This document shows, piece after piece, positions 1 through 64,000 of a DNA stretch of 64,000 nt. The first letter of the stretch is position 1, and every line of letters begins with the position of its first letter. The translations under genes and the position numbers were made by a program. The stretch lies in contig OX597834.1 of assembly GCA_951406725.2 (NCBI GenBank), forward strand, positions 7,936,001 to 8,000,000, written 5' to 3'. Origin of the DNA: Octopus vulgaris. Its lineage: Eukaryota. Under the pieces are notes generated by a model. It saw only the letters and a program-made list of their open reading frames with translations. It was not told where the DNA came from and did not search any database.

Positions 1-63
1 AACAACAGACGAAATACGGCTACGCATTTCGCCCGGCATGCTAACGTTCCTGCCAGCTCACCG
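1..63 (-). mobile_element. SINE family A, 5' head fragment (window edge)
   Basis: Matches the head of copies at 34725-34955 and 49590-49665 (gacgaaatac..gcatttcgcccggc.tgctaacg.t.ctgccagctc). Confidence 0.8.
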
Positions 64-833
64 AATATTGAATTAGTATTATTTTTATATTTAGTTAGGA
101 AGGCCAGTTGAAGGCCTCTATGTTTGGAGAAAGAAATGGCAGTGTAACTTTAAGTTTGAGACCAAGACAAAATGAGGCCAGAGTTTTTTTTTTTTTTCTT
201 TTAACCAACTGAAGTACTACGTCTACTTGGCAAGCAGATTGTAGCTGGATTTGACCGCAGAAAGGAAAAACACGGAAAACAATGCAGCTAGACATCTGGT
301 CTGGCCTTGTGATAGTTCCATCAAATAACCAAATTACTGTCATGAATTTGTACATGCATTCTATCAAGCAGAACGGTTCAAAGCTAAAATTGATCAAAGC
401 TTGATCAGTAAGACGTGAAATTAGAGCGGAGGAGCAGATTCAAACATCGCGTTTTAACCTTTCTGCTAATTGGCAGCTAATGACTTAATTGGATTTGCGA
501 GTATATACAATTCTTCATACGATACTAACTGTAGACATGTAGTAAGAACGTCTAGTGTGAATTTATTGTGAGAGACTAACGAGTTTACTGTTAGTCTCAC
601 TCGTACTGTTCAATCAATCATTTTAAACATGGAGAGAGCTATCATGATGATTTGGAATTAGGCAAACAAATGCACGTGACTGTTTACTTTAGCTACGCTG
701 AGGTACGGTTTTTAAGGGCAACAGTGGATGATACCGACTATAGTAGTGGGATAGATACCATCTATTGTACCCTGATCCCAAATTACTGGCTGGGCCGATA
801 GGTTAAAAAAGAAATATTTAGTATTATAATTCA

Positions 834-941
834 GGCGCTGAGCTGACAGATTCGTTCGCACGCCGGGCAAAATGCTTTGTGGTATTCCGTCCGTCTTCCC
901 GTTCTGAGTTCAAATTCCTCCGGGATCGACTTTGCCTTTGC
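834..941 (+). mobile_element. SINE family A, partial
   Basis: ggcg..gagctg.caga.tcgtt.gcacgccgggc..aatgct head with B-box-like gagttcaaattcc. Confidence 0.8.
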
Positions 942-1850
942 TCAAAAGATCCCACTGATTTTTCTACGTTGAATGCGAAAAAAAAAACGGCAAGTGGTTT
1001 TTGTAATGTGACACAACATTTTTTTTCTTTTCCTCAAATTTAGATAACGTTTAAACTTCTTAATGATACAACGTATGGCAGTCATTTCATATTTCAGAAT
1101 CAAAGGTTTGATATCAGGACCCCGATTTCCTTTCACAGGTTAAATACACATATGTGTATTCTACACTCGTTTTTCGCGTGCCTAATTTCGTCGAATAATC
1201 TTGTAAAGTATCTACGAGGATTCGCTATCCTCGAACATACAACTACAGCTCCCCAAACTCGCAAGACTGTTATTACTATGACATAAGAGGTTCATCATCA
1301 TGGTCAAAGACCTGTTGGTCGATGGCTTCCTTTTTGAATTGCTCGATCACTGCTATCTCTATATCGCTGTAGAATATGTTAATTGGAAAAGAGTTTTGGA
1401 GTCCGTTCCCAGCTATGGTCGCTCTTCAGTTAAAGAACATTCTTTTCATCTACTTTTCCAATTTCAACTGAGTACAAAGAATTCAATAGTTCTTACTTCC
1501 ACGAGGGTTAAGGCAAGATTCTCTATTTTGTGTTATCCGTCGTATTGTGTTGCCCACTTTCTGCAGCGGACCAGTAACACTTGCATGTTCATACGAACTC
1601 TACAAATATACGTATCACGTCTGCTCGCCGGGCGTAAACTAAAGCAACTGTTATGAGGAAATAAAAGTCATCATCACAACCAAAACCATTCCTTATATCC
1701 ATTGTAATGTGCTTTTCCCAAGCATTGCATCAGATACAAGTGAAATATATTTTTTTCGGAGGATATGACAAATATAAATCTCCTTTAAAATTGTTATATT
1801 TCAAGTTCCTTCAAACTCAAACTAAATGGTGATGCTGCTACTGCTGTTGC

Positions 1851-2219
1851 TGTTGAGCGATGCAACCTTCGTCCCAGAGCTCGCTGTGGGAGAAGTCCGA
1901 ATCGAGGTCCTTTGCTATTCGTAAGACCCGCAGAAGAGAAAGCAGGTCAATCACCGACACCGAGGGCATCAACGGATGGATGAATGCGCATCCAGGCTCA
2001 GCGGTTGCGTAGGAAGTCGGGGACAAGACAGAGGAAGAAAGATTGAGAGAAATTTGGAGCGAAAGAGTACAGCAGGGGTCGCCACCATCCCCTGCCAAAG
2101 CCTCGTGGAGCTTTTAGGGATTCTCGCTCAATAAACACACACAACGCCCGGTCTGGGAAAGGAAGCCGCGATCCTACGACAGCGAGTTCGCTGCGCTAAC
2201 CACTGGGCCATTGCGCCTC
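1851..2219 (-). mobile_element. tRNA-derived SINE family B (tail type 1)
   Basis: Minus-strand head gaggcgcaatggcccagtggttag (A box); body shared with 55446-55812. Confidence 0.85.
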
Positions 2220-2225
2220 ATCCTC

Positions 2226-2227
<2 letters not shown>

Positions 2228-2258
<31 letters not shown>

Positions 2259-2262
2259 ACGG

Positions 2263-2310
<48 letters not shown>

Positions 2311-2435
2311 CGATGACGATGACGATGACGATGATGATGATGATGATGACGACGATGACGATGACGATGATGATGATGATTACGACAACGACGACGATGA
2401 TGATGATGATGATGATGATGATGACGATGATGATT

Positions 2436-2491
<56 letters not shown>

Positions 2492-2497
2492 GATGAT
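2228..2497. repeat. (GAT)n/(GAC)n microsatellite
   Basis: Direct inspection. Confidence 0.95.
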
Positions 2498-2988
2498 TGG
2501 TAAATCAAGGAGGAAAAGAAGGAAGGATAAATATTATTTGGCCATATTCGGAATTATTGTTCCTAGAAATGCGTTAATGATGTTATCACTGTTAGGGATA
2601 TTTCTTTGCTGTTGTTGTTGTTAATGATGATGTAAGTGTTGTTAATTTTTATTACCATCTCAGCATTTTGAAAAGGTAGATCGTATCTATTGGAGTGATT
2701 TCCCCTGATCTCGATTGGGCAGATTAGAAACCAGGAGCTTACCACCGATGGAAATCCACACCTGCTCTAACGATATGCTGTATATTGGAACACGCTATTG
2801 TGACTGGTTTAGGTGTAATTACACCAATTTAATTTCGATACTTTATTAAGAGAACATTCGGTCGCTGCACTGCACAGTAATAAGAACGAAACAGTGTTTC
2901 TTATACAATGTGCAGAGTTTGATATACAGGAGAAAACCACCTCATAACGGAACATGAAGGAACACACAGACACAAGACACCCCCCCAT

Positions 2989-3049
<61 letters not shown>

Positions 3050-3185
3050 TAAATAGTTATGCATATATAGAGAGATACATGTACATATGTAAAAAAACAC
3101 ATTTATATACACATATGAATATATATATATGTATGTATGTATGTATATTTAAAAATATATAAATATATATATATACATACATAAT

Positions 3186-5435
<2,250 letters not shown>

Positions 5436-5437
<2 letters not shown>

Positions 5438-6780
5438 ATGTTACATTACTCGGTAGTCAAGATAAAACTCTGAGTTTCAGAGTTTCAGATGCCGAAGTGG
5501 AAATCCACAACACCATCTCTTCGGTTATCTGGCTATTTGAAAACGTTATGAAAAAATACCGTTAAAAATGAAGGGAAATTACTCTGTTATAACTCTGCTT
5601 TGCCTGCGTACTTATACATCGCTCGCATTTTTCGTCATAAAAATTATATAAAATACATAAAAATATATAAAAATATATAAAAAATATATAAAATCTTCTT
5701 GGGACATAACACAGAAAGCATGTTCTATCCGTTTTCTTTAGGGGACCAAAAACGTAACAGAAATTTAGTCACATGTGGGCATGATCCGAAAAGCTCTGTC
5801 CTTGTATTTAGACATGTGGTAGGGTCTAAGCTGCTTTTCCAGATAAGCCATCTCTCCATGTCGCATAAACCGCACCTTCCGCTGCCGTTAGTGTAGGGCT
5901 TACATATGGCCAAAATCTTCCATTGTATGTTATAATCGACACCTTTATCTCTTAAAGACCAAATATGATTGGATAATTGTGTCGCTTTTCTTTGTTCCAG
6001 TGCCTAAAGCTCAAAGTGTGGTTATTGAACCTGGCCTTGAAATTACCCTCTGTCAGGCCCACGTATTTCTTCGTCGAAACGGTGTCTTTAGTGGTTATAG
6101 AGTTTACGGTAGCTTCATATATGATGGTCTTGGACATGCAAGCTCCATTTAGCGGGCACAATTCTTTATTCCTGCATGAACAGCTGTTTTCTTCTTGTGT
6201 TTTTTGTATGTTATGATTGATTATGTTTTTAAAATTGGTAGTTGAACTAAAACTAATTTTTAAATTGTGTCTATTGAAGAGTTTCCTATAAGCATGGTTA
6301 ACTGGAAAATGTCTATCTATCAGTGCTAGGAAATATTTACCTATATTGAAGGCCACCTTGGGTGAGTAAGGGGGCGTAAACCAGATGACCTTCCTATTTC
6401 TATTATTCCTTTTCCTTACTGTTGGGCTGGTGATAGGTGTATATTTTATTTTTTCGCTAAAACCACTATCTTTTAAAGCTTTATTATAAACTGGGGCAAC
6501 GCTATTGAAGATGTCCTCATTAGATGAGAGGCTAGAAATCCTCTTACTAATATTTTTAACTAAATTTTTGAATACTATAAGGGGATGGCATGAACCTACA
6601 TTAATATAACTTAGTCTATCATTGGGCTTCCTATAAGGCTTATAAATATTATTATTAAGATCTAAGGAAACGTCTAAGAAATTGACAACCGTCAGGTTAG
6701 AGTCTATAGTTATACTAAGTCCGAAGTGTTTCATTAACTGGATAATATCCTTCCTAAAACGATCTTGTGCTGGTCCATTT
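5436..6780 (-). mobile_element. 5'-truncated Penelope-like retroelement (RT C-terminus + GIY-YIG), possibly Naiad-like; frameshifted
   Basis: ORF 5952-6734 (VNFLDVSLDL, YRKPND..YI..GSCHP, IWFTPPYS, CSCRNKELC, IIY..YVGLTE..FKARFNNH) continues out of frame into ORF 5725-5913 (CGLC..LN.R.E...CPH); bounded by (TA)n. Confidence 0.9.
5460..5530 (-). ncRNA. Type I hammerhead-like motif with long stem III in PLE tail
   Basis: Minus strand: agataa-CCGAAGA-gatg..catc-t-GAA-actctga(aac)tcagagt-T-ttatct. Confidence 0.65.
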
Positions 6781-6805
6781 CTTTTGTTATCTTACCGTTT
6801 TATCA

Positions 6806-6842
<37 letters not shown>

Positions 6843-6850
6843 CACACATA

Positions 6851-7130
6851 CGCCTAGTGGTTAGGGTAGCGGACTCGCGGTCGTAGGATCGCGGTTTCGA
6901 TTCCTAGACCGGGCGTTGTGAGTGTTTATTGAGCGAAAACACCTAAAAGCTCCACGAGGCTCCGGTAGGGGGGGTGATCCCTGCTGTACTCTTTACCCAC
7001 TTTTTCCTCTGTTGGCCTGCTCGCTTAGCCAGCGGGGTGGCCTCGTTCGATGGCTAAAACAATGCGAACGCATTGTGACCAGCGATGTGTAGCAACATCT
7101 GATGGTCTGGCCGGTCCCCTGATCACGTGA
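6851..7130 (+). mobile_element. SINE family B (tail type 2)
   Basis: tagtggttagg..ggtttcgattcc A/B boxes; tail shared with 23733-24042. Confidence 0.85.
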
Positions 7131-7390
7131 TATACATAATAACATCTTGTTGTGGGTGCTTGAAATATGAAATAGATAAACAGCAGATAACTGATGAAGG
7201 GTCGATCTTTACGTTACTTGAATTGTTTTTCATTTGTTTATTTCGCGTGTTCGCAACAAAGTACGCATTCCATGTTTTCGTATTTCGTATTTCATGTTGT
7301 TTACGCTTTATGACGTCGTGTACCAATATATTCATATGTACATATACACGAAAGTATGTACATATATGTATGTATATATATGCATATATA

Positions 7391-7433
<43 letters not shown>

Positions 7434-7439
<6 letters not shown>

Positions 7440-7615
7440 AGGAGCTTCTACAGGACTAGAACTGTTTCATTCAAGAGAAATCTTCAGGAAGCTTCTGAAT
7501 ATTTCTCGAATGAAACAGTTCTAGTCCTGTATCCTTCTATATAATAAATTAATTTTACTCTGCTATGTATTGAGTACCTTATTTACTGTGGTTAACCCCG
7601 ATTCAACCCGGGACC
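7434..7615. mobile_element. Short foldback element with HHR-like cores, between (TA)n tracts
   Basis: Palindrome 7434-7541 centred on aagctt (7489-7494); minus strand CTGAAGA..GAAAC..GTC. Confidence 0.6.
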
Positions 7616-7662
<47 letters not shown>

Positions 7663-7744
7663 GTGTGTGTGTGTGTATCTCTCTCTCTCTATATATATAT
7701 ATATCTTGGAAGGTTTGGAGACGATGTACAGGTATTTTATATTA

Positions 7745-8048
7745 AAAGAAATGAGGTACTTAGAAATTCTGATGCTTTTATATTTACAGATATGTATTTG
7801 CATATTATATTACATTTTTTATACATCATATAACTTAGATCATATATTAGTGCTTTCTCCCATTCTAGTGGGGTTTTCAAATCGAGGGGTTTTCAAATCG
7901 AACTGAGACTTAGTTCGATTTGAAAACCCCACTAGAATGAGAGAAAGCACTAATACATGATCTAAGATATATGATGTATAAAAACATGTAATATACAAAT
8001 AGATATCTGTGAATATAAAACCATCAGAATTTCTGAGTGCCTCATTTC

Positions 8049-8052
<4 letters not shown>
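7745..8052. repeat. About 300-bp foldback inverted repeat
   Basis: agaaatgagg.act.agaaattctgatg...ttcaaatcgaact / agttcgatttgaa...catcagaatttctgagtgcctcatttct; centre near 7907. Confidence 0.85.
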
Positions 8053-8132
<80 letters not shown>

Positions 8133-8616
8133 TATATATATATACGCAGACGTAAATGCACTTTGTATTAATATTTTGAAGGAATATGTGAGTGCCCGAG
8201 TGTCTACATACCCATATTATGTTTTTCAAGATTAATATAAATCTATAGGGAGTTAAGTAACATACGTCTGACCGTCTATTCAGACAAAGTGTATCGCAAT
8301 TTAAAATCGCTTTAGTTACTAGCACTCGGATATTACGAAGCGTTACTGTATTATAACTACTCTGACTACGATACCGAGAAAGGAAAATTCATTTTCCGTT
8401 ATTGGAGAATTAGCGGTGGTTGTTATTGTAGTAGCAACAGTAATAATAACGGTTGTTATTATAGTAGTATTCTTAGTTAATAATATGTATTTAACGCAGA
8501 ACAATATTCACAGCAAGATAAATAAAGTATATTTACATACATGCTAATATATGTCACTTTAACATCAAGCTGTAATAATAAATATTCCAGTAAATAGCAA
8601 CTGGAATATATTAGGA

Positions 8617-8689
<73 letters not shown>

Positions 8690-9870
8690 TATGTATATAT
8701 GTATATATATGTATATATGTATTTATATATATATATATATCTGTATGTATGTATGTATGTATGTATGTATGTATGTATGTGCGTGTGGTTATGTATGTAT
8801 ACATGGATATTTATACATATATATATGGATCTTTGTATGTATGCATTTTTGTATATATGCATTTATATACGTGTATGTGTGTTTGTGTATGAGTGCGTAT
8901 ATGCATGTGCATGTTCATTTGTCTTTGCATACGTATATATGTAGACGCAAATATGTTTATATGTATGTGTGTGTCTACATTTTTATACACATAGAAACGT
9001 GCTGATACTTGCAAACGCATACACACTTATATATATGTTTATATACAGAAAGAGAGAGAGAGAGAGATAGAAAGAGAAAGAGAGAAAAAGAGAGAGAGAA
9101 AGGGAGAGAGAGAAGATGAGGAAAGTCGCAGAGAGAACAAGAGATTGATTGATATGTATATACAGACACACTGACACACGCGCACACCCATGCACATACA
9201 TACACTGTACATACACATACACATTAAGAAACAAATCAACGCTTTGTAATGGAGGCACTTCAGCAAAAGTAGTTCATTCCTGACGAACGCTAACTCTAGG
9301 AAACGAATGATTACATAATGGAATCTAGACAGTAAGCAATCAGTTAAATCTGAGAAAATACGTCACTTCCCTTTCTGAAATAACATGAGAACATTGTCAT
9401 TGATGTAGACTTTAAAAAAATTTTATATTTACACTGCAGATCTGAGATTTGATCTAAGAGCGTATGGATCCTCTTTCTTCTATGTCAAACAAATACGTGA
9501 CATTTCTTATGTTGTCTCAGAGTCTTGTAAAGACTTAGGAGAGGCCGGAAATCTCAACTATTCTTATATTCAGGGTAACAGGCGATTGATTCTGCTTGTT
9601 TTATTCAGCTAAGCTCATCAGACTACATGCAGTCATTTATACGCAACTCCGTCATGACGTTGCAGTCTTACTCGATGCGACACTCGCAAATGTGATCTCT
9701 TCTACTTGTTTAGACTTATAACTTTAAAGGTTTAAATCCCTGAATTATAGAAACTTTTGGTCACCTCCTTTAAGGATTATATACGATTGCATCAACACTA
9801 ATATTTACTGTATTATGATTCTCATATTTCGATCGCTTCTCATAAATTGTCCATTTAGGGAGATAAATAA

Positions 9871-10012
<142 letters not shown>

Positions 10013-10039
10013 GAAATATTAAAATTACTAAGTCTCTCT

Positions 10040-10082
<43 letters not shown>

Positions 10083-10109
10083 GAAATATTAAAATTACTA
10101 AGTCTCTCT

Positions 10110-10170
<61 letters not shown>

Positions 10171-10215
10171 GTGTATGTATATATAGCAACAATTTAGATT
10201 CAAATGAATCTATAT

Positions 10216-10306
10216 AATTGGCTGATGAGCATTCAGCATCTTAAATCTGCTGTAATACTTACAACTTTTAATAAAATGATGTAGTGCGAAACAATTGTAC
10301 AAAATT
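10216..10306 (+). ncRNA. Type I hammerhead ribozyme motif in a short (TA)n-flanked element (about 10186-10336)
   Basis: CTGATGA(10222-10228)-gcatt...agtgc-GAAAC-aatt-GTA; stem I imperfect. Confidence 0.7.
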
Positions 10307-10334
10307 ACCGGAGTCATTCTTGTTGCTTATTTTT

Positions 10335-10394
<60 letters not shown>

Positions 10395-10512
10395 TACATG
10401 CCAGGTGTATACTTATCAGACAGGTAGTCATGATTGGTATATTGGGCTTCGTATATTTTGTATCCCAGTGCCCACTTTGATGGCATGCACTTGTCTCTCA
10501 CTCAATAATAAT
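10395..10512 (+). mobile_element. End fragment of (TAA)n-associated repeat family D
   Basis: Reverse-complement homologue of 40611-40700 and 41181-41285; ends ctctcactcaataataat. Confidence 0.75.
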
Positions 10513-10731
10513 AATGTTGATGATAATAATAACAATAAAGGCGAACGCAGCACCATTATGAAATAGTGTATTGCTGGAAAAGCTAAAAAAGGCAGCTGCT
10601 AAGTTATCTTTTCACCTATGACCGATTGAAATATTCATATGCGATCTAATAGGATTACATTTTAGACACGACAGCAGAAACTTAGTTTTCATTACCAACC
10701 TCAAACTAAAAACAAATTAGAATTTTGTAAA

Positions 10732-10948
10732 TACGAGACGGTACTGAAACGTTCGTGGCTTTGAATAAAAGAAGATATAGAAATATCAGTTAATTATGAT
10801 TTTATTCAACATAGTCCCCTCTGAGATGAAGGCACTTATTGCAGTGGTCCTTCAAGTGTTCTAAGCCTTGTAAAGAAACTCGGTATGTTGGGCTTCCAAC
10901 CAGCCCTTTCGCGATACTCTTAAAGCCAAGAAACCTTTCAGCACACCA
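10732..10948. mobile_element. Mariner-type MITE
   Basis: Degenerate TIRs tacgag.cggtactgaaacgttcgtggcttt / aaagccaagaaacctttcagcacacc; homologous to 21950-22152. Confidence 0.7.
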
Positions 10949-11972
10949 TTATCTATATCCATGTTACTGGATTTCAAAACGAAAACGGGTAGATCCTAAA
11001 GGCAGACGGTAATCTACAAAGATATGAGGTACATAAAACCCTGAGGAAATTTGATATCAAAATTCACTTCTTGAAAAAGATTAATCTACGGTTGAAACAT
11101 CCCTCCTGAGTAATTTAACAAAGCCAAGGTTTATCTTCCACTGACAGGCTAGCTTAGAAATATATTCTACATGGAAGGTATTACGAGAGAAAGGTCATTA
11201 AACATAGGGCCATAAACAGGCTAGATTTAAATATAATAGGAAAATAAACTCAGGTTTAAACGAATAAACTTGTGGAAGCACGAGTAGTTGAATGATGAAG
11301 TTCACCTTTGATACAGATAATGAAATGAGAAGCGTCTACTCCATGGATTAAATGAACGACCGGTTCCTTTTTCAGAAAACATTACTTATACGACACATAC
11401 TTGAGAAGAAGTTATGGCAAAAGGGCTAAATATTTATGAGTATGACAAACAAAATGAGGACAGTAGTTCCAATATATCAGTATAAAATTGACAGGTAAAA
11501 GAAATGATTTCACAAGTAAGCAAAACGGATATCTTTATGAGTTACGGCTAAAGGTGAGTTTAAGACCAGAAATGGTGGTATATAGAGTATTCTGTTTTAC
11601 CTCCATGTTATCGTTATCGGCCATTTTTTTTTCCTAAATTATCGCTCATGGAAAAAAATAGAACGTTAATAGACAATTAAGGACATTCTTTAACGCCCAT
11701 ATACAGAACATGTGGAACAACCCAATTTACGAGGACATAAATGTACGTACATATGCATAGATACATGTGTGCATGCATATATATATGTGTGTATATGTGT
11801 GTGCCTGTGTGTGTGTATGTGTGTGTCTGTGTGAGTACTTATGTACATATATATATATATATATATATAGTGCATCCACAAATAAGAGATGTGCCTGTAG
11901 CTAATAAATTGCCTATATCTACCTATTCCTCTCTTTCTCTCTCTGTATATATGTATATGTATATATATATAC

Positions 11973-12042
<70 letters not shown>

Positions 12043-12071
12043 TATATATATATACATATATATGTATATAT

Positions 12072-12113
<42 letters not shown>

Positions 12114-12729
12114 CGCTATAAGATACATATATACATACAGACGCCAAAAAATGCATATATTCAGATACAGGCACCAACCGCCCACGCCCACACACACACA
12201 ATCCTGTTTTTTTCTTCTTTTTTTTCTGTATTCAGTTTCGGCAACATACTATTTTACTTTTTATTATCCTATTTCCAATGCTGCACAATTCCTAATCTTG
12301 TGTCTGTAACCAAAATATTCCTTACTCGGAACATCAAAGTGAAATAAAATATCTGCTCTAACTTGTATTATAGCAATAATTCTTGCTCTTTTGTCATGAA
12401 TCTTTAACTACAGCTGTTTTGGAAAGGTTAAGGAGCAGCTAGTCTACAGAATGAAGTAGATTTTATTGGAAACAGCGTCCAGGTATATTCTACAGACGTT
12501 GCTTGTGTTTTGTTGTTATTGATTTTTGTTGTTGTATGCTTTTGTTTCCTCTGTATGTTTTGAGTTTATTTTTGTCCAACATATTATCTGATAGTTCTAT
12601 TTCCATTTCACATTTAATTTTCTTCTCTCACAATTTTCTTATTTTAATTTTGCATTATTTTCGTTTTTTGTCTGTTGCTGTAAGGTGAGGCAGAATACTC
12701 CCATACAGAAAGTTATATGATAAGGACCA

Positions 12730-12774
12730 TTATTAACATTATTAGTATCATTATTATTATCATTATTATTATCA

Positions 12775-12850
<76 letters not shown>

Positions 12851-12901
12851 CATCATTATTATTATTATTATTATCATCATTATTATTATTATTATTATTA
12901 T

Positions 12902-12965
<64 letters not shown>

Positions 12966-13192
12966 TTTTTTTACTATTATTATTAATATTAGTATTATTA
13001 TCATCATCATTGTTATTATTATTATTATTTTTATTATTATTATTTTTAATATTATTATTGTTATTATTATTATTATTATTATTATGATTGTTATTATTAT
13101 TTTTACTATTATTATTAATGTTATTATTATTATTATAATTATTATTATTATTATTATTATTACTATTACTATTACTATTATTATTATTATTA

Positions 13193-13230
<38 letters not shown>

Positions 13231-13241
13231 GCTATTATTAT
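12730..13241. repeat. (ATT)n microsatellite
   Basis: Direct inspection. Confidence 0.95.
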
Positions 13242-13952
13242 CAGCAGTGAAATCTAGTGACGTTGTTTCCCGTTCTTTGGTAAACCAGTTAGTCCACTAG
13301 ATAGTGTAGCCAATCTAAATCCAACCACGCCTTTCTCGTCAGAATCTTTAGCGGCATTAGATAATGTAGGCCTAAGCATAAAAAAATAGGAGTTTTTCGA
13401 TAGTATATCATGCATTTCCTAATTTCTAGGATATCTTCTATTCTCAGCTCGCCGATTGTGTCTCTTCAGCCAAGTGTGTATTAATAAGGCAGATTATAGA
13501 ACATTGCTGTTTTCATATCACGCTAGTGTATCATTCAATTCTCCATGCATCAAAGAATAACTTTGAAGATCAGCTGCTCTCACAACATAACTCAAGTTAT
13601 CTTCACTCATGCTTTCTTGAAAATTAATATTGTACACGAAGCAAAGCAGGCGCGCACACGTATATACTCACACGCAAACGCAAACATAGAAAACAAAACA
13701 CCACATTCACATATATTCACGCATATCCTAACACATCTATCTTAAGTTACCATAGAACCTCCACGCATTGCAAATATATTCAAATAACATACAACATAAT
13801 TCCACATACACCCATTTCCTAAAATTCTTTTTTTTTTTTTTACTTTATTCCCAAAACAGGGAGAAAATGTTTTGCTGGATTTCAGTGTACGAATTGCTGT
13901 ATAGAACGAGTGAGATAAATAGAAAAACATCGGAGGATAAACAAAAATTAGT

Positions 13953-14337
13953 GTGGAAGCACTCCGTCGGTTACGACGATGAGGGTTCCGGTTGATCCGA
14001 ATCAACGGAACAGCCTGCTCGTGAAATTAACGTGTAAGTGGCTGAGCACTCCACAGACACGTGCACCCTTAACGTAGTTCTCGGGGATATTCAGCGTGAA
14101 ACAGAAAGTGACAAGGCCGGCCCCTTGAAATACAGGTACAACAGAAACAGGAAGTAAGAGTGAAAGAAAGTTGTGGTGAAAGAGTACAGCAGGGTCGCCA
14201 CCATCCCCTGCCGGAGCATCGTGGAGCTTTAGGTGTTTTCGCTCAATAAACACTTACAACGCCCGGTCTGGGAATCGAAACCGCGAACCTATGACTGCGA
14301 GTCCGGTGTCCTAACCACTGGGCCATTGCACCTCCAC
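13953..14337 (-). mobile_element. Full-length SINE family B (tail type 3) with 14-bp TSD
   Basis: tRNA-like head at about 14260-14337; aaacaaaaattagt at 13939-13952 and 14338-14351. Confidence 0.9.
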
Positions 14338-14560
14338 AAACAAAAATTAGTACTTATATTTGATTGGTAAAGATCTATTCCTCCCTCTCCCTTTCTCTCT
14401 CCCCCCTCTATCTATTGCCTATCAATCAATTTATTTATCTATTTATATCTATAGATATATATCTATATATGTAAACGATCATTTATCATAAATTAGTTTA
14501 CGTGACCCAATCGATCAGGATACATATTTACATACATATGTGTAAAAATATGTATATATG

Positions 14561-14605
<45 letters not shown>

Positions 14606-14642
14606 CCAAAACACATACATACATGCACACACATGCATATGA

Positions 14643-14734
<92 letters not shown>

Positions 14735-15189
14735 GTATAGTTGCATACATATGTTACACTATGGTCTTTCTTTGTTTCCATGTAGCAAATCCACTTGCAA
14801 GGCCTTTGTTAGTTTTAGGCTATTGTAAAATATATCTACTCCTCTTGCCACATAACAGAACTGAACTCAAACCATATAGTGCTTAGAATCTTATGAGGTC
14901 TCACCGTGATGAAAGCTCGGATCACTGGATTCACATTCGAGAATTTACAACCATTTCACCATGCTTGTTTATTTTAAATGTTTGTGTCCAAAAATACAAG
15001 AAGATTTTAGTAGACGCTCGGTAAACATTTCGTATACCTACTTCCCCAATATCAATGATATTATCTCTCTCGAACCATGCCAGGAATCCACTCCCATTTG
15101 CAACTGTCGCGACCATGCGGTTTGCTTTCTCAATTGAGCATGTTTGATAAACTCAGTTGTTTATGCAGCAGAAGACACCTCAGTGCTCA

Positions 15190-15495
15190 CATATAAGGCA
15201 ACCCATAAGAAAAATTACGTCGGTTTATGCGAAGGAAATTATTAAAAGCCGACACGTTGATAAAAATAATGGCATCAAATTGCATCGGTAAGTACGGGAT
15301 TTGAAGAACAACTGCACACTGCATGCAATGAAGTGGAGAAGCGTGGGAATATCAACGCCATATATAAATGGAACAAAAATATGAAAGTAATGCCTAGCAG
15401 AAAGATGGCAGAGTCTTTTTAGAACCAAGAACACCACCACACTATTTAATTCCAAATCTGAAATCTTTAGCAAATGCAAACATGGGAATAATTTT
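15190..15495 (+). pseudogene. Degenerate PLE GIY-YIG/C-terminal remnant
   Basis: Fragments KNYVGLCEGN, TPYINGTK, LFNSKSEIFSKCKHGN parallel the C-terminus of the 5436-6780 element; stops and frameshifts. Confidence 0.65.
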
Positions 15496-15856
15496 TTCGT
15501 CGAACCGGTTTCAGCCGCTGTCTCGCAGACAATGGAAATGCCACCGTTATATTATTCTACAGCAACGAGATTAATTATGATTTCCACAGAGGAAACGGAG
15601 ATCTTGGTTTTCAGTTCTTTCATCTCATTCCACTTTTTGCATCAACCTTCTCATTCTTGTTCACAATTTCTTGTGGGCCGAAGTCTGGTTTTCCAATTGC
15701 TCTAACGGTAACTACTGAATCTCATAGATTGCTTGGCAACACAGACTACGTTATATACATCTGACAAATTATCATAGTTCTTCGGGAAATAGACTACTAG
15801 CTGCTCTGTACATATTAAATTATATATATATATATATATATGCATGTGTGCGTGTG

Positions 15857-15898
<42 letters not shown>

Positions 15899-15899
15899 C

Positions 15900-15965
<66 letters not shown>

Positions 15966-16177
15966 GGAGAGAGAGAGAGGATGAGCAGGAGACAGAGATT
16001 TCTATATATATATTTACTTACATATATAAGATATATATATAGTTCTATATATAAATCCACGCACACTCACATACACACAAATACATACATACTACTGAAT
16101 CTCGCAGTACGCTTGTATACAACTACACACATACAGATACACCCACACACATATGTATATATACTCATATATGCTCT

Positions 16178-16231
<54 letters not shown>

Positions 16232-17399
16232 ATGTGTGTGATTATATTAATATACATGTATAGTATCTGTATGTGTGTGTATATATGCAAAAGGATATGT
16301 AAATAGATATACATATATAAATATATTCGTATATATGTGTGTGGGCATATATATAAATATTTATACATACATATATTTAACATCATTTGTGTGCTGATTC
16401 ATGTACACAAAACTCCATACGAAATATACGTTAATCTGTTCGTTGATTTATACATTCATATGGGCATACATATATACATCCATGCAAACTTACACTTATA
16501 CATATAAAATCCATATGTATTTCTGTAATGTAGTTGATAGGTCTTAATTGGGTGTAATTCCTATGGGAAATCATGGCTTCTTTACATATAACTACTTTCG
16601 CTTTCCAATTCACTTGACATGACATTTTGGCAGCAAATTTCTCCAATATAATAATAAGCAATCACCATCATCAACTGAATTTTATTTTCACTTTTATTTT
16701 CTATAAAATATCCAAAGTATGGAACACAACTTTACACATATACTAGAAGGAAAATTTTAAAATTCAAATTTTGACTGAAAATTATGTTGACTCAGGTGTT
16801 ATCTGGTTATAAGAATAATTTCAGGTATATACGACGCCATTTATTAAACGTCATAAAATGCAAGGTGAGCTATATTGGATGGATGACAAGGTTTCTCGTA
16901 CCATGATTATCAAAACCATTATTTGTGTTTATTGCTTTGATCTGTACCTATGTGGAGCATCGATTTAAATCTTTGTCCTCTATATTTAAGAGTTATTGTA
17001 TGACTAAAACGTATTATTTAAAGAATATTTGGCTGCAGGTGATTGTAGACATTCCTTGGTTTACACTGCAACATAGTGCTGGAGAATTACTTCTAGTGAG
17101 AGATATTCCATGCCTCAGATTGTGTATCTGTGCGTCGAAGCATGTAATTTAGTTGTTACACATCTACGCAATGTCTGCAGTGTGATGACTGGATTAGGGC
17201 AATAGACAAAAAGCAAAAACAAAAAAAAACAACAACGGCTCGTTACGACGAGATAAATTGCTTCAAAATGTTTGGCAATACAACAGATGTACAGATATGC
17301 ATCGGTGATGTTAGAGAACACAGTATTTATCTATCTATCTCTCTATCTATCTCACTGTCTGTCTGTCTGTCTGTCTTTTTGTCTGTTTGTCTGTTTGTC

Positions 17400-17781
17400 T
17401 ATCAAAGATGCTTGAGAGGCGGTTGGATGGAACCTACACTCCCCTTCTTATGAGAGCTCAAAATCTCTCGTGGAAGCGCCATCCAACCAAAATGCAAATA
17501 TATGGGAAACTACCACCTGTGTCATCTCTTGTGAAAGGTAGGAGAGTCCAGTTTTGCTGGACATTGTTGTAGAGCTGAAAAAGAAGTTATTTCTACTCTT
17601 CTCCTCTGGAAGCCATCTATTCGCAATACCAGAGGGCGCACACTCTCCTACCCTGATGTAATCTCCAGGTATACAGGCATCCAGCAACAGGACCTCCGTA
17701 ATGCCATGATGGACCGTGAAGTCTGGCGTAGCATGGCAAATTCCATTGTCCCGACCACGGTCGAACAATGATGATGATGAT
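17400..17781 (+). mobile_element. RTE/RTEX-like LINE 3' fragment
   Basis: SKMLERRLDGTYT.LLMRAQNLSWKRHPT...RRVQF(fs)AGHC; (TGA)n tail. Confidence 0.8.
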
Positions 17782-17819
17782 GTCTGTCTATCGGCAGTGT
17801 ATCGTGCCGGCAAACAAAC

Positions 17820-18365
17820 CTAGAAGGAATATTTTCCTCATCCGCCGGTCAACTTTTCAATGAACGTCTATCGACTTTTATACGTCACTCTACTTCGACA
17901 CATCCTCGAGTCGTGCATCCAGGCCTCGAACCTATATCTCCAGAAAGATATACAGCACCTGGAACGGGTTCAACGCTCACCCACCCGAATGGTCACGGGT
18001 TTGTCTAAGCTTACGTATGAGGAACGTCTCCAACTGCTGGCATTACCTTCACTCGAACGACAGAGGATGTGGGGAGATCTCATCCTGGCTTTCAACACCT
18101 TCAACGGGAATGTAAACCTACCATTTGCAGAGTTTTCCACCACTGCGCTGGATAGCGGGTCTTCGTGGGTATGATTGCAAACTCTATCCCCGACACTTTC
18201 GTCTCAACAGGCAGAAACTCGCATGCTCCGTCCGTTTCGCAGCGTCATACAACTACCAACCACTCCCCTGTTCAAAAGGGAATTCTGGACAATTGTGGCG
18301 TCTATGTATAGAACAGTTTATAACAATAACTGTTTTTAATTTTTTTTGTGTTTTTTACATAGCTT
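17820..18365 (+). mobile_element. CR1-like LINE 3' fragment
   Basis: LY..L.RHILE.C......YLQKDI..LERVQR..TRMV.GL..L.YEERL..L.LPSLE..R..GDLI. Confidence 0.85.
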
Positions 18366-18404
18366 AAACATATTGTGCTCTTCTCCTACTATTAAATTTG
18401 ATTG

Positions 18405-18455
<51 letters not shown>

Positions 18456-18459
18456 TATA

Positions 18460-18660
18460 CTCTTTTACTCTTTTACTTGTTTCAGTCATTTCACTGCGGC
18501 CATGCTGGAGCACCGCCTTTAGTCGAGCAAATCGACCCCGGGACTTATTCTTTGTAAGCCCAGTACTTATTATATCGGTCTCTTTTGCCGAACCGCTAAG
18601 TTACGGGGACGTAAACACACCAGCATCAGTTGTCAAGCAATGCTAGGGGGACAAACACAA

Positions 18661-18703
<43 letters not shown>

Positions 18704-18890
18704 ATATATATATATATACATATATACGACAGGCTTCTTTCAGTTTCCGTCTACCAAATCCACTCACAAGGCATTGGTCGGCCCGGGGCTATAGCAGAAG
18801 ACACTTGCCCAAGATGCCACGCAGTGGGACTGAACCCGGAACCATGTGGTTGGTAAGCAAGCTACTTACCATACAGCCACTCCTGCGCCT
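18460..18890 (-). mobile_element. tRNA-derived SINE family C, full length
   Basis: Minus-strand head ggcgcaggagtggctgt.tggtaag, B box ggttcagtccc, internal (TA)/(TG) tract, (gtaaaaga)n tail. Confidence 0.9.
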
Positions 18891-18946
18891 ATATATATAT
18901 ATACGTACATACATACATACACACACATACACACACAGGCACTGAC

Positions 18947-18977
<31 letters not shown>

Positions 18978-19124
18978 TATATATATATATACAGGGTTGG
19001 CCAACAGATATCTGACAGAAAATCAAAATCGCTTAATTCCAAGACTAAAACAAAAAATTATTTTATATGAGACTTCGCTAATAAACAGACAAATGTTGAA
19101 AAAAACATACATGCGGTCACAGCC

Positions 19125-19517
19125 ACGAAACCGTTCTGCATGCACTCGTGCAGTGTCCAACCATTTCGGACCTGTGGGCTTATGCTGAACGGCTGTTATC
19201 ACGTGCGTGACGAGTCCACCTGTCGGCCGAGTCTACTGTGATTATTGCTCCGCTACCTTCCCTCAACCGGGAAGGCAAGGCAGTCTTCATTGAACTGGTG
19301 GCCATGGTGAAAGAATGTATGTGGTGGACTCGAGCGAAAGGATTAGAGACAAACACTTACCTCCCTGGCAAATCGCTCATCGACTTTTTCAAGTACCACT
19401 TGAAAGAGAAGGTGAGATTGGAGCGGTGAAATTTTCACAAAAGGTGGGTGAATGTAGAAAAGATGGTGCGTGCGAGCGACGAAACCACTTTGAGCATGAT
19501 CATGTAACTCGAAAAGA

Positions 19518-19577
<60 letters not shown>

Positions 19578-19860
19578 AGTTTGCTCTCATATTTTTATTT
19601 CCTACCTGTCTGAGTTTACTGCGGTTTTTTCTGTAGGCTTTTCTTTCCACGGATAAACCTAATCTTGCTCCTTACATTTTCAAAATTTCTACTGGAGTAC
19701 ACAATCTCTTTTGATCGCCTTTTTTTCCCCTGATCCCTTTTGATCGGAATTTCACATTTTTTCTCTCCCCACCCTTTTTCGTTTTCATTTTCGAAATGAA
19801 AAGCTCTACATTTGTATTTGTCCCCTCACTATTCAGCACTGTTTGGCCAATAAAAATGTT
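19125..19860 (+). mobile_element. L1/Tx1-like LINE 3' fragment interrupted by (GA)n
   Basis: ETVLHALVQCP...LW motif, then AMVKECMWWTR; pyrimidine-rich 3' region ending with aataaa. Confidence 0.65.
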
Positions 19861-19925
19861 ATCTATCTATCTATCAATTAATCAATCTATCTATCTATCT
19901 ATTAATCTATCTCTCTATCTATCTT

Positions 19926-20004
<79 letters not shown>

Positions 20005-20497
20005 ATCTATTAAATCTTCTATATGTATGTCTATCTAGCTACGGAACACATTTATCCCTCCGTCTATCCATCTACTTACCATTTATAATTTTATTCTTAC
20101 TTTTCTACATACTTCCAAGTATTAAGAAAAAAACGAAAAAACAAATGTTAAACCTTTCAAACTTTTAAGACGTTTATATTCACGAATCTTGAAAGCTTTT
20201 ATATCCGTGACCTTTTAAACAAAACTATATCCACCAACCTATTACAGAAAATTACAAATTAAACCTCCTTGTAAATTACTACCTCTAATGCACTCTATAT
20301 TGTATTACTTTGTTTTGTAGAGTTTTATTCTACTTCTTCCCATCCTCCACCAAACGGAGTTACGTCGTTATTTTATTAAACTATATATATTTATATATAC
20401 CAAGGGCTTTGTATTACTTATTCCACTGTTTGTGTGTATATATGTATATAGTAGAATAAGAAATAGCCAGACTTATCTATCTATCTATCTATCTATA

Positions 20498-20554
<57 letters not shown>

Positions 20555-20559
20555 CTCTC

Positions 20560-20650
<91 letters not shown>

Positions 20651-20654
<4 letters not shown>

Positions 20655-20933
20655 AGAATGGAGCTGAACGAAGATTTAACAAAATTCCTTTATTTTATTT
20701 TCGACATATGTTTCGATGTCTGCAGACTTCGAAACATATGTCGAAAATAAAAATCTTCGTTCATCCATTCTTCTATATATATATTAAATTAAACTTCAAA
20801 TTTCCGCACTAAGTCACGGAGTTTATGCCCTATGGTCGTAACTTCAACCGTGCTTTTTCTGTTGTGAGTTTGCTACCCAAGTATCGGTTATCTTTCGAAT
20901 TATCCGTAATAAGATAATTCATTTGTCTACTTA
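20651..20933. mobile_element. Family H1 element, foldback form
   Basis: Hairpin 20651-20775 of the HHR 3' half (cgaaacatatgtcgaaaataa) plus reverse complement of the H1 5' end (20840-20933). Confidence 0.75.
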
Positions 20934-21127
20934 AATAATATAAATATATATATATATAAATGCGGCAGGCAACAGGTTGCTTAGCCACATACCGAAAAAA
21001 TTAGAAATAGCAGTCAAAGACTGTTTATTTCTATTTTCTACAAATGAGACTCCACATACGACATATCCCTTTAATTCATATATGCAAAACAGAAGGAAGA
21101 AATAACGAAAACAAAGTCTAACGGTCA

Positions 21128-21186
21128 TTTACCAACGCATTTCTAGATTAGGAATAAATAAATTCCGTGTCTTTCATCAGCGTAAA
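21128..21186 (-). ncRNA. Hammerhead-like motif, family H2 (element about 20960-21400)
   Basis: Minus strand: tttacg-CTGATGA-..ggaat/attcc..-GAAA-tgcg-TT-ggtaaa; flank homologous to 37665-37790. Confidence 0.55.
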
Positions 21187-21451
21187 CCTCCACTAAAATA
21201 GATTTATCAAATGCTACGTACATCCATTTCCCGATCAGGCGACATCGAAATAGTGGAAGAAAGCAAGCATTGGCTAAATCTATATAGACGATTGAATTCG
21301 TAAATTTTCCCTCCAAAATTTTACGATGCGTATTACAAAAATAGTTCCTTAGAGATAGAAACTATGGGTTATTGTATATGCTGAAATCTACCATTAAATA
21401 ATTGTTGGTTCTTTTTAAAAACCATTAAAGATATTATTTACACTTATTATA

Positions 21452-21517
<66 letters not shown>

Positions 21518-21873
21518 TGTTGGTCTATCTATATATCTATGTATCTATCTACCTATATATATATATATACTTTTTATATTATTATTTGATTGAAAGGCAT
21601 GCATCCATTTCCAACTAAGTTTATCTTAAACATTTTGATGCGACTCTATACTGTGGTCTCTCTCATCCTTTTCTCTAATCCTCTTTTTCTCCTCTTTACC
21701 GTTTTCTATCTGACTCTCTCTCTCACTCTTTCTCCCTTTCTCTCTCTCGTTGCTCACGCGTGCCCATCGTACATCTTTCAATTCCCCAAATGATCATCTT
21801 TCTTTTCTTTCAGGACTGCCCTGAGGACTGAATGTAACCTATCTCTCCCAGCTATCTTTTCTCTTATATATAA

Positions 21874-21904
<31 letters not shown>

Positions 21905-21906
21905 GC

Positions 21907-21949
<43 letters not shown>

Positions 21950-22152
21950 GCGAGAGTGCTGGAGAGTTTCCAGCTTTGGTTAAATGAAAATACAAGAGGA
22001 TCAGTTAATCATGATTTCTTTCAACATATTCTCTTCTCAGACGCCCACACATTTTGTAGGTGTCCTTGCGTTTTTCTAAGCCCTGTAAAAGAACTCAGAA
22101 TGTCGGGCCATCAACTAGGCTTTTCGCATCAGCCTTAAGGAACCTTCAACGC
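21950..22152. mobile_element. Mariner-type MITE, second copy
   Basis: Collinear with 10732-10948 (tcagttaat.atgatt..ttcaacata, ttctaagcc.tgtaaa). Confidence 0.65.
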
Positions 22153-22194
22153 ACACAAACACACACACACACACACACACGCACGCACACACGC

Positions 22195-22229
<35 letters not shown>

Positions 22230-22907
22230 CTATAGATTTCATTGCCATTGATATTGATGCTCCTGTTGCTGTCAACTGGTAGATAGAATCAGTAGTGATT
22301 TACTATGTCTTTGACAGAATTTGACCATATGAAATGTGGCATATAATCTAATATTCTTCTTGCTATATGGTCATATGCAGATATATGAGATGTGATTTGA
22401 AAAGGCTCTTATAAACACCCATGGAAATTCTAAGCAAACATATCTAATATTTATTTTATATTAATATTTTTTGGGTTTGGCAAATATGATTGGCAAATAA
22501 TAGATTCAGTGTCAGAGTGTTGAACAACTCGGATGAAAATTCTGTCCACTTTCTTGTAGAATTGAGATAGGAAAGTGTGACATAAAATGTCGCCTTCATA
22601 AACGAAACCTCTTCTTTTGTAGCTTCAGTATTATTTATGAAGCATTTACGCTGGAAATGCACTTTATTAAATGTAGCACTTAATAAGAAGTATATATATT
22701 CCTAAATTTAAGTTAATATGGGTATGTTTTCACATCATTTGCAATATGCGCAATGAAATTCTTCAAAAACTCGTTATACTTTAATCTCTATGCTACATAT
22801 TCCAGATAACGTTTACTCAAGATAATTTATTATCTTGTAGAATATGCTTTACGGAATGCTGCTTTTGCTGATATATTCTAGCTTTTATGAGTTTCTGTGT
22901 ACTTTAG

Positions 22908-23075
22908 GTTGGCGAGCTGGCCGAATCATTCGCAACGCTAGGCAAAAAGATTTTCGGCTTTCCGTCCATCCATACGTTTTGAGTTTAAATTCTGTCATTG
23001 TCGACCTTCAGCATTTCGGTGTCAATAAAATAATCACGAATTGAACACTGGGGTTGATGTAATCGATTTATCCCT
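22908..23075 (+). mobile_element. SINE family A, diverged
   Basis: ggcgagctggccgaatc head; ctggggttgatgtaatcga. Confidence 0.65.
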
Positions 23076-23449
23076 GCCTCCGGAATTGCAGAATTGATAA
23101 AAAAAAATTTAAACCGTTATTTACTGTCTACTTTGACCAATATGGACTTCCATTTATATGAGCGTAGAAGGCGAGCTTACGAAAACTCACCTTTTATTTC
23201 CAGCAGAGGAAACAATAGAAAGTTTCTGTACTTACCGATAGTCATAGACTTAGCAGTAAAATCCTACAAGGTTAAGGAAACAGTCAAAACAACCCTCACC
23301 ATACCATGTATTCGTGTAACGAAATTATCGAAAATTAGTTTTCTTTTTGGAAGACAGAAGAGAGCCCTTTAAAAGCAATCCGTTTTACAGTGTAAACGTG
23401 AATTGTTGTTACAAATTTCAGCAAATAAATAGAGACTACGATATCTTTT

Positions 23450-23620
23450 ATCGTTTACTTATCGTTGTTATCGGACTGCATCGATGCTGGGGTATTGCCT
23501 TGAAGTGATTTAGACTAACGAATCTACTCCAGTAATATTTTTCTGGGTCACTTGATGCAAAAAAGCTAATTTAGGAGGATATAAACAAACAAACACCAGT
23601 TTTCAAGCAGCGGGGTTCAT
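23450..23620 (-). mobile_element. SINE family C, old 3' fragment
   Basis: Diverged match to the family C tail (cttttatcgtttactt...gatgctgg...aaacaccag). Confidence 0.5.
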
Positions 23621-23732
23621 GTAAAAAGACACACTGGTACGTACACACAGAGACACAGACTCACACACGCACGCGTGTGTGTATGTGTGTATATATATAT
23701 GTGTATAAATATATATATATATATACATATAT

Positions 23733-24040
23733 CACCGTGATCACCGTGACCGACCTGGCTATCAGATATTGCTACACATCGCAGGTCACAATGCGCTTCG
23801 CATTGTTTTAGCCTTCAAATGACCCCACCCCGCTGGCTAAGCGAGCAATCCAACAGAAAAAAGAGCGAGAGAAAGTTGTGTCGAAAGAGTACAGCAGGGA
23901 TCGCCACCACCTCCTGCCGGAGCCTCGTGGAACCTTAGGTGTTTTCGCTCAATAAACACTCACAACGCCCGGTCTGGGAATCGAAACTACGATGCTACGA
24001 CCGCGAGTCCGCTACCCTAATCACCGGGCCATTGTGCCTC

Positions 24041-24042
<2 letters not shown>
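23733..24042 (-). mobile_element. SINE family B (tail type 2)
   Basis: Reverse complement of 6851-7130. Confidence 0.85.
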
Positions 24043-24077
<35 letters not shown>

Positions 24078-24078
24078 T

Positions 24079-24131
<53 letters not shown>

Positions 24132-24209
24132 TTGTTTAAATATATATATATATATATATATTTGTTTAAATATATATATATATATAAATATATTTAAACA
24201 TATATTGTG

Positions 24210-24508
<299 letters not shown>

Positions 24509-24786
24509 ATAATTGTTTGCTCATGAGAGCATCGATCGGCGCACTGCCATTATATACTTTAAAGTGGAAATGCAATTAACGACATTTATACACTGAAGCC
24601 TTTGAGAAGAAAAACAATCAGCTTGATGACTGAATTTTTCACGAAATTTGCTTCTTTGTAAGAGCAATTCCGAGCGTGTTTGAAACTTCTAGTATCTTGT
24701 CATTGAAGCCTAACCTTCATTATAAATGCCTAATTGAAGATAAGAACCTTATCGATTTACAATATCTATCTCTCATGAAATCTCTG

Positions 24787-24825
<39 letters not shown>

Positions 24826-24877
24826 CGATTTTGCATGCTAAATTCTAATTTGTACTAACCTGCATAGTTCTAGCATG

Positions 24878-25410
24878 ATAAAATACATACTGCTTAAAGT
24901 GGAATAGCTGCAGGGTGCAATGGAATAGTCAATAATATAAATGTGCGTTTGAAAAATAATTTCCATTTGAATCTATGAATATTTATTAAGTTCACTGCTA
25001 ACATTAAAAGAGCAAAAGAGAATTAAAGGAAAACTTTAATTTTGATTTTTGATTCTATATTTATTTACGTGCATTGAATAATTAACATTCCTTTTTAGTC
25101 GTCACTGTTGATGATGATGTATCTTTCATTAGTATCTTACATATAGCGTACAGACTTTTGATATTTTGATCAAAGAGTATAATTACTTCATGTTTTGAAT
25201 ATGGAGTATCTTTTCACTGTGTTTTGTTAATTATGTAACCTTGGTATAGACTATACACGTTTATTTGATTATGAACTAACATTATTCAGTACATTATTGG
25301 TACAATAGCTTTGAAAGATTGATAATAGAGTATCATAATTTAATATTTTGACTACGGAGTATCGAGGGTATGGATGATAATGATTTGTTGGAGGTGTAGA
25401 CGCAATATCT
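24878..25410 (+). repeat. Local duplication, copy 1 (copy 2 at 31714-32245)
   Basis: Near-identical about 530 bp beginning gataaaatacatactgcttaaagtggaatagc. Confidence 0.9.
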
Positions 25411-25420
25411 CTCTGACAAT

Positions 25421-25580
25421 AAGGCGGAGAACTGCCAGAATCATTAGCACGACACGCAAAATGCTTAGTGGTATTTCGGCCATCCTCACCTTCTGAGTTC
25501 AAAATACGCCGAGGTCGACTTTGTCTTTCATCCTTGCAGGACAAAATAAGTATCAGTTGAGTAGTGGGGTTGGTGCAAAT
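25421..25580 (+). mobile_element. SINE family A
   Basis: ggcggagaactgccagaatc..ctgagttcaaa..gccgaggtcgactttg. Confidence 0.75.
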
Positions 25581-25681
25581 TGCTAATCTTGTGGCAATGT
25601 TTGAAACTAATATTTATTTGACACTATGACTCATTATTTCAGTGATAGTTAATAAATATATATATATATATATATATATAA

Positions 25682-25782
25682 AGTTAATCCAAACAAGAAA
25701 ACAAAAACAAAAAACCCAACAACGCAAGGACGTGGAACAAATAAAGTATTATTGGACGCTCAGGAAAGAAGGGAAGAAGGAG

Positions 25783-25820
<38 letters not shown>

Positions 25821-26005
25821 ATCCGAACACAATCCAAACATGAACAAGCAAGAAAAAACAACTGTAGGACATGGAATAAGTACAGTGTTATTGGACACTC
25901 AGCAAAGGAAAGAAAAGAAAGATGATATCACGTTTCGAACGGAGCTCGTCATCAGAAATATAGAAAAATCCAAAGTGGGAAAGATGGAGAAAGAAGATCG
26001 CCAAT
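25682..26005 (-). mobile_element. Two family H3 fragments; HHR-like motif at about 25925-25960
   Basis: Minus strand CTGATGA-c-gagc(tcc)gttc-GAAAC-GTG; 25682-25785 is the reverse complement of about 24311-24410. Confidence 0.7.
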
Positions 26006-26058
26006 GATACATACGCGGTACATACATACATACATACATACATACATGCATACATACA

Positions 26059-26092
<34 letters not shown>

Positions 26093-26126
26093 CATACATA
26101 CATACATACATATATACCTACATATG

Positions 26127-26161
<35 letters not shown>

Positions 26162-26613
26162 ATATATATACATATGTGTGTGTATATATATAATGTTAAA
26201 GAATTAAGTTTAAAAATATGTATGATAGCCTTATTTCAGAGTAAGTCCCTGGTTGTGTGTGTTGCAGAGCACGTTCACCCCTTATAGCTACCAGGCATAT
26301 TCAGCGATACTTAGCAAACATCGTAGTAATAATTCCAGAAATTCGAGGATTCACTTTGGGTAATATTAAAGATACAGAACCTGCGCAGTAAAAGAATGAT
26401 GAATCCATAACCAATTGTAACTGGAATGACAGGACAACTACTACACAACTCTCCGATTACCAACACCGGCCACAGGGCTCCTGCAGGGATAAATTTAATT
26501 GCCTCTTGGAATAATCTTTGCATGGCTCGTTTATAAATGCAATGTGGACAAAAAATTCAGAAATATGCATATCTGTATGTTTTGTGTGTATTAATGTTTA
26601 TGTGTATATTTAA

Positions 26614-26653
<40 letters not shown>

Positions 26654-26763
26654 CTGTGTGTAAATTTAAAATGAGAGTGAGAAATTATATTTTAATTTAA
26701 TTAACCTCGATTTCACACCAGTGGTCTCGCATATAAAAAAAACTGAAGATTCAGTAAAATTGT

Positions 26764-26837
<74 letters not shown>

Positions 26838-27384
26838 CAGATATATACGCATACCCAGAAATACCGTATGCATGTATGTATGTATATGTGTATGTGTGTG
26901 TGTCTACAAGTTCAAATAGAAGAAAGATGCTCACGTTTATTAATCATGAATATGCAATGTAATTTATTTACATCTAAGCAGCTCCCCTTCTGTGTAAAAG
27001 TGACACCTCCATATTTCAGCAACTAATGGATAGAATGCTGTCGTCTATTTAGACGATATTCTAATAAAACGGGAATCACATGTAACACATATGGAATACG
27101 TTAAATGATTATTCGAGAAGAGTAGAGAATGCATTTTCAAGTTGACGGAAGAAAAATGCGAGTTCTTTACGCCAAAAATTAAGTACTTGTGTCTGATAGT
27201 CACTATAAATAAGGTGACGTCGGTCAGTATAAAGTGAGAGTACAAAGTAGACGGTCATAGGTAGTCGTGTCATTACTGGTCTTAGAAACGATACTGCTGT
27301 GCCAGAGTGTACGTTATAACAAACCGACATTAAGACTTACAACAAACATTAAGGCTTTATGGAACTTAGTCCGCAACTGGTAGT

Positions 27385-27500
27385 TATCTTAACAGCCTCA
27401 AAGCGATGATAAACAAAGTCGATTCCGGTAGAATTCGACGTCAGAACATGACAAAATGCTGCTAAACGTTTCGCCCAGCATTCTAAGGATCCTGCCTGCT
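27385..27500 (-). mobile_element. SINE family A, diverged
   Basis: gatgataaacaaagtcga..cgg.agaatt.ga..tcagaac..tttcgccc.gc. Confidence 0.55.
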
Positions 27501-27720
27501 GGAAGCTTATTATGTGTATAATATTGAGGATGAAAAGTAAGTCAGAACTCCTGGAGGTGTCGGGTCATTACATTTATTAATATGCATAAAGAAAATTATT
27601 GAGTTTCTTAAATAAGTGATTAAATACTATTCGTCTTGTTTTCAAGTTATATACATGTATATGTACACACTAAAATTCTAAACACTCGCATATGTATATA
27701 TATGTGCATGTATGTATGTA

Positions 27721-27835
<115 letters not shown>

Positions 27836-27847
27836 CACACACACACA

Positions 27848-27915
<68 letters not shown>

Positions 27916-28359
27916 AGATATATATACGCGTGTGTGTGTAAACGTACACACACTCATATATCACTGTATCTGTTTGTTTTGATTTAATATAATTAATTAT
28001 TTTATTCAACGGGTTAATCTCTAACGACTCCGAAAAAATATTATATTAAAGATATTAAACTTATGAACTAATGAACATTTGAAATAATTTCAAAGAATGT
28101 AAACGCCGATGCTCCTGAGGCTGGAATTAGAAGGCTTTGTAGTTGGCCTTTGAGGTTTGGCATTGGCAGTTGATTTATGATTTATTGATGAGACTGTTTT
28201 TCTCTTTATAGAAAATTTAAAGACAGAAATTTTTGAACTTACACTGCATCTTTAATTCCTTGCATGCTTAGCTTTTGTATTCCGTCTATTAAGTGTTTTT
28301 ATGCATTTGTTTTGAAAGGTTCCTGATGAGAAATTGTGAGTTGAAACAGATGCACTTTT

Positions 28360-28492
28360 CTACTCTAGGCACAAAGACCGAAATTTTGGAGGAGGAGGGT
28401 CACTCGATTAGATCTACCCCAGAACGCAACTGGTACTTAATTTATCGTTCCCGGATGTATGAAAGGCAGCGTCGACCTAGGCGGAATTTGAA
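28360..28492 (-). mobile_element. SINE family A, 3' part
   Basis: caactggtacttaatttatcg..gaaaggc...gtcgacct.ggcggaatttga. Confidence 0.7.
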
Positions 28493-28590
28493 AGTTGAAA
28501 CATATATTGTTATATTTCGGGAGGGTCATTTGTGTTGCCAATAATCTCACGCGCTTCAGATTTATTATTGTTCTTATTTTATTGTGTTTT

Positions 28591-28634
28591 GTCTAAAAAT
28601 CTTTCGTCACACATCCTGCGACCTCTTCAGTGAC
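28591..28634 (-). ncRNA. Hammerhead-like motif, family H4
   Basis: Minus strand: CTGAAGA-g-gtcgca(ggatg)tgtgac-GAAA-gatttt-ta; homologue at 42005-42050. Confidence 0.5.
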
Positions 28635-28759
28635 TCTCAGTCCCATATTTCTTCTACTGTTCTGTTTAGTCCTAGCAACAGTAAGAAGTGAGGAAAGAAC
28701 AAAAATAAACCACCGTTCCGAAACATCACAATATATAAAATACTGTTTGCTTTTTTAGT

Positions 28760-29450
28760 TTTTGCCCAATGCCTCGAGCGAGATCCGGATAAATCTTAGA
28801 AAATGCAACTGATGTGGAGGAAACCTGAAAATGTTGTGAGATCTTCTGGCTTAACTGTTTTGTAAAACTAACATCAAAACATCCTGCTGCAAGAGAGATT
28901 AATTTGCCAAATATGTGCAGCAACAACTGCATGGATGCTCTATGTCTGCATAAATAGAAACCAACTCATAGAATGATCGAAGCAGCATCATCATCACAAT
29001 TAGAAGAAAAATATAAGCATCATCTTCGGCAATAGCCACTATTATACACCCAAAATCAATAGCAGGTCTTGTGTTAAACGATTCTTCTCAGTTGATGCCG
29101 AAATCCAGCAAACACAGATTGGTTAGTGGATTATTTAAGCGCTTCCTGACAGAGGCAATAATAAAGAAAAATGGTTTTGCCCAGTAGGAGAAATGATTAG
29201 AAATGAATGCATGGTGTTAAGTAAGGAAGGAAGTAGTTATAGCAAAATCTAAAAAAGGAGTTCATTTTTAGGAATTTAGAAGAGGCTTCTTAGAAGGGAC
29301 GGAAGGAAGTCTCAACCGATGTCCTTGAGAGAGGAATGGTATTAACGCCATTGTGTAATACTAAGCATAATGCAGCGATGAAAGATTTAAATCAGGTGTT
29401 CTAAGCAACAAAATGGTGAAAGCCGTTCAATGGACCCTACTCCATTAGAT
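28760..29450 (-). pseudogene. Possible highly decayed LINE RT remnant
   Basis: Weak resemblance of FYLCRHRASMQLLLHIFG to the CR1-type LY...RP.MEY...IW motif; many stops. Confidence 0.25.
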
Positions 29451-29552
29451 GGCACACGTCACACTTTATCTCTGTCTTTGTATTGTCCCCCTCATCCTTC
29501 GCCCTGGTGGCAAATAAAACAAATCATCATCCTTAGCATCATTATAATAATA

Positions 29553-29583
<31 letters not shown>

Positions 29584-29586
29584 CAA

Positions 29587-29671
<85 letters not shown>

Positions 29672-29949
29672 ATTAAGTGGTGTCACGAATCATCGTGTCC
29701 AACGTTCTAATATTCTGATAATTTGTGGCACTTAACTCTTACTTTATGAAACGATATGTTGACTCAGTATATAAGAGAGCTAATCCAAATAGGACATTGC
29801 ATTCTATCCGTCGTTCTGAATGCCTCCAACTACTTCCGGGAGTCGATGAACCTTGTATTACTCATGTAAATTGCATATTATGATAGACGATAAGCCGCAC
29901 TTTAACCTTGAGGCATTTTGTACACATCAAAAGTAACTACAGTAACAAA

Positions 29950-30015
<66 letters not shown>

Positions 30016-30044
30016 CAGCAGCAGTAGTAGTAGTCGTAGTAGTA

Positions 30045-30079
<35 letters not shown>

Positions 30080-30188
30080 AGTAGTAGTAGTAGTAGTAGT
30101 TATTTGATTGTACTCCTGCTGTTGTAATTTATTTAATACTAATGTCATGATCGCTAGTTACTAGCTGCTGGTGCTACTGTTGCAACTT

Positions 30189-30253
<65 letters not shown>

Positions 30254-30300
30254 GCTGCTACCATTACGACTACTACTACTGCTGCTACTTGTAGTAGTAT
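29950..30300. repeat. (TAG)n/(GTC)n followed by (CTA)n microsatellites
   Basis: Direct inspection; another (CTA)n at 30562-30634. Confidence 0.95.
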
Positions 30301-30563
30301 ATTACTGGCAGCGGTGGCGGCGAAGATGGCGGCAATTGTCGGAAATAGGAAGTTAGTTGTCGTTAAACAGGAACAATATCATTCAGCTCTCCGTACGCCA
30401 TACGAGATAAAAGTGATGCTATACAGTGGCAGTATAGCACACAATGGTGGTGGAGGTGGTGGTGCTCGTGGTGGTGATATTCCTGTTTGGTGGTGGCATT
30501 TGTAATGAAGACGCTAGTGGTGCTTGCGGAGTTTTTTTGTGGTGGCCGTCGAGATAGTAGCTA

Positions 30564-30634
<71 letters not shown>

Positions 30635-31025
30635 TTCCTGAAGCTGCCGCTGCTGTGTTACAACTGCTACTGCTTCTTTTACTTCTGAAATCATTTATTA
30701 ACTAGCGGTAACTCTGAAAAAACTACAAGCTACACTTAAGATCAACAGTGGCTACTGTGGCAACACAGAGTGGGCATACGTATCACTGAGGGATCCAGAT
30801 CTCTTTTTCTTATGTTAAGTTTTCCTGTTCCGTCCATTGGTTTATAACTTCAGTGTTGTGTTCACCGAAGATTTTGCGTAAAATTTGAAACCGCATATGC
30901 TAGGAAATGGATTGTATGTGCGATTCAAATGGCCATCAGAGTCTAACAACATTCTTCCATGTTGATTCAGTCCAATAGTTTTAATAATATAAGGTACATA
31001 TATCTTGGAATGCTCAACCATAATT

Positions 31026-31454
31026 GTCTTCCCAATAGCAACATATGGATGCGAGACCTGGACACTAAAGAAAGCTGACCAGAAGAGAATTAATGCATTC
31101 GAGCTTTGGTGTTGGAGAAGACATTTACGGATACCATGGATAGGGAGGCTCACCAATGGAGAAGTTCTTAAGCAGATAAGGCCGAAAATGACGCTAGAAG
31201 CTAGGGTCACCAAGCATAGATTGGCATATTTCGGTCATATTATGCAGAGAAAATCCCTGGAGAAGGACATCATGCTCGGAATGGTCAGTGGTAAGAGAGG
31301 AAGAGGCGACCAAGAACCCGCTGGCTTGACACCATCAAGAGTGATACCGGAATGGATATAGCCAATTTGAAAGAAGCGGCTCAGGATAGAACTGACTGGA
31401 GGACAATGATCCAACGAGTGACCGAGAGTCGACTTCGACTGAGTGGATAGAGAG
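31026..31454 (+). mobile_element. RTE (BovB-like) LINE 3' fragment with 6-bp TSD
   Basis: VFPIATYGCETWTLKKADQKRINAFELWCWRR.LRIPW...YFGHIM..SLEKDIMLG..GKRGRG; ataatt at 31020-31025 and 31455-31460. Confidence 0.92.
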
Positions 31455-31713
31455 ATAATTTTGTACGTATTTTGGTCGAACCAATGAAGTACGTGTGCTC
31501 AAACATGAAAGACAAGTATTGAGTGCAGACGCTCACGTCACTGCGTTACTGTTCCTCCTCTCTTTGACACTGGTTCTAATCATGTGGTGGAAGACGTTGC
31601 GTTTGCCATTGGTGGATCCATATATTAGACGCAGCATGACCCAGAAACACTGTCATGATGGTAGGGTTTGTTGTGGGATGTTTGTATTTTGAGTTCTAAG
31701 TGACAGACTTACT

Positions 31714-32245
31714 GATAAAATACATACTGCTTAAAGTGGAATAGCTGCAGGGTGCAATGGAATTGTCAATAATATAAATGTGCGTTTTAAAAATAATTTC
31801 CATTTGAATCCATGAATATTTATTAAGTTCACTGCTAACATTAAAAGAGCGAAAGAGAATTAAAGGAAAACTTTAATTTTGATTTTTGATTCTATATTTA
31901 TTTACGTGCATTGAATAATTAACATTCCTTTTTAGTCGTCACTGTTGATGATGTATCTTTCATTAGTATCTTACATATAGCGTACAGACTTTTGATATTT
32001 TGATCAAAGAGTATAATTACTTCATGTTTTGAATATGGTGTATATTTTCACTGTATTTTGTTAATTATGTAACCTTGGTATAGACTATACAACTTTATTT
32101 GATTATGAAGTAACATTATTCAGTACGTTATTGGTACAATAGCTCTGAAATACTGATAATAGAGTATCATTATTTAATATTTTCACTATGGTGTATCCAG
32201 GGGTTTGGATGATAATGATTTGTTTGTGATGTAGACGCAATATCT
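31714..32245 (+). repeat. Local duplication, copy 2
   Basis: Matches 24878-25410. Confidence 0.9.
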
Positions 32246-32488
32246 ACACTTCCTTGACAGGACGTCAGTCACCCAAATAATGAATCCCCATATAAAGATT
32301 GGGTTAAAATCATTTCCTTGTCTCTGAGTGTTTTTGGTGGATTTTGAACGTTGCAAGTTGTGTGAAGCATTCCATTGCAAGCTAGAAGATAACGTCATAC
32401 CGGGTTCGATCAGTGCCGAAGTCTCTGAAAATATAAAACATCATTCATAGACACTGATTTTCCGTCCTTGTCAAAACTTTAAAATATA

Positions 32489-32885
32489 TCTTTATATATA
32501 AAAGTGAGGTTGTGTGCTGTCTGTCTCCTACGATTTAGATTCCTAACTACTTCCACATTTTGCGGTGCAGTTTAACCAAAACCGGGTATCTTATAGTCGT
32601 GATTCATATCGAGCCCTTCTGGGTATTAGCGCGTGTCTACGATGCATCTACGATTTTAAAAATAATTTAAACTCATTTTTTTTCATTTTAATGCATTTTC
32701 GCTATTATATAAGGGAAGTCACTCTCTAAAAATGTCTACGAAGAGTCAACGATTTAAAAAAAAATTACCATAATTTTTTTCCATTTTTAATGCATTTTTT
32801 GGCTATTTTTTGGCCATAACTTTCTTAAAATGCTTATATAGTTATTTCCCTTACAAACCCGAGCAACGCCGGGCGATATTGCTAG
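32489..32885 (+). mobile_element. Non-autonomous Helitron
   Basis: 5' TC (tctttatatataaaag), subterminal hairpin cccgagcaacgccggg (32858-32873), 3' CTAG, between host A and T. Confidence 0.85.
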
Positions 32886-33507
32886 TTAGATATATTACTA
32901 ACCACAATTTGGGTCAAATTTAAGGTAAACTTTCTCAAGGAGTAACTGGAACTACAAGTTCGCTTCCTTGACAGGGCGTCAGTCACCCACATAATGAATC
33001 CCCATATAAAGATGCCCTCATTTCAGTTTTGAGTACAACGTAAAATGAAGCCCTTTGTTCAAGGACGTAAGTTGCTACACGAGCCAGGAATGCAACTGAG
33101 CGGTTTTAAGATGATGTTCCGAATGATCTAACAAGTCGACGAACCTCCATTAATATCAACATCATTTATAACGATGATTTAACAACATTCTTCCATGTTG
33201 ATTCAGTCCAATAGTTTTAATGATAGAGGGTAGATATGTCTTGGAATGCTCAACCATAGTTCATTAAGTAAGAATTTTGGTCGAACCAATGAAATACTTG
33301 TGTTCAAACATGAAAGACAATTATTGAGAGCAGGTGCTCACGTCACTGCGTTACTGTTCCAGCTCTCTTTGACACTGGCTGAAGGACGTGAGTTGTTACA
33401 CGAGCCAGGAATGCAACTGAGTGGTTTTAAGATGATGTTCCGAATGATCTAACAAGTCGACGAACCTCCACTAATATCAACATCATTTATAACGATGATT
33501 TAACAAC

Positions 33508-33925
33508 TCTTACTCTTTACTCTTTTACTCTTTTACTTGTTTCAGTCATTTGATTGCGGCCATGCTGGAGCACCGCCTTTAGTCGAGCAAAATCGACCCT
33601 GGGACTTATTCTTTGTAAGCCCAGTACTTATTCTATCGGTCTCTTTTTGCCGAACCGCTAAGTGACGGGAACGTAAACACACCAGCATCGGTTGTCAAGC
33701 AATGCTAGGGGGACAAACACAGACACACAAACATGTAGACACACACTTATATATATATACATATATACGACAGGCTTCTTTCAGTTTCCGTCTATCAAAT
33801 CCACTCACAAGGCATTGGTCGGCCCGGGGCTATAGCAGAAGACACTTGCCAACGATGCCACGCCGTGGGACTGAACCCGGAACCATGTGGTTGGTAAGCA
33901 AGCTACTTACCACACAGCCACTCCT
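33508..33925 (-). mobile_element. SINE family C
   Basis: Near-identical to 18460-18890. Confidence 0.9.
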
Positions 33926-34209
33926 GATTCAAATTTTTGCAGGAGAGATCAGGAATTTAGTAGGGAGGGGACACTGCATAACATCCACCCCAGTATTTTA
34001 TTTTATCAATCTCGAAAGGGCGAAATGTAATACAGAACTGATTAATGAATTAATAATATTAATATCGTAAAGCGATTACTGTTTCAATCTCATTCTGACA
34101 TTTAATTATGCTTACTGTTCGTTTTTCGATATCATTGGCAGACGCCATTAGAAAAACTTATATCTATTTGCAAAGGAGCCTTCACTTTCATCGCTACCTG
34201 GTGGTTGCC

Positions 34210-34250
34210 GCCCGTTGACGAGGGACAAACATCCCAAAACTAGTTCGAGC
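34210..34250 (+). ncRNA. Degenerate minimal hammerhead-like motif
   Basis: gcccg-TTGACGA-ggga(caaaca)tccc-AAAAC-ta-GTT-cgagc; two core substitutions. Confidence 0.45.
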
Positions 34251-34724
34251 GTATCACTCAGGCTTGCGAGGAAGGGATGGCCTCCCTTTGCAAATACTCC
34301 AAAGACACAGATATTGTGTTTAGAGCCAGCTAGAGACGAAGATCTCTTGGGGCTATAAAGCTACAGTAACAACCCCCTCCCCAATGTGGTTAGCCATGAT
34401 AAGATGGCTTCTATACTTTACATTATCGAGCGATTACTGTTTCAATCTCATTCTGAGATTTAATTATGCCTAATATTAATATCATTAGCAGTAATCTTTA
34501 TTCCCTTTGCTTCTGTTGAAGTAAAAACAGATGCGGTCTTCATACTTATTGAAATTACTGCGATGACGTTATCTCGTAAGTAAACTGGATTCTGTGCTTC
34601 AATCTACAAAAAGCGTTTGAACGTCAATGCCTATTTTAAAGCTACTGAAGGCAGTAAACAAACTACACAAAAATGCAAATAGTCAGTCTATGTGTTTCCA
34701 CACACACATACACCCACATATCTC

Positions 34725-34955
34725 TTTCTTTACTACCCACAAGGGGCTAAACACAGAGAGGACAAACAATGACAGACAAACAGATTAAGTCGATTATATC
34801 GACTCAGTACGTAACTGGTACTTATTTAATCGAACCCCGAAAGGATGAAAGGCAAAGTCGACCTCGGCGGAATTTGAACTCAGAACGTAGCGGCAGACGA
34901 AATACCGATAAAGATTTCGCCCGGCGTGCTAACGATTCTGCCAGCTCGCCGCCTT
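34725..34955 (-). mobile_element. SINE family A, full length
   Basis: Minus-strand head ggcggcgagctggcagaatcgttagcacg; B-box-like gagttcaaattcc; tail ccccttgtgggtagtaaagaaa. Confidence 0.9.
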
Positions 34956-35018
34956 ATCGTATGCATGCGTGGAGTACAAATCCCAAATTTCATTCAAAAT
35001 AGCTTTATTATAATAGAC

Positions 35019-35232
35019 ACGTTAGCACGCCGGGCGAAATGCTTAGCGGTAATTCGTCTGTTGTTACATTCCTAGTTCAAATTCCGCCGAGGTCGACTTT
35101 ACCTTTCATCCTGTCGGGGTCGATAAATAAAGTACCAGTTTCGCACTGGGGTCGATGTAATCGAATTAATCTCTTTCTCTGTCCTTGTTTGTCCCCTCTA
35201 TGTTTAGCCCCTTGTGGGTAGAAAAGAAATAT
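35019..35232 (+). mobile_element. SINE family A, inverted relative to the neighbouring copy
   Basis: Reverse complement of about 34725-34933. Confidence 0.9.
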
Positions 35233-35337
35233 ATTCATCTATTACCCCTTTATTTCTCATTCATATGACGCTCTCTTTGCCATTTATCTCCTCTAACTTC
35301 ACCTCTCACTCTGGCTCTAGTGTATGTATGTATAATA

Positions 35338-35410
<73 letters not shown>

Positions 35411-35413
<3 letters not shown>

Positions 35414-35670
35414 TAGTTAAATGAATTATCTTGTTATGGATAATTCGGTTAACCGATACCTGGGTAGCAAATTCACATCAGAGAAGACACGTTTGAAGTT
35501 ACGTGCTTTCGTGTGCATCTTGATGTTGACATAAGTTCCTTGGTTTTCCTGACGAGAAGGCGGCATAATATACTCCTTATTCCTTCGCAATTAGTAATAT
35601 GCCGCCTTCGAAACATATGTCGAAAATAAAGGAATTTTGTTAATTCGTCGTTCAACACCATTCTTTCATA
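35411..35670 (+). mobile_element. Compact family H1 element in (TA)n
   Basis: Both ends homologous to the 4307-5399 element; long (TA)n on both sides. Confidence 0.8.
35544..35626 (+). ncRNA. Canonical type I hammerhead ribozyme motif
   Basis: Stem I ttttc/gaaaa; CTGACGA 35549-35555; 12-bp stem II gaaggcggcata/tatgccgccttc; GAAA; stem III ac-atat-gt; GUC triplet ending at 35621. Confidence 0.88.
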
Positions 35671-35677
35671 TATTTAT

Positions 35678-35794
<117 letters not shown>

Positions 35795-36322
35795 GGCGGG
35801 GCCCCAGCAAGGCCACAGCTCGTGAGCTGAAACTAGATAAAATAAAATTAAATAAAATTTAAAAAAACACTGGATCAATGATTTTTGCAATAGGATTTTA
35901 ACTGAACGACTGTAGCTAGAAATTGAAGTTCTTAATAACAGAGCCAGCATTTAGTGTTTCGTTCGAATTAGTGTTGTTATTCTGTTAGCTTGAAACGACA
36001 GCATAGTCCCTAGCACATCATAGTTAAGGGTCTTGGTTCAACTAGTGTATTTACTTGAAATGTAGTTAAATGGTATCATTGTGGTTAAGGCCGGCGCAGA
36101 AGCTGTAAAAGAACAAAATAAATTTAACATTTCATTCCTTTATTCTTAGCTGGTTTCATTTAATTAACTGTGTCTTTGATGAGTTATCACTTTCATTGCA
36201 TCCTTGGCAACTTTGCATCTCTCTCTATTCATTTTGGGAATTGTGTTGTGGAAATCTATCAGACGTCATGTTTAATGTAACGTACCTGAACGAAAAAAGA
36301 AAACACAAACATATACCTAATC

Positions 36323-36365
<43 letters not shown>

Positions 36366-36371
36366 TATATA

Positions 36372-36580
36372 CTCTTTTACTCTTTTACTTGTTTCAGTCA
36401 TTTGATTGTGGCCATGCTGGAGCAACGCCTTTAGTCGAGCAACACGACCCCAGGACTTATTCTTTGTTAGCCTAGTAATTATTCTGTCGTTCTCTTTTGC
36501 CGAACCGCTAAGTTACGGGGCCGTAAACACACCAGCATCGGTTGTCAAGCTATGTTGGGGGAACAAACACAGACACACAA

Positions 36581-36657
<77 letters not shown>

Positions 36658-36816
36658 TACGACGGGCTTCTTTCAGTTTCCGTTTACCAAATCCACTCAC
36701 AAGGCTTGGGTTGACCTGAGGCAATAGTAGAAGACACTTGCCTAGGGTGCCACGCAATGGGACTGAACCCAGAACCATGTGGTTCGTAAGCAAGCTACTT
36801 TCTACACAGCCACTCC
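36372..36816 (-). mobile_element. SINE family C
   Basis: Homologous to 18460-18890. Confidence 0.9.
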
Positions 36817-37379
36817 TATTCTGTATTATTTCATTCTCTTTTAAGTTTCAGCCCTAAGGCTGTGTCCATGAGGGAGCACGTATGTATGCATGTACAGAAT
36901 AAATTTGGCTTCTGAAGGTACCGGTGTATAAAATTTCAAAGCCACGCAATGGGTGAACCTGAAGTTACAGTAGAAGACACTTTCTAACATTGTGCAAAAT
37001 GAGACTGAAGCAACAACATTCATAACCAAACAACCTCACCTGCTAATATCTGTAACATTATTACTAGCAATGTTAATCAATTCAAATCACCTCATTATTA
37101 CGTTCATTTTAAATTCAGTGGCATGTTTCTTGCTTTACATATCTCACTGCTATTAATCATTAAGCTCATTAATAGTCTCAAAGCTTTTGTAAATTATTCG
37201 TGAATTTCTAAGTTGCTAGAAACAACAGTAATGTTTATATCATATCACACTCGCCTTATTCAGAAAATAGAAAATATCTAATAATATACACTTGCTTTAA
37301 ATTTAATACAATTAAAAACTGGGATCTCGTCGGTTGACCATCAAAGGCTTCTACAAATAGAGTTGATGTATATATCTGT

Positions 37380-37580
37380 GTCTGTGATTGGCCCTCCCTC
37401 ACTATTTGTCAGCTGGTGTTAGTGTGTTAAGTCCCCGTAGCCTTGCGGTTCGGCAGGAGGACCGATAGAATATGTCTGAAGATTAAAATAAATACTCCTG
37501 CGGTCGATTTGTTTGATGAAAACATTTCATGGGTATGCTCCAGCGGGGTCGGTGACAAATTACTGAATAAGTAAAAGAAT
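37380..37580 (+). mobile_element. SINE family C, diverged 3' half
   Basis: gctggtgt...gtccccgta.c.ttgcggttcggca..gaccgatagaata. Confidence 0.65.
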
Positions 37581-37585
37581 TAAAG

Positions 37586-37632
<47 letters not shown>

Positions 37633-37833
37633 ATGGATATATACATATATTTATAATAATAAGGGTTTATTGCAACAAGTTGCTTAAACCACATACCGAG
37701 AATTTTAGAAATAGCAGTCAGAAGACTACTATTTCCTTTTACTACAAAAATAAGTCTCAACAGACAACAATATTTGTAACTCACATATGGCAAAAAATGA
37801 TGTAAACCAATGAAATCACACAGTCTTTGGTTA

Positions 37834-37892
37834 ATTATGTACGTACGTTTCTGGATTAGAATCGTAATGTTCATTTCCTTTATCAACATAAT
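37834..37892 (-). ncRNA. Hammerhead-like motif, family H2, variant core
   Basis: Minus strand: attatg-TTGATAA-agga..tcca-GAAAC-gtac-GTA-cataat. Confidence 0.55.
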
Positions 37893-38096
37893 ATTCCTCA
37901 TAAATCTAGAAATATATATATATATATATCCCGCCTTCACCTTCGAAACGTAGAGTAGATGAAACCATGGCGACTGAAGAAGGGGTTTTTTCCTTTTGTT
38001 ATTTGTCCTGTATATATATGCGTGTGTATATACACGTAGAGGTAGGTACGTACATATATGTATATATATATGCATATGTTTCATTTATTAATATAT

Positions 38097-38154
<58 letters not shown>

Positions 38155-39004
38155 GATAAAAATACTTGATACACAATGATTAGAAAAGATGTTTTTGAAA
38201 GTTATTAGCAATAGAGTAAAAATTTTAATTTTTTTAATTTTAGGTCATTAACATTTATGAAATCAATTTTTGCAGAGTAGCTTGTGTTTCGTGTGTATTT
38301 CGTGTGTAAGCGCTTTCGTTTTTGAAGTTTACAAAAATGCGCATTATGGGTTAATACATAATAAAGAAGTTTTTTTTTTTAAGTAGTGGCGTCAAATATT
38401 GCTGGTACAGTCGCCGATTTATAATTTTTATATCGGATAATTATTTTGTCTTTGATAGTGTGTAATTTTAATCTTATATTTTGCAAAAGGGGAATATTTC
38501 AGACCTTTAATTTGCACAAATGTCTACATGTTTACAACATGTAATATTCTGACGGGCAGGCAGATAGACAAAGGAACAAATTCAATTACAATTTACATCT
38601 GAGCTTCATGAACACGCGTTAATCTAAAAATAATGTCAAACAAAAATACAAAACAATGGCGACCGTGACAATGATGTTCGTGATGATGATAATGATGATG
38701 GTGATGTTGATGATGATGGTGGTGGCGGTGGCGGTAATGATACTGGTATGTGGATTATAATAAGCTGATTCTGGTGAAAATATTGTTGAAGAATATGCAG
38801 TAATAAACGCGATGACTATAATTTTGAAAAGTCTTGTTTTTTGAAAATAATAGCAATAATTACGCGAGTCCATGAGAAAAATGTTTTCAATTTGGAAAAT
38901 AATTATTCCAAAGCAAATAGCTATACACATCATAAAGTTAACTAAAACATAAGCACTATCCTATATATATATATGTGTGGTGTGTGAGTGTGTGTTTATG
39001 TATG

Positions 39005-39061
<57 letters not shown>

Positions 39062-39066
39062 GTATG

Positions 39067-39100
<34 letters not shown>

Positions 39101-40301
39101 AAGAGGGGGATAGAGAGAAAAAGAAGCACATAAGTAGATATATATCACAACCACATATAGATATATGAGGACTTTAGGGAGACGTGGGAGGCAAATAACT
39201 GTGAGTGCACACATATACACACCTTATATATATATATATATATATATATGGCAGTATATACAGAATATATAATATATAATATATATGCGACCATATATAG
39301 CCGGGCATTGAGGTAGGGAATGGCAGTAAACAGAATAAAAATGATGAGAATGTACTAATATGCGACCATATATAATAATATTCAGCTAATTGATTAAATC
39401 TGCCTGCAATTTTATACTTATCTATCTCTCTATCTATCGATCTATCTCTCTATTTATCTATTTATATATCTATCTATCAATCACTATTTATCACGTTGGG
39501 AGTTGAATATTCCAGGATCTTATGAATACAAACACACACACATGTGTGTAAATATGTATATTCATATGGTAGAAGGCAAGGGTGTATGAAGTTTGTTTCC
39601 CAACTATATGGTGCTGGGTTCAGGCCCAATGCGTGGATCCATCGGAAAGTTTCTTCTTATATGAACTCGGGTTTCTATAGACTGTATACATTTAGCATGA
39701 AGCACAGGTGACCGTTCTAATATATTACGGCTGTAACTCTGGGTTCTAAATTTCATAAAAACCTGTCAAGCGTTCTGAAATATCTGAATATATTATTCAT
39801 TCTTTTGATATATCAGGGAACGAATTTCCTTCATACATGTCACAAATAATTAAACGTTATTCATAAGCCCACAAACGGGCAAAGTGCTTCCCCTTTAACG
39901 GTCCCACGATTCACTGCTTGTTACTAGGGTAACTTCGCTTTGATGTATATTGTGCCATACACACAACTTGTAAACGAAAGCCAGAGCATCATGACTTTCT
40001 ACATTCATATATACACGATGCATGATAAATAGATGCCTGTATGTCTACAAATCTATTTAAAACACACAGGAACAAATGCACGTGCAAACGCGATGCCCTT
40101 AATTTTTGTAGAAAAATGCAATTTCGTTTTAACCGTTTCATGGTTTATTTGGTTTTTAATGATCTTTGTATTGATATTATTTTTTTTTAAACTGGGAATA
40201 AATTGAATGACAATTATGCTTCAGATGGGGGTACAGTGTAAAATAGTTGTGAACAGTGTTGTGACCGTAGCAATAAGAACAACTTTCACAACCTGTAATA
40301 A

Positions 40302-40373
<72 letters not shown>

Positions 40374-40487
40374 ATCTCTCTGTAAATTCGTTTATCAATT
40401 CGTTATACAAGACTCCTGGTCTGAAATCGTGTGTTGAAACAGATATTTTTGTATTTCGGGATGATGATGATGATGATGATGATGATG

Positions 40488-40522
<35 letters not shown>

Positions 40523-40534
40523 TATTATTATTAC

Positions 40535-40610
<76 letters not shown>

Positions 40611-40936
40611 GAGTGAGAGAGCAGTTCATGCCATCAAAGTGACACTGGGGTAAAATATACGAAGCCCAATATACCCATCATGACTACCCGTCTGTACACT
40701 AAGCACATGCATCACAACCATATGTGCGCAATCAAGATAAACAGCGCAGGACCTTGCGGGTGGGGCCCAGTTAGAATTTTCTTGTTGTTGAGTAGCCCAT
40801 CCCGCTCAAAAGGTCCCTGAATAAGGATTGTTTAAGGATGTTGAACGAAACACCCATGTTTCCAAATATGGATTATCCAAACCTCTAAGGATTCCTTTCA
40901 ACACATGGCTATGATGCTCCCCCACTACTTCTGTTC
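40611..40936 (-). mobile_element. Repeat family D, truncated copy next to (ATT)n
   Basis: Collinear with 41181-41525, with small deletions; strand inferred from the (TAA)n tail. Confidence 0.8.
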
Positions 40937-41180
40937 TATCATTATTATTATAATTATTATCGTTCTTCTTCCTCTTCTTTCTTCTTCTTCTTCTTCTTCT
41001 TCTTCTTCTTCTTCTTCTTCTTCTTCTTCTGCTTCTTCTTCTTCTGCTTCTTCTTCTTCTTCTTCTTCTGCTTCTTCTGCTTCTTCTTCTTCTTCTCCTC
41101 CTCTTCTTCTTCTTCTTCTTCTTCTTCTTCTACTTCTTCTTCTTATTATTATTAATATTATTATTATTATTATTATTATT

Positions 41181-41780
41181 GAGTGAGAGAGCCGTGTATG
41201 CCATCAAAGTGACACTGGGGTAAAATATACGAAGCCCAGTATACCCATCATGACTACCTGTCTGATAAGGGTACACTAGGCACATGCATCACAACCATGT
41301 GCGCGCGACATGGTGATCTCATATTAAGATAAACAGCACATGACCTTGCAGGTGGGGCCCAGTTAGAATTTTCTTCAGGTTGAGTAGCCCATCCCGCTCA
41401 AAAGGTCCCTGAATAAGGGTTGTTTAAGGATGTTGAAAGAACCACCCATGTTTCCAGAGGTGAATTATTCAAACCCCAAAGAATCCCTCTCAACACACGG
41501 CTATGATGCTCCCCCACTACTTCTGCTCGTGATCAGAGATGCACATATCGTCAGCCACTAAGGGACATGCTCAACTGGTTACGGTCAAACAACTGACAAG
41601 CAAATCTGTGGTATTGAGCAGAATATTTGCTGTAGCCCATCTTTTATACCAAGACAAAACAATGTACATGATAACACTTCCAATCAGTTAAGATCACAAG
41701 CCATGAGAGCCACTGACTGGTACTGCATCAGGGCATCCTGGTACTGCATCAGGGCATCCTGGTACTGCATCAGGGCATTT
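41181..41780 (-). mobile_element. Repeat family D, long copy embedded in (ATT)n
   Basis: Three copies in the window share the same end abutting (TAA)n; triplicated 21-mer at about 41717-41778. Confidence 0.8.
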
Positions 41781-41795
41781 ATTATTATTATTATC

Positions 41796-41857
<62 letters not shown>

Positions 41858-41871
41858 CATTATTATTATTA

Positions 41872-41951
<80 letters not shown>

Positions 41952-42004
41952 TTCTGCACCCATTTATTACTGTTAATTTATTATTTTAACGCCTATCAAT
42001 TGTC

Positions 42005-42050
42005 AGGAATGGAATTCTTTCGTCACACATATGTGACATCTTCAGTGATA
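42005..42050 (-). ncRNA. Hammerhead-like motif, family H4
   Basis: Minus strand: CTGAAGA-t-gtcaca(tatg)tgtgac-GAAA-gaattc-ca; stem I and cleavage triplet decayed. Confidence 0.5.
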
Positions 42051-42972
42051 CTTTTCGTTTTCCTGTGTGTTCTTGCACCACTTACTCCATTCTGTTCTTC
42101 TGCGAAGTGTATCGTTATGTGCGCATGCGTTTGTATCCGTGTTTGTTAGATTATTTTTTTGTGTGTGTGCGCGGGTGGGTGTATGTCTTCCCCACTGCCC
42201 TAACCCCTCACCCCATTGTCCCGCTGCTCTCCTAAGATCCGAGAAAAAGTGTAGAGTTCCTGTAACCCTCTGTATACGGGAGGTAGTCCACGGTGTTGCC
42301 ATTTTGAGACTACTGCTTGAAACTCGGTAAGAGATTCCTTAAGAAAATATTCATCACCTGATCATTAACATGCCTAATATGTTCCCTTCAAGGAAAATTG
42401 CAAAGAGCATGTCTCCCAAATATTCATTATTCAAATCATAACAATCAATAAAGAATTTGAATGCATCATTTCAGATTTAGATACATTTTAATGATTAAAG
42501 GAGTGTGTATTTACTCCTGCCATGTCAGTGAATATATGTCATGGACTCTCTCAACGTTACACATCGTAAGTGGGTTCAGTAAAGTCCATCCATCGAGATG
42601 ATTTGTTTTATAGTGATGAAATATTTCTGTACACATAAGCTCTATACCGACATGAAATCGATATAACCGTATCAGGTGCACGACGTTCCCCATAGCTGAT
42701 GACTAAATCGTCGCAGCTACGAGAAATGAAGTGTGTTGCTAAAGAACTCAACGGAACGCCCAGTTTGAGAATCGAAACTACCATCTAGCAATTGTGAGGG
42801 CAACACACTAAACACTATGCCTTGCGCCTTCACACACAAACACACACACACACACACACTCAAACACATGCACACACCCATACCAACTCACACAGAGGCA
42901 CACTCACGAATATACGCACATATGTAAGTATGTATATAAGTTGCATGGTCGGTTCATCGCCGACTAAATAGG

Positions 42973-43026
<54 letters not shown>

Positions 43027-43107
43027 TATATATATAGATAGATAGAGAGATAGATAGATAGATAGATAGATAGATAAATGGATGGATGGATATATATATA
43101 TATATAT

Positions 43108-43177
<70 letters not shown>

Positions 43178-43294
43178 CTATTGATGGGTAGATAGATATA
43201 TAGGTAGATAGTTGGATAGATGGATGGATGGATAGATATATATGTTGAGAGATATGTGTGTATGAGTGTTTGCGTCTGTAAGTGTGCATGTGTG

Positions 43295-43480
43295 CGTTTG
43301 TGTATGTATGTAAAACTACAGTCTATCGCTGAAACAGATTTAGCATACACATGGCATCCAGATTCAACGTATAGAACACCAGAATTATACATTCGCTTTT
43401 GTATATTCACAATACATAACGTCTGAATTGTGCTCTCATTCCTCGATATAAACTCGTATAACAATAAAATCAAAATTGCT
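43295..43480 (+). repeat. About 185-bp dispersed duplicate (second copy at about 46620-46798), each downstream of (GATA)n
   Basis: gtaaaactacagtctatc..gaaacagatttagcatacacatggcatccagattcaacg...aactcg.ataacaataaaat. Confidence 0.88.
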
Positions 43481-44090
43481 AGTTGAGGAGAGTGAAAGTT
43501 GGACACCCTGGAGGACGAAAATAAGAAATGTCAAAAGGGTGGAAGAGCTCATGAGCAGTCAAAGGCCATCTTACTATATGTGTACGAATGTATGTATATA
43601 TGCGCGAGGATGTCGAAATACCTAATTTGGTGTCAAGGCGCCTGGTTGTCCCACTGGGAGTGGGATGCCCTTGTGTTTTCACAAAATCTCTCTAAGAGAG
43701 GGTAACTCTGAGGGGAAACGTCCGACAATGGCAATATTCGATGATGTAGACAAGTTCTTTTCGAGTCGATGTTGTATATGTTCAAAGAGTGGGCCTGTAT
43801 TTGTACAAATTATTTCCCACACTATAAAATACCATGATGCACAGTCATTAGTTGAAAAAAGTAAGACCCGTCATAAAAAAAAAATAACTATTTATATTTA
43901 ACCTTCGCACGTGGGGGATTATCGATCAAGCCATAGTAATACTCGAACACGCGTAGCAGCCATCAAAATAATGATATTCAAAACTGATCAGAAGGACAAC
44001 AAATGTACAAATGGAAAACTTTCACATAAAACATGAACATACTTATTTTTTCGTCCGTTATCTTCTAATGTTCATCACAATTTCACGCCT

Positions 44091-44134
<44 letters not shown>

Positions 44135-44763
44135 CTTGGAAAATACAACTCGTCAAACACTTCTCATATTTGTCTTCGCTTTGATCTTCGTGCGCAAGAA
44201 ATATTTTACAAAACCTGCTAGAAAATCTTCTCCCTATGGCAGTAATGCCTAAATCTTTCAGTCATATCTTGCAAGTAATAAAACATTTCCTAACACAGAC
44301 CACAAACCGCCTCTTTCGACCTTGTGTCCGCATAAACAAACTTACAAATACAGAGAGACAGACAAACATACACGCACATACGTAAGCACAATTACGACTA
44401 AATACATATCTGCATATACTCATGCAGCTATGGATGAATGCTACATATATGTACACATATAAATAAATAAATAAATAAATGCATATCTCTGTTGTCACCT
44501 TCCTCAAAATCACGTCTCATTTCCTTGACTATATCATCTCCAGATAAATCTACGCTGTGATAAGGTCTCTCTTGATGTATGTGACGAATACAAGAAGACC
44601 AGAAAAATATGAAAAACAAACGGTTTGTCATGTATATGAGTGTCAAATGCAGACTCGTGATCATTCGATCACAAAACAACGCAGAGTTACACATTTCTAA
44701 AGCCATCCATCCATCCATCCATCCATCCATCCATATCATAAATATACATGCATACACGTGCAT

Positions 44764-45050
44764 GTGCATGTGTACAATTATATATTGTGTATATGTGCGC
44801 GCGTCTCTACATATCTGTCTTAATATACATACATGTTGAGCTTTACAGAACCAGTCGTTCTCTTGACTTTCACTCGCACACTTACATACACACACACACA
44901 CAGACACGTGCATGTGTACAATTATATATTGTGTATATGTGCGCGCGTCTCTACATATCTGTCTTAATATACATACATGTTGAGCTTTACAGAACCAGTC
45001 GTTCTCTTGACTTTCACTCGCACACTTACATACACACACACACACAGACA
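44764..45050 (+). repeat. Tandem duplication, about 144 bp x2
   Basis: gtgcatgtgtacaattatatattgtg...cacacagacac repeated nearly exactly. Confidence 0.9.
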
Positions 45051-45056
45051 CACACA

Positions 45057-45158
<102 letters not shown>

Positions 45159-45498
45159 TATAAATATATATATATATATACCTACATAGATATATACACA
45201 CACACAAACATATATATATACATACCTATATACATGCTATATATATATATATGTATTTATATATATATTTATGTATATATCTATTCTAGATATATATAAA
45301 TATACACATGAATATATATACATATATATGTACCTATACATATATATATATATATGTGTGTATTTGTGTGTGTATACATATATTTATGTATATATACATG
45401 TTTCTATACATCTATATATAAATTTATTTTACCATGTATATTTCCATCTCTCTCGGAAAAAGACCCATGCTTGATATATATACACATATATATACATA

Positions 45499-45543
<45 letters not shown>

Positions 45544-45576
45544 CTATGTATGCATGCATGTATGTATGCATGTATG

Positions 45577-45619
<43 letters not shown>

Positions 45620-46229
45620 TCACACAATTTTACACACAGTAGTAGCATCTTGCATTTATATGAATCCTGTCACCTTGTTTTACATAAACTTGCATTTTTT
45701 CCTTCTCCGTTAAACGAAATAATGCTTCGTTCACACGAATTGTTGTAAATATACCTTTGGTAATATACAACAAAACCCATTATGACAGATATTTGTACTC
45801 TCTCACTTATTTCATCCAATATAACATCAAAACCGTGCACCCACTCACATGCATTTATCGTACTTAACACTGTAGATGTTCCTTGAATGTCATCCAACAT
45901 AAGAAGCAAAACATTTGTTCAGTTATTCGCTCATACATTCAACAAATATTCTACTGTATTTTTTATTCTATACACAGACAAACAAGGGCACACACATGCA
46001 CACACACACAGACACACACATAGAGACACACACACATACTCTCTCTCTCTTTCTCGCTCACACACAAAGATATATATATAGACACAGTTAAATAGCTAGT
46101 TAGATATATAGATAGATAAATAGATAGATGGATGCATGGATGGATGGATGGTTGGATAGATAGATAGATAAATAGATAGATAAATATATATATAGAGAGA
46201 GTGATAGAGAGATAGATAGATAGGATGGA

Positions 46230-46410
46230 ATTCACGAAAAAATAAACAAAAGACGAAGACAGAAGTTGTAGAAAACAAACAGTTGTATTAGTATAACGCT
46301 CGGGAAGTGGAAAAGTCTTTAACGTTTCGAACCTACGCTCTTCGACAGAAAAGAACACAGAAAGAAATAAAGAGAGAAACGAGGAGAGAAAAAGATGTGT
46401 GTAGTGGTTA
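46230..46410 (-). mobile_element. Family H3-like element with HHR-like motif at 46317-46352
   Basis: Minus strand: ttt-CTGTCGA-a-gagc(gtag)gttc-GAAAC-GTT-aaag; lies within (GATA)n. Confidence 0.65.
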
Positions 46411-46417
46411 CAGATAC

Positions 46418-46456
<39 letters not shown>

Positions 46457-46457
46457 T

Positions 46458-46492
<35 letters not shown>

Positions 46493-46505
46493 TATAGATA
46501 GATAA

Positions 46506-46578
<73 letters not shown>

Positions 46579-47270
46579 GAGATAGATAGATGGATGGATG
46601 GATGGATGCGTGTTTGTTTCTGTGTATGTGTGTAAAACTACAGTCTATCACAGAAACAGATTTAGCATACACATGGCATCCAGATTCAACGTATGGAACA
46701 CCAGAATTATACATTCGTTTTTCTATATTCAAAATACATAACGTCTGAATATTGTTCTGATTCCTCGATATAAACTCGCATAACAATAAAATTAAAAGCT
46801 CGCTTACACTACCAATAACTTTTATAGCTCAGCACTCAAACACTTTTAAACATACACAACACTTTAATTATCACTTAGATTCATTCAGCTTACATGAAAC
46901 CGCAGTTATTCATTATATACACATTAAACAGCTCACTACACCTGTATACTCACTCACGCTTATTAAACACATATAGCTTCACAGATATTCATCACACTGT
47001 TATATGATTTAGCTTATATAGCACACCGCTTGTACACTCACTTAAAAACATTCTAAGTAATAGCAAAGTCGAGCAGTCATACGCATTAAATCTTCACACT
47101 ATTCAATTTACATAATATTACAGTTCTCTATCACACACGCAAATATTCAAAACACGTAGAAATCTAGTTATACACTCATCACATATTTCCAGCATACGTC
47201 ACCCAAATACAGTGCTGTTATATAATTTCAGTTTATATAACACCAGTGTGGTGTTCTCGCTTTTTTAACA

Positions 47271-48142
47271 TACGAGGTGTTGTCAAAACATTCCCGGACT
47301 AGATATGTTTGATACAAAATAATTTATTTCCCTAAATTTTAACAATATCTATTTCGATATACTCACCTTGAACGGCAATACACTGATCCCAGCGTTGCTG
47401 CCACTTGTGGAATCCGGCCTGGAATTTGCTTACGTAAGCGAGTTTATGGCGTTCTGCAATTCGCTCTGGGTCCCGATAAAGAGGTTAAAACTGCAACCTT
47501 TTAATTGCAGTTTCATCTTGTGAAAGAAATTGAAGTCCGCAGGTGCTAAATCTTGCGGCAAGGGCAGGTGTAGAAGCGATACTATGTTGGTTTGGCGAGA
47601 AATGCATCAGTGAGTACAACTCGGTGACAGTGCATTGTCATCGTGAAAAATCCAATATTTTGCACTCCACAGATCTCCGGTCGATTTCGATGAATGTCCT
47701 CTCTCAAACGCATCAAAACATCTCAGTGGAACTCTTGATTGGCTCTCTGGCTCAGATGGACGAATTCTCGATGGACAGGTTCACATTTCCGAGGTTGACG
47801 CTCGTGGCAAGTCTACCGGATCGCTCATCGTCTTCCAGGAAAGTTCTTCCACTTTTGAAGTGCCCATGACAGTCAAAACATTGCGTATGACCCAGAGCAT
47901 CGTCGCTGTAAGCTTCTTGAAGCATGTTCGAAGTCTCTGTAACAGACCTCCATGAAAAATCGCAGACAACAACGTCCTCAGAATAACACAAAATTCACAA
48001 CTTGCGAAATAAACACAGAGATGTCGCTCGTCACAGTGTCCCACGAAGGTAACTGTTGGGTCACATTGCACACGTAGCTATGTGCTTCCATCTGTTGGCG
48101 AGCTACAGAACTAATCCTGGAACATTTTGATACTACCACGTA
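47271..48142 (-). mobile_element. Internally deleted mariner transposon
   Basis: Imperfect TIRs tacgaggtgttgtcaaaacattcccggactag / ctaatcctggaacattttgatactaccacgta with terminal TA; remnants MLQEAYSDDALGHTQCF..FKSGR..LEDDERSGR and DLAPADF. Confidence 0.9.
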
Positions 48143-48439
48143 CATTTCCTCAGATTTATTTATCTTACATAACACCACAGATGTGTATCCTTTTGTATTA
48201 AGCACACGTAAATTCACACTTGTATACCTATGCACATGCCATGCAGAAAACTCAGACACTTGAGAGACGTCTGTAGAGAAGATTTTATAACAATATCTTG
48301 CCTTTCCTTTCAACTTTAAATACATCTATATTTTCAGATTTCTCTCATAACCAGTCGTGCTCTGCCACCTAGGGTATTGCTGCTGCCACTGAGTAGATAT
48401 TTTACATATCCAGAGAACATCCACTCAACAGAAATGCAT

Positions 48440-48745
48440 TAAGTTAATCCGACATAAAGCTCCCAGACGTAATATCTACCACTTGAGTAATTTCTACTTG
48501 AATATAATGGCTTTAATTCGTTGGTGTTTGCTTTATCCTCCTTCATTCTCTCTCCTCTTATCCTCTGTGGAGCGTTCAATCGCCCAGAAGCCAGCCTTTT
48601 CCTCATATAACGTCGCCTTCTGGAAATTTCGTCTCTGCACACGGCATTTCTGTCGTCGTAAATATGCAACGTCGTAAGAAATTTGGACATTAAGTTTATC
48701 AGTCTTGAAGACTTCTTGTGAAGAATTCAAGCAAGGCTGTCCTCG
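48440..48745 (-). pseudogene. Decayed RTE-like LINE C-terminal remnant
   Basis: Frame-jumping DDRNA.., ATLYEEK, KRLASGRL resemble the RTE ORF end. Confidence 0.4.
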
Positions 48746-48977
48746 TTCTTGGTCATTAAGTTAAATTTCATAAAATACACTTGTGCACGTACATAATCAT
48801 CATGGGTAGTGTCACAGTTGCGCAGGGAAATTTTATGCTCACTCAATATGCACCAGCTGGATATGTAGACTGCATTCACACACACGTACGCACGCACACA
48901 CACCTCACTCATATACAACGCAGAATGTACTTACGCATAATTATCAACATATATTTACACATAAATAAATTATATTC

Positions 48978-49916
48978 TATTCTTTTCTACTCTGGGAACA
49001 AGGCCCGTAATGTTTTAGGAGGGGGCCAGTAAATTAGATCGACTCCAGTACGCAACTGGTACTTAATTTATCGACCGGAAAGGATGAAAGGCAAAGTCAA
49101 TCGCGGCGGAATTTGAACTCAGAACGTAAGGACATGCGAAATACCTATTTCTTTACTATCCACAAGGGGTTAAACACAAAGAGGACAAACAAGGACAGGA
49201 AAGGGATTAAGTCGATTATATCGACCCCAGTGCGTAACTGGTGCTTATTTAATCGACCTCGAAAGGATGAAAGGCAAAGGCGACCTCTGCGGAATTTGAA
49301 CTCAGAACGTAAGGACAGACGAAATACTCATTTCTTTACTACCCACAAGGGGCTAAACACAGGGAGGACAAACAAGGACAGACAAACGGATTAAGTCGAC
49401 CTCGGCGGAATTTGAACTCAGAATGTAAGGACAGACGAAATACCTATTTCTTTATTACCCACAAGGGGCTAAACACAGAGGGAACAAACAAGGACAGACA
49501 TAGGTATTACATCGACCCCAGTGCGTAACTGGTACTTAATTTATCGACCCCGAAATGATGAAAGGCAAAGTTGACCTCGGCGGAATTTGAACTCACAACG
49601 TAACGCAGACGAAATACCGCTAAGCATTTCGCCCGGCGTGCTAACGTTTCTGCCAGCTCGCCGCCCTAAACAGACGAAATACCTATTTCTTTACTACCCA
49701 CAAAGGGCTAAACACAGGGAGGACAAACAAGGAGAAACAAACGTATTAAGTCGATTATATCGACCCATAGTGCGTAAATGGTACTTATTTAATCGACCCC
49801 GAAAAGATGAAAGGCAAAGTCGATCTCGGCGGAATTTGAACTCAGAACGTATCGACAGGCGAAATACCGCTAAGCATTTCGCACGGCGTGCTAACGATTC
49901 TGCCAGCTCACCGCCT
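48978..49916 (-). mobile_element. Tandem multimer of SINE family A units
   Basis: About five partial units rejoined at gacgaaatac|ctatttcttt. Confidence 0.9.
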
Positions 49917-50025
49917 CATAGATAAATTATATTCATTGACAAAAATTAGTCCGGCACATCATACGTTCCTACATCAAATATAAACCTGATGCACAAATAT
50001 TTTGTCACGTACGAACACATTAACG

Positions 50026-50096
<71 letters not shown>

Positions 50097-52029
50097 ACAC
50101 ACACACAAGCACACACATATGCATCTTTTGCACATACGTAAACATTGACTCCCATAAACAGTTAGAAAATTAGAAAATAAATTACTGTTAGGAATTATCT
50201 TCATTTAATTAAAACATCTTTTTTTTTTTAATTTAATTTACAAGCACGAAGAAAATATTAACAAACAAACACAATAGAGAACAATTTCATCACTTTTCGT
50301 GTTCCCACTTTTTTTTTTAATTATTGATACTTCTCTTTCTTTGTGTTTGTGAATTACTGGAAATTTTTCTGATTTTTCTTTTCAAGTTCAGCTCTGATTT
50401 AAAAACAATTTGTAAATGTCGCAATATAAAATGTCACAATTCGCTTTTAGCTTATTTCTCAGCAAAAGAATCGCATCCCTATGACATCTATTATTTTCCT
50501 TCCGTTTCTGTGCAAAGTTTTAAAACAGATTCAGATATCTGTTTGCTTTTGTTAATTATTCTAGTGGAGAGAAAAGCGCGGGGATGTTTGCTTTCTTCCT
50601 TTTTATTAAACACATCTTTTACTTCTTTTCCATTTATTTGCTTCAACCGCCCGCTCTCCCCATCTGCCTTTACACTCGTAAAATATTTTTGAATTACTTT
50701 GGACTACGTATCTTCAGGAGAGAAAGAGAAAAACGCGACAGTTGCGCTCTCACATTGTTTTTTCTATTACGCTTTCTCGTCCGTGTTTGCTTTTCCATAT
50801 TTTAATTTGTATTTTTTTGTCATATTTTAATGTTGCGGAGTAAGTAGAACAGAATATGGTTGGGGGTTTGGGGGAGAGAAAGGAGGTGTTATTAATGAGT
50901 GTTCTCTTGTACGCGAAAGAACTGGTAATCTTCTTTGATGATATAAGATGTCTTGCAGCAAATCTATAGCAACATTTGTATTTTTTCAATTATTTATTTT
51001 GTGCCATTCTTTTTGCGAACAAGAGCGCTATTGAATATTGGTTTCCAAATGGCTAATCACTAATTCACCGAAGTTAACAATAGTGACAATATGAAGGCTG
51101 CTTCTCAGCAACTTATCGATTTTCTAGACGATACTGGTATCTTGCGGTTATATATAGACGTAATTTCAAAGAGAAACACACAACTGCACATGCTCCAATG
51201 CGGGATCTAAAAGATAGCGTATTTATTATTAAAATAACTGTTTTGCTTGTACGCGGTAACTGTCCTTGTTTTAGTTTTTACATATAATGATTTGTGATAT
51301 GTTGTGGACGAATTTCGTTTCTTATTTCTAACGTATATTAAATGCACATTGTGTAGTCTGAGTAAAAATTTAACACACTAGGGTGTGTTATTTGGAGGAG
51401 AATCACATGGTCTGTTTAGCAAGTTGGATAACCATGTGTAGGCTCTGACGCTGTTTACATCATAGATTTGTCTGTTGATGTTAATAAGGAAAATCGAAAT
51501 AAAGATAATGACAATAGTTGTAATAATCATATTAAATGTATTTGATAATTGTATAAATGTCTAGCTCACTTTTATTCGCATAATTATACTTTTGCTTTCT
51601 GTTAAATCCATTTCATTGGCGACATACTTCTATATCATAGTCGCCTACACGAAATCTTTTTATTTGTACACGAATATAGTAAATGATATATTGTTTACAC
51701 TTAGCAATGACAGTCTTAGTCATTCGGTTCTTGTACAGCTAAAAAAAACAAATATAAAATACATAAAATTCTTTGTAGTTTGAAATATGTGCAATATAAA
51801 CAGTGAGATTGGTTAGCAGATTATTTAAGATTTGTAGCAGCAAAAGACTTAAATTTGTTGCTTGTAAGGTCAAATGGAAATGATTGAAACGCTTTTGATG
51901 CAAGAATTAAAAGGAAACTCATCTCCAAAACAATGCATATTATTAATATTCACATGGTCACACCATTAACCAAAGACACAGATTTACAGAACGGTTTAGT
52001 AGCAGACAAAATTATCCATATCAAATGTT

Positions 52030-52760
52030 GGCACAAAGCCATTGATTTCGAGACAGAGGATAAGTTGAGTACATCAATCACAGTACTCAGCTGGTACTTA
52101 TTTTATCCACCCCGAAAAGATGAAAGGCAACGTCGACTTCGGCAGAATTCGAACTCACTACGTAAAGACGGACAAAATACCTATTTCTTTACTGCCCGCA
52201 AAGCGCTACAGTCAGAAGGGACAGACAAGGACAGACAAACGGATTAAGCCGATTACATCGACCCCAGTGCGTAATGGTACCTATTTAGTCGATCTGGGAA
52301 GGATGAAAGGCAAAGTTGACCTCGGCGGAATTTGAACTCAGAACGTAACGGCAGACGAAATACCTATTTATTTATTACCCACAAGGGGCTAAACACAGAG
52401 GGGACAAACGGATTAAGTCGATTACATCAGCCCTAGTGCGTAACTGGTACTTATTTAATCGACCTCGAAAGGATGAAAGGCAAAGTCGACCTCGGCGGAA
52501 TTTGAACTCAGAACGTAACGGCAGACGAAATACCTATTTATTTATTACCCACAAGGAGCTAAACACAGAGGAGACAAACAAGGACAGACAAACGGATTAA
52601 GTCGATTATATCGATCCCAGTGCGTAACTGGTACTTATTTAATCGACCCCGAAAGGATGAAAGGCAAAGTCGACCTCGGCGGAATTTGAACTCAGAACGT
52701 AGCGGCAGACGAAATACCACAAAGCATTTCGCCCGGCATGCTAACGATTCTGCCAGCTCA
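52030..52760 (-). mobile_element. Second tandem multimer of SINE family A (about four units)
   Basis: Same junction at about 52180, 52365 and 52535; single head at 52700-52760. Confidence 0.9.
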
Positions 52761-53086
52761 AGAATTGAAATGCCTCTAGTAATTATTAATTACCACCCTT
52801 CACTATTTAAAATAAGATCACATTGTTTTCATCAATGGAAGCGGGGTAATTATAAAATATATCACTTAGGCTAATGACATGTTTAAAGCATCCTAGTTTT
52901 AACTGAAATAAAAACAGAGCTGAGAAGTCTCCATCGATAAAAAGGGATGTCATAGTTTAAAAAGAGTACGACTAGTGAACAATGTTTCTTTCTATCAGAT
53001 ATTGGGTGCCATGCACTCTGTTATCCTTATGTAGATTGACTTTTATTAACAGATTGACTTTTATTAACAGATTGACTTTTATTAAC

Positions 53087-53440
53087 AGTGGGTTCAGTCC
53101 TACTGCATGGCACCTTGGGCAAGTGTCTTCTACTATAGCCCCGGGCCGACCAATGCCTTGTGAGTGGATCTGGTAGACGGAAACTGAAAGAAGCCTGTCG
53201 TATAAATATATATATATGTATGTGTGTTTGTGTTTGTCCCCCTAGCATTGCTTGACAACCGATGCTGGTGCGTTTACGTCCCCGTCACTTAGCGGTTCGG
53301 CAAAACAGACCGATAGAATAAGTACTGGGCTTACAAAGAATAAGTCCCGGGGTCGATTTGCTCGACTAAAGGCGGTGCTCCAGCACGGCCGCGGTCAAAT
53401 GACTGAAACAAGTAAAAGAGTAAAAGAGTGAGTAAAGAGA
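53087..53440 (+). mobile_element. SINE family C, 5'-truncated
   Basis: Starts at the B box gggttcagtcc; preceded by an 18-bp x3 repeat (53033-53086). Confidence 0.9.
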
Positions 53441-54179
53441 GAAGATCGAAAGATCGACCAGACATGTATTCGCTTAAAGAATTTGTTGGCAGTTTTTAAC
53501 TAAGGAATTCGGTCTTTGTCAAAAGAAAATAAACTTCTGTTTTTGGTACCTTTGGGCAGAACAATACCTGCTATGAGGCTTCAGTTCATCAAGTCAATGA
53601 AATACCCGTGGATATTATCTAGGAATTATAGTTGTTATGGAATAACATATTTTGCCATTCGTGTTGAAGAATATTTTTAGATACATTTTAAATGTAAAAA
53701 TGCAGAATTCGAAATTATAGTAAGTCCATTAGAATTTAAGAGGCATTCTTTTTATGCTTCCACGTTTACTTAATTATATTAAATAATATCTTCGATTAGT
53801 TAGTGCGATACAGATGGATTACAAAAACCAAAAAAAAAAAAAACACTACTGCAACTTGTATTTATTTTTATTTTTGTTGTTCAGTGTTGTTTTAATGGAT
53901 CGCACCTGATTTAGCAGACCGGTGAACAAATGCGATCCTTTTGAAGATGAAATTTAGAAAAAGAATTTATTATGCCTCCATTCGTTATTTGGGGCATAGT
54001 TTGTGTGCGTGAAGATTGTCTGCTGATTTTAGGAGATACATTGACCCTAGAAGGTGTCCTTATTTGCTCAACGTAGTGTTTCTTGCCTTGGTTCTCAATT
54101 TTTAATGGAAACTTAGAGATGTCGCTTTCTGAGAAACAGTTTGGTAGGGCCTCTGATTAGTAGACGTATCGTCACGAGA

Positions 54180-54296
54180 GAAGGTGAAAGAAAAGGAAGC
54201 GGAAGAGGAGGGGAGGAGAAAGAGAAGAAAGAGAAGGAGGATGCGGAAAAGAAGAGGGAGAAGTATAATAATGATAATAATAATAATAATGATAAC

Positions 54297-54371
<75 letters not shown>

Positions 54372-54873
54372 AAGAAGAAGAAGAAGAAGGAGAAGAAGAA
54401 TGAGAAGAAGGAGGAGAAGAAGAAGAAGAAGAAGAAGAAGAAGAAGAGGAGAAAGATGATGATGATGAAGAAGAAGAAGAGGAAGAAGAAGGAGAAGAAG
54501 AATGAGAAGAAGGAGGAGAAGAAGAAGAAGAAGAAGAAGAAGAAGAGGAGAAAGATGATGATGATGAAGAAGAAGAAGAGGAAGAAGGTGATGAAGAAGA
54601 AGGGGAAGGAGAGGAAGAAGAAGAAGAAGAAGAGGAGGAAGATGATGATGAAGAAGAAGAAGAAGAGGAGGAAGATGATGATGAAGAAGAAGAAGAAGAA
54701 GGGGAGGAAGATGATGAATGAGAAGAAGGGGAGGCGGAAGAAGAGGAGAAGAAAAAAAAGAAAAAGGAGAAGAAGAAGAAGAGGAGAAAGATGATGATGA
54801 AGAAGTAGAAGAAGAAGAAGAAGAGGAAGGTGATGATGATGAAGAAGAAGAAGAAGAAGAAGAAGAAGAAGAA

Positions 54874-54905
<32 letters not shown>

Positions 54906-54922
54906 AGAAGAGGAAGAAGAAG
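54180..54922. repeat. Compound (AAT)n/(GAA)n/(GAT)n low-complexity tract
   Basis: Direct inspection. Confidence 0.95.
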
Positions 54923-55445
54923 TATTTGAAAGGTACTGCATTTAACGAAAGCTTAAGACTGAGAGCAGTGAGGTAGCGAATGAGAGAAAGAGAGAAGAAG
55001 GTGAGAAACAAGGAATGAATATCCCTCATTCTACCCGGCATATTATTACCTCTGCCGATTAGCCACATTGTCAATGCTACATATAAATATAAACAAATAT
55101 CATTGTGGAGCTGGCACAGAAAGCAAAAGGCGTGGCACCCTTGCTTCATTACCAGATTCTGTGATTTCACGGTGTTGATTTTTCACAGGATGCCCCTTTG
55201 AAAAGATATGTGCTGCAGTTTCTAACGACTGCTTTATTGCTATCAGGATGGGTGGAGCACCACAACTTTTTTGGGACTCAATCACCTCCATTATTTGTAA
55301 CATGCACATATGTTCTTAGTTCAAAGGCGGTTGGCATCGGTGAATTTACCTTTCATTCCTTCGGGGGCGATAAACGAAAATACAAACAGGATACTGGTGG
55401 AAGTATCATCATCAACAACATCATCAACAACAACAACAACAGCAG

Positions 55446-55812
55446 TGGAGGCACAATGGCCCAGTAGTTAGGGCAGCGGACTCACGGTCGGAGGATCGCG
55501 GTTTCGATTCCCAGATCGGGCGTTGTGTGTGTTAATTGAGCGAATGCACCTAAAGCTCCACGATGCTCCGGCATTGGGGTGGTGGTGGTGACCCCTGTTG
55601 TACTCTTTCGCTTCAACTTTCTCTCACTCATTCTTCCTGTTTCTTATCCCCGACTTCCTACGCAACCGCTGAGCCTGGATGACCATTCATCCGTCCGTCG
55701 ATGCTCTCGGTGTCGGGGGTTGACCTGCCTTCCGTTCTGTGGGTCTTACGAATAGCAAAAGACGATGTTTCGGACTTTTCCCACTCTGGGACGAAGCGCG
55801 CTTCGCTCAACA
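55446..55812 (+). mobile_element. SINE family B (tail type 1)
   Basis: gtggaggcacaatggcccagtagttagg head; (caaa)n tail. Confidence 0.88.
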
Positions 55813-56002
55813 AACAAACAAACAATCATCCACAGCAACTTCATTATCCCACAGGACTTAATTTCCTGCAATAATATTTCCCATTTCTGCTTTACCTTCA
55901 GGCCCACACTTGCTCCCCAACATTGGAAATAAATTTTTATCCTTTGTATTCGTATTATTGCTATTCTGACGTTTTTTGTTATATATTCATGGTATTCTCT
56001 AT

Positions 56003-56346
56003 ACTCTTTTACTTGTTTCAGTCATTTGACTGCGGCCATGCTGGAGCACCGCCTTTAGTCGAGCAAATCGACCCCGGGACTTATTCTTTGTAAGCCCAGT
56101 ACTTATTCTATCGGTCTCTTTTGTCGAACCGCTAAGTGACGGGGACGTAAACACACCAGCATCAGTTGTCAAGCAATGCTAGGGGGACAAACACAGACAC
56201 ACGTATATATATATACATATATACGACAGGCTTCTTTCCGTTTCCGTCTACCAAATCCAGTCACAAGGCATTGGTCGGCCCGGGGCTATAGCAGGAACCA
56301 TGTGGTTGCTTAGCATACTACTTACCACACAGCCACTCCTGCGCCT
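56003..56346 (-). mobile_element. SINE family C with internal deletion removing the B box
   Basis: ggggctatagca|ggaaccatgtgg junction near 56293. Confidence 0.88.
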
Positions 56347-56397
56347 ATCATTGTATCATTTGTAACAAGAATTTACATAGTTACCAGCGTTCAAGTA

Positions 56398-56742
56398 AAG
56401 AGCCGGCGGAATCGTAAGGAGGCCGGGAAAATGTTGCTGGCTAGTATTTCGTCTGTCCTAAGTTCAAATTCCGCCAAGTTGAACTTCACGTTTTTATCCT
56501 TTCGTGGCCTTTAAAATAAATACCAGTTAAACACTGAGGGCATTGTAATCGACTTGCCCCTCACGCAAAATGCTGGCCTTTTTCCATAATTTGAAACCAA
56601 TATTTTTACAAGCGCTAACATTTGGCCCCTCTTTAAGTTCAAATTCCGCTGAATTCGATTTGTCATTCTTTTCATTATTTCATTATTTCATTATTTCGAG
56701 GTTGAATACTGAGGGTGATGTGATCGACTTAGCCCCACGCAC
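56398..56742 (+). mobile_element. Diverged SINE family A fragments (two)
   Basis: Two aagttcaaattccgc and actgaggg..tgt.atcgactt blocks. Confidence 0.6.
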
Positions 56743-57384
56743 AAATTTATTTTAATGGAAGCATAACGAAATATTGAGACCTGCCCCTCCTTCCAATTAA
56801 ACCATTACAACCTGTTCCGCGGTCGAGTGGTTAGCGACTAAACTGTTTCCTCCATTAAGGTATCTTGCTACAGAAGGCTGTGTGTGTACAGTCAGTAAGA
56901 TTAATAACAAGACATATCGAATGACAAATGAGCTTCTTGCGAATTAATATCCATCAAGTTGAGGGGAAGCAATGGTAAACAAGATCAATATCTCTCCCAA
57001 CAGAACACTATGAAGAACGTAGCGCTTTCACATTACTCGACGGGAGAACTCGCGCTTAAACGGCAACGCATTTGTTATGGTGTCACCAACTCAGCAGAAG
57101 AGTATGCTACATAGCTACAACGAATGCACTGTGCAAACCACGCGATCATCAGGCAATATTTAACAGAGAGTAAAGTACTGATTTGCTAAGAAATCGACAG
57201 ATTTTCAAACACGTTTTAAACATTGGTAGATGAGCCTCAGATTGCATAATGTACTGGTTAATCCTCTCCCAAATTTTATTATCCTTGCATTTAAATAAAG
57301 ATGCATAAGGAATCAATTATCGCAAAATTTAAAACGCAATCGCTCGTACGCATCTCTCTCTCTGTACATATATATATATATATA

Positions 57385-57690
57385 TGATGGCCGTCCACTC
57401 GTGACCTAGGAAGACCATTGCCGACCTTCAGGAACATTGTGCGCTCTAGGACTAACTTATATTTTGCTTTCGCGGCTCCGTTGGTGGCTAATGAGCCCTG
57501 CTCTTGACAAGCATACACCACTGCAAACATTGCAGACCAAGCTTTCCCTATTCACTATACGAGCCGTGCGCTTTCGCGCAGCTCGCTTAAGTTCTTCATG
57601 CTGCATACGTGCTCTCTCAGAAGTGTCGATCTCCTCCTTAACCTGCTTCCTCCATCTGTGGCGATGACAGGCATTGCTCTCCAAGTCAGT
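57385..57690 (-). mobile_element. RTE LINE 3' end with C-terminal zinc-finger motif
   Basis: WRKQV......RARK..LVCNVCSGVCLSRAGLISHQRS. Confidence 0.75.
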
Positions 57691-57789
57691 GTTCTTTGCC
57701 TATCAACTTACCCTCTCTTCAACTCCTAATATATGCATATATGTAATATATATATAAACATATATATATATAAACATATACATTTTTTA

Positions 57790-58965
57790 AATATGTATAA
57801 CTATCAAAAGTATTAAAAGTTTATTATAAGATAAGGAGTAAAACCACTACGATCGTTTCATGCCCATAAACCAATTCGAATAACAATAATTTAAATTCAA
57901 TTAATAATTCGAATTATCGTTATAGTCAATCTTCAGGTTAACTATAATATTTAAATAAATAATCAGAAATATTTAAACAATATTTTTTAAGAAATAAATA
58001 AAAAAATTATTTTTCTCATAAAAAACTCTATTATCAAACTAGAAACTTAACGATTATGATTATGTCATACAATCGATTATAATGTTAAGTATTAATTTTT
58101 AAGGTAAGAAACCCACAAATAATCTAATATCAGTTATAGTCAATATCTAATTACATAAATATTTTACATTAAAAAAAACGACTATTCATATCATTAAATA
58201 TAATTTCAAGTCAAATAATTATATAATATTTGAATAATAAATAAATTATCAATGAAAGTATATAAATGTATATTAATATTAGAATTAAGATCTAAAATTA
58301 TCTCTATCAATAAATATATATTCACGTATAATAAAGACCTAATAAATTAATTATTCATTATTACTAATAAAAATATTAAAAGATTAAAAGATTAAACATG
58401 AAATAGCCAATTGTAAAAAACAAACAATCTTAAACGAACGCTATAACAAATTAAAGATCTATATATCTCTCGTTGGCTAACTAATAACTTTCAAATATCG
58501 TATAGTTAAAATAAAATAATAAAATACTTAATGAAATAATCAATCCGTAGTTAAATAGTATCAAATAATTACTACAAATATATTTATCAATGGCAAGAAT
58601 ATTTCTACCAATTATCGATTTTAAAAAATACAATATATAAGTTATAATAACAATTATAAGAAATTAAAAATAACTATCAACAAATATAGTTATTTAAAAC
58701 TAAAATTTATGCTATCAATACATATATATACATGAAACCTAACTTTAAAAACTCGTATAAACGTTTACGATCTATATATCTCTTTAGCTAAGTAAAGTCT
58801 TACGAATAAACGTAAAGTTAATATCTAATAATTATATAGAAAAAATTACGATAATTAGATCATTACATAACCAACAATATTAATATAAAAAACAATATTA
58901 TACCATAAGATTTATAAAAAAATTTAAAGTTTAAAATTTAAAAATCTTAAATATAAATATATACT
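57790..58965 (-). mobile_element. Very AT-rich putative element with HHR motif at 57843-57940
   Basis: Minus strand: CTGAAGA-long stem II (aattcgaat/attcgaatt)-GAAAC-gatc-GTA; element boundaries inferred from composition. Confidence 0.55.
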
Positions 58966-59824
58966 TAGCTTTGCGAGAGTTTGTGATGAAGGAAACTTTA
59001 ATTCTCCAACATACCAAGACGAAAATGAAACTAATTTTGGAGGGAAAACTTAGATTAAGATGATTTTTTCTTCTGAAACACGCTGCAGCCTGGGTCACTG
59101 ATTTAAAGATGTATGAAATAGCTATTTTGTTTTAATATTATACTTTCCTTTTGTTAATTTTTTTTTTCCTTTCTTACACATCGCATCTACTTTTCAGTCA
59201 CGGGGCATATATAAGATTCATCGACCCCCACCCCACTTGCAGCTTATTTGGGCATCTTTTTTATTGCACAAGAAAAATCGGAAAAGAAATAATTTTCACT
59301 GAATTGGGGTCGGGGTGAATTTCCGAGGGTTCCACTCCACTCCCCACCGCTTTCCCGAAAAAAAAGTCTTTTGTGGCATATTAGGTCACCGTAGTTCATT
59401 CAACGCAAAAAATTAAAAGGCATTTACGAATGATTCTCACCAACCCCTGTTTTCCGAAAAAAACAAAGGCGTTTGTAGCATATTAGAAGGCCAGGTTACT
59501 TCATTCCATGCGAAAAGACCGAAGTTCTTTTTCTGTCAGTGAACCGTAAAAATTTACCGTGTCGTCTATATATAACGATGTTAACTGAATGAAATATAAG
59601 GATGGATTGAACACATTGATTTCACCTTCTTTTGTTTTGGTTATGTTGTAGTTTTCGAATGTCTTAGCAATGAATTTTAGCATCACATGTTAGGCTGGAA
59701 CGCGTATATTTTGCGAAAGTTTGAGGAATATATATTCAGGAAAACGAACATCTTTGTTTTTTTAAAATTTTCTCCAAAGAGATTGCTTTGTGTATTTATA
59801 ATTCAGTGTCTAATTCGTCATGAA

Positions 59825-60315
59825 AGATGTCTGTATATTATGAAGATGAGTGAATATATTGTTTAATAAATGTTTCCTATTTACTGATTTTTGATATCTT
59901 TCTTTAACTGAAAAATTTCCGTTTATCCTTTTTCTATATCCTGTGTTGTTTTGTATAGTTATCTGTCGATCAATTTCTTCCGGAATTCTGTCGATAAAAA
60001 GATAAAACTGGAAGTATTTTGTTTCAGCACAATATCTTCAAAGAATGAAAATTCTGTTCTTTATATATATATAAAATGATAAAAATATAAAACGACACGA
60101 AACGAAAATACAATTAAAAGAAAAACCACGCAAAATGTACGACTGAATTCCGGAAGAAATGACAAAAAGACGGATACTCACAACAACTCAGGATAGAGAA
60201 AACGTATAAACGGAAGTTTTACATTTAGTGAAGATAGCGATATAGCAGCAAGTAAGAAACTTTTATTAAATCATATATGCTCTTGATCAGCTCATCATAA
60301 TATTCAGACATCTCT
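59825..60315. repeat. Diverged long inverted repeat (foldback/MITE-like)
   Basis: agatgtctg.atattatga / tcataatattcagacatct; ttccgtttat / ataaacggaa; atttcttccggaattc / gaattccggaagaaat. Confidence 0.75.
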
Positions 60316-60956
60316 TTCACGAGGAATTAGACACAGCAATATCAATAAACAAAAGAAAGTTAAAACATCAATGATTCTATTTCTATATATAAACAGATAT
60401 TTACCAGACGCTTCTCGTTTCGACCAACAATTCAGCATGATGCATATGGTTACGATGAGACAGCAAATTTCCACACAAATACACAATGTCAATGATAAAA
60501 TCTCTAATTAGAATACCATTTAGATTCTCTTCCGCAAATAACACATTAGTTACAGAAGTCCACAGAATAAACACACGTTATTCAAAGGCAGCTCTTCTTA
60601 CAAACTGATAGATTAAAACATAGAACAACGTAAGCGGAAATACGGCGAATACAGCAGACGCTACATTTATAATAATCTAACCGCACTTAAACCTGTATCA
60701 TTAATGGAATACATATGGAGTAAGAATAAAGGAACATATCGAAACCCACGGACACTAGGTTATAAAATGCATTGCATCACAGCATGATCTGGAGCAAATT
60801 ACTATGAATGCCATACAAAAAGAGTATAATAAGAGTTTTCTAATTAAGAGGAAGCCGCAAGCGTGTAATTCACTGAAGAGGGGTAACTTTGAACAACTGG
60901 AATTAGAAACCCAATTGTAATCCTGCAAACTGCAGCAATCCGTGTGTTATATAGAG

Positions 60957-61420
60957 AATACCAAACTCATTCCCTATGGATACCGTACTTATTACAACGA
61001 GTGGCTTGTAAACGTATCTCACTCGCTTTCGCTCGTTCGATACGTGTACAAGCCACGAGTTGTAATAAATACGGTATCCATAGGGAATGAGTTTGGTATT
61101 TTATTTATTACACACGAATAAACGACCATATTTTATTAACCCAATAACTAAATTCTTCACGTTTAGTTGTAACTTATGAATGACAAAAGTAGTGCCGTCA
61201 CCGTGACCTCGGGTCATCACCATGAATTGACCAATCAGAAGCAGCGCTGTCACCGTGACCTCGGGTCATCACCATGAATTGACCAATCAGAAGCAGCGCT
61301 GTCACCGTGACCTCGGGTCATCACCATGGATTGACCAATCAGAAGCAGCGCTCGCAGTATCTGACATATGTTAGATACCAAAAATATCTCAAAGTGTTCT
61401 CACTCACATGTGTGTAATAA
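60957..61420. mobile_element. Non-autonomous hairpin element with 3 x 52-bp tandem repeat
   Basis: Hairpin 60957-61100 (arms about 62 bp); repeats 61197-61352; inverted ttattacaca / tgtgtaataa. Confidence 0.7.
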
Positions 61421-61564
61421 ATCAACCATACATCGTTACGAGAACTCACAGTGCAATTAGGCTGAGGATAAGCTGAATCGCTTTACACTAAACCAAATAA
61501 CACAAGATTATTCCTCTACAGTATTCTTCGCAAAAATAAGTTATTAATATTAGAAGAAATAAAA

Positions 61565-61782
61565 GCGGTTAGCTGCCATAGATTTTACTGCGTCGGGGAA
61601 AATGCTTAGCGGCATTCATTCCGAATTTACGTTCGGAATTCAAATGTCGCTGGAGTTGACTTCGCCTTTCATCCTTTCCCATCGATAAAATTAGTAAACT
61701 GTTGAATACTGGGGTCGATATAATCGACTAAGACTCCTCCCCTGAAGTCATTGATCTTGTACCAAAATTTGGAAACAATATT
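61565..61782 (+). mobile_element. SINE family A, diverged
   Basis: aaatgcttagcggc..aattcaaat..gacttcgcctttcatcctt..ctggggtcgatataatcgact. Confidence 0.7.
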
Positions 61783-62269
61783 ACAAGAAATAGATGTATT
61801 AGAATGGAAGATAACACAAGAATGGAAGATAACACAAGAATGGAAGATAACAAGTTTTATTAGTAGGGCATTACATTTGTTTCTGCAACGCACGGCAGCT
61901 TTCAGTAGACGAGTCCATGTCCATATGCCACTATAGAAGACCATACTTTATAATTACTATATGGCTGGATATTGTTCAACAACATCCGTGTACGGGCACC
62001 TCACCCGGTAGATTACGGTTTATTCCTGTTCGATTTTTCCGAATACTCTGGGTATGCGATGCATTCACAAAAATCGGAAGGGAATGGATTGCACTGCATC
62101 CGACGAAGCGTCCAGAAACCGCTGTTAGTGAAAAATATTGAAGTATTGAAATATGAGCTTCTTTTATGGTATATAAAATATTAACTCAGCAACTTAAATA
62201 TGATGTGTGCTGCAAATAAATATGATGTTGTGATCTACTGTTAAAGTATGTTATTCTTCTTCCTAGAAC

Positions 62270-62353
62270 ATATTCTATCGGTCTACTTTGCCGAACTGAT
62301 AAGTAACGGGGACGTAAACGCACCAGCATATAGATACACAAACACACACACAC

Positions 62354-62429
<76 letters not shown>

Positions 62430-62587
62430 GACGGGCTTCTTTCACTTTCCGTCTACCCAATTCACTCACAAAGCTTTGGTCGGCCCGAGGCTATAGTAGA
62501 AGATACTTGCCCAAGGTGCCAGTGGGACTGAACCCAGAACCGTGTGGTTGGTAAGCAAGCTACTTACCACACACCCACTCCTGCGCC
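62270..62587 (-). mobile_element. SINE family C, 3'-truncated
   Basis: Homologous to 18565-18890. Confidence 0.85.
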
Positions 62588-64000
62588 ACAGATATGTGTA
62601 CATAACATTATACATATATTACATATAGATATGTAAACGTATATGTCCTTATGCTAAATGTTTAAGTCAATGTATTCCTGCAGATTCAAACATGAATACG
62701 CTAATCGCTGTTGTGTGGGTCACAGGAGCGTATTTTTTTCGTTCAAGTCGAATATATGTTCATACGCGTCGCAGGATACTGAAATACAAGCGATTCGGCA
62801 CGTGTGTCTCGTAGGATAGAAGCACTCGAACCAAAGAATCTAACATTGGCCGATTGCCTTGTTTGTAATGTCAGCAAACTGATTTTCCGTTGATCAGTGC
62901 TGATATCTACGAACAATTTATTATTGTTTGTAGATCAGCGGGATTGAAAGCGATGACTTACATCTATTGAAATCAAAGATAAACTGAATTATAAAATATA
63001 ATCAAAGATTGGGTTTTATGCATGAAAAACCCCTAAAATTTCAAAATCTATAAAATAAAGGGAAAGATTCAGTTGATACACAATAAACATTAAGAATGCA
63101 ACGAAATCAAGCGCATAATTAAAATCTTTAATATATCGAAACAATGGACATATGTAAATTTATGCATCAGAAGAAAAGCGAAAATATTTCGAATACATCC
63201 TATTTCCATGGATCCTGCTAGGTAACATTACATTTCACAAAATTAATTTGCTTGCTTCAGAGAAAATCCGATCCTAGTTTGTAAATAATTTAATTATTCC
63301 TATAATATTTGCATAAAGTTTCGACTGTGAAGCCGCCGCTGGTGAACGAAATTTTTGATATGCCCGATACAATTTTTGCTGTAGCTATTACTTTTGCTGT
63401 TAACGATATTGTTTAACTCCAGGTCAGATTGACCATCCATTTTATTTTTATTCAGTGCTGATGAATCAAAGAATACATTATCAAACGTATCCTTTTTATT
63501 ACAACATGTTATTTAAGGGATATTTTTCAGCTGAAGGCGTCAAGGAGATGAAACCATATAGACAAATTTTAATTTAATTGCATCCAAAATGTCGCTGTTA
63601 ATTTTTATTCTTCTTGACGCTGAGAAGAGTGAAACGAATGAGCGAAGTTTGTAACGCAATTTTCATCTTGTCTTCTGTTAAACCATTCTTGGCAGCAAGA
63701 GCAGATTATTTATTCCACTACAATTATTGATTCGGGAATTCGATATTTCAAAAATAATTTTCAATTACAGTGAAGTTTAAAGCAATTTATTTAATGATTT
63801 TTCATTCTAGAATCATGTTATTTTTGCATTTACAAAGTTTGAAGAATTCTAATATGTATAATTAAAAAGAAAATGTGAAATCAGAAAGGATTATGGAAAT
63901 ATGAACGTTGTAGCTTCTCAGTGCATCTATAACACATTGTTCGATACAATACCACATTACATGTGATCTATCCCTGAGCAACCTGTAAAGTCATTATGAC

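Follow-up and report, generated by a model that had tools for sequence, protein, structure and literature searches.

A 260-bp hammerhead-bearing insertion between (TA)n runs in Octopus vulgaris as a probable two-armed stump of a Hydra-clade Penelope-like element

The described systems that come closest to the locus reported here are the Hydra-clade Penelope-like elements (PLEs), which, in the consulted parts of the study describing them, target (TA)n, carry canonical hammerhead ribozymes near the 3' end and include one Octopus family (PMC8557442). The same source gives the motifs RWK, DKT, CxCx5C, CxxC and CxH as diagnostic of the clade, and its hammerheads combine a short palindromic stem III with a stem II that is often long. 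Insertions of PLEs are reported to be frequently 5'-truncated and to carry, at the 5' end, a second truncated copy in inverted orientation, with a one-sided tail; the tail is optional and usually 30-40 bp long, and the junctions feature palindromes or microhomology (PMC3846280, in the sections consulted). In vitro, the protein of an anole PLE cuts and extends both target strands and reverse transcription starts at two internal sites bounding the tail; the hammerhead of that element needs the protein for cutting and is dispensable for insertion in vitro (PMC11167929, also a partial source). The role of PLE hammerheads has been called unclear in the published PLE work consulted. For O. vulgaris, the available part of the literature counts 190 Penelope-like families, amounting to 6.83% of the genome.

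We analysed a stretch of 64 kb of O. vulgaris DNA, hereafter the window, in which the locus (35411-35670) has two relatives, designated E4 (4307-5399) and E20 (20652-20932). We propose, with a probability of roughly 0.85, that the locus would be a stump-sized insertion of a Hydra-clade PLE family with its arms joined head to head, a reading that rests on sequence and on analogy with the insertions described above. The ribozyme of the locus is in itself a known, ordinary feature of PLE terminal repeats. An initial annotation had instead seen a retrozyme-like family, and the part of that proposal which survives is a high-copy, (TA)n-inserted, PLE-mobilised repeat; the part which does not is the compact non-autonomous unit, given the two arms, the lack of a tandem arrangement and the existence of a coding relative. 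That the locus comprises about 260 bp between two (TA)n runs (Table 1), with no credible coding capacity, was correctly recognised there: the longest ATG-started frame spans 62 aa, and a profile search returned no PLE-profile match within the locus.

Table 1. Features of the locus and of its relatives E4 and E20, in window coordinates.
Feature	Position	Strand	Evidence or remark
Left (TA)n target run	35323..35410	.	contigs continue into (TA)n before 35412: 26 in run X3, 4 in X7
Tail arm, 5'-truncated, 104 nt	35412..35515	-	aligns with tails 4307-4464(-) and 20774-20932(+)
TGTG microhomology common to both arms = inversion junction	35512..35515	.	contig ends and depth trough
Ribozyme arm = 5'-truncated PLE terminal repeat (pLTR)	35512..35669	+	117/158 identical to 5237-5396
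Stem I 5' strand including long extension	35525..35548	+	pairs with 35622-35644
Stem I, proximal 5 bp plus one G-U	35544-35548/35622-35626	+	
Core CTGACGA (CUGACGA in RNA)	35549-35555	+	pattern search
Stem II, 12 bp, 30-nt loop	35556..35609 (strands 35556-35567/35598-35609)	+	12/12 Watson-Crick
GAAA	35610-35613	+	
GAA, 2-bp stem III with palindromic ACAUAUGU, C17	35610..35621	+	predicted cut between 35621/35622
Right (TA)n target run	35668..35791	.	TA-rich loose ends behind 35669 in contigs
E4 full tail, 158 nt, after repeat end	4307..4464	-	alignment
E4 inverted repeat end	4465..4513	-	47/49 identical to 5348-5396; begins at first base past ribozyme cut
E4 C-terminal remnant, Hydra-type GIY-YIG endonuclease	4514..4790	+	one in-frame stop; CxxC, E, N, CxH
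E4 hammerhead, core intact, stem II decayed	5271..5352	+	5/12 stem II pairs broken in alignment with locus
E20 inverted arm	20652..20722	-	palindrome with + arm
E20 truncated repeat end (to 20773), then tail 20774-20932 (159 nt)	20723..20932	+	

The two relatives, which the initial annotation had placed at 4307-5399 and 20651-20933, are borne out by alignment, although E20 is without a complete ribozyme: 20931-20652 matches the locus at 67% over 280 columns (E 1e-29), 5237-5396 at 74% (E 2e-24) and 4307-4408 at 77%. In both E4 and E20, sequence matching 35412-35505 comes after the 3' end of the ribozyme-bearing repeat and on the same strand, as an extension of 158-159 nt (the tail) that ends at (TA)n; at the locus, the ribozyme and this tail sequence are on opposite strands. 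By this comparison the locus is two back-to-back arms of opposite sense, not one colinear unit, and the tail-arm sequence probably belongs to the 5' UTR of the element. In each of the three window copies one arm is inverted and 5'-truncated, the breakpoints vary and the tail is confined to one side; each copy is inserted in (TA)n, as are the loose ends seen in four runs of contigs. The E20 palindrome is centred at 20722/20723, in the 3' strand of stem II, with 1 mismatch in its first 30 pairs, and since the E4 arms are 47/49 identical, the endonuclease remnant between them falls inside one insertion of the family. The inverted ends of E4 and E20, the TA flanks and the deletion-like same-strand joints described below could also be produced by a DNA-type miniature inverted-repeat element, or by a colinear repeat with random internal deletions, the hammerhead being incidental. 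We find this barely credible: the inverted arms vary in length by copy and the tail is attached to only one of them, E4 encloses a retroelement endonuclease rather than a transposase, and the core of the ribozyme is conserved.

Contigs of four public runs (X1, X3 and X7 from organism A, X4 from organism C) were aligned to 35411-35670 at 80% likeness, yielding 1388 contigs from X1, 1872 from X3, 89 from X7 and 1065 from X4, with detail taken from 32 of 4447 pieces and 24 of 193 loose ends. Run X7 is RNA by guess, and its contigs, being contigs only, have no bearing on expression or cleavage. Depth drops in a sharp trough at 35483-35527, which no piece spans among the 32 of 4447 listed; 8 of these 32 start at 35512, and the contigs of each arm run past the junction into a continuation of their own. 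Because ribozyme-arm contigs start at 35512 and tail-arm contigs end at 35515, the arms overlap by TGTG. On reaching 35515 the tail-arm contigs enter the tail sequence seen at 4446-4458 (runs X4 and X7), and some contigs contain ~20 nt near 35504 that the tail arm of the locus lacks; loose ends at 35436, with depth on both sides, indicate that the tail forms with and without a 10-nt piece are both abundant. The upstream loose ends of ribozyme-arm contigs resemble, by eye, the E4 3' UTR at ~5217-5240, and one X7 contig of 689 nt continues for ~590 nt beyond 35512, with no second such piece listed. Both outer ends adjoin TA-rich sequence. Summed contig depth is not copy number, and hence only "high copy" is claimed for the family.

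Among the joints from other copies, all twelve that keep to the same strand differ in their pair of breakpoints (35432-35515 to 35554-35643), another one switches strand within the ribozyme, and none of the 13 listed returns to an earlier place, an absence that is weak evidence since repeat contigs are short and few pieces are listed. These joints bear on the reading of the locus as a non-LTR retrozyme monomer, that is, a colinear unit of ~260 nt that would be transcribed, cut by its hammerhead, circularised and re-inserted. Its size lies within the 170-400 nt of metazoan retrozymes (PMC7229834, consulted in part), it has a type I hammerhead with a 2-bp stem III, a palindromic loop and strong folding, and solo monomers are known in retrozyme families, according to the consulted part of a preprint (bioRxiv 2026.07.22.740005). 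However, there is no tandem repeat at the locus, the TCGAAACAT motif occurs four times in the window and never head to tail, and the joints do not go backward, as far as short contigs allow; moreover, the halves are of opposite sense in both relatives, the junctions are variable and one relative is coding. The retrozyme reading fails on both features tested, tandem arrangement and a fixed colinear monomer; it is largely refuted, and we regard it as very improbable.

The link of the PLE-stump reading to the Hydra clade comes chiefly from E4. Its segment 4514-4798(+) matches positions 606-701 of a 704-position profile (E 5.8e-17) made from 62 full-length homologues (690-760 aa, drawn from 114 matches) of a neighbouring PLE, and tblastn aligns the E4 remnant to that neighbour at 5976-5773 (E 7.5e-8). 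The majority sequence of the homologues displays RWK, DKT, CxCx5C, CxxC and CxH; the CxCx5C linker is also found in the neighbouring element, and E4, truncated before RWK, DKT and CxCx5C, retains CNIC..E...N...CKH, which is the Hydra-type CxxC/CxH flanking E and N. A HMMER search with the E4 peptide hit 340 library proteins at E<=0.001, its top match (P0001) being a repetitive artefact, and none of the 15 candidates that a word-index search of proteins proposed for the 71-aa E4 peptide was confirmed; Pfam offered no useful name for 12 homologues and none for the neighbouring PLE, the 10 homologue clusters had no named protein among the members listed, and a metagenome scan with the neighbouring PLE protein gave 279 pattern matches, of which none was confirmed. 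A terminal repeat with a hammerhead downstream of the ORF is found in E4, where the ORF is represented by its endonuclease end only, ~480 nt from the ribozyme and with a (CA)n tract between the two. The locus itself is truncated before any ORF and its subfamily is 74% identical to E4. The initial annotation had allowed that the consensus might be only the known terminal repeat of an annotated PLE, and this is nearly what was found, endonuclease coding sequence lying upstream of the E4 ribozyme.

The window contains further PLE remnants. A second 5'-truncated Hydra-clade PLE occupies 5434-6805(-) (profile positions 356-701, E 1e-97 and 3e-20) and has a degenerate hammerhead, with CCGAAGA at 5524. 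Its 3' end and E4 meet tail to tail at a common (TA)18 run, 5398-5433. This PLE resembles Hydra-1_Obim, and its peptide KPNDRLSYIN appears once in the consulted part of the PMC8557442 supplement, in Hydra-1_Obim. The third remnant, at 14991-15510(+), is decayed and comprises Hydra-type linker and endonuclease sequence (E 1.5e-10 and 1.4e-8); pattern search found no hammerhead there. At 3153-3551(+) there is a GIY-YIG remnant with C..C and H..H motifs (Pfam PF01541, E 4.2e-5) that probably derives from another PLE clade. Repeat ends with minimal-hammerhead-like motifs between (TA)n runs are seen at 24281(+) and 25955(-), within ~24205-24412 and 25680-26010, the 25955 copy with inverted arms around a TA run; these copies are probably stumps of a further PLE family. 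Hammerhead-core-like motifs also occur at 7487(-) and 9280(+), the former ending ~60 nt before a (TA)n run. At ~7780-8050, a long imperfect palindrome with a near-perfect core (7846-7954) and a 16-nt duplication has a one-sided extension to (TA)n, the same inverted-plus-tail layout, and no recognised ribozyme. An abundant SINE-like repeat forms tandem arrays at 49277-49500 and 52233-52718, with periods of 116 and 184 bp, and is also found at ~34800-35220; from its look we take the abundant SINE of the window to be octopod. The fragment 30993-31361(+), without a Pfam match, resembles the C-terminus of an RTE-type LINE ORF.

We suggest that the insertions of the family arise as follows. The element would be ordered as an RT-endonuclease ORF, a 3' UTR, the hammerhead, a first fixed end 48 nt after the ribozyme cut, a tail of ~158 nt and a second fixed end. 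As may be extrapolated from published PLE work, the element protein would nick the (TA)n target on both strands, and two cDNAs would be primed from element RNA at two internal start sites, corresponding to the two fixed ends, on opposite strands. At the locus, cDNA synthesis would have halted early, after 158 and 104 nt, and the products would have been joined head to head via TGTG. Synthesis of the tail arm having ended within the tail, the arms would share no sequence, and hence the insertion would mimic one colinear 260-bp element. E20 would represent the same event joined at the stem II palindrome, and E4 the same with a longer plus arm. The ribozyme would travel as a passenger of the terminal repeat, and full-length tandem transcripts would probably be cut as a dimer via the palindromic stem III, or with protein help. 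Against the PLE-stump reading, no coding sequence is attached to the locus copy or was seen in its own subfamily, a full-length copy was not encountered, the same-strand joints might conceivably reflect deletions within a colinear unit, and the tail, at 158-159 nt, is four to five times as long as the published 30-40 bp.

The last codons of the tail read D-N-S-F-x-Y in 3/3 copies and resemble Hydra N-termini; the N-terminal score of the tail end is 10.0 bits, which is not significant (null mean 8.1, maximum 16.8), and the tail considered as an ORF start has no profile match. These codons are relevant to the possibility that the source of the family is a dedicated non-autonomous Hydra derivative, shortened or start-less, that is moved in trans by the same insertion mechanism. 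Such a source is compatible with the PLE-stump reading and concerns autonomy only. No ATG stands directly before D-N-S-F-x-Y in any of the three tails, and without an in-frame ATG before the terminal codons a non-autonomous master is possible; furthermore, the E4 form of the tail owes an ATG to a 10-nt piece that is absent from the locus form, both forms being abundant, and PLE derivatives of this type are on record in the part of the preprint consulted (bioRxiv 2026.07.22.740005). However, the codon resemblance to Hydra N-termini is within the shuffled range, E4 does carry coding sequence, and the contigs point upstream, with loose ends matching the E4 3' UTR by eye and the 689-nt X7 contig extending ~590 nt. 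We therefore view a dedicated non-autonomous source as possible, though rather unlikely. As a separate observation, a splice-acceptor-like motif (CTGAY..polypyrimidine..CCAG/GT), identified by eye at 35445-35460(-) and at the equivalent positions, is intact in two copies of the tail and altered in E20; introns in PLE 5' UTRs are known (PMC4209133, consulted in part).

Judged from its sequence and predicted folding, the type I hammerhead at the locus is a real motif, beyond chance, with a predicted cut after C35621. The CUGANGA, GAAA and UH core and three stems are all present, and the complete type I core that had been annotated is the sole strict match in the window on either strand; 100 dinucleotide shuffles gave 0.04 matches per window, none of them with a stem II of at least 8 bp. 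Stem III is, as annotated, minimal and palindromic, with 2 bp around AUAU. Stem I, annotated with 5 bp, has those pairs plus a G-U and reaches ~22 bp in its extended form (35525-35644). The 260 nt fold with a z-score of -4.18, and for 35525-35645 the ribozyme-constrained fold (-37.4 kcal/mol) is 3 kcal/mol above the minimum (-40.4 kcal/mol). Rfam hammerhead families, put forward as a check in the initial annotation, produced no match at E<=10 on the 260 bp and none among the 150 of 155 window matches listed, which the long stem II and its loop may explain. The palindromic stem III, with a self-duplex of -7.0 kcal/mol, would suit dimer cleavage, by analogy with the consulted part of PMC4209133; the lone locus copy would probably cut weakly, if it is transcribed at all.

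The perfect 12-bp stem II is confirmed for the locus and is partly private to it. In run X1, C35603 is A in 295,854 of 296,505 depth, and with this A in almost every other copy, the typical stem II is interrupted by a G-A mismatch after its sixth pair. At core position 7 almost all other copies have U (contigs of four runs), and no other core position changes at >=5% in the contigs. The 5271-5352 copy had been said to keep the core with a different stem II; with an overall identity of 74% it retains 14/14 positions of the core and stem III (0.74^14 = 0.015), and its stem II is indeed decayed. Variant sites affect 1/62 core, stem I and stem/loop III positions, compared with 7/35 free ones (Fisher p 0.003, or 0.051 with stem II placed among the constrained positions), in a test that counts subfamily and private differences and not independent events. 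These figures suggest that the ribozyme looks conserved within the family. Stem covariation, also proposed as a check, gives 1 two-sided and 5 one-sided kept changes versus 11 broken pairs, of 36; with two aligned copies only, covariation support is not claimed.

It is also conceivable that the family leaves genomic fossils of in vivo cleavage, in that RT would run off hammerhead-cut RNA and truncations would pile up at 35622. The inverted arm of E4 begins with the very base that follows C17, and of the 12 joints in other copies two, each containing filler letters, map to 35622 and 35623; the chance of such joints, chosen after the fact, is 0.03-0.05 (+-1 nt) or 0.07-0.12 (+-2). However, the E4 junction may owe its position to imperfect homology, the 24 of 193 loose ends listed contain no pile-up at 35622, and the anole study, in its consulted part, found no ends at the cut (PMC11167929), so that we deem the cleavage-fossil reading doubtful. 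If true, the tens of thousands of possible copies, with RT start sites 158 nt apart, would make the role of PLE hammerheads testable from the genome. The distribution of truncation points could show whether PLE hammerheads cut their template in vivo.

With the Hydra clade and its member Hydra-1_Obim, as covered by the consulted parts of Craig et al. (2021; PMC8557442), the family shares (TA)n targeting, a C-terminal endonuclease with CxxC and CxH, and a hammerhead near the 3' end, ~45-50 nt from the terminus (~45 nt in Hydra-1_Obim); one published entry has a 5'-truncated inverted copy, like the locus, and the 16 nt just before the start codon of Hydra-1_Obim (from Octopus bimaculoides) agree by eye with 20896-20911 at 15/16. 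In contrast, the ribozyme sequence of the locus is neither that of Hydra-1_Obim nor that of any Hydra row of File S2, GAAACATATGTC has 0 occurrences in the consulted part of the supplement, and stem II (12 bp, 30-nt loop) and the extended stem I are longer. Because its ribozyme differs from that of Hydra-1_Obim, we take the family to be a different one, of the known Hydra kind. The suggestion that it may be undescribed is upheld to the extent that it is absent from the File S2 Hydra rows and that a literature search found no description, though its kind is already published and the O. vulgaris repeat library (Zenodo), Repbase, Dfam or bioRxiv supplements may hold it.

Adineta Penelope (PMC3846280) and the anole Poseidon PAc (PMC11167929), as far as the consulted sections describe them, share with the locus the head-to-head arms, the one-sided tail, the two fixed outer ends and the palindrome or microhomology at the junction. 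They differ in a tail of 30-40 bp, against ~158 nt here; in addition, the tail arm of the locus is cut inside the tail and leaves no visible inverted repeat, unlike in those systems, and the ribozyme cut, at which a few junctions of the locus family fall, coincides with no read end in PAc. The PLE terminal-repeat hammerheads reported by Cervera and de la Pena (2014; PMC4209133, consulted in part) are likewise of type I, with a long helix II and a small palindromic helix III, and are mostly solitary or, in truncated copies, in opposite orientation 100-700 bp apart, and the locus is alike; its hammerhead differs from theirs in a much longer stem I and in having no extra unpaired base before stem II, and since helix III is present it is not a strict min-HHR. 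Metazoan non-LTR retrozymes (PMC7229834; bioRxiv 10.64898/2026.07.22.740005), in the parts consulted, resemble the locus in being non-coding, of similar size, equipped with a type I hammerhead and akin to PLE terminal repeats, but the locus is neither in tandem nor colinear and has a coding relative. Hammerheads in PLE terminal repeats, (TA)n targeting by Hydra elements and an octopus Hydra family are thus already in print, and the locus counsels caution, since a shortened tail arm can make a PLE stump pass for a retrozyme monomer. The locus adds modestly to these known systems: a family of high copy number whose tail is unusually long and whose ribozyme is well formed.
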